DNA from: Sminthopsis crassicaudata
Lineage: Eukaryota
Assembly (NCBI RefSeq): GCF_048593235.1
Contig: NC_133622.1
Location: 249,740,055-249,804,054, forward strand
Length of the DNA stretch: 64,000 nucleotides
Reading direction: 5' to 3'
Shown: piece after piece, positions 1-64,000 of the stretch
Position numbering within the stretch: position 1 is the stretch's first letter
How the letters are laid out: every line of letters begins with the position of its first letter
Position numbers and translations under genes: made by a program
The notes under the pieces: model-generated
The model's database searches: none
Seen by the model: only the letters and a program-made list of their open reading frames with translations
Told to the model about the DNA's origin: nothing

Positions 1-342
1 TGAGCCCAGGCCGGAAGCCCGGGCCGGAAAGGGGGCACATGCCTTCCAGCTGACATCAGCAGCGCCAGCCACCCCGCCCGCCTCGCCTGCCCCAGCCTCC
101 CCAGCCAGTTCTGTCTCCAGTCTGGGGATGGAGCTCTGGGTTGTCGCCACAGCAACAAGGGCCTTGGAGGAAGGCTTGCTGGAGGCCTCCTGGGGTCCAG
201 ATGGGCACAAGGACCGCTCAGGCTCCGGGCAGTGTTCTGTAGGTGCCCCTTCCCTCCCCCCCCCCTTGTAGGCAGGAGATGCCGGATCCCACCCCCCAAG
301 CACACAGACCAGGCTCAGCGTGCACAAAAGGCAGGTCCTGGC

Positions 343-348
343 TTTATT
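343..348 (-). terminator. Polyadenylation signal (AATAAA) of PPP1R14B
   Basis: tttatt on + at 343-348, about 270 nt downstream of the PPP1R14B stop codon on the - strand. Confidence 0.7.
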
Positions 349-619
349 CAAGGGCCTGTACGGCCATCGATATAAAAACACAAAAAGTCCCTCAGCTTAA
401 TAACAATAAAAAAAACCCCAAACGGAAACTCAGGGGGGCAGGGAGAGGCCCCGAGGAGGAGCTCAAGGGGCCCTCTGGGGGCACCAGGCCCAGGCAGCAG
501 GGCCCCCCCCTCAAGTATTGCTGTTGCTACGAGGTCTGGGGAAGTGGGGTGGGCAGCGATTGTCCTGGTGGGTGGCCCCCGCCTCGCCCCAGTCAAAGGG
601 TGGGGTGGGGGGCGGGGCC

Positions 620-2791
620 TCACTTCTTCTGGGGTGTGCTCAGCTTTTGCATCCCTCGGATCTTGTCTAGCAGGTCAGAGATGAAGGCCTGGTGGGAGAG
701 AAGCCAAGTTGGGGCGGGGAGGGGCTCCGTGGGACCCAGGCGTCCTGGCTGGGACACCAAAAGCCCTTGGATGGGGGAGCGGCTCGGGGATGGAGACCCC
801 CCCACACCCACAGTCTCTTACCTCGGTGGGTTTGTAACAGTCAACCAACAGCTCCTGAGGGAAAGAGAGGCACACGGTGAACCCCTTGAGGAGCCTCCTG
901 CCCAGCCCAAACCTGCTCCAGAGCTGCCCCGAGCTCAGGGACCCCCACAGGCGAGCCCTGAACGTGCAGCTAAAGCCCAAGGCTTGCGCCTGTGCCCGCT
1001 ACAGGCCAGGGGCTCGGGCTCTAGCACAGGGCAGCGCCCCTGCCCCACCTTGACTCGGGCAGCCCGAGTGCTGTCAGTCTCCATGTCCAAAAGCTCATCC
1101 ACGTCAATCTCCAGCTCAGGGATCTCTTCTTCCTGGGGACAGAAGGGGCTGAGTTGGGCACAGAGGGGAGAGGCTCCTGGGTGGGCTCCCCTGCCCGCAC
1201 CCTCAAGCACCCCCTCCCCTCCTCAAGCACTTTTGGAAGGTAGAGGGTGGCAGCTGCAGGGATAGAGAACCAGGGCCAACAGCACAGGGCTGAAGGGGAG
1301 ACAAATTGCCAGAAAAGAATCAAGGCAGCATCCTGCCAGCGGGCACAATGGGGCCAAAGGAGGAAGGGTGCCAAGCGGGTATTGCCAGGGGAACCCCAAA
1401 GTGAGGGCGCTCAGAGGAGGAAGACGAGGGGCAGGGAAAATAAGGAACAGGGCAGGCAGAAAGAAGATGGGTTCCTCCTGGCAAGGGCCGATCCCCCCTC
1501 GGGCACAGGTGGTGCCAGCTGCCTCTGTTCAACGGCTCCTGCCCCCATTCCCTCCTCCCCCCAAACACCTGCCATGAGCTTCCTGCCCAGCATGGGGGAG
1601 GGGGGCTCCACCACATCCCAGCCCCCTCCCTGGGAAGCAGCAGCTGGAGAGGGGAGAGGAGAGGAAGTGAGGATTGGGAGGGGTCAGAGGTCAGACCTGA
1701 GAAGCCTGGGACCCTTGGAAACAGGAACAATGGGAGGCTCTGGAGAGGGGGAGGGAAGGAGCCCCCAGCAGACCCTTCCAGAAGCAGCTGCATTCCAGGG
1801 CAGGGCCGGGGCCTCCCCCCACCGCACCGCACCGCACCCTTGGGTCCCTGACTCATCTCCATCAGCAACCCGAGTCGGGGAGGAGAGGGCGGGAAGAGCC
1901 CGGCGGGCAGACAATGGGCGCCTCCCCGCTCCCGCTCCCCAGCCAGGGCCGCCTTCCCGGGTCTCTGAGACCGCGCATGGGGGCGCCAAACAAGGGCCCT
2001 CCGTTCCATCTCCGAGCCGGGACTGGGAAGCCGGCACACCACGAGGGCAAGGGGAGGGGCGAGGCGAGTTCCGGGCCAGAGGGGGCTGGGCAGGGGGTGC
2101 ATTAGAGGAGGGCACAGGAGGGGAAGAGGAGAAAGGAGTGGGGGAGGGGAGCGTTCCAGGCTGGCCAGGGGTGATCGGGACGCCAGGGAACTGAGGCCAG
2201 TGGGAGGAGGAACAGGCTGGCGGGGTGGGGGGGGGGCTGGGTCTCAGGCCAGCTGGAGAAGGGGTGGGGAGCAGCATGGGGGAGAGTGGGGAGGGGAGAG
2301 GGGGGAACAGAGTCCCAGACTAGGAGGAGGAGGGGAGCCAGAACTGTCCCAGACCAGCAGGGGGGGCGCGAGTGAGGCCAGGGTCCCAGATGGGGAGGGG
2401 GGAATTGAGGCCAGGGTCCCAGATCCGGGGAGTTGGTGCCGGAGTCCCAGATCATCGTGGGGGTTGGGGGGAAGGTTCTTAGTCGGAGACGGGGCAGGGG
2501 GCCAGAGGGGGATGGGGGTGGGCGGGGTCCCGGCCCCCCGCTCACCTGGCAGTCGTACAGGCCGGTGAGCTGCTCCAGGATCCACTCCTCCAGGTTGAGC
2601 CGCTTCCGCAGCTCCTTGCGGTCATACTTGACCGTGACCTTGCCCTGGCGCCGCACCGGGCCCTCGTCCTCCGCCCCGGCCGGACCCTCGCCCGCCGCGC
2701 CCGGGGGGCTCTGGAAGTAGACGCGGGGGCCGGGGCCGGCCCCCCCGGGGGCCGCCACCGCCGCGCCGCCCGCCGGGCCGCTGTCCGCCAT
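620..2791 (-). CDS. PPP1R14B: Protein phosphatase 1 regulatory inhibitor subunit 14B (PHI-1), 143 aa, 4 coding exons
   Basis: Exons 2791-2546 (MADSGPAGG...RQGKVTVKYDRKELRKRLNLEEWILEQLTGLYDCQ), 1132-1049 (EEEIPELEIDVDELLDMETDSTRAARVK), 854-822 (ELLVDCYKPTE) and 688-620 (AFISDLLDKIRGMQKLSTPQKK*). All introns are GT-AG and phase 0. The CPI-17/PHI-1 phospho-Thr motif RQGKVT is intact. Confidence 0.97.
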
Positions 2792-3350
2792 CCGCGGCCG
2801 GGCCGAGGCCGAGGACGCCGGGCCACGTGCACGCACGCGCGGGGCGCCCGCGGGCGGACGGACGGACGGACCGCCGGACGGCGCCAGGGGCCGCTGCCCC
2901 CCGCCGCGTTCCGCCGCGCCCCGCCCCGGCCCGCCCCGCCGCCGCCCTTTGTCCCCGCCGCGCGAGCCGGAGCCGCCGCCGGAGCCTCCGGAGCCGCCGC
3001 CGCCGCCGCCTCTGTGTCTCGCTGGCTCCCCCTTCCCCGACCACACCCCCTTAAAGGGCCCGCCTCGCTGCGGGCCGCCCCCTCCCCAGCCCGGGCCGGC
3101 CTCCGCGCTCGGACCCGGGCCCGCCCCCCGCGCTCCCCCTCCTGAGCCCGGGACCCCGGCGCCCCCGGCCTCAGACTGCGGGGAGCCCCCGATGGGGCGT
3201 GGCCTGGAAGAGGGGTCGAGTGGGATAGCGAGCGCTTTCGTTCCTCTGTCGCTTACCTCCCCCCCCCCCCCCCCCCCCCCCCGCACCGCGCTGCAGAGTT
3301 GAAAGACCACTGGGGCGGGGGCAACCGGCACCGTTCAGGCCAGACTTGGG
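2500..3350 (-). promoter_or_regulatory. CpG island / promoter of PPP1R14B
   Basis: Dense CpG and GC-box content over and upstream of exon 1. Boundaries are approximate. Confidence 0.75.
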
Positions 3351-3908
3351 GGGTCTGAGGGAGCCCCCAAGATGGCTGCGCCCCGAGCAGTCTGGGCAAT
3401 GTAGTTCCGAGGGTCGTGTTGGGTCGCCCATCCCCCCACCGGACGCTCAGGCCTTGCTCCCCCTCCCCCCGCTAAGGATCCCCTAGCTCCGGAAGAGCGC
3501 TGGGGAGTGGGGCCGGGGGCCTTCCCGGAGCCCTTCCCGAGGTGCATCGTGTCCCCTCGGCCCCGGTCACCGAGCTCGGCCCCCGTCCCCAGCCCAAGGA
3601 GCCCTGTGGCGGACGGACAGGAGGCGCACCGGCCCCGAACTAGCGCAGCGGGAAGGCCGCGCCTTCGGCCCGACTCCACCACGAACCCATCTCCGCTTGT
3701 TTCCGTAGAAACAGCTCGACTTCCGCTTGTTAGCCCCATTTGTGGCTGTTCGGTCCGCTCCGCGCGGCCCCATTTAGGGTTTTCTGGGCAAAGTCGCTGG
3801 AGGACTTGGCCATTTCCTGCTCCAGCTCGTGGGGAAACTGAGGCAGACTGGGCCACATAGCAGGGAAGAGCCTGGATTTGAGCTCCTGGACGTGCTCTGT
3901 GCACTGCG

Positions 3909-3925
3909 GCGCCCCCTAGCGGCCC
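3909..3925 (-). promoter_or_regulatory. CTCF-like motif
   Basis: The reverse strand reads GGCCGCTAGGGGGCGC, a close match to the CTCF core CCASYAGRKGGCRS. Binding is not demonstrated. Confidence 0.55.
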
Positions 3926-4223
3926 CATTTCGCGGAGGAAAAACTGAGGCAGGCAGAAGGGCAGTTCTGAGAGCATTAGAACTCGGGGCTTGCCTCTCTG
4001 CGCACGACGCCACCTAGCTGCCTCAAGGTGAAGCGTCACAGGTCCCCCCTATTGCTAGGAGGAGGACTCTTGGCTGGTGGGAAACTGAGGGTCAAAAGAA
4101 GCCGACTCAGTGCTCCTTCACTTGGATCTGGGTCAGAGGGCTTGGGTCCAAATGGAAGTTGGGTGGGAGAAGGTGGGATGTGGGCGCCTGAGAACCTCAG
4201 CCCAGGATGCTTCAGACCCATTT

Positions 4224-4326
4224 AGATGCAGGGTCCCGGGTGCTGGCCGAGATGCAGGGTCCCGGGTGCGGGCCGAGATGCAGGGTCCCGGGTGCGGGCC
4301 GAGATGCAGGGTCCCGGGTGCGGGCC
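4224..4326. repeat. Minisatellite, 26-bp unit x4
   Basis: Unit agatgcagggtcccgggtgcgggccg, tandemly repeated and near-identical. Confidence 0.9.
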
Positions 4327-5009
4327 CAGCCCTTCTTCATCTGGAGCCGAAGCAGCCAGCTGACCAAGTGAAGATGGCCGGAGCCCGAATGGCAGCAGTA
4401 ACGACTTAGGAGCCAACAGTGAGACGGGAGAGGTGGGATTGGAAAGAAGTCACCCACTCATCAAAGGAGACAGGCCCGAGCTCAGGCCATGCCCAGAGAC
4501 TGTCGGGGGCCAGGAAACGGAGGAGATGGCCACAAAACAGGGGTGGGCAGCAGGAAGGAAACCAGAGGCTCAGGAGGAAGGTCTGTGCTCTGCTCCCGGC
4601 TCCGCTGAAGCCTTTTATGAACGGGAGGAAGCAGGCCCAACGGGAAGACCCCCGGATTTTGGACCTCCAGTCAATGCAGAGCCCCAACCCAGTTCTAGAG
4701 GACTCATAATGAAAGGTGGTTTGCTCCAGAAAAGAGCTCAGAGACCTCCCCCCAGGCCCAACGAGCCATATTTTCTTCATTTTCCTTTCCTTGTTTTTGT
4801 ACGTGGCTGATGTATTACCATGATTGTATATTTGCAATTTTCTTTTTTTTTTTTTTTTTGCCTTCTCTATATGTGGGGGAAGGAAGAGAAAGAATTCAGA
4901 ACTAAAATAAAATAAAATTGAATTTAAAAAATCAATTGAGACTTTTTTTTTTTTTAATGGTACAGGAGACAGATTGCTGGGTTTGGAGTAAAAAAAAATG
5001 AAATTCAAA

Positions 5010-5110
5010 TCTACTTTTGGATACTTACTAGCTATGTGACACTGGCCAAGTTATTCAACCTCGGACTCCTCCTCTGTGAAATGGGGATCATTAATATTTG
5101 TGAAGCACCT
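5010..5110 (+). mobile_element. CORE-SINE (MIR-like) fragment
   Basis: acttactagctatgtgacactggccaagttattcaacctc...ctctgtgaaatgggg resembles the MIR core. Confidence 0.55.
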
Positions 5111-5302
5111 GGCAGTAGTAGGCATTCTATCATATAAATCATATCAAATCATGATTAAGATTCCCTTCACTTCTGACCTGATGTGGGTCATTTCACTCCA
5201 AGAAGACAAGGACTTGTCCAAAGTCACGGAGAAAGTGGAGACTCTGAACTCAAGGCCCATCCGCTTTGAGCCGTGCTTCTCATCTCCACGATGGCCATTT
5301 TC

Positions 5303-7051
5303 TTTCTTTTTTTTTTCTTTTTTATTAATTTTTATAATTATAACATTTTCTTTGACAGTACATATGACAGTACAACATTATCCCTTGTACTCCCTTCTGT
5401 TCTGAATTTTTCCCCTTCTTCCCTCCACTCCCTCCCCTAGATGGCAGGCATTCCCATACATATTAAATATCTTATAGTATATCCTAGGTACAATATATAT
5501 GTGCAGAACCGAATTTTGTTGTTGTTGCTGTTGCAAAGGAAGAACTGTATCCGGAAGCTAAAAATAATCTGGGAAGAGAAACAAAACAAAACACAACAAA
5601 AAAAACCAATGCTCTCAGTTTACACTCATTTCCCAGTGTTCCTTTTCTGGGTGTAGCTGATTCTGTCCATCATTAATCAATTGGAATTGGATTAGCTCTT
5701 CTCTATGTTGAAGATTTCCACTTCCATCAGAATACATCCTCATACAGGATCATTGTTGAAGTGTATAATGATCCCTAGTTCTGCTTGTTTCACTCAGCAT
5801 CAGTTGGTGTAAGTCTCTCCAAGCCTCTCTGTATTCCTCCTGTTGGTCATTTCTTACAGAACAATAATATTCCATAACCTTCATATACCATAATTTACCC
5901 AACCTTTTTCCAATGGATGGGCATCCATTCATCTTCCAGCTTCTAGCCACTATGAAAAGAGCTGCCACAAACATTTTGGCACATACAGGTCCCTTTCCGC
6001 TCTTTAGTATTTCCTTGGGATATAAGCCCAGTAGTAGTACGGCTGGTCAAAGGGTATGCACATTTTGATAACTTTTTGGGCATAGTTCCAGATTGCTCTC
6101 CAGAATGGTTGGATTCATTCACAACTCCACCAACAATGCATCAGTGTCCCAGTTTTCCCACAGCCCCTCCAACATTCATCGTTATTTGTTCCTGTCATCT
6201 TAGCCAATCTTAGCCAATAATGATATCTCAAAGTTGTCTTAATTTGCATTTCTCTGATCAATAGTGATTTGGAATACTCTTTCATATGAGTGGAAATAGT
6301 TTTAATTTCATCATCTGAAAATTGTCTGTTCATATCCTTTGACCATTTATCAATTGGAGAATGGCTTGATTTCTTATAAATTAAAGTCAATTCTCTGTAT
6401 ATTTTGGAAATGAGGCCTTTATCAGAACCCTTAACTGTAAAAATGTTTTCCCAATTTGTTACTTCTCTTCTATCTTGTTTGCATTAGTTTTGTTTGTGCA
6501 GAAACTTTTTAATTTGGTGTAATCAAAATGTTCTATTTTGTGATCAATAATGCTCTCTAGTTCTCCCTTGGACACAAACTCCTTCCTCCTCCACAAGTCC
6601 GAGAGATAAACCATCCCCTGTTCCTCAAATTTATTTATGATTTCGTTCTTTATGCCTAAATCATGGACCCATTTTGATCTTATCTTAGTATGTTGTGTTA
6701 AATGTGGGTCCATGCCTAGTTTCTGCCATACTAATTTCCAGTTTTCCCAGCAGTTTTTGTCAAATAATGAATTCTTATCCCAAAAGTTGAGATCTTTGGG
6801 TTTGTCAAACACTAGATTAGTATTTTTATTCACTATCTTGCCCTGTGAACCTAACCTATGCCACTGATCAACTAGTCTATTTCTTAGCCAATACCAAATG
6901 GTTTTGGTGACTGTTGCTTTATAATATAGTTCTAGATCAGGTACAGCTAGACCACCTTCATTTATTTATTTATTTATTTTCATTATTTCCCTGGAAATCC
7001 TGGACCTTTTGTTGTTCCATATGAATTCTGTTGTTATTTTTTCTAGGTAGT
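5303..7051 (-). mobile_element. 5'-truncated marsupial LINE-1 (ORF2 C-terminus + 3'UTR + poly-A) with 18-bp TSD
   Basis: Frameshifted ORF2 pieces (NLVFDKPKD...NSLFDKNCWENWKLVWQKLG, CWRGCGKTGTLMHCWW, FVAALFIVARSWKMNGCPSIG). A T-rich tail lies at the left end. TSD tccacgatggccattttc (5285-5302) / tccacggtggccattttc (7052-7069). An internal (ATTT)n lies near 6960. Confidence 0.93.
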
Positions 7052-9899
7052 TCCACGGTGGCCATTTTCAAAGTCTGCCGGACCTGGTGTCTCATCTGAG
7101 GCTCCCGACCTCCATCCAGGGTCCCCAGCTCCAGGCCTCCCTCCCCTTTCCATAACTTCCCCAGCCTGGGGCAGTGCCATGGGTGGGGGGGAACAAAGGA
7201 CAGAAATGAGGAGAGGAATGGGAACTGGTAACCCCAGCTCATCTGGGCCCAAGCCTGGGAGGGCTGGATTCCGGGTGAAGGGACCCTTTGGTGGCTTTGG
7301 AATCCCTCTGAAGTCAGAGACGCTGGAAGCCCAATCAGCGCTCCCTCTTTCATGGCGGCGTCTCAAGTTGCTCAGTGGATGCTCTTTTGCCCTTAAAAGC
7401 TGGGCTGTTGGAATAGTCAATCACTGTAGGGGGAGCGGGAGGCTCCCTGGAGGAGGGTGAAGACAATGGGCTGTGAATGTTGCCCAGGAAGGCTATTTCA
7501 CCCCTTTCCAACTGAGCTGTGGGGCTCAGGGACCCCATAGTCCTCCCAGCAGGTCTGTTCAAGACGCAGAGCAGAGGAAATGAGCAGCACCCCCGGGGCC
7601 AGCTTGGGTCACATCTCCACCACATATTCCATGGTGTAGTGTCAGAACTGGGGGGTGGGGCTTAGAACAAGAAATGTCAGGGCTGGGAGAGGGTCTTAGA
7701 ACATGGAATGTCATAGCTGAAAGGGACCTTAGAGAGCACTTACTATAATTTTACACTTAGAAAAGCTCTATGAAGACCTGACCCAAGGCCTTGGCCCAAG
7801 CTCTTTCCTCTGCAGTGGGCCTGCAGACAGGAAATAATACTTCCTGAGAGGGTTAGATGGGCAGTGGGCTTTTGCAGAAACGCCGCTGGCCTGGGGTCCA
7901 CAGTCCTTCCCCCCCTTTTCTGTGGCTTCCTGAGGAAAGGGGCCAAGTGCCTGAAATCAGGGCTGTCGGGGAGAATCCAGGCCAGATGGCTGCCGCCCCT
8001 ACCTTTCTCTACCTGTTCTTTACAGAGCAGCATCCCTAGAGGGGGGAAGGGTGGTTCATCAGGCAGGATAGAAACATCCCTTAAGAACAGCCCAGTCCCT
8101 TTGCTCTAATTCTGAGCAACCTCCTGCTTCTGTTTTAATTCTGTCTCCTGAGCAGACCGAGCCTCCGGGAGGGAGGCCCCGGGCGGGCGGACACCGTGCT
8201 CTGGTTTTCTCTCCGGGTACATCATAGACTCCATTATAAATTCATCATTTGGCCCTCTGGTCCCCAGGAAGGTCCTTCTGGGCCTGAGCTGAACCCAGTC
8301 GGTTCAAGCCATCAGTTAATTAAGCTGCCCTTGACCTCCTCAATCTGCCAAAACTGAGAACTGGGCCCTGCACCTGAACTAATCCTACCAGGGTGATGTA
8401 AGCACAGGATATGTCCGGTCAGGACAGGAGCAGCGTCCTCTCCTTGCAAGCCAGCGTTTTAAAGGGGCTGTGTGGGAGAGTAGTTAGAGCAGCATGGACT
8501 TTGTAGCCAGGATTAATCCTGGCTCTGCTACTTAACTAGCTTCAAGATCTAGGGATTCTCTGGGCTTCCATTTCTGAGAATGGTTTCACACTCAGTAATC
8601 CCACTTTCACGCAAAAGAAAAAAAAAAGCCCCAAGCATTTCTTAAGCACACAAGCCCTAGTGCTCAACTCAAAGTGGATCCCCCCCCCCCCTGCGCAGCC
8701 TGGCCCAGGCTCAGCCTTAAGGAGTTTGGATGCTGATGGGGACCCCACACAGATAAACAAAAATTAAAGACGCCCTCCCAACTGCCTTCCCCCCTTCCCC
8801 CATTCAGGTCAGAGAGCTTAGACTTTTCTGCCAACAGGAATTGCTCTTTTTCCCTCTTTGTTTTCCCTCCGCCTGGCACTCGAGCCCAAGCCGGAGACCT
8901 CCAGGCTAATGTTCCAAGTCACAGTGGCTGCTGCCTGGGGGAGAGAGGGGGGGCCCAGCCTTTCAGCTCTGGCTCAAACTCTCCCTTTCTGCCCATACCG
9001 AGGTTCATCCAAGGGGGACAGATCTTGGGGTACCCCAGGAGCCCGGTCCTCCTTCTTCCCTGCCCCCCAACTGCCTCCTTTTACCTGTATCTAGTCCGGG
9101 GCATCTTTCATGTCTGGACCATTCCAGGAACCAGGCAAGAAGGTTCAAAGTTTCTTGTATTCACTGCAGAGGGCCAGGTTTCCCATATCCTGATTCACCC
9201 AGCCCCCTTTCCCACCCCCATCCTCATATTACCTAGCTAATGTTGCTTTCAGCTCCACTGCCAGAGGCTCTGGGGAGGGTGGGGTGGGGTTAATCGAGAG
9301 CTGAGGCTGGAAGGCACCAGGCCTCTCCCTCCACCATTACCGAGACGCCCCATTCCCATTACCGGGGCTTGGAGAGTGTCCGGAGGAAAAAGCCCTCTTC
9401 CAGGGAGCCCTCTGGGACCATTGCACCGGAGAATTAACACTCACTCTTCCATTGTCTGCTAAGGGCACTTTCCCAGGCAGAGCCTCCAGAAAATTCCTCC
9501 CTTTCCCTCCCCAGCGTCTCTGTCTTTAGGAAGTCTGGAAGGAAGCAGGGATGGCAGAGACTTGCAAGTTGCATTTGATGCAAATTAGGAAACTGAGGCA
9601 GATCGGCAAAGGGTCTGGCTCCAGGTCAGCCAAGCAATCTCCTAGAGCCACCCAGCGGGAATGGTGAGGCTCATGGAGGCCCATCTCTAGGTCAGGAAAG
9701 GGCTCCGAGAGACTCAAGTGCCTTGGCCAAGGTATCTGGGGAGTGAGGGGCAGAGGCAGAAAGCTAGTCCCTCTCCCTTGACACCCCCCCGCCCCCCAGC
9801 GAATCTGCGTCTTCTACTCAGGGTAGCCTCTTGCTCTTTCCAAATTCTCATCTCTTCCCAGACTCTGCTTGGAACTCTGGGCTGGCTTTCCTGGGATCT

Positions 9900-11150
9900 A
9901 GACCTTATCTTTCCCTGTCCCTTTCTCCTCTCCCCGTCCCTCTCTCTTCTCTGTCTCTTTTCTCTGTATTCTTTCTCTTGTCTCTAGCTCTATCCCTCTC
10001 CCATCTCTGCCGCTCTTCTCTTTAGTTCCCTCTCTCTCTTCCATCTTTCTCTTGTCTCTAGCTCTATCTCTCTCCCATCTCTGACTGTCTCTGTCTCTCT
10101 TCTCTCTAGCTCGGTCTCTTTTCCATCTCTCTTTTCTCTAGTTGTATCTCTTCCAGCTCTATCTCTCTTCTCTCTAGTTGTCTCTGTCTCTCTGCCATCT
10201 TCCATCTGTCTCTCTCCAGTTCTCTCTTTAACTCTGTCTCTGTCCCATCTCTGCTCATCTCTGTATCTTTTTCTCTTCTCTGTCTTGCATCTTTCTCTTT
10301 TCTAGTTCTGTTTATTCCAGCTCTCTTGTCTCTAATTGTCTCTCTTCCATCTCAGCCTGTTTCTCTTTAGTTCTGCCTCTCTTCTATCTAGCTGTCTCTC
10401 TTCCATCTCTACCTGTCTCCCCCTAGCTGTCTCACTTCTACCTCAGTCTCCTCTCTTTTCTCTAGCTTTGTCTTTCTTCCATCTGTCTATTTAGTTCTCT
10501 CTCTTCTATCTCTGCTTGTCTCTCCAGCTTCATCTCTGTCTCTCTTCTCCCTAGCTCTATCTTCCATCTCTCCCTGTCTCTCCCTAGCTCTCTCTCTTCT
10601 GTCTCTCTCTTCTCTCTAGCTTTGTCTTTCTTCCATCTCTCTCTTCTGTTTATTTCTATCTCTTCTCTTTTTGCCTGTCTCTCTAACTCTTTTCTCTCTA
10701 GCTTTGTCTTTTTTCCATCTGTCTCTTTTCTATTTAGTTCTTTCTCTTCTTTCTGTCTCTCTTCCATCTCTTTTTTCTCTAGTTCTGTCTCTTCCAGCTC
10801 TATCTTCTCTCTAGCTCAGTCTGTCTTTTTTCCATCTTCCATCTGTCTGTCTCCAGCTCTCTTTAGCTGTCCTTTTTCTCTCTAGCTCTAGCTCTCTCCC
10901 ATCTGTCTTTCTCTCTTCTTTCTTGTTCACTCTCTTTTTCTCCAGTTCTGTCTCTTCCAGCTCTATCTTCTTTCTAGCTCTGACTCTGTCTCTCTTCCAT
11001 CTTCCAGCTCTGGCTCTCTTTAGCTCTTTTTTTCTCTCCAGCTGTCTCTGTCTCTCCCATTTCTGCCCCACCTCTGTATCTTTGTCTCTCACCTCTCGGC
11101 TCTGGCCCCTCTTACCGCTCCCTCCCCATCTCCATCTTTCTCTCTGGCAC
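9900..11150. repeat. About 1.2-kb degenerate CT-rich (polypyrimidine) low-complexity tract
   Basis: Almost only C/T on +, with recurring tctctagc and ttccatct sub-motifs. Confidence 0.9.
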
Positions 11151-12364
11151 GGGTTCTAGCCCCAGTTCTTCTCTGCTAACTGAATCAGTCCCAGTCACCC
11201 TTGAGATCCAGTCCCCCAACTCTAGAGCTGCGGGATTGATGGAGGCTCGGAGGCAGCCTGGAGCAGTTGGGCTCGATCTGTGCCTTAGAAGACCCCGGTT
11301 CAAGCCCTGCCCCTGGCTGGGGACCCCCAAGCTTCTCCCAGCAGCTTGCATGGGTGAACCGGTCTGAGCTCCTTCAGCACCCCAGGAGGCTGTAAGTTCC
11401 CTGAGGGCAGGAAGTTCCCTTTGGACCAAAGCCAGCAGGGACTGCAATACCTTGGTAGCTGTCTCCCTCTATCCAGTCTCGGGATTCGATTTCCAGGGGA
11501 GTCTGAGAACAAAGGCCAAGAGAAAGGCCATGGCCTCCACGTCAGAGACCTGGGTGGGCTTTCTAGACTTGGCCCTTCCACCGCCCTTGGGCCAGATCCC
11601 TTCTTGCTGAGCCAGGTGCCAGTAAGGTGTCCAAAGGAGGCCACGCTCCAGTCCGGGAGAATTGCTCTGTACCACAGTCCCTTCACCTGAGAAATGGGTA
11701 TGTTCCCATCTGCCTGAGAAGGCGCAGTCGGCAATCCTGGAAGAACTGGAATATTGAGAACTCCTATATTGTTTTCTGCTCCAGGAATATGAGTCAGTTG
11801 AGCTAGAGGTCCCTGCCATCTGGGAAGGCTCCGATGTGTATGTAGGTGCCAGACCGGGATGTTTGACAGTGGGCAATTTAGCAAAGAAAATTGTCAGCAA
11901 TTGGACTTGAGGTCAGGGAACCCTGTGGTTAGCCCTAGTGGGGATCCGCCCCAGCTGTCCCTCCCTAGCAGGGGGCTGACTTCGGAGAGGAAAGGAAGGA
12001 GCTCTGGGAGCCCGGCTGGAGGAGAGCAGGGAGCCAGGCCCTGGGAGACGGGGGCAGCCTCTGTTCCACTTGGCCACTTCCCAGGGCATCCTGGGAGCCA
12101 GAGGGGCCTCCGGCCCTGGGCAGGCCTCCCCTGAGTCAGCAGAGTGGACTTTCTGAGAAAATCCTGGTGACCCAGGCGAGACTTAAAGGCTTTGGGGCCA
12201 GGCCAGCGGGCGGCTTCTGTACAGAAGCAGGCCTAGTCAGCTGGTTTACTCCTGGCTAAACTCAGCAGCTTAGTGCTAGGGACTTGTCCAGGGTCACCCA
12301 GTCAGGATTCCCTCCGAGGCGGGGCTTGGTACAGGACTCTCTCTGATAGGATTCGAGCTACTTG

Positions 12365-12555
12365 AGAGGCAGTGAGGAGGTACCCCAGTGCATGGAGCAC
12401 CCATCAGGAGTCTGGGAGTTCAACTATGACTTCAGATACTTACTGGCGGGGAGATCCTTTACCACATGACTCAGTTTCCTCATCTGTAAAATGAGAAGGA
12501 AATGGCAAACCACTCTGTAATCTTTGCCAAGAAAACCCCAAATTGGGTCTCAGAG
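12365..12555 (+). mobile_element. Mar1/MIR-type CORE-SINE
   Basis: tRNA-like head, core ctcagtttcctcatctgtaaaatg and Mar1-type tail gaaggaaatggcaaaccactct...ttgccaagaaaacccca. Confidence 0.7.
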
Positions 12556-14398
12556 GAGCTCTTAATTAATCTTTTTTGTCTGGGGACCGGCACCTGACAC
12601 TTAATGGGCACCTAATGCTGGTGGATTGCTGGATTCCTGACTGCAAAGCTGAAACTTTCCTCATCTGTAAAATGGAGATAATCCCATCAATAGGGCTTCT
12701 CTCAGAGGGCTGGGCTTTCAGAAGGGGCTTGGCCCACCTCAAGGCGCCTAAGACCGGGGAGGAATCCTTATGGCTATTTGTACAGAAAAGGAAACTGAGG
12801 CTCAAGCAGGCCAGCCTCTCCCCTCCTCCCCCCAGCGAGACACATTTGCCAGGCTGTCGCCCTCCTGTTGCAGCCCCAGCAGGAGACCTTGCCACCCTCC
12901 CCCTCCTCCCACCTTGCCGTCTTTCTGGGTTTCTAGGTCCAGCCTTAGGTAAAATTGTGGCCTGCACAGAACTGGGCTCAGCCCCTCTAGAGTTCTGCTC
13001 CGCGAAGCCCCAGCTATGGCTCGGGGGCGGGGGCCCACAGGCAGGCTCCGAGCCAGGCCCGAGCGCGGGGGCTCTGAGCCCCGCCCTGCGCCCCCCCGCC
13101 CCCGCCCCCGCCCCCCCCCTCCCCCCCTTTCTCTGGAGGCGGATTATTTCTCTCTTCGGAAAGTGGGCTCGCAGGGACGCTAGCCCAAGACCAGGGGCAT
13201 CATGCGGCGCGGGGGGCTGAGAGGCTTCAGGCGGGGCTGCTTTTGGCCAGCCTGCGGCCCCCCATTTCAGAGCCCCCGGCGTCTCCGGGGCCCCAGAGTT
13301 TGCCGAGCAGCCGCCTCGGGTGCTCGTCAGGGGTTGTGTCCCTCCCCTAGGATAAACCTGGCTGATAAACCTGAAAACGGGGATTAGCTCCGGCGGGGGC
13401 GGGGGGGGGGGGGGGGGGGGCCGCTCCGGCCGTTCCCGCGGGAGCCGGCCCGGCAGGCTGGGGCCGGTGGGAAACATCAGCTTCGTGCTGTGTGACTTCG
13501 AGCAAGTGGCTGCCCCCTCTGGTTCACAGCGCGCGATTGACAAACTGAGGGAGAAGAGGAAACGGGGGGGGGGGGGGGGGCGCGGGCGGCTGCTGAGGCT
13601 CCGGCCACTGGGCTCTCTCGGGAGCGCGGGGCCAGGCGTCCCCGGATCTTCGGCGGTTCTGCTGGGAGAAAGGGCCATTAGGCAGCTAAGTGCTTCCGAC
13701 CGGGGAGGGGGGGCAGGAGATGAGGGGGGGTGGCAAGCTGGGGGAGGGAGGAGGCGGGGTGGGGGGGGACTGGCTGGGGAATAGGGGGCAGGGCTGGGGG
13801 CTGGCTGACTGAGGGAGACGGGGAAGGGTGGGGGGTGGCCAGTTGGGGGAAGGAGAGGGTGGGCTGGGGGGAGAGAGGAGGAGGGGAGGGGCGGGTGGAC
13901 GGCTGCCTGGGGGAGACGGGGGAGGAGAGAGGAGGGGGCTGGGAGTCCGGGCTTCTTCCAGGACAGAGCGAGGCAGCAGGAGCCCAGCCGGGACCGGGAT
14001 CTCAGTCCGCTCTGAGCCCTCGGAGCCTGGACCCCGGCCCTGGCGCTCGGCCCGGGCCGTCCTCGCCTGGCCGCCAGAGGGCGAGGCCTCCTGCCCTAGC
14101 TCCAGCCCCGGACTCCTGAGTTCTGGGAAGGCAGTGGGACCGGAGGGGCGGGAGGAGCAGGGGGCGTGGCATCTCCAGGCCCCGCCCCGCCCTGCCCGGG
14201 CCGCCCCGAGAGAAAGTCCCGGACTGCGCTGCCGCCGCCTCCTCCTCCTCCACCCCCTCCTCCTCCCGCTCCTCCGGCTCGGCTGCCCCCGCCGCTGCGC
14301 TCGGCGCGGGGAGCCGGACCCTGAGCGGACCGTCGGGGCTCGAGCCCGCAGCCCGGTGCGGCCCGCCCTCCGCCCCGGCCCCGGCTCCCGGGGGAGCC

Positions 14399-30219
<15,821 letters not shown>

Positions 30220-30781
30220 GCCGGGGCGGGCAGGGCCGCCAGCCGAAAGGGAAGACACTAAACCTGTTTTTAAAACTTTTTATTTTTTTTAAATTTTTTA
30301 TTTTTTTAAATTCAGGGTGGCAAGAAGCCTCCCTCCCCCTCCTCCTTAACCCTCTTTAGTCCCAGCGGGGGTGTGTCTGTCCGTCTGCATGTGTATGTGT
30401 ACTTGTGAGTCAGAGTGTGTCCCCCCCCCTCCAGCCCCCCTCCCCCCTGAGCTGATAACTAGGGCGGGCCCTGACCTGCCTGGGGCCAAGGATCAGCTGA
30501 GGTGGGTGGGGAGATAAGGGATAAAATGGGGCTTGCCCTTCCCCCTTCACATGATGCTCACACTCCAGAGGCAGGAATGCCCCTCCCCCACATCATAATT
30601 TCTTTGAGATCCCAGGATGTGGTGGGAGTATCTCCTCCTCCCCCCTCAGTGCTCCCCTGGCCCTTGAAGCCTCTTGGGGGGCGTGGTCAGAAAGGTGGGG
30701 CTGGGGACACTTGTTCTCTCCAGATTTGGGGGTCAGAAGCACCAATTTCTGTCTCTTCTGCTTGTTTTTGGTTTCTATGTT

Positions 30782-30787
30782 AATAAA
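30782..30787 (+). terminator. Polyadenylation signal of PLCB3
   Basis: AATAAA about 560 nt after the stop codon, preceded by U-rich sequence. Confidence 0.7.
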
Positions 30788-31319
30788 AGTGGATTCCAAG
30801 GCCTGCACCACCTGTTCTTGTGTGATTGGGGATCCGGCCGATCCCAGGGGCAGCTCCCACAATCAGAGATTGGATGGACAGGAAGCTTCCGAGACTCCCT
30901 CTAGCCCCTTTCAAGCTAGCTTCTCCTCTGTTAGTGTCACCAGACACAGTTGGAACGCCCTTCTGTTCCACACAATCCAACCCATCTTTCCAGACTCGCC
31001 CTGAACTGGACTGGAAAAGTCACTGGCACAAGACCTAGCTGCATCCCTACAAACAAGTCCTGGGGTGGGTGAAAGTCCTCCAGGCACAGAACTCTTCTAG
31101 CTCATACCTGTAGAGACCAGATCTTGGAAGCTGGGATGATGTATGTCCCCTTCTCCCTGGAGGGCCTGGAGCAGAGCTGTTTAATTATTCAGTGCTCTTT
31201 ATTCAAGGCTTTCCAAGAGGGACTAGAGCAGCGCCTTGGGGAATAATGGTTCACCCAAATCTCGGAGGTTCATCCTTAGAGAACTTGTCCAAAAACATCC
31301 TCCGAATCAATAAACCAGT

Positions 31320-32400
31320 GCTTCCGAATTAGGGTTGGTGCTAAGTGTTGGCCATTAAAAAAAAAAGTCTTCCCCTCAAGGATATCACAGTCTGATGGGG
31401 AAGGAAGGTGACAAACAAACTAGAGACTGGAAAAACAGGACATAATTAATGGAGAGAAGCACTGGGGGATTAAGCATTGGAAAGACTTCCTGCAGAAAGT
31501 GGGGTTTTAGTTGGGATTTAAAGGAAGCCTGGAGGTCATTGATCGGAACTGGCAGAGAAAGAGCCTTCTGGGCATTGGGTGAGAATGCTCAGGTTGAGGG
31601 TCCTATTCTCAGAGGCCAGTATCACTGCAGAATATGTGTGGGGGAATAAGATGTAAGAGGGGAATAGTTGAGGGGAAGAGATTGATGGAGGGTTTTGAAA
31701 GTTTGCTCCTGGAAGTGATAGGGAGTCACTGAGGAGAAGCTTGACACGGTCATACTTCATTTTAGGAAACTCAATTTGTTGGCTGAATGGAAAGAGAGGC
31801 TTGAGGCAGGCAGACCCCCTAGTAGTTGTTGCAGTAGTTTAGGTGTGAAGTGGTGAGGGTCTGCACCTGCCGAGGGGGTGCTATCTCAGGGGAGAAAAGG
31901 GAGCATATTAGATGTGAAATCCACAAGAGATATCACAAAAGTGAAATCTACAAGAGATGTTACAAAGATGAAATCCACAAGAGTTGTTTGTTACAAAGGT
32001 GAAATCTACAAGAGATACTCCAAAGGTGAAATCTACAAAAGATACTGACAAATGAAATCTTTTAAGATATATTCCCAAGGTGAAATGTACCAGAGATGTT
32101 GCAAAGGTGAAATCTACAAGAGATATTTCAAAAGTGAATCTATAAGAAATGGCTGGAAAAGTGAAAGGCCTTTACCACAACTTGGATGGGGCTGGAGGGG
32201 GAGTCCAGGATGACTTGGACCCTGAGGGAGTGGGAGGATGGCTGAATGGTAAGCTAAGAGTAGGGGGAGGGGTTGGAGAAGGTGAAGGTAAGATCATTAG
32301 TTCTATTTTAGACATGTTGAGTTTAATTCTTCTACTGCAACCTGAAACTAAAAGACAGCTGGAGGTGTGAGAAATTGGAGGTCAGGAAACAGAATGGGGC
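31320..32400 (-). mobile_element. Old LINE-2-like remnant (3' region) with an internal tandem expansion
   Basis: Purine-rich degenerate sequence (gtgctaagtgttgg...ccctcaaggatatcacagtctgatgggg; ggaaagacttcctgcagaaagtggggttttagttggg) typical of L2 3' ends in marsupials. Similar remnants lie at about 50400-51000 and 51200-52400. Confidence 0.55.
31912..32145. repeat. About 27-bp tandem repeat, about 9 diverged copies
   Basis: Consensus approximately aaaggtgaaatctacaagagatrttnc. Confidence 0.85.
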
Positions 32401-32585
32401 AGAAAATATAGATCTGAGAAACAGAATAAATCAATTTATTTTTATTTTTTTAATCGATTTAATTTGGTTCTTTCATATTTGATTCATTTTGGTTGGAGTT
32501 TCCCTTGGCTCCCGTTAGCACAATCCTGCTCTCTTGCCCCTCCATCATTTTCTGCTCTTCTTCCTGGATTCCTCTGCTTTCCTGA

Positions 32586-33023
32586 TGAATGAGATAAGGT
32601 GAGATCTCTCAAGACAGTTGCGAAAATCGAGTAAGGCTTCATCTACTTCAGAATTCTAGTAGGCCTGAAGGACTTTGAAGTTCAAGTAAAGGACATTGCC
32701 TTCCCCTCCTATGATATCTCCCTATTTCATCCAAATATGGGCAACTATGTACTTATTGGTCAAGTTCAATTTCATGGGTAGATCTCGCGTTTAGAATGTA
32801 AGACTCTCAGCCAATGAGGATGAGGGTCAGTGGTGGGAGGGGGCGTTTTGCTTTAGGGATTAAAGGTGCTGTCCTGCCCACAGGAGGCGCTTCCTCTCTT
32901 CGATAGTCTACTCGAAGAGTGGGACGCCCTTCTCGCGAGAAGTACAATAAACTTTGCTTTTCTCTAGAGCTCTCTCCAGCTTTTTTATTAAATGGTGTTC
33001 CCTCACCATTTCCGTACCACACA
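32586..33023 (+). repeat. 5' LTR (438 bp)
   Basis: tgaatgag...gtaccacaca, with CCAAT (32810), a GC box, TATA-like ATTAAA (about 32859) and AATAAA (32946-32951). Identical to the 3' LTR except at 32852. Confidence 0.96.
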
Positions 33024-33026
33024 GTT

Positions 33027-33043
33027 TGGGGGCTAGTCCGGAT
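33027..33043 (+). promoter_or_regulatory. Primer-binding site, tRNA-Pro type
   Basis: TGGGGGCTAGTCCGGAT versus the canonical tRNA-Pro PBS TGGGGGCTCGTCCGGGAT (one substitution, one G missing), 3 nt after the 5' LTR. Confidence 0.8.
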
Positions 33044-33429
33044 CCTTTACTCGGTGAGTAAGTGAACTCCTGGGTGCTAGTGGGATGGCGCCCTGCCTTG
33101 ATTTAGGCAGCCCGCCAGCTTCCAGGGGCTTCTCCTTGCTCCCTGACGTAGAGTGGACCCGAAGTGGAGAAACTCAGAGAAAAGCAACGGAAACTCCGCG
33201 GTGAAAATCCCAACCGGTTGGTGGAGGACAGATCAGTCAAGAAATTTGCTGCGCAGCAACCCAGTGGAGGTAAGCGTCCTGTGAAGCCCCTTGAGTCTAG
33301 TTATAGGTTCTGGAGGGGGCTGTAGACGGTAGACAGGAAGAGAGCTAGGCCTTCCTGGGTGACTGAGCTAACAGGCGACTGTTAGCGTGTTTGGGCGTTT
33401 AGGAGTCTGTTAAACTCCTTCCAAATTCA

Positions 33430-33600
33430 ATGGGTGTGGCCTAGTCCCAGCCAGCCCTCGCGGAGAGAAATGAGAAAAATATCAGAAAATACCGGTAGAT
33501 ATTCCCTTGGGAGATAAATTAAGTAATTGGAACAAACTGCCAAAATATGAGGAAAAATAAAAAGCAAGAAAAAGATAAGGTATTGTTGTTTTGTTGCAGA
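33430..33600 (+). pseudogene. Degenerate gag matrix remnant
   Basis: Translates as QKIPVDIPLGDKLSNWNKLPKYEEK* then, frameshifted, KIRYCCFV. This resembles the class I ERV MA motif IPxDxPLG..L..W....K.K..I.YC. No capsid, protease, RT or RNaseH is recognisable downstream. Confidence 0.5.
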
Positions 33601-34369
33601 CTGGTGGTGCCAAAAGGATTAAATGGTACCTGAAAGGAAGGACCTGAGAGGATTTAATTCCATTAGCCCTTCCAGGGGCCTTCAGGCGGGGAGGAGAACT
33701 AGGTCTTTTGAAGCAGGGGTCGTTTCAGCTGACCAGAAATAGCTGTTAGTAGATCCCATTTGGGATCAGAAACCTTGTACATGGGGAAGTATGTGGGATT
33801 GAGCCAGTGAAGATGGTGGCTTCCTTCCTCTTCCTCCCACGTGTCCTGACTGCAGCAGGGCCACGTGGGCCGGGGGAAAGAAACTGCTATTTAGTGAAGT
33901 TCATTGTTTTAAATCTGATAGCAAAGTAGTTTTATATTATTGGGAATTTAAAGCTGTGATTGGGATTTTAAGTTAAAACATAGGTTTTTAAAACAATGCT
34001 GGTAGCTTACTTAGGGGAGGTTGTGGTTGTATCTCCCTACTTAGATGGTATGTTTGCTAGAGGTATTGGGTAATTTGTAACTGAGCTATGCCTTAAGTAT
34101 TTGTCAGCTCTGGGCATGTATTAAGTTTTATGAAATTTGGGTCAGTTACGTGCAAACATTGAAGTGTAAAGTTTAAAAATATATACATATATATTTACTT
34201 AAAGACGGACAGGAAAGATTGATTTGTAAAAGTAATTAATAGTTTAAATGGAGCTATGATATATTGGGTCGGGAAGCATGGTGGTGTGGGGGAAGGGTGA
34301 CCACGTGGAGAGGTCCCTCCTCCCATTAAGTATAGTGGGTTTTTTTTTTGTTTGTTAGTTTGTTTTTAA

Positions 34370-35363
34370 CAACTGCACCAGGGCAGTCACTGGGATGTCC
34401 AAAACCTGTGTGATGCTATACTGACAAGGTATGTTTCCCCCGGCCTATATACTATGGCTCCACAACTGGTGGACGGTTGTCTTGTTTGTCGAAGGACTAA
34501 CAGGGCTGCCCAACGCCAGCTTCCAAAAGGGGGACGACCTCCTGGAATCAGACTATTCCAAAGCATCCAGGTGGACTTTACTGAGCTGCCACCAGTGGGT
34601 CGCCTTAAGTTCTTGCTGGTCATAGTGGACCATCTGACCTCATGGGTGGAGGCATTCCCGTCAGGCCGAGCAACTGCCTCGACAGTAAGTAAGGTCTTAT
34701 TAGAACAAATTATTCCTAGGTACGGAATGGTGGAGAGGATAGACTCGGGTCAGGGAACACATTTTTCTGCCCAGGTATTGCAGAATCTGATTAGGGCCTT
34801 AGAAATCACTTGGGATCTCCATACCCCTTGGCATCCTCCCTCTTCTGGGAACGTAGAAAGGATGAACCAAGAAATAAAACGGCAGTTGACTAAGTTATCT
34901 TTAGAGACCCAACTACCTTGGACGAAATGCCTTCCTCTCGCTCTGGTTAGAATCAGGACCAAGCTGCGTAGAGATATTGGGCTTTCACCTTATGAATTAT
35001 TGTATGGTCATCCTTTCCAGGCTTATCCTAAGGGAGACTGGGACCCTATTTTAGAAACTAAGGATTTGTTTGTTAAGAGATATGTTAAATCATTGCTGGA
35101 ACATTTGCAAGGACTTCAACAAAAAGGGCTAATAGCTCAGACTCCTCCTCTAGGTTTCCCTGTTCATAGAATTCAGGTTGGTGATTGGGTGCTGATCCAA
35201 GAAGCTGACTCCATGCTGGGACGGACCCTACCAAGTGATACTGACTTCAGATACTGCGATTCGCACTCAGGAACGAGGCTGGACACACCACACCAGGACA
35301 AAAGCACCTGTGGCGCCACCGTTATCAGAGTGGACAGTTGAAGACAGGGGAGACCTCCAATGA
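34370..35363 (+). pseudogene. ERV integrase (pol 3' end), catalytic Asp mutated, C-terminal frameshift
   Basis: Open frame from 34370: LHQGSHW...GCLVC (HHCC), IQVDFTELP, IDSGQGTHF (catalytic D replaced by G), SSGNVERMN, LSPYELLYGHPF. A frameshift near 35200 leads into WDGPYQV...GWTHHTRTK*. Confidence 0.9.
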
Positions 35364-35388
35364 CATAAGAGGAGGGGACCTCCACTGA

Positions 35389-37154
35389 ATGGGAATTGTA
35401 ACTGTATGACTTTTCTTACTTTGGGTCTCTTTGCCTGTTTGTGATTTGATATATTTTCCTTTGGGAAGTTCACCTTAACTTTACGGTGTTATAATAGTTG
35501 AACATTATGAGGCTCTCCCTAAGCTTTGGGTTTATCTATTTCCTTATGACCTTCTAGAGATGAGAACCAATTTCTCCTGCTCATGCAGAATATAGGGAGC
35601 ACATTTAACTTATCAAATTGTTGGACCTGTGGTGGATCCCAACAATTGAACCAATGGCCATGGGTACCTGTCCCCTTAAGCCCAGCCTGGATCCTTAGCA
35701 ACAGATCCCAAATTCATAATGGGACCGGTTTCCAGATTTGAGAAGAGAAACATCAGTGGTCATTGACCAAAGATAGGAAAGGGAAATACTGCTTAAATCA
35801 GACAGGACAAGGTTTGAAGCTGGGAATTAGTGTATGTGAGTGGACCTATTCGAGAACAGACCTGAGGCCAAAGACAATTGACTGTACAAAAATGTCTAAA
35901 TATTGGCGGGATACGGGGAGGAATCCTCAATTGAAGTGTGGGAAGGACTAGAAAGACTGTACCTTGGATGTTCTCCCAGAAATAGGAGAGCAGGGATATT
36001 GCTATCAACAAGTCACTACTGCTGAGTGTAGTGAAGTAGAATGGGATGTATTGGGATGTATAAAAGAGAATAAGAGGAAAGGGAACATATACATTGGGTA
36101 CAGTTACCAATGGGGTTGGTATAATGTCACCCCAGGGACACCCGGGCAACATGGGACTCTGTTTTCCACATTTTGGAGTACCTCTAATCTAACAGGCCAG
36201 TGGCCAGTTGCCAATTGTAGTTGGAGAAAAGAGCAAGGTTTATGAAAATGCCAGTAAAACCCCTTTGTGGGGGAAGCCCCCTAGGGACGAGAGACCAACA
36301 ATATTACCCTTTTACAAGGAATAGCTCAAGACATATTTCCAAGGGAACAACCTGCTCTAAAGGGTCATTATTGGATCTGTGGTTTAACTGCCTATACTCA
36401 TCTGCCTCTTAATTGGACAGGGAATTGTTATATTGGACTAATAAGGCCAAAAGTTTTCTTTCTTCCCGAACAGGCAAACCAATATTTAGGGATTCAGTTG
36501 TATGATAATTTGGGAAGGGAGAAACGGAGTTTAGATACCTCCATCACTTGGACTGGAGATGCAAATGGTTGGGGTGAGGCCTGGCCTCCAGAAAGAATAG
36601 TCAAAGAGTATGGGCCAGCGACCTGGGCTCAAGATGGAAGTTGGGGATATAGAACTCCAATATACATGTTGAACAGGATAATTAGGCTTCAGGCAGTTGT
36701 AGAGATTATCACCAATCAGACAGCTGAGGCACTACAGCTTTTGGCTGATGAAGCTACTCAAACCAGAGAGGCTGTTTTACAACATAGACTTGTGCTGGAT
36801 TACTTGTTGGCTGAGGAAGGGAGAGTTTGTGCTAAACTAAATTTATCCACATGTTGTATAAAGATTGGTAACAATGGTAATCTAGTGAAAGAAATCACTA
36901 AGAACATTAGGAAGCTTGCTCATGTTCCTGTACAGACTTGGACCTCACTGTTCAATACTTCTTGATGGTCCTGGTTTGGGAAGCTGGAAGTTGGAAGTTG
37001 GCAGCTCCTTTGGTTGGGCCTTATAGCTTTTAGTGGTGTTATATTATTCCCTATCTACATCCCTTGTTTGATCAGATTAATAACCAGAATTGTCCAAAAC
37101 TCATCATCTGGAATGATCAGGTTGGAAGAGAAAGCTGAAGGGTCTGTTAAATAG
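35389..37154 (+). pseudogene. ERV3/HERV-I-like env pseudogene
   Basis: ENQF...NLSNCWTCGG...WPW (SU), GHYWICG, furin site REKR, WPPERIVKEYGPATWAQDGSWGYRTPIYMLNRIIRLQAV, ISD LQHRLVLDYLLAEEGRVC, CX7CC, a hydrophobic anchor and a natural stop at 37152-37154. There are six in-frame stops between 35550 and 36965. The start at 35389 is tentative. Confidence 0.9.
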
Positions 37155-37276
37155 ATGCTGTTAAAAGGGTAAGGGTGGAGCCGGTGGCCCAAGGCCAACA
37201 GAAACCAGAAGGAAGTGAGGAATTCATAGGGAATGTGAAATTATGTTACAAAAATTTGAAGAGATCTCAGTGTACA

Positions 37277-37292
37277 AAATAAGAGGAGGGAC
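37277..37292 (+). promoter_or_regulatory. Polypurine tract
   Basis: aaataagaggagggac directly abutting the 3' LTR TG. Confidence 0.85.
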
Positions 37293-37730
37293 TGAATGAG
37301 ATAAGGTGAGATCTCTCAAGACAGTTGCGAAAATCGAGTAAGGCTTCATCTACTTCAGAATTCTAGTAGGCCTGAAGGACTTTGAAGTTCAAGTAAAGGA
37401 CATTGCCTTCCCCTCCTATGATATCTCCCTATTTCATCCAAATATGGGCAACTATGTACTTATTGGTCAAGTTCAATTTCATGGGTAGATCTCGCGTTTA
37501 GAATGTAAGACTCTCAGCCAATGAGGATGAGGGTCAGTGGTGGGAGGGGGCGTTTTGCGTTAGGGATTAAAGGTGCTGTCCTGCCCACAGGAGGCGCTTC
37601 CTCTCTTCGATAGTCTACTCGAAGAGTGGGACGCCCTTCTCGCGAGAAGTACAATAAACTTTGCTTTTCTCTAGAGCTCTCTCCAGCTTTTTTATTAAAT
37701 GGTGTTCCCTCACCATTTCCGTACCACACA
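37293..37730 (+). repeat. 3' LTR (438 bp)
   Basis: Copy of the 5' LTR with a single difference (G at 37559 versus T at 32852). AATAAA at 37653-37658. Confidence 0.96.
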
Positions 37731-39599
37731 CTGACAATAGCATTATAGTACACGATATTCTACTGGACCAATCACCCTCTCTTTGATCCTACATTTTTGG
37801 TCCAGTTTTTCATTTACTCAAATACTGTGGCTATGATTTTTTTTTAAGTCCATATGGGTCGTTGACCTTGAAATGTTTAGGTCAGAGTAGACCTGGAGTT
37901 CTCCGGACCAACTACAATGACCCGTCTTCAATAGCAGATTTTTGAGGAATCTGGTATTTATCACTGCGTGTAGTTGGAGAGAAGTAAAGAGGAACGAGAT
38001 GGTATTTGGTCTGCAAAGGATTGAGGGATTGCTCACCATGATTCCTCAGGCACCCAGGGCCCCCATTTTGGAACTAGTGCAACATAAGTTAGGAGGGAAA
38101 CATGGAAGCAGCAGAGCCAGGTCTGGAAGCCAGGTGTCCTGAATTGAGGTAGTTGGCTCTTGCCGGCACCCCCCATTGCTCTTCCCTGCCTTGACCTATC
38201 CCAGCTACAAGGAGCTCTTAGGCTGCAGGTGCAGAGGAGCTGCCTGTTCTACTCTGCTGTCACTTTCCTGAAGGCTGAACCCTGGGGAGAGCAGCACCAC
38301 TGGGCAGGGTCCCTGGGGCAGCTATTTCTGGAGTGTGCTTTCTATTTAAGGTATATCAGGCTGGAGAGCTGTCTCCCAAGCACGTGCCTCCCAGCATGGC
38401 TGCAAGCCTACAGCCCAGCTGGGGCCCCAGGCAGCGGGAGAGCAGTTCCGGCCAGTCCTGGGAGATCAAGAAAAAGGCCACCAGAGGCTGGCCCGAAGGA
38501 AGCCGGCCCTGTGCACATTGCAGTTGGATTAGAAGGCAGAGGGCCTGGCTTTGGGACTGGGATCGCAGGTGAGTCATTTCCTGCTTTGGGCTTTAGCTTT
38601 TGCTTAGTGTAAAAGTAGGGGCTCCGATTAGCCCTCCTAGTGGGGGCTCCGATTAGCCCTCCTAGTCCTGGCATTCCACCTTCTAAGGTCCCTCTGAGGC
38701 TGAAATCCCATGCTCTGAGGCCATTTCCAGCCTTGAAATTCCATATTTTAGGGCCTGCCCTGTTCCAGAATCCTCTGTTCTCAGTCAGGTCTGCCCAGCT
38801 CTGGTGGTCCTCAGTTGACCTGTTTCCACAGCCCCGGGGTCAAGAGGCTGACTTAAAACTCTCCCTACTCCCCCTCCTGCCTCCCCACCCATTAGGACCT
38901 AAATGCCTGAGCTGGGAGAGGAAGGCAGTTTCTTATCTCCTGCCAATCGTCTGTTCTCTCACTTTTTGCCAAAGTTTGGAGCAAACAGGAGATGGGGTGG
39001 GGAGGAAGGGAGGCACAGGGAGATTACAAAGAAGCAACATCTTTGCCAAGGAGTTCTGGCTCCGGCCCCTTGGTGGACACACGGGGCAGTGGGGTGGCCG
39101 GTTGGAGCCCTTTGGGACTGCCTGAGGAAGCTTGAGCCAACTGCCCAGCCCTGCCCTCCCTTCGAGCCCAGCCACACTTTCTCTTTGTGCCTCGGTTTAT
39201 CATTTTGGGTTGGATTATCTAAATCTAACACCTCACTTTCTTGATCTGAAAATGTGGCTCTGTCCCAGCTGGCCCATAAATGTTCCTTGTCAATGTTAAG
39301 TCCAGCTTGACTTTCCTAACATTCCAAGCTTCACCTGTTCTCTGGGTAATCAGGCCCTACAAATAAGAAGCCCCTGAAAGCTTTCCTGCCCAGCCTGGAT
39401 CCGATTGATCCTGCAAGGCTCGCCTGCTGTGGAAGGCTGGCCTTGACCATGAAAACGTCCCACTTGGATGGAAGGCACCAGGAAAGTCGTCTACTTTCAC
39501 CCCTTCCTTTGATAAAATGAAGAAACTGAGACTCAAAGGAATCATAGGATCCCAAGAAGGGAACCCAGAGGGCCTCCAGTGCCACTCTTTTATTTATTT

Positions 39600-39735
39600 T
39601 TGCTGAGGACATTGGGGTTGTGACTTGTCCAGGATTACCCAGCTATGAAGAGTTAAATGTCAGAGATCACATTTGAACTCAGGTCCTCCTGACTTCAGGG
39701 CTGGTGCTCTATCCACTGCGCCCCCTAGCTGCCTG
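39600..39735 (-). mobile_element. WSINE1-type marsupial SINE
   Basis: gtgacttgtccagg...tttgaactcaggtcctcctgacttcagggctggtgctctatccactgcgccccctagctgcc is the reverse complement of a tRNA-derived head with A and B boxes. Confidence 0.8.
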
Positions 39736-40572
39736 GTCCCACTCTCTTTTTATAGATTAGGAAAAAGTTGGTTTTGCCTTTCTCCAAAGGTCTGATACAG
39801 TACTTGGCAAGAGGCCATTAGTTACTAGCTTGGGAGACAGCCTTTCCAACTTATTTTACAGATGAGGAAACTGAGGCAGAGTTAAGTGAGTCACAGAGAT
39901 TCTGAGGCCAGATATTAACTCGGTCATCCTAACCCCAGGCCAGCATTCTACCCGGCTACTAACCAGCTGCCCAAGGAGACAGAACAAGCTCTTTCTGCCT
40001 ACCCGGCTAGTCTCAGGTTGTTCCTTTGAGATGACAGGGCTGGATGTTAGAGGCCTCGAGGTCCCCTCCAGCTCCAGAGTCACCTCATCCTTAGGGTCAA
40101 GTCTTTCTGGTAAAGGATGTGTGATTCTCCGAAGTGTGCTGGGAAGCAGACACCCCTCCTTCCCGGTTTCCTCCTCCACAGGGCTTATATTCTACCAGAG
40201 ATAGGACAGGTAAGCAAATACAAGGGACCGAGCAGGCTAAGTCCCCAAAGGCCTGCTCTCTGCTCACCTTGAAGGGTGGGGGGAAGGGGAGGAGCAATCA
40301 CAGGAGGCTTCTCGGCAGAGGCAGCACCTAAACCCGACCTAAGAGGACCCGACATTCTAAATTGGCTCAGTCTGGCCGCAACCAATAGGGACTGAAGCTG
40401 AAGGACATGCCAGGCCAGGAAATTGGCATTTTATTGCAGAGGCAACGGGGAGCCATGGCAGGTTCATGAGCTGCAGAGAGAGGATCAGACCACCAAGGAC
40501 ACGATCTGGTGTCGGCCCAGCCTCAGACGCGGGAGAAGAGAAGCAGGAGAGACAACAACAAATGACTCGGTT

Positions 40573-40578
40573 TTTATT
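40573..40578 (-). terminator. Polyadenylation signal of BAD (a second candidate at 40430-40435)
   Basis: tttatt on + about 400 nt downstream of the BAD stop, with another at 40430-40435. Confidence 0.55.
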
Positions 40579-40639
40579 GCCACTTTCACATAGGGAAACC
40601 CTGGAGTCTGCTACAAGAGTAGCTGTCCGGGGGAGAAGT

Positions 40640-40940
40640 GGTTAATCTCGGTTCTGACCACGGCGCAGGCGCAACGAAGCCCCGCCCCCAAGGCGATTGT
40701 TAGGGATCTGGAAGTCTAGTTGCAGCCTCTTCCGGCGACCATGTTGGCTGTGGGCAGAAAAAGCCTTCCCACTGTCGCGATGCCGGCGTCCTGGCTCCCC
40801 AAAGAATTCGCACGGCTTCGGCAAGATGCTAGTCACGCCACGGGCTCTCTGACTCCCTGAACTTTTACTTCTGCTCTCGGTCCCGGTAAGTCGGGGCAGA
40901 GCACTTCCGCCCTTACCCAACATGGCCGCCAAACTACTTC
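40640..40940 (+). promoter_or_regulatory. CpG-rich housekeeping-type promoter antisense to the BAD 3'UTR
   Basis: NRF1-like gcgcaggcgca (40663), GC box (40681), ETS sites ggaagt and acttccgc (40710, 40903), two YY1-like motifs (40734, 40917) and a perfect + strand donor CG/GTAAGT at 40885/40886. Confidence 0.5.
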
Positions 40941-40979
40941 AGGGATGGGGTGCGTGGAAGGAGGGGGAAGGGGTGGGGG

Positions 40980-43900
40980 TCAGTGGGAAGGACCGACGCT
41001 CCCTTTCCCCAAATTCCGCCCAAACCAAGACTGGAAGGTGCGGGTCCAGCCATGGCTCCGACGCATCTGGCTCGCAGTGCCTGCGCTCTTCGGGCGGGGA
41101 AGTCCCTGCAGGGGACGGGAGAGGGGGAAAGAAAACAAGAGCAAAGATTTAAGTGATTGGCTACCTCGAGCATTTGTCCCGCCCCCCACTCAACTTCCGG
41201 CACTCCCCTTTTCCCTCCCACTATCCCTTCGCGGCCTTTCGGAAGCTCGCGACTACAACGACCAGCATGCCCTGCGGCCACAGGACGCCCCCTACCGCTA
41301 CCTTGAAGGTGCAATGAAACTCGTCGCTCATCCTGCGCAGCTCGCTGCCATAATGCCGCGCCGCCCAGAGGATAGGGGGCGCTGAGCTGGAGCGGCCCCG
41401 GAAGAGGCCGCGCTCCTCCTCCCCTTCGGAGCGCTCTGCTTCGGCCTCCGCTTCGGGGCTCGCCTCCCGGGAGCCCTCCCGAAGTGGGGGGTAGGAGATC
41501 AGGCGGGGCCTCCCTGCGCCGGCGCCTACAGAGGAAGCGGAGGAGAGCGCGGTTCATTTCTTCCCTCTGGTAGTCATTCATTTTCCCCGTCATTAGTTCT
41601 CCCCACTAGAACGTCTCCAATGCCCCGATCGCTTGCGTTGAAGCTTTTCAGGGACTGACTTCACGCATCTGATGTCAACTGTGTCATTCTCACCCCCTCA
41701 ACACATCCACCCAATGCAAGGCGCTGCCTTCCGGCCTGCTCAGCCTCTCCTTACCTTCCACTCACTTACCCTTGAAACCGCCTTTTCTTCCTAAGCACTT
41801 ATTAGGCACCTACTGTGTGCCTGGTACCATGGTGGTAAGGGCCGGGGATGCAAAGAGAGGGAAAAGGAGCCTCGTGTCCTCACATCTGGCTCCTAGTCTG
41901 GACCGCCCGCCTCTGCCAGCTCCCTCACCTCCTAGGACAAGCTGGGCCTCCCCGACTGCTTTCCTCGAGACCTCTCCCCACCACGTGCACAAAAAACCTT
42001 CCAGTGAAAACCTGAGGGGCCCCTCCCCACACAGCCCCCAGGGACGTGATGGGCCTTGGGGGTCCCCTGACCTTAGGGCTTCTGTTCTAAGGAGTCCGGG
42101 GTCTTCTGGCTGGGGAAACTGCCCCGCCTATCCGAAGACCGCCCTGAATTCATCTGGAGCTCACTTCCCAGCCTTACCCTCCGACACATGAAAGCCTTGC
42201 TTCGGTCTCTTTACTGCATTGGAACCTTTGTCCGCTCAGAAATGGCGTCTCATTGCTTTAATACCCTGCCCCTTGACTAGCAGATGGCTTCAAGTCTGCA
42301 GATTCTTTTGAGACACTGGTCTAGGACTTTTGGGGTCCCCTTTACAACCTCAACACTTGCACCGGACAGTATGCTGGCTAATAACACCTTGTACTTATTC
42401 CAGCTTTTTTGCCAAAGGACGACTTTACATTTAATCCTATTGAATTTCATCGCCCTTTAGCGTCCCCGTGAACCTTTCAGGGGTTGCCAGGGTCAAAACT
42501 ATTTTCATAATGCTAAGCTATGTTAATTTCTAAGATGGTGACTATTGATAAGACCCATATAAATGAAGGCTTTTTGGGGGTTCTCAGGAATTTTTAAGAG
42601 TATAAAGGCCTCCTGAGAGCAAACAGGTCCGGAATCACTGCCCGGAATCATTGTACAAAAACTTTAGCCGGCCCAGGGCCAATCACAGATGCTTAGGGGT
42701 ATTTTAATGGGGACCTTCTGGTGTAGTGACATTGGATGATTGACAACAACTCTATCATTATGGCAATCCAACTAGTTCCAACACCATCTAATTACGTCAT
42801 CCTTTCTTCTCTTCTGCAAGAAGAGCATTGACACTGTATCAAAAAAAGGCTTTGCTTGAAAACTGGCAAAACTGACAACGGGAATAGACAATGCTGGAAG
42901 AAAGTGCACTGATACATTGTTGGTGAAACTGTGAAGTGATACAACCATTCTGAAAAGCAAAAACACTGATGCAAATAAAGTGACTGTTGTCTATACCCTT
43001 TGACCCAAAACTGTTCCACTGTTTACTTTATACCCCAAAGATGTCACTGACAAAAAGAAAGGCCCTTTATATAGCCAACTATTTCCAGCAATACTTACCC
43101 ACTGAGAAGAGGTCTCACAAATGGGAGCACTTGTATCACTCTACATTAACTACTGATAGACATAAGGAATACAGAGAACAGTCTGATGTAAAGTGATCAG
43201 AGTCAGGAGAATGATATACAAAACGATTACAACGATATAAATGAAAAGAACAACAATCACAAAATAATCCAATGATACAGGGCAAGGCTGGCCCCAAGGA
43301 AGAGATAGAAGACAGAAGAGGCAGAGGTGGGGGTCTAGGGGGAATGGTGTACACATTAAACCTTTTTTGATGCACTTGCTGAATTTTTTTCCTCTTCCTC
43401 TCAAAAAGTGTTTAATAAAATTGTAATAATAAGGTATAACATATTTAATAAAATAATAAAACATTTTAAATAAATGTAGGTGACCAAAACAAAAGATGTA
43501 AATATCTTACATATGTCATCATATTATATATATATTATAAAGATATTACATTTGTATTTTGCTATGTCCTTTATAAGGCCACAGACCTAGAAAGGGAAGG
43601 GCTCTCAGACCCATCTGCTTGTCACAATGCCCTTCTGAGCTGACTGCTATTATCACTCCCATTTTACAAAGGAGAAAACAGGCTTTCAGACCTGGGACTT
43701 GCCTAGGATCATAGCTCGGCAGTGTCAAAGGCAGAATTTGAAGCCAGGTCTCCCAGATCCTCCATTCTCTGTTTCATGTTGCCTCACCTGACTTAAATCT
43801 GGGGCTCCTGCTGCGAGAATGATGGTCATGGGATCACCCCCTCCTCAAAAATCTAGAGGCCTAAGCCCAGCAGAGCATTCCTGGACAAGCTGGACTTTGG

Positions 43901-45727
43901 TTTGAAGAGCCTCCTGGGTCATGGGTGGGGTGCTCAACAGAAACCATTATCTCCTATCCTCCTGCCCTCAGCTAAGAGCCCCTGGTGCGCCTGAAAACCT
44001 CAAGAAGGGATCTGCCCAGCCCCTGACCTCAGTCAGGGGGAGGGAAGGCCCAGATGAAAAGGGGGAGGAGACTGGAGTTCCAATTCACCTCTGACACTGT
44101 GTGGTCCCGGCCAGAGGAGAATACCTGCCCCAGCAAGGCAGCTGAGATCCAGAGTTCTGCTACTTGAGGGGCTCTCCAAGCTCTGAGCTAAGGAAGGGGG
44201 CTCTTGGGCCAAAAGAAAGAAGTGTCGGGTGCTCTCAGGCTGGACTCCAAGAAGATGCCCCAATGGCCCCCTTCCTGTTCCTTCCCTTTCTACACTTTTA
44301 TCAAACTTTATCAAAAGCTTAGCTTGAAAAAAGATAAAATTGACAAGCGGGAATAGACAATGTGGGAAGAAAGTGCACTGGTACATTGTTGGTGGAGCTG
44401 TGAAGGGATATAACCATTCTGAATAGCTGTCCTCTGCTGCCCAGCTCCTGTCCTCTTCCTTCTCATTCCTCCTTTTCCTTTTTTCCCTGCCCTTCCTTCA
44501 CCTTGCTCTCTGAGGCTCCCTGCTGCCCAGATCTTCTCCTCCCCTGTCCCCTGCTTTGCACCTGTTCTTCCAGTCCCAGGGGAGCCCATAGGGTGTGGGA
44601 CAGTCCAAGGAACTAAAACCCTGGGCAGAAGAGCTCCGTTGGGCTGATGGCCTTCATGGAGGGCGAGCTCATCCAAGCACTGTGCCAGGTGCCCGTCAGC
44701 CAACCCATGTGAGGGGGCCTGAAGTCCCTGGGATGCTCCCTCAGACACACCTGCCATAGGGAGGAAGGGCCTTCAAGAGACAAAGCCACAAGGACTTTGA
44801 CGAACTCGTATAAATGAAATGAGGATAAAAGAGGTTAATCTTCATTCACTCAGCAATCCCAAGTGCTGGGGAGGGGGAAGGCGGCCTGTCATTGTTTCCC
44901 AGCATCCTCGGCCCCCCAGACCCCTGCCCTCCAGAGCTTCTGTGACCTCACCCAATCGGAATGCAAGCCCCAGGCTGTCCGGGCCAGCCCAAAGGTTTGT
45001 AGAGTGAACAACAGGTTGGGTGTGGAGGGCAGGGAGCTGGCAGCTGCCTTCTTCCTGGGGGCCACCCCTAGGTTTGGGGCTGACCAGAGCTAGGACAGGT
45101 GATCCAGGGAAAGGCCTCATGGGCTGGGCCTGAAACACAGGTCCCGGGACTGCACTGGGAGGTGCTGGGCCGGGCCCAGTGCCTCCGAGGGCAGCAGAGT
45201 GGCGGGCTTTTCCAAGCCCCTCCCCTGGTGGCTTGGGAGCCGGGGACTGGGTTTCCTCGAGATATAAAACTAGTGAAGGTGTGTTGGACACAAGTGGCTA
45301 AGCCAGGCCCAGTCCCTCAGATAACAGTGGACCCTGCTCCTGCTGACTAGCTAGGTGGCTCTAAGGCTCAGTTTTCCCATCTGTAAAATGGAGATGGAAA
45401 TAGCTATTCCCCTGGGCAGCCCCAAAATCTTAGTGCGGTTTTAAAGCTCTCTGCTCCTCAGGAGCTGGACCACCTTGGCCAGCCTACAAAAGGGGGAGTT
45501 CGGAGCCCTCTGGGATGGCAGAGTGGCAACACCACAGAGAGGCCGGAGGGGGGCGTGTACCTACCCTCATGGTGGTGGGCTCCAGGTGCTGCTCTGTGTC
45601 CTGGCCTGAGCGGGGTGAGGCTGGGGGCAGTGGAGCTGTGTTTGCCCAGCCCCCTGGGCTCCCCTGGGTCACAGGCAGAAGGGTCTTCTCCGGGCTCACT
45701 CGGCTCAAACTCGGGGATCTGAAACAT
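40980..45727 (-). CDS. BAD: BCL2-associated agonist of cell death, 170 aa, 3 coding exons
   Basis: Exons 45727-45565 ([11 protein letters not shown]...HHHE), 41525-41302 ([13 protein letters not shown]...[34 protein letters not shown]) and 41105-40980 ([14 protein letters not shown]...GPSH*). Introns are GT-AG with phases 1 and 0, total 513 nt. The BH3 motif LRRMSDEF is intact. An upstream acceptor at 45756 implies a non-coding first exon. Confidence 0.95.
42500..42640 (-). mobile_element. Possible hAT-family DNA transposon remnant
   Basis: The reverse strand resembles hAT-Tip100 (Arthur-like) sequence, ttaaaaatt..gag.accccca.aaagc.tt..ttatatggg.ttatc...attagaaatt. Recognised from memory only. 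Confidence 0.3.
42820..43500 (+). mobile_element. Old degraded LINE-1 3' fragment in a BAD intron
   Basis: Remnants of the ORF2 C-terminus (caatgctgg...acattgttggtg...aaccattctg; ccctttgaccca...tataccccaaag) followed by 3'UTR-like and A-rich sequence. Confidence 0.6.
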
Positions 45728-46969
45728 GCTCACAGGGTGGGAGGCATCCTCTGGCCTGGGGAGGAGAGAGGAGGTGGGTGGCTGGGGGAGGGGAGCGGCA
45801 GAAGAGGCCACTGGGTGTTATGGGGGAGGTGGAAGAGATCACTGGATGCCAGGGGAGAGAGGCCTTCAGGTGCCAGGGGTAGGATGGAAGAGACCACCAG
45901 GTGCTGGGGGAGGCAGAAGAGGGAATTCTGATGAGGACAGGTTCCTCTGTCCCTTTCCACCTGCTCGACTCCAGCACCATTTCTAACCTAATATAACCGT
46001 GTTAGAACGTAACAAGCCTCGGTGGTCAGAGTCTGGGCAACCCTTGCCTTCAAATCCTGCCCCTGATCCTACTAGCCGAGTGACTTTGGGCAGACTGTTA
46101 CCTTCTAAGACACCGTATAAGATGGCCAGCCATCCGCCTCCATGGGGGGGGATCTCCTTAATGTCACAAGTTAGGGACCTCTAGGGCTAAATAACCTTTT
46201 ACAGAAAAGGAAACCGAGCCCCAAGGAGGTGAGGTCCAAGGGCATAGAGAACCCAGGCTCCCAATGGACTGCTGTCTGACACCGTCCTTCTCTCAAGGCC
46301 TCCGTTTTCCCATTTATAAGAGGGAGAACATTTTCATGTCCCCCAAATGTGTTTGGAGCTGAAAGAGAGAGGGGCAGTTTTTCATTTTTTGTGTGCCCAG
46401 TGCCCTGCCCATCAAACTGAGTCCAGGCACAGCCCAAATCCCAAAGAGAGACGGTGGGCCACTATCATCTCTAAGGGCAGGGCCTGGATGAAATTTGACA
46501 AGCATCAGCCATCAGTCCCCCAGTGGGTGCCCCATGCCCTGGGCTACATGATCAGCAATGAAGAGTTCCTACTCTAGAGGTGTTCCAGAGAAGGCATCCA
46601 TAAGGGAGTACAAGAACCCCACCTTGGGCCCCTCCAGAACCTTCCCAGTGAGCCATTGGGGCCTTATCCCGAACAGGAAGAACCATGCCCCAGGGTTCTG
46701 GCCATCACCTCCCTCCCTTTCTGTCTCTAGGAACCATAATCCAGTGGGCCAGCCCCCTGGGCCCCAGAAGTGTCAGCCAAGCCACCTTCTGCCCTTCCCA
46801 TCGGCCAGTGCTTTCTCCCATTGACCCAGTCAATAACCCATCAACCAGCACCCCCTTGGGGCTCCCCAGGGCCTCTCTGTGTACTCCCAGATGGAGACCT
46901 GGCATTCAGCAGGTGTTTAATAAATGTCTGATGACTGACCAGCCAGTCAGAGAAGACCACACCTGTTAG

Positions 46970-47210
46970 GGAGTGTCCTTGTTGGGTTGCTTGGCTCTTC
47001 GTGACCCACCTGGAGTTTTCATGGTAGAAATACTGCCATTTCCCTCTCCAGCTCATTTTACAGATGAGGAAATTGAGGCAAGCAGGGGAAAGTGAATTAT
47101 TACCCAGAGTCCCACAGCTAGAAATGTCCGAGGCTGGATTTTAACTTAGCAGATGAGTCTTTCAGACTCCAGGCCCCGAACTCTATCTACTATTCCATGT
47201 AGCTTCCCCT
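46970..47210 (-). mobile_element. Mar1-type CORE-SINE
   Basis: Reverse complement of the Mar1 tail (gccatttccctctccagctcattttacagatgaggaaattgaggc), core and head. Confidence 0.7.
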
Positions 47211-47699
47211 GGTACCCAGTAGGTGCTTAATAAATGCTTGTTAACCCCATAATACCCATGGCATTCCAGGTCAAACTACTACTTCCTGGCTACCATTCCC
47301 TGGTGATAGCAGGGAGCAACAAGCAATTATTGCCTACTATGTGCCAGTGCTAAGAGCTACAGATATAAAGGAAGGCTGAAGGCAGCCCAGGTCCTCAAGG
47401 AGCTACTATCTAAGGGGAAGGTGCTATGTAAACAACAAGGTATCAATGAATTATAAACAGGGGAAAACGGGGCTAATTAAAGCGGGGCCTGCCGGCACCC
47501 CCTAATTACTGACTTAATTTCTGCGGTTCTTTCAAGCACATGGGTAGGATTTGAACCCGGGGCCCCAGCCCGGAGAGCCCGAACTCTCTTCCTAGGGCAC
47601 CAAGGTCACATGGGAAGCAAAGGGTCTCGCCCTGCTCCTGGGACTTCCAGGTCAAGGGTCCGGGGCTCCGCCCAGCTCCCTCCGGGAGGATGAGTCCCC

Positions 47700-49100
47700 G
47701 CTAAGAACTCACCTTCCTGCAGCCGGGAGGATCTGCCCGCCTCTCCCCACAACCTCCGGGTTCAATTCCCCCATTGGACCGAGGAGGGAACGTGGCCAGG
47801 GCCGCCCCCGACAGTAAGCCGGGCCAGGTAACGAGTCCGGTGCCCCAAGCGTGGTCCAGGGGGCTCCCCGGGATCCAGGGTAGGGTGGGCTGCGATCTAC
47901 ACCGGCAGAAGGGCTTCCACTCCGGAAAAGCCCTTCCCCCCAGCGGCCCCGGGAGGGGGAGGGGGGGCCAAGCTTAACTTCCCCATTAAACGGAGGGAGA
48001 AACTGAGGCTGGGAGGTGGGATCGCGCCGGCTGTGCCTCCATCCCTCTCCATTTCCTTCCCCGCGAGGCAACTCCCCGGACTTCCCTCCCTCCAGCGCCC
48101 TCCCTCCCAGTCCCGGGAGGCTGGCTCCCTGCGGCCCGGCCCGGGCTCGCCCTTGGCTGTGGCCGTGGGTGAAGGAGGCTTACCCGGACGGGCAGCCCCG
48201 GACTTCTCTCGCCCTCTCTCCCCGGGTCTCTCCCTCTCTCTCCCCTCCTCTTTCCCTCCCTCCCGTTTTCGTGGGAGCCCGGCCCCCGTTGCCTGGGTGA
48301 GAGAAACTGTCACGAACCTAACCCAATCAGCTCCTGCGATGTCACCCCGGCTGGGAGGGAGGGTGGGAGGAGGGGAAGAAAGAGGTGGGGAGGGTCTCCC
48401 CTCCCCCACCCCAGTCCCTGACTCCTCCCCCCGCCCCCCTCCAGCCCCAGGCCCGGGGCAGGGGCCGGGGCCCGGTCTGGCCGGCTTGCTGCCCCCGCCC
48501 TGGGCCCCTCAGGTTACTCTGAGTATTTTTGATTCTTCCTTCCTGTGGCCCTGAGCTTGCTTCCTTCCAGCATGGAGGGCTGGGACTAGGGGGGAGAGGC
48601 GGGGGGGGGGGGGGGGCGGCCGAGATTGCAGGAGCTTCGATTTCAAGCTGGCGGGCCTCGGGAGTTATTTTACACTGCCCCTCCCCCTCCAGCGCTGCCG
48701 AGCCCAGCCCCCATCCCGGCAGCGGCCCCCTCCCCCCGCTTCCTCCTGACTGGACTCCCACCCCCTTCCTGGGCTGCGCCTCCTGGATACCTAGTATCCT
48801 CTCCCCCTCCGCAGCCCGCTGTTTTCCCCCGTCGAGGGGAAGCCCCCTGAGGGCAATTAACTTTCCCTTCTCCCCGCGCTCTGTAAACGCTCGTTGTCCG
48901 GCGTCCGCTTTGTGGCCAGAGGGAAACTGAGGCGCTGGAAGGTGAGGACGCTGGCGAGAGTCACCTAACTGGGGAGAACAGGCCGCTCGAACCCCGCGGC
49001 CCACTCCAAAGCCGAGCGTTTCCCGGGGGGGGTACTCTCCCTTTCGGGGCCCCCATTTGTCCCCCCCCCATTTGTCCCCCCCCACTGCTTGGTTTGGCCC
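47700..49100. promoter_or_regulatory. Orphan CpG island between the BAD ATG exon and the GPR137 promoter
   Basis: CpG-dense, with no recognisable coding exon. A - strand donor AG/GTGAGT lies at 47713/47712. Confidence 0.55.
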
Positions 49101-49874
49101 ATCCCAGAGTATTCCTCAGTGGGACTCAGTTAACTTCGTGTGAGCCGAGGCCCGTTGCGCCCTCCGCTAAAAACCAAGCGCCGTCGTCTGGGAACTGTCT
49201 TTGGGGTGGAGGTCTGTCTTGGGTTCCAGTGCTCCAAGCCTCAGTCCCCTCTTCTGTAAAATGGGCGTATCAACAGTGCGGCTGGGGGTTAGGGGGAATT
49301 AGCAAAGGCTGCTTGGGAAACGGTCTGCCCCCTGACCCCCGGCATCCTCAGTGCCAGCCGAATCCCAGGCTCACAGGAAACTTCCCTCTCCTTCGCTTCC
49401 GATTCGGCTGGAGCTTGTTTGTGCTCGCTTTCCCGTCAGATCGGAATCCTCCACGCGCAGGGGCGATGTTTAGATTCTTTTTTGTATCCCCAGCACGTGA
49501 GCCTCCGTGAGTCCGTAATAATTGTTAAGGACTGGGTGACCGTTATAAGAATGGGAGTGAATAACAATAACGATGATACTTTAGTTGGGATTTGTGAGGT
49601 TCTCACAGCCTCCCGTACTCTCTCTCTCTACCACGGAAGGTGCAGTAGAATGTGGGAAACCGGAGCCCGAAGATCCGGGCCGGAAGCGTGTCTCCTCGGG
49701 AAGTCTGCTGGGACTTGGAAACGGCCCTTCTGGCTGAGTGCTCGACAAGGATAACCCAGTGCTCTTGCCATTTCCGTCCGCAGATCATTTTATAAACGAG
49801 GAAACTGAGGCAGGCAGAAAGAGGTGACGTGCTCAGGGTCACACAGCTAGGAAGTGTCTGAGGCTGGATTTGAT

Positions 49875-49929
49875 CGCCCCCTAGAGGCTCACAATAATAA
49901 GTGTAACAAATGCTACCGCTAGGTGGCGC
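49875..49929. promoter_or_regulatory. Pair of divergently oriented CTCF-like motifs
   Basis: CCTCTAGGGGGCG on - (49875-49887) and CCGCTAGGTGGCGC on + (49916-49929). Confidence 0.55.
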
Positions 49930-49964
49930 CATAGTTCGTAAGAGCCTGGAAGAGTTCCTGAGTT

Positions 49965-50160
49965 ACAATTGGATCTCAGACACTTCTGGTGAGTGTGTGA
50001 GACCCGGGTCGAGTCACTTAACCCTGTTGCCTCAGTTTCCTCCTCTGTAAAATGAACTGCAGAAGGGAATGGCGAATACTCCAGTATTCTGCCGAGACAG
50101 CCCCAAATGAGGTCAGGAAGAGTGGTGGGACGGACCAAAAGGACTCAACAACAACAGAAA
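49965..50160 (+). mobile_element. Mar1-type CORE-SINE
   Basis: tctcagacactt...gtcacttaaccctgttgcctcagtttcctcctctgtaaaatgaactgcagaagggaatggcgaatactccagtat...caacaacaacag. Confidence 0.75.
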
Positions 50161-51001
50161 AACAGTCCCTGTCCTCTCTGGGTGCTTTAGGAGTCCCAAG
50201 GGGCTAGCAGACTTCGGGGAAACAAAGGGGAAAGTCCCCGGATGCAAATAGGCCTTCCCGGCTTTGCCCAGAAGAAACCATTTACCCTTAGACCGGGTTT
50301 CTGGGCCACAGATGGAGGTCCTGCCTTTGACCCAGCGTCCATCCCTGTAAAATACCAGACCCTGGATAACTCCAACTGGATTGGTTCTGACCATGTTAGG
50401 GCAAGCAATCTGTCAAGTCAAATTAAAAAAACTCACACTTATTAAACTTACTAAGTGCAAGACACTGTTGTAAATTCTGGGCATCCAAAAAAAGGGAAAT
50501 AATAATTTACCTGCTTTACATTCTCATAGGGGAGATAAGTAAATCACTGGTGCTTATAAGAAATGTTCAGAGTAAACGAAGGGTTCACCTCAAGGAAGGC
50601 TACAGAAACTTGGGGAGGTCTCCTACAGAAGGTGGGGTTTGAGGACAGTCAATCGACAAGCATTTATTTATTTTTTAGCTTTTAATTTTCAAAATATATG
50701 CATAATTTTCAGCACTCACCTTTTCAAAACCTTGCGTTCTAAATTTTTTCGCTCTCCCTTCCGCTCACCTCCTTCCTTAGACAGCAAGTAATCCAATATA
50801 TCCACTGAGCATTTATTATGCACTCACTAGTGTAAAAGCACAAATAAAGTCCCTGCCTTACTGGAAGAGACCACATACACACAACCACCATGGACTTAAA
50901 AGATATACACAGTGCAAATAGGAGGTAATTCCGAAGGGAATAGGGGCAGGGATGACCTGGAAAGGCCCCTTGCAGAAGGTGGGTTTGTAAATGAGTCTTG
51001 A

Positions 51002-51153
51002 GGGGCAGCTAGGGGGCGCAATGGAGAGAGCACCAGCCCTGAAGTCAGGAGGACCTGAGCTCCAATGAGACCTCAGACACTTTATACTTTCTGGCTGTGT
51101 GACCCTGGGCAAGTCACTTAACTCTGCCTCCGGGAGGGGAAAAAAAAAAAAAA
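51002..51153 (+). mobile_element. WSINE1-type SINE with A-tail and 8-bp TSD
   Basis: ggggcagctagggggcgcaatggagagagcaccagccctgaagtcagg...gggcaagtcacttaac...A15. TSD agtcttga at 50994-51001 and 51154-51161. Confidence 0.85.
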
Positions 51154-51438
51154 AGTCTTGAAGAAATGCAGATAAACCAGGAGGCAGAAGTGAGGAGAGA
51201 TGGTGTTCCAAGCTCAGATCAGTGCAAAGGCCTGGAGTCTGGAGAGAAATTGTCTTGCTAGAAGGTCAGGAGGCCAGGGGAATGAGATTCCAGAGCAGGA
51301 CTCCTTAAGCTTTTCTCACTCTCGACACCTTTTCATTGGAAAACCTTTTACAAATCATTGACTACTAATCATAATTTCATGACTCCCACATTCAGTTAGG
51401 GGACTCCACAGAGGGGTTGAAGTTTAAGAAGCTGGGTC

Positions 51439-51624
51439 CTATGTATACATATATTGTATTTAAATCATACTTTAACATATTTGACATGTATTGGTCAACC
51501 TGCCATCTGGGGGGAAGGGAAGGGAGAGAATAATTAGAACAAAAGGTTTGGCAAGTGTCAATGTTGTAAAATTACCCAAGCATATATCTGGCAAATAAAA
51601 ACTATTTAAAAAAAAAAAAAGAAG
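51439..51624 (+). mobile_element. Short L1 3'-end insertion with poly-A and 13-bp TSD
   Basis: L1 3'UTR-like sequence ending aataaaactattt-A13. TSD aagaagctgggtc at 51426-51438 and 51625-51637. Confidence 0.7.
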
Positions 51625-52508
51625 AAGAAGCTGGGTCTTAGAGTCCTATGGAAGTGAATAAATTGTCAGAAGACTGGAAGGGATTCTATTCTGGGGATCA
51701 AGTGAGGTCTTTTTAGGATGCTGGAGGCACGGGCTTGTTTGCAGGCAGCTGAAAAGGATCGGGCCGACTGGCAGGGCCGGAAGAGAGGAAAAGGAAGTTC
51801 TGGAGAGAGAAGGAGCAGTTTCTGTGGAGGGTGGGGAGAATCAAAGGTTAGTTTTGTGGCAGTGAGAGTTCAGTTATGATAAGATATCGCCAGTTGGGAT
51901 TTCCTCCAGCACCCACCACCAAAGAACTGGAGCAAAGGAGCCAGAAGGGGGAGCAATACAGGCTTTGGGGCTTGGCCAGGTGTGGTCTACAACAGAATTC
52001 GGGAGGCTAGTGGAGAAGCCTTTGTTGAGTTGGTTCAACTAGGAATTGAGATATAGATAGGAAGATCCATGAGGGGAAAGATGGAATGATGGGATCAAAG
52101 AATCTGGAAGTTTGTGAACCTGGAAGTGGAAGAGTGGGGGGTGCTGGGAAGGTCAATGGTATGGCCATCCACCTATTCTTTGGACAGCTGGGTTGTGATG
52201 GAGGCTTGGATCAGAGAAAATGAATGAGTTGAGGAACCAGGAAGTTAGGGCCTTTGAGGTGGGGGCAGGTTTGAAGTTTCCTAGGATGGGAGGAGATGGG
52301 CAGGAGGGAAAGGCTATAAACCTAACCCAGACTTCTCTGAGGAAACCAATGCTGGGCATCTGGATAACTGGAAGGCAAGGTGGAGGCCCTTTCTGAGGGT
52401 GGGCTTTGAATCAGGAAGCAAAGGCCAGAGCTCTTCTCCTGCCTGGACTTGGCCAGCCTCAGAATGAAGGGACCCAAGCAGTCAAGGAAGCCCCTAAACT
52501 AAGGGCCC

Positions 52509-52678
52509 GGGGGCAGCTAGGTGACGCAGTGGATAGAGCACCAGACCAGAATTCAGGAGGACCCGAGTTCAAATCTGGTCTCAGACACTTAACACTTCCT
52601 AGCTGTGTGACCCTGGGCAAGTCACTTAACCCCAGCCTGGGGGGGGGGGGGGAGAAAGAAAGAAAAAATAAAAATAAA
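52509..52678 (+). mobile_element. Young WSINE1-type SINE with 14-bp TSD
   Basis: Intact A and B boxes (ggtgacgcagtggatagagc; gagttcaaatc) and an A-rich tail. TSD taaactaagggccc at 52495-52508 and 52679-52692. Confidence 0.9.
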
Positions 52679-52766
52679 TAAACTAAGGGCCCTTGCCCTA
52701 GCTGAAAGAACACAGCAGGCCTCCAGCTCGAAAGTACAGTGCCAGTGAAAGGAAAGGAAGTAGCAC

Positions 52767-53479
52767 NNNNNNNNNNNNNNNNNNNNNNNNNNNNNNNNNN
52801 NNNNNNNNNNNNNNNNNNNNNNNNNNNNNNNNNNNNNNNNNNNNNNNNNNNNNNNNNNNNNNNNNNNNNNNNNNNNNNNNNNNNNNNNNNNNNNNNNNNN
52901 NNNNNNNNNNNNNGAGTGTGTATGTGTGCGTGTGAGTGCATATGNNNNNNNNNNNNNNNNNNNNNNNNNNNNNNNNNNNNNNNNNNNNNNNNNNNNNNNN
53001 NNNNNNNNNNNNNNNNNNNNNNNNNNNNNNNNNNNNNNNNNNNNNNNNNNNNNNNNNNNNNNNNNNNNNNNNNNNNNNNNNNNNNNNNNNNNNNNNNNNN
53101 NNNNNNNNNNNNNNNNNNNNNNNNNNNNNNNNNNNNNNNNNNNNNNNNNNNNNNNNNNNNNNNNNNNNNNNNNNNNNNNNNNNNNNNNNNNNNNNNNNNN
53201 NNNNNNNNNNNNNNNNNNNNNNNNNNNNNNNNNNNNNNNNNNNNNNNNNNNNNNNNNNNNNNNNNNNNNNNNNNNNNNNNNNNNNNNNNNNNNNNNNNNN
53301 NNNNNNNNNNNNNNNNNNNNNNNNNNNNNNNNNNNNNNNNNNNNNNNNNNNNNNNNNNNNNNNNNNNNNNNNNNNNNNNNNNNNNNNNNNNNNNNNNNNN
53401 NNNNNNNNNNNNNNNNNNNNNNNNNNNNNNNNNNNNNNNNNNNNNNNNNNNNNNNNNNNNNNNNNNNNNNNNNNNNNNN
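52767..53479. other. Assembly gaps (N runs 52767-52913 and 52945-53479) around a 31-bp GT-rich island
   Basis: N bases in the sequence. Confidence 0.99.
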
Positions 53480-54199
53480 ATTGGCCCAGAGTCACACAGC
53501 TGGTGAGTATCTGGGGACAAATTTGTAATCAGGTCTTTCTGACTCCAGACTGGCCACTATACACTGTGCCACCCGAATAAGCATTTATGATGCACCTATT
53601 ATGTGCCAGGCTCTACATATCTGAATTTATTTGTCTTTACAACCACCTTTGGAGGTAAGTGCTATTTTCATCCTCATTTTACAGATGAGGAAACCGAGGT
53701 TAAGTGACCTGCCCAGGGCCACATAGCAGTGACTTTCTGAGCTGGTTTGAACTCGGGTCTTGTTGGCACCAGACACAGGACCCTGCCTGTGCAGGTGATG
53801 AAGGACCAGTGGAAGGGTAATGCGGCTTATGGGGAGCAGGGGAAGCGCTTGTCTGTCCTGCACGGTCACCTGGGCCGCCCAGGCCCCTGCACCCCCCACC
53901 GCGGACTCGGGCTCCAGGTGTGTGGGGGACGCTTCGCCCTTTCCCGCCGTTGCTGTAGCTACATCTTCGCCGGAGAAGGGAGGATAAAACGGGATTCCTG
54001 TAAAGCTCTTTGCAGACCCCAGGGAGCGCTGTGGTGAAAGGGTAGCCCGCCGTGGGGGCTCGCGGCTTGGTGTGTAGCTACCCCGAGAGCCGCTCCTCCG
54101 GGCCACCTGAGCGCAGTTACAATTGTAACTCCTATAATTAACTGCAAGGTGTCTGTTAGGATTATTAGTCCAATTCAAAAGCGCCCCGGCTCGAGGCTC

Positions 54200-54960
54200 G
54201 GGCTCCTCTCGCAGTGCATCAGCACAGACAGAAGCCCGCTCAACAAAGGGTTAAGTCCGGGGAACGCCGGGCCTGGCGGCCATCTTGGTTTGGGGCGGAA
54301 GTCCGTTACTCTAGCTCTGAAGTAAACGAAACCAGTTCAGGCCCCTCGGGAGCCACTGAGGGACCGGGCCCCGGCTTGGGGCGGGGCCGAGGTTACGGGC
54401 GAGGATTGGTTGAAAAGGAGCGGGGTTCCGAGGCCAGAAGCGTAGCCGCCACTTCGTCTCCATGGCAACGGCCCCTCCTCCCCGAGCGCCCTCCGGCCCG
54501 CGGCTCGGCGCGAGGCCATTCCCGGACGCGGCTACGCCAGCGGCGGCGCGCGCGCCCCCTGTGTCCTTCTCTCTGCCCGGGGCCCGGGCGGGGCGCTGCG
54601 CACTTTGCGTAGGGCCGGGCGCAGCGCATGCGCAGCTTTCTCCAGAGGCGGAGGAGGAGGCGGAGGCGGCCGAGGAAGCGACGGAGGCGGAGCCGGGGAG
54701 CCGGGAGCCGGGGAGCCGGGGAGCCTGATCCCGGTCCCGGCAGCGGCGCCGGCTCCCCCGGAGCACAGCGGATCGCGGCGGGCTCCGGCCCGGCTGGAGC
54801 CCGGGGAGGCCCCGGGGCCTGGGCCGCGCGGGACCGGACACGTCGTGACGTGACAGGGCGCCCGAGGGAGGCCTCCACATTCATCCCGGACCCAGCCGGA
54901 CAGACCCCGGGCAGCCCTCCGGGGAGAGCCACCACGAGCGGGACGCGAGCCGCACAGAGA
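54200..54960. promoter_or_regulatory. CpG island promoter of GPR137 (possibly bidirectional with BAD)
   Basis: YY1 (54276-54286), ETS gcggaagt (54295), CCAAT (about 54404), RFX X-box gtctccatggcaac (54456-54469), NRF1 gcgcatgcgc (54624-54633) and CRE/CLEAR-like gtgacgtgac (54845-54854). Confidence 0.75.
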
Positions 54961-55065
54961 CCCCCACGTTGCATCCCCTGGCGTGGACCCCAGGCCTGCT
55001 AATCTTCGGGGGGCCTGGGACGGGGGGAGACGTCTCCCCCGCTAGGCGAGCCCAGGGTTCACACA

Positions 55066-55450
55066 GACTGGCATCTTAGCCTCGGGAGACCCCCAGACTC
55101 CAAAGACTTCTGGGAGTCACTGCAGACCCCTCCCCCCTCCCCCTAGATTGGCATCTTAGCTCGGGGTCACCCCCAGGTCCCCCAGAACTGGAAGCGACCT
55201 CTGGGAGTCAGTGCAGACAGCTGCCCCTCCCCCTCCGATAGACAGACCCTGAGACTAGCATCTAGAGTGGGATCAACCCCCAGGCCCCCCAGAATCCGGA
55301 AGACACCTCTTGCAGTGAGTGTCCCCTCCCCCTCAATAGACAGGCCCTTAGACTAACCCCAGAGACCCCAGACCCTAAAGAATCTGGAGGAAACCTCTGA
55401 GCGTCAGTGCAGATACCCTGCCCCTTCCCCCGCCATAGACAGACCACCTC
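55066..55450. repeat. Diverged tandem repeat, about 85-105-bp unit x4
   Basis: Recurring actggcatctt...accccca...tctgggagtca.tgcaga...ccctcccc...atagacag blocks. Confidence 0.65.
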
Positions 55451-55818
55451 CCCAGCCCTATAACTGTGGGGGACCAGCCCCCTGGGGCGAGACCCCAGGC
55501 CCAGGAGAGAGAGACCCTGATACTTGGGAAGGGAGGTGAGGAGACGGGAGTCTGGCTGGGCAGACAGGAGGGAGGGAGAGCGCTCGTCTGGACTGTTTGT
55601 GTGTCTTGGGGCGGGAGACCGGGGCTGACCAGCCAGGACCCCCGCCCCCAGGGCCGTCCCTGCCCCTTCCCTTCTCTAAGGGAGGAGAGGTTGATGGGGG
55701 GGGAGGGAGCTAACCTGGACCCTGCCCCCCATCGCCAAGCCTGTCCTGTCCGTGCCTGCTTTCTGAAGCTTGGTCTGTTCTCTCGTTCATCCCGCCCTCC
55801 CAGGCCTCCCTGCCCGGC

Positions 55819-58113
55819 ATGGAGGGCAACCTGTCGGGGCTGGTGCCCGCTGCGGGGCTGGTGCCCGCGCTGCCCCCCGCCGTGACTCTGGGCCTGACTG
55901 CCGCCTACACCACGCTGTACGGCCTGCTCTTCCTCTCGGTCTACGCCCAGCTCTGGCTGGTGCTGCTCTACGGGCACAAGCGGCTCAGCTACCAGACAGT
56001 CTTCCTGGCGCTGTGCCTGCTCTGGGCCGCCCTGCGGACCACCCTCTTCTCCTTCTACTTCCGCGACACGGCTCGAGCCAACCGCCTGGGCCCTCTCCCC
56101 TTCTGGCTGCTCTACTGCTGTCCCGTGTGCCTCCAGTTCTTCACCCTCACCCTCATGAACCTCTACTTTGCCCAGGTAACAGGAGAGGGGGCCGAGGCAC
56201 CGTGGAGTGGGCTCGGGGTCAGGCAGCCCACCCCCAAGGACGGTGGGCCCCTGCTCCGGCCCATCCTGGGACCGCTGTGGCCCTACAGCCAGGGCTGTCA
56301 TTTACGCTTCCTCTCTCTGGCCTAGGTGGTGTTCAAGGCAAAGACAAAGCAGCACCCCGAGATGAGCCGGGGCCTGTGAGTATTCCTGCCGAAGGTCCAA
56401 CCCCCGTGAGCCCCGAGAACGGGTGGGTCAGCGTGACAGCCGCTCCCTGGTTTCTGCCCAGGAGCTACATGGGGCTGTTGTGAGACTAGGAAGTGGGCAA
56501 GAAGCTCCTTCAGGTCAGCCAATGGTGCCCGCCCGGTGCCTCCCTCCTGGCATGGAGGGCACCTGAGGTCTTTGCGGTTCCTGCGCCCCTTGGCTTTAGG
56601 GCTGACGCTCGGCTGGGGGAGGGGGCACCTGTGTGTCAGACGTAACAGTGTGAATGTTGCAGGCCAGGGGCCCCTCCCGGTCGGGGGGCGGGGGGGGGAC
56701 TGACCAGAGCCTGTGGGCCGCAGGCTGGCCGTGCGGGGGGCCTTCGTCGGGGCCTCCCTGCTCTTCCTGCTGGTGAACGTGCTGTGTGCCATGCTGTCCC
56801 GTCGGCGCCGGACGCAGCCCTGGGCCCTGCTGCTGGTGCGCGTGCTGGTGAGCGACTCGCTCTTTGTGATCTGTGCCCTGTCCCTGGCTGCCTGCCTCTG
56901 CCTGGTGGCGCGGCGGGCCCCCTCCACCAGCATCTACCTGGAGGCCAAGGTAGGGGCTTGTCCCAGGGACTTCTGGGATTGCTTGTGGGGTGGCTGGGGC
57001 TGCCTCGGACCCGCGAAGCTGGACCTAAGTAAGCACGCCCGTCTGTGTGTCCAGGGGACCAGCGTGTGTCAGGCAGCGGCCATGGGTGGGGCCATAGTTC
57101 TGCTCTATGCCAGCCGGGCCTGCTACAACTTGGCGGCCCTGGCGCTGGCTCCCCACAGCCGGCTGGACTCCTTTGACTACGACTGGTACAACGTCTCTGA
57201 CCAGGTGGGTGAGCTGCTGGGCGTCCTTGTCTGTGAGCCTCACCCTTGGTGGGCGTCCCCGGGCCCTCTCTCCTCTCCTTGGTCTGCCACGGCTCCCTTT
57301 ACTCTCCCTCCCCTGGCAGGCTGACCTGGTGAATGATCTAGGGGACAAGGGCTACCTGGTCTTTGGTCTCATCCTCTTTGTGTGGGAGCTGCTGCCCACC
57401 ACCCTGCTTGTTGGCTTCTTTCGGGTCCACCGGCCCCCGCAGGACCTGGTAAGCTCTTCCCTTAGCCCCCCGCCAGGGTCTGTGAGGGGTCAGAAGGGGA
57501 GCGTGTGCGTGGAGCCGCTAACGCCCTGTGGCCTCTTCCCAAAGAGCACCAGCCGCATTATCAACGGACAGGTCTTCACTTCTCGCTCCTACTTTTTTGA
57601 CCGGGCTGGACATTGTGAAGATGAAGGAGGACCCTGGGAGCACGGCCGGGGAGAGAGCACCAGGTATGGGGGTGCCGTGGAGGCTGCAGGGGCTTCTGGG
57701 GCTTTGTCTGTGGGGACCTCGGGGCCTGTCTCACAGCCCCCTCTGGAGACACTGCCAGCTCCAGGCGCCCTGCTTTGGCGGCCTTTGCTATCCTGTCCAC
57801 TGCCTGTTGCTCCTTACTTTGGGATGAAAGAGCTTCCCCATTCTGGCCCCTCTGGCCACTGCCCGAGGGGCTCAGGGTCCCATCTTGCTTTGCTTTCTAG
57901 CCCTTGCTTGTTGGGGCCTCTATGTTCAGTCCCCCCATCTCTCTCTGCAGCCTGTCGGGGAGCCTGGGGGCTGGCAGCTGGTATGGTGCTATTGGGCGGG
58001 AGCCCGGCTGGTGTGTGGGCAGCCAGAGCCGAAGCGCGCCCCTCCTCTTCTCCCAGGTGGCTGGGCCTGCCGGCCACCATCACCACAGCCTCTACTCCAC
58101 CCCGCAAACATGA
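55819..58113 (+). CDS. GPR137: Integral membrane protein GPR137 (lysosomal 7-TM), 397 aa, 7 coding exons
   Basis: Exons 55819-56175, 56326-56375, 56724-56949, 57055-57204, 57320-57448, 57545-57663 and 57951-58113 (1194 nt, in frame). The protein begins [27 protein letters not shown], includes RSYFFDRAG and ends [11 protein letters not shown]. Confidence 0.96.
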
Positions 58114-58343
58114 GCTCCCGCAATCTGGGCTAGGGTGGGGCGCCCCTCCTCCAGGTGGCCCCCTTCTTGCCTTCCGCAGCCCCCGGCGCAACCCTGTCCT
58201 CTGCCCTTGCCCCTGCCAAGTCTGCAGCTTCTAGTGCTGGGTCCAGCTCCTTAGCTGCTCCTCTCAGAGTGAGCTTCTGCCTCCTGCTGGGAGCGGCATT
58301 GTCCGCCATACGGAGCCCGCTACCTCTTTTGTGCCTGCTGCTC

Positions 58344-58349
58344 AATAAA
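58344..58349 (+). terminator. Polyadenylation signal of GPR137
   Basis: AATAAA about 230 nt after the stop codon. Confidence 0.7.
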
Positions 58350-59499
58350 CAGTGCCCATGCCCCCTGGGAATCTTGGTCTGGTGCTTGTGGTCTCCCGAC
58401 TCACACACTTGGCTTCCAGGTCCCGATGCTGGTCTAGCCCTGGAAAAAGGGGGGGTTTAAAATCACAGAAGCTAGAGCTGGCAAGGCAGGGCTTGGAAGC
58501 TGGCAGCAAGCAAGCTCCGCTGCCCCCCGGATCTCCGACCATCCCCTCCTGTCCTTGGAACAAGGGCCTGGCGTGGGGGGAGCATCAGTGGAATCTGGAG
58601 GGCCCAGGAGTACACAGGGAGGCAGGGAGGGGGGGAGCCTTCAAAGCAGCCTCCATTTAGAATCTGGGCCCTTCTGAGGAAGGTCAGGAGACTGGTTCTG
58701 AGGCGTTCCAAGTCCTTGTCAATCTGCAGGGCCCCATGGTGGTTGGGGGGGATGACTTGATTGTCTCTGGTGAGGAAACCCTGAAGTCAGGCCTTGTCTA
58801 GACCTTGGAGGCCTCCCGGGGTGGGGGTGGGGGTCCCTGGATGGATGAACCAAGGGCTGAGTGACCAAAGAACCACGGGCCTCTGCCCATTCTGGGAACT
58901 GACCAATGAGCTCCTGGGACTTCTCCAAGGAGTAGGGGGCAGAGCCAAAATGCACGAGGTCTGGGGTGGGTGGCGGGGCACCCCCTGGGGAGCTGGCAGA
59001 GGAAGCAGAGGGGTGGCAGTGGGCTTGGAGCCTTGAGACGGCTTCCGATGCCATCTGCTCCACGGACGGCCAGATCACGGCACCTGGTGCAAGCCCTGGC
59101 ACAGGGGGGCTCATCCCTGGGAGATACTGGAGCTGGGGGGGGCGGCCCTCAGTGAGGACAGAGCCTCACAGGTGTGCAGTGTCCTCCCCTCCTTCGCCCC
59201 GGGCCCCACCCTGTACTTGGGCCAGCCCCTGCTGAGAATGGCAGCCCCAGGGATGGTCTGCCCCCAAGGGCCCCGAGAAGGGGCAGCCCAGGCTAGTGCC
59301 CCTGGTTTATTTCCTCTGGGTACCCGGCTGACCCCTCTGGCCAGGACTTGGGCCGTCCTGCTTTGGGCCCTCGAGCTGCACAGCTGTAGAACAGCTGGAG
59401 GTGAGCAGAGGGCTGAATGGGGGGGGGGGCCCGGCAAGGGTGCAAACCCGGAAAAAGCGTGTGTGGGGGGGAGGAAGCAGGCAGAGGGAAGGGGGGCCG

Positions 59500-61450
59500 C
59501 TCAGGCCGGGCCAGGCACGGTCTCCTGCACGCATGTCCGCGGCTCTCAGAGTGTCCCAGCCCTGGCTTCCCACGCCCCCCCAGCTGCTGCTCACGGTTGG
59601 GCCTCGGGGACGCTTCAGCCAGGCGGCGAGCGGGGGCAGGGAAAGGGGCTGGCGGCCCGGGGAGGGGGCCGGCCGGCACATCGTCCTCCCGCTCCAGGGG
59701 AGGGTCCCCGCGTGTCCGTGCGAAAGTGAGTGTGGCCGTGGGCGGGAGGCACGGCATGGGCCAGATGTGTGTGCGTGCGTGGGCATGGCGTGGGCCCGCG
59801 GGAATCCGCGTCCGGGTGGCGTGAGTGGGCAGCTGGAGAATGTGGCGGAGCGGGACGTGCGCGGCCGTGTGTGCGCTGGCACGGCCCGGAGCTGCTCCGC
59901 GGTCTCTGCGGTTCCCCGCCGGCTGCTCCGCGGGTCCCCTGGGGCAGCTGGGAGCCGTCACGCCCTCTCCAGGGCGCCTTCCTCTAGCGGGGACCCGCAG
60001 AGCCTCTAGCCCGCCCTCCCCCGCGCGGGTCCCAGGTTCTGGCAGTGCGGGAGAACCCCTCTCCGCCGCCCCCGCCCTCCAGGACCCGCCCTGCGGCTGT
60101 TCCTTGAAACCCCGGACCGAGGCGGGGGGGGGGGGGGCGGGGGGTCTTGGGCGCGGCGCCCCTCGGAAGGAGGAGCGCTGCCCCCGCCGCTGGGGCTGGG
60201 GGCGCGGAGCCGGCCGGGTCGGGGCCGAGTTCCCCTTCCCCTCCCCCGCCCCGGGCTAGGTGGGGCGCCCGCTCCGTCTGCGGGAGGATGCTGCAGCCCG
60301 CCCGGGGCAGGGCGGGGCCGGGCCAGGTGTGGCGGCGGCGGGCGCGGGAGGGAGCCCGGGGCTCGGCCGGAGCCCCCGCCGCGGACCCCCTCCCTCCCTC
60401 CAGCCGCCTTTTCTGCAGCTCTCCATCACTCTGCTGCCGCATTCCTCCCTTTCCGCTCCGCTTCCTGCCCTTGGTCTCGCGTTCCTCTCGCTCCCCGGCT
60501 CCCCGGGCCCCCGCTCCCCCCGCCTCTTCCTCGTTGTCAGCCCCATCCCGCTCCGGCCGGTATCCTCTTCCCCCCGAGTCCGCTCGGTCTCCCCTCCCCC
60601 CAATAAGTGCCCTGAGAACGGGCTGGTGAAAGGGGCAGAGGTAAGGGAAGGAGCTGATGGAGGCAGAGGAATGGGTACAGGGCAGGGGCGCGACTAAGGG
60701 TGGCCCGGGACCGCGCACTGGCGGGTCCCTGGAGGGTCAGCGTGGGACGGAGCGGGGAAGCGGGCCAGGAGCGAGGCTGACAGGAAAGCGGGGAGCGGCT
60801 CCGGCATCAGGTAGATGGAGCTGACGCCCCCTCCCCCCCCCCAGCGTCCATGATCGTCACCGCCGTGACCAGGAGGTTTGGGGCAAGAGCGCAGCTCCCG
60901 GGGGGGCGGCCGCCCGTCTCGAGGCCGTGCCATGAGGCCCACCACCCTCCTGGCGCTGCTGGCTCTGGTGCTGCTCTACCTGGTGTCCGGGGCCCTGGTG
61001 TTCAGGGCCTTTGAGATGCCAAAGGAGCAGCAGGCTCAAAGCAGTTTGGGAAAGACCCGGGAAAACTTCCTCCGGGCACACCCGTGCGTTAACCTGTCCG
61101 CGCTCCAGGCTTTTATCGAGGTGAGCTGGGCTGGGGGCACGGGAGGGGGCCGGCCCGGCTCCTCCCCCTGCCGGGCGCTGTGGGGAGGGCGAGGCGGCCC
61201 GGGCGGTGCGGATGGGAACCTCGGGCGCGCCCCCGCAGCAGAGCTCTCGGGGGAACTTGGCTGGGGCTCAGAGCTGGAAGCTGGTGAGACTGGCTGCGGG
61301 GGATGTCCCCAGGAAGAGAAGGGCGGGGGCCCAGGCTGCGGGAGGGCGTGGGAGCAAGGTGCAGCCGGGGTTCCGCGGGCTTCGGGGAGTCGCCCTCCCC
61401 CCCAACTCTGCAATCCGGGCGGCGTCAGGCTGGAACCCCCCTGAAAAAGC
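59500..61450 (+). promoter_or_regulatory. CpG island / promoter and 5' region of KCNK4
   Basis: CpG-dense region upstream of and over the first coding exon. A strong acceptor (C-run then CAG) lies at 60844. Confidence 0.65.
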
Positions 61451-63754
61451 AGGTCTCCGCTTAGAGGAGAGGCTGGGAGCGGGGCTGCCCCAGGAGGCAG
61501 AGGGGCCAGTTACAAACTGATTTAGCTGTAATAAATGATTTAAACTATCTGCCCCCCCAGCCCCCGGGCTCTTGGGCAGAGAGGCCCCGCTCTGGAGGGG
61601 GCAGTAGCCTGCTGCAGGAATGGGGGTACTGGGGGGGCTCTGGTAGCAGAACAACTCTGGATTGCTGTTCTCCAAGAGGCCGAGCGGGCTCTCACACAAA
61701 CCACAAAGACACAGAAGTGACCCATTTTCCTCGTTGCAATGGACATGTTGTATATATTGGAAAACAGAACCGAGGAGCAGAGTCAGGAGCTGGGGGGTGG
61801 CCACTTCGGGAGTTCTGGGGGTCTCCAGGAAGGGGCTGGGGGCTCTGAGCCATCCTCCCGGTTCAGAGAGAGGCAAAATGGGGGGGGGAGGAGGGGAGCT
61901 AAGCTTGGGACCCTGGGAGGAGCTGCCAGGGAAGAAGAGGCTGGCTTTTAAGGTGGCCTTCTGGGAGCCTGGCTGAGCACGAGTGATTGGGGGTCCCAAG
62001 ACCGGGCACTTACTGAGACCCCCGTCCAATCCCTTCCCTTGTCTAGACCTCAGTAAAGATGCTGCTGGGCCAGGAGAGCTCTAGGCTCTCATCCAGCCCC
62101 CCCAGTTTAGGAGAGGTAGGGCCTGGCTTGGAGAAGCCGGCACAGCAGGTAAGCGGGACTCCAGTGCATGGTGCAGGGGGCGGGGCACTTTGTTGACCTG
62201 GTAATCCCCTCCTTCCCGTTCTGCAGGAGGTGGCCAATGACCTGTCCATGGGTGCTGACCCCAGAGACCTCACCAACGTCTCTCGAACAGCCTGGAACTT
62301 GGGCAGTGCCTTCTTCTTCGCTGGCACCATCATCACCACCATCGGTGTGCAGGCAGGGGTGCTGAGGGGCCGGTCACGGGCAGAGCTAAGGTCAGGCCAT
62401 GGGAGGAGAGGCAGGGTGGGGCACTCACAGAAGGCACTTGAGCTTAGGTTCTTCAGGGGCTCTTGCTTCCTAATAAGCATCGAGCACCCCTCAACTTTTT
62501 CTAAGCGCCCCCCAATTTTTCTGAGCACCCCCAACTTTTTTCATGCACTGGCTCATCACCTCAGTGATCAGTTAAACTGGAAATGAAATGAGAGGAAGTC
62601 CCAACTTCTGGTGCGGACCAAAACCCCGGGGGCTGTTGCCCACTTTCCTGGCCTACTCTTCCCTCTCCTCAGGCTCAATCTCAGCTGACGGGGCTTTGTG
62701 GGGGGTTAAAGGACAAAGGTCTGTGTCAGGGTTGTGACTGAGGAGGTGACTCCCAGGCCCCGGAGCCTGCCCTGATCCTCCGGGTCCTCCAGGCTATGGG
62801 AACATGGTCCTGCTCACAGACGAGGCTCGCATCTTCTGCATCTTTTATGCGCTGGTGGGGATCCCGCTGTTCGGGATGCTGTTGGCGGGGGTCGGCGACA
62901 AGCTGGGCTCTTCCTTGCGCCGGGGCATTGGCCACGTGGAAGCCATCTTCTTGGTGAGCGTCCCTGCGATCGGCGCGTCCAGTCCCCACACGGTCCCTTC
63001 CGCATCCCCACCCCAGGACGTGTGGAGCTAGAGTCCGAGACACCTAATGCGATCCGCCGCCCCCGCCGGGGAATCCTCAGCCCCTTTTGAGTGGCAAGTT
63101 CCTCACGTCTAAGGTTCTCTGATCCTGAGTAATGGTCGGGCTGCCTTCCTGGGCCTCAGTTTCCCCCTCGGTAAAAAGGGAGGGCTGCACTAGGGGCTGC
63201 CTGAGCGAACAGCCTGACCGCGCTCTCTCCGTACCGCCCCCCTCCCTCAGAAGTGGAAGGTCCAGCCGGCTCTGGTCCGCTCGCTGTCGGCCATGCTCTT
63301 CCTCTTGGTTGGCTGCCTCCTCTTCGTCTTGGCGCCCATGTTCGCGTTCCGCTACATCGAGGGCTGGAGCTCGCTGGAAGCGCTCTACTTCATCATCGTG
63401 ACGCTCACCACCGTGGGCTTCGGGGACTACGTGGCCGGTGGGTGAGAGGCCCAGCCAGGGAGGGAGGGAGCCGGCCGTTCGGCCCGGAGCCGCGGCCAGG
63501 CGGTGGAGGGCAGGGGCACGGAAGCTGGAGCAGGTTCGCGCCTTGGGGGCTCGGGGCAGGGGAGGACAGCCGCAGCTCCGGGCCGCACCCAACCGCAACT
63601 CCGCCGGCTGCCCCCAGGCACGAAGCCCGAGCAGTTCCCGGCCTACCAGCCCATGGTCTGGTTCTGGATTCTGATGGGCCTCGCCTACTTCGCCTCCATC
63701 CTCACCATGATCGGGAACTGGCTCCGGGTCGTGTCGGCGCGCACTCGGGCGGAG
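60932..63754 (+). CDS. KCNK4: Potassium channel subfamily K member 4 (TRAAK, K2P4.1), 3'-partial (last exon outside the window)
   Basis: Exons 60932-61120 ([24 protein letters not shown]...HPCV), 62227-62344 ([17 protein letters not shown]), 62793-62953 (GYGN...), 63251-63437 (...[11 protein letters not shown]) and 63618-63754 ([39 protein letters not shown]). Both pore signatures (TIGYG, TVGFG) are intact and all introns are GT-AG. Confidence 0.96.
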
Positions 63755-64000
63755 GTAGGGAGGCTCCTCTCCCCGACGGGGCGGCCGGGGAAGCTCTTTC
63801 CACTTCCCGCCTCGCTCCCCCCTCCCCCCAAGCTCCGTAGTACGCGGAGCGGTCGCCTGGGGGCCCCGGGGCGCCAGGGATTCCTAGGAGGTGCCAACCC
63901 GGCTGTCCAGGAACTTGCTAAAAACGGCAGCGGCTCCCACGCTCGCCCCTCCTCCCCCCTCTCCTTCCACTGGAGCTTGCTTTCAGATCGTTTCTCCCTC

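Follow-up and report, generated by a model that had tools for sequence, protein, structure and literature searches.

An endogenous retrovirus (ERV) with nearly identical long terminal repeats (LTRs) around a badly decayed interior raises the question of how an element unable to copy itself came to be inserted so recently. Such an element lies at positions 32586 to 37730 of the window, a stretch of 64,000 nucleotides of contig NC_133622.1 from the marsupial Sminthopsis crassicaudata. A preliminary description proposed that a defective RNA had been packaged and integrated in trans by a replication-competent relative, or had recombined with one. Very probably, the element belongs to a non-autonomous class I ERV family and was inserted recently, mobilized in trans by a helper that is not among the scored class I loci. 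Its parts are as follows.

32582..32585, plus strand: left 4-nt target site duplication, the same four bases as the right copy
32586..33023, plus strand: 5' LTR of 438 nt, with CCAAT at 32811, a TATA-like box at 32859 and a poly(A) signal at 32946
33027..33043, plus strand: primer binding site (PBS), an altered form of what is presumably the tRNA-Pro type
33054..33151, plus strand: small leader intron (GT..AG), removed in a single contig from putative RNA run X1
33270..34358, plus strand: second intron (GT..AG), from putative RNA run X1, where the end of the spliced contig runs across the window-type deletion junction
33430..33620, plus strand: decayed gag (matrix) stub
33800..34352, plus strand: AT-rich non-coding filler, the family-wide stand-in for most of gag, PR and RT
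34352..34379, plus strand: junction of a ~1.8-kb deletion, at a microhomology of 9-10 nt
34370..35363, plus strand: integrase remnant, H2C2 and core in frame
35370..37154, plus strand: env remnant of ERV3-1-like type, with six internal stops
37277..37290, plus strand: polypurine tract (PPT)
37293..37730, plus strand: 3' LTR of 438 nt
37731..37734, plus strand: right 4-nt target site duplication

The young LTRs of the preliminary description hold: a single mismatch, at 32852, leaves 437 of 438 positions identical, the target site duplication is intact, and the CpG observed/expected ratio is 0.55-0.59 in the LTRs vs 0.13-0.22 in the flanks. The altered PBS is common to 5 of 12 siblings, and ARAGORN found no tRNA genes in the window. 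With paired LTRs, PBS, PPT and target duplication all intact, the cis signals fit a non-autonomous LTR retroelement of the VL30/ETn kind. The element lies ~2.3 kb downstream of the stop of a plus-strand PLC-beta gene, recognized by a match to the C-terminal region at E 7e-6, slightly under the cut-off. Its other neighbor is BAD, encoded on the minus strand with a Pfam E of 1e-26. The location between PLCB3 and BAD given earlier stands for BAD and for a PLC-beta neighbor, which by synteny is presumably PLCB3.

All that is left of gag in the window copy is a short stub with a frameshift, which 4 of the 5 young siblings compared carry in identical form, and no PR or RT frame is present. The zinc-finger and core domains of integrase share one open frame (34370-35341), the second acidic residue of the DDE triad is lost at 34748, and the C-terminal domain is frameshifted near 35197; env is interrupted at 35739, 35949, 36243, 36255, 36282 and 36963. 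An integrase damaged in both ways and an env with at least six stops had been reported from the outset. RNase H had been listed as missing along with PR and RT, but it is absent only because the ~1.8-kb deletion at 34352/34370 takes out filler and an RNase H remnant that siblings retain. This deletion is private to the window copy, its junction being spanned by 1 of 40 scored matches. A search of the organism's own genome for the origin of the filler returned family copies only (best 40 of 1114 scored). G-to-A hypermutation was considered and rejected, since private changes over 18 copies show no clear excess of G>A (36, vs 26 C>T). The pN/pS within young copies (0.27-0.56) is uninformative about selection, the counts being small and transition bias uncorrected.

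Compared with 33 other copies, the window copy carries only 3 substitutions of its own over 4,240 internal bases. Five of its env stops recur in 13/29, 25/29, 13/32, 1/32 and 14/31 copies and the loss of the catalytic residue in 9/30, and these shared lesions sit at independent loci with differing target duplications, as had been anticipated. The scarcity of private substitutions and the recurrence of env stops at other loci indicate that the decay was inherited. The lesions are thus older than the insertion, as proposed, and the "old, dead interior" is better put as inheritance from a long-lived lineage without RT. Family copies are recombinant mosaics: four-gamete incompatibility is 19% within 200 nt vs 48% beyond 1 kb (0/1000 permutations).

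The family comprises at least 224 proviruses, as judged by 224 exact LTR-PBS junctions in the assembly (control, 0). Neither RT nor a full Gag occurs in any of the 37 copies examined (33 + 4) out of the at least 224, and copies with LTR pairs only 91.5-94% identical already show the layout without RT. LTR pairs differ at 0-1 columns in all 12 of the closest siblings and are 91.5-100% identical in a second set (16 measurable pairs). Of the 29 siblings that could be measured, 26 are flanked by a 4-nt duplication, every one at a different site; this, a gamma-type integrase with an MLV-type C-terminal domain and a TLV-coat env mark the family as class I (gamma-like). Three long copies proved not to be helpers. 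L031, with LTRs 10.4 kb apart, is an ordinary family copy holding a nested 3.5-kb beta-type LTR-gag-LTR element with a 6-nt duplication and a different PBS, and the extra length of L081 and L082 consists of insertions without RT.

Bird, reptile, shark and mammal proteins that bear the name ERV3-1 Env-like match the env at 50-63%, and the integrase matches bird and shark ERVs (50-64%), the best matches being echidna proteins (68% for integrase, 76% for env). No integrase relative above 68% was found in the public protein search, in a collection that seems to be without the organism's own family proteins. Kinship with the HERV-I-like class I lineage (HERVERI, HERVIPADP; PMC4724089) is a lead taken from the env names. 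The dasyurid MEGrv 1-3, described in PMC11334065, are class I ERVs from the same group of hosts, and by eye and motif search the family is unlike MEGrv 1 and 2. MEGrv 1 has the LTR end of a separate, REV-like family, MEGrv 2 differs by eye in LTR, PBS and env, and MEGrv 3, with its 281-nt LTR and MLV-like character, is set apart by the description in Table 3 of that paper only; env motifs of the window family gave 0 matches in the translations of its supplement. No description of the family was found in the papers searched. It is apparently undescribed, a class I ERV family that is non-autonomous yet long-lived in its dasyurid-like marsupial host.

The window insertion appears to be still segregating. 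In DNA run X3 a contig of single-copy depth tracks the flank to 32585, departs there and continues for 1,865 letters; an empty allele appears from this one departure point, in keeping with the suggestion that such alleles exist among individuals. Contigs of runs X9 and X1 pass from the flank into the LTR without differences. The insertion is apparently transcribed, as an LTR-driven element was expected to be: run X1, whose RNA status is a guess, contains a spliced element transcript, with each splice on a single contig, and splicing puts integrase behind the leader. None of the putative RNA runs with the element is registered as RNA. In the overall explanation, insertion of the window copy would date back no more than about a million years, and the copy would be unfixed.

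The helper searches covered the best-scoring of thousands of candidates in the assembly. Among the scored matches there was no intact gag-pol-env copy bearing this LTR, although the preliminary description called for one. The longest stop-free frames reached 554 aa among 147 scored integrase matches, and no class I frame of pol length occurred among 117 and 110 scored RT candidates, nor any pol-length frame in the 12 loci retrieved because their gag or RT scores were good. The helper is absent from the scored class I loci of the assembly. The 4-nt duplications point to a class I integrase rather than to the active beta-type family, which leaves 6 nt. A REV-like (MEGrv 1-type) virus is a slightly favored but uncertain candidate for the helper. 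The REV-like family has 4-nt duplications in the 5 copies with clean ends, LTR pairs 90-99.6% identical and an age span equal to that of the element's family. All 11 REV-like copies fetched are broken, no LTR or leader similarity between the two families was detectable, and the closest REV-like LTRs are mostly unpaired, suggesting that the REV-like peak may be earlier.

An unsampled virus of the family's own lineage is almost as likely a candidate for the helper; any other source is less likely. Such a virus would be replication-competent and either exogenous or a rare polymorphic provirus missing from the haploid assembly, with the RNase H-integrase region occasionally refreshed by recombination. 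Cognate LTR ends, PBS and packaging signal require no cross-recognition. Of 44 differences fixed between the old and the young copies without RT, 24 are at third codon positions (p 0.003). Divergence is lower in integrase than in filler (2.5% vs 4.2%, p 0.049), and some family copies retain an open RNase H-integrase frame. Env, by contrast, lacks codon bias (5/3/5), and the RT-bearing relatives found come no closer than ~80%, the nearest two (L045 and L054) being old and broken. Activity over 10+ Myr would also be expected to leave young full-length copies, whereas the 23 pairs among 65 youngest-type LTRs span 4.5-7.5 kb, bar one with a nested insertion.

It is improbable that a beta-type, IAP-like family resembling MEBrv 3 gave Gag and RT while integrase from open-frame family copies joined the product and left the 4-nt duplication. 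This family is the most active retroelement of dasyurids; MEBrv 3 is reported to be intact and active in several of them (PMC11334065), and a young beta-type element has entered L031. The splice that sets integrase behind the leader also speaks for this reading. Against it, no route is known by which free integrase is packaged into particles of a different virus, an integrase frameshift is present in 13 of 17 young siblings, and constraint on integrase after RT loss is weak. An old provirus with LTRs made to look young by gene conversion or assembly collapse is more doubtful still. Low LTR divergence can mislead, as only 10 of 19 low-divergence HERVs are missing from chimpanzee (PMC4724089), but here the private substitutions date the interior as young by an independent count, an apparent empty allele occurs under the same organism label, all 12 close siblings show the same near-identity, and contigs of two runs join flank and LTR cleanly. 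Spread by L1-driven retroposition, reported for ERV RNA in the Tasmanian devil (PMC4408412), or by DNA-level duplication is hardly credible: both ends bear complete LTRs, there is no poly(A) tail, the duplications are constantly 4 nt long, and the flanks of different loci are unrelated.

Mobilization in trans by another retrovirus, for which the RT-less family, shared lesions and mosaicism argue, has known parallels. Mouse VL30, a non-autonomous class I retroelement, is carried by MLV-type particles. In mouse ETn/MusD, defective copies dominate new insertions by trans-complementation; the system is class II, and its autonomous partners share the LTR and are in the genome. VL30 similarly has no genes for its own transposition, a full LTR structure and a 4-nt duplication, and a beta-type ERV nested in it with a 6-nt duplication matches the arrangement in L031 (PMC6677723); it differs in host and origin, and the window family keeps RNase H, integrase and env remnants. 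In the cattle D-type ERVK[2-1-LTR], defective copies likewise dominate new insertions, but it is class II, with LTR-sharing autonomous partners (15% of copies) in the genome (PMC10924933), whereas none of the 37 window-family copies has RT. Koala PhER is also marsupial, non-coding, multi-copy and transcribed, with an env remnant, and is set apart by its description (8 kb, 478-nt repeats) from the 438-nt LTRs here (PMC5696478, PMC6112702). The recKoRV analogy drawn earlier fits poorly: recKoRV borrows KoRV LTRs (PMC5696478, PMC6112702), whereas this LTR is native to its lineage, being 70-75% like that of old RT-bearing relatives such as L045. These same relatives are matched by every part, from LTR and gag stub through RNase H and integrase to env, and fixed differences are similar across regions, which argues against such a recombinant. 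The mode of working is like VL30 or ETn, not an LTR swap.

The family probably arose when, in a derivative of a retrovirus whose env was ERV3-1-like, non-coding filler took the place of most of gag, PR and RT while LTRs, PBS, leader and PPT were kept, RT loss falling roughly 10-15 Myr ago at an assumed 2e-9 per site per year. Genomic source copies seem, on slight evidence, to be transcribed from the LTR, and their RNA would be packaged and reverse-transcribed by the proteins of another retrovirus. Template switching between co-packaged RNAs could produce the observed shuffling of lesions, and a class I type integrase would insert the product with the observed 4-nt duplication.

Non-autonomous ERVs are well known, but as a rule their helper is found beside them. 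Here insertions still segregate in a family of at least 224 proviruses, while each class I RT locus scored in the assembly is broken, which predicts an unsampled retrovirus in a dasyurid-like marsupial. It is possible, though doubtful, that a replication-competent class I retrovirus, not intact in the assembly, is active in the germline today or was until very recently. Such a virus would have sustained an RT-less parasite of more than 200 copies for at least 10 Myr, perhaps across lineage lines, an ERV3-env/HERV-I-like relic being carried by a REV-like virus. Dasyurids often develop cancer, and little is known about their retroviruses (PMC11334065). Polymorphic family insertions are usable as population markers and, if this reading is true, those still segregating would be traces left by an Australian marsupial retrovirus that is distinct from KoRV and as yet undiscovered.

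The ERV at 32586-37730 of the window (the window copy) is bordered at both ends by an identical four bases. Its 438-nt LTRs differ by one mismatch and have a CpG observed/expected ratio of 0.55-0.59, compared to 0.13-0.22 in the flanks. A primer-binding site (PBS), which we take to be an altered tRNA-Pro type, lies after the 5' LTR; a polypurine tract lies before the 3' LTR. Within 32586-37730, gag is a frameshifted stub and PR and RT are absent. The integrase zinc finger and core share one frame, the second catalytic acidic residue is gone, the C-terminal domain is frameshifted, and env has six internal stops. The PLC-beta C-terminus lies upstream on the plus strand and BAD downstream on the minus strand. 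In all these respects (LTRs, cis signals, gag, PR, RT, integrase, env and neighbors) the preliminary description was correct on re-examination. Two minisatellites (27-nt and 26-nt units) occur near the insertion, at 31906-32168 and 28089-28325.

The window copy belongs to an RT-less family. Its LTR has 2,293 candidate matches in its own genome (the best 40 scored are 98-100% identical), and 224 exact matches to the 21-nt LTR-PBS junction (reversed control, 0) set a lower bound on the number of proviruses. The 37 copies fetched comprise the 13 closest with two LTRs, 4 picked by integrase and 20 from 100 junctions listed, the last mostly absent from the integrase search. RT is found in none of these 37 of at least 224 proviruses. 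The usual copy is ~7 kb and consists of LTR, leader, gag stub, non-coding filler, a scrap of the RT-RNase H connection, an RNase H remnant, integrase, env and LTR. The window copy is shorter owing to a ~1.8-kb deletion at 9-10-nt microhomology, which may have arisen during reverse transcription or later; its junction is spanned by no other among the best 40 scored matches. Four-nucleotide duplications flank 26 of 29 measurable siblings, every one at its own site, and three of three solo LTRs; the three siblings that deviate are a tandem arrangement, a copy with a 5-nt duplication and an old copy in which no match is seen. The 3' LTR of siblings L033 and L042 directly adjoins a further LTR (at 6990-7299 and 7036-7464, respectively) that is more divergent (89-91%), pointing to insertion into, or next to, an older LTR of the family.

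The decay of the window copy is inherited and predates its insertion, as had been proposed. Five of its env stops recur in 13/29, 25/29, 13/32, 1/32 and 14/31 copies (the sixth sits between two small indels and allows no clean comparison), and 9 of 30 copies share the loss of the integrase catalytic residue. The predicted siblings with common lesions and different duplications exist. The window copy diverges from siblings by 1.0-3.7%. Compared with 33 copies, it carries no private substitution across 1,317 nt of 5' sequence and 3 across 2,923 nt of 3' sequence, about the expectation from one LTR mismatch. Only a few lesions are private: the large deletion, an indel in env, and the frameshift in the C-terminal domain of integrase, where 16 of 17 siblings differ. 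At an assumed rate of 2e-9 per site per year, the insertion dates to 0.57 Myr (95% 0.01-3.2) from the LTRs and 0.5 Myr (0.1-1.5) from private changes.

The RT-less lineage is much older. LTR pair identity in the second sample is 91.5-100%, and the oldest copies, L074 (91.5%) and L080 (94.4%), already carry filler instead of gag-RT. A count of 28 substitutions in 460 nt corresponds to roughly 15 Myr if the rate assumed above applies, a figure that CpG decay may inflate. Old and young RT-less copies are separated by fixed differences amounting to 2-6% in every region. The excess of these at third positions (24/44, p 0.003) is a hint that a coding relative contributed sequence early on; divergence in integrase is only marginally lower than in filler (p 0.049). 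The nearest RT-bearing relatives found, L045 and L054, are both broken (L045 LTRs are 74% identical). Their identity to the family is ~80% across RNase H, integrase and env and 70-75% for the LTR. Because they match in the LTR as well as the interior, the LTR belongs to the lineage itself, unlike that of recKoRV, and the analogy drawn earlier with that element is a poor fit.

Copies have also exchanged sequence. Across 125 informative sites in 18 aligned 3' halves, four-gamete incompatibility affects 19% of pairs within 200 nt versus 48% beyond 1 kb (0/1000 permutations), and the nearest sibling of the window copy switches along its length. This mosaic is the pattern expected of template switching between co-packaged RNAs. 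Altered and regular PBSs both occur in a tight cluster (L035, L037 and L040; 0.3-0.4% apart), which fits restoration of the site by the primer tRNA in some daughters, or recombination.

Sequencing runs were compared over 31000-37292. In DNA run X3, a contig at single-copy depth tracks the flank, with four SNPs, to exactly 32585 and continues with 1,865 letters foreign to that stretch. Judged from this point of departure it is a putative empty allele, such as the preliminary description had suggested seeking. Contigs of X9 (possibly the source of the assembly) and X1 pass from flank into LTR, and the family is also present in X8, run under a second organism label. The transcripts likewise sought are represented in X1, a putative RNA run, where two loose contig ends match GT..AG splices of the element (33053 to 33152 and 33269 to 34359). 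The second runs on across a window-type deletion junction, and the putative transcript comes from either the window locus or an unassembled copy sharing that junction. X1 depth behind the PLC-beta gene is 140 from 31000 to 31657 and 10-14 over 31691-32615 into the LTR; if X1 is RNA, this is a long PLC-beta 3' UTR from which transcription runs on in the direction of the provirus.

The intact gag-pol-env copy with the same LTR that had been predicted was not found among the scored integrase, RT, gag and youngest-LTR matches; these searches set lower limits, and the assembly represents a single haplotype. The integrase search yielded no intact helper (longest open frame 554 aa, best 147 of 8,702 candidates). 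No pol-length stop-free RT frame was found using a public relative (best 117 of 8,420) or the L045 RT (best 110 of 6,166) as query, and among gag p30 matches (best 150 of 618 scored) all 12 loci fetched were broken. The 65 youngest-type LTRs form 23 pairs 4.5-7.5 kb long, except L031 at 10 kb. L031 (G000:C1:348284157-348293723) is an ordinary family copy, and its extra length is a nested, young, 3.5-kb beta-type LTR-gag-LTR element (1564-5080 of the oriented copy) with 478-nt LTRs 99.4% identical, an open 619-aa gag, a 6-nt duplication, a different PBS and no pol. Its gag start resembles, by eye, that of the IAP-like family MEBrv 3 (supplement of PMC11334065), and it is probably a non-autonomous MEBrv 3-like derivative. 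The 6-nt versus 4-nt duplications argue against this abundant active beta family as the integrating partner; mouse VL30 with a beta ERV nested in it is reported to show the same difference (PMC6677723). Near-identical old ERV RT fragments at 30-170-kb spacing (G000:C3:337.28-338.46 Mb, C7:82.4-82.7 Mb and C5:267.2-268.9 Mb) are apparently carried in segmental duplications.

Of the class I families sampled, one has insertions that span the same period as the RT-less family; it is REV-like, and its LTR end is that of MEGrv 1. Its 11 copies (L084-L093, L095) have LTR pairs 90-99.6% identical, and five with clean ends have 4-nt duplications. MEGrv 1 of another dasyurid is reported to have identical LTRs and intact ORFs (PMC11334065). 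All 11 copies sampled here are broken. Counting against a helper role, no LTR or leader similarity to the RT-less family was found and young LTR pairs are few. The REV-like family has another PBS type and many internally deleted 7-7.5-kb copies, and its closest 40 LTR matches are mostly solo LTRs.

By its integrase, env and duplication length, the RT-less family is a class I element. Its env is similar to proteins that carry the name ERV3-1 Env-like in a range of vertebrates, and the family may be HERV-I-like. The nearest public relatives are echidna proteins P0003 and P0060 (integrase 68%, env 76%), hinting at an Australian lineage common to monotremes and marsupials. The family matches neither MEGrv 1 nor MEGrv 2, nor MEGrv 3 as represented in Table 3 of PMC11334065. 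No published description was found in the literature searched, and repeat libraries may already hold the LTR. The inherited lesions, lack of RT in 37/37 copies, 4-nt duplications and mosaicism support well the earlier proposal of mobilization in trans, which is very probable for the window copy. The family works like VL30, ETn and the D-type elements of cattle (PMC10924933). The kind of element is known, the family itself appears new, and the missing helper is the remaining point of interest.
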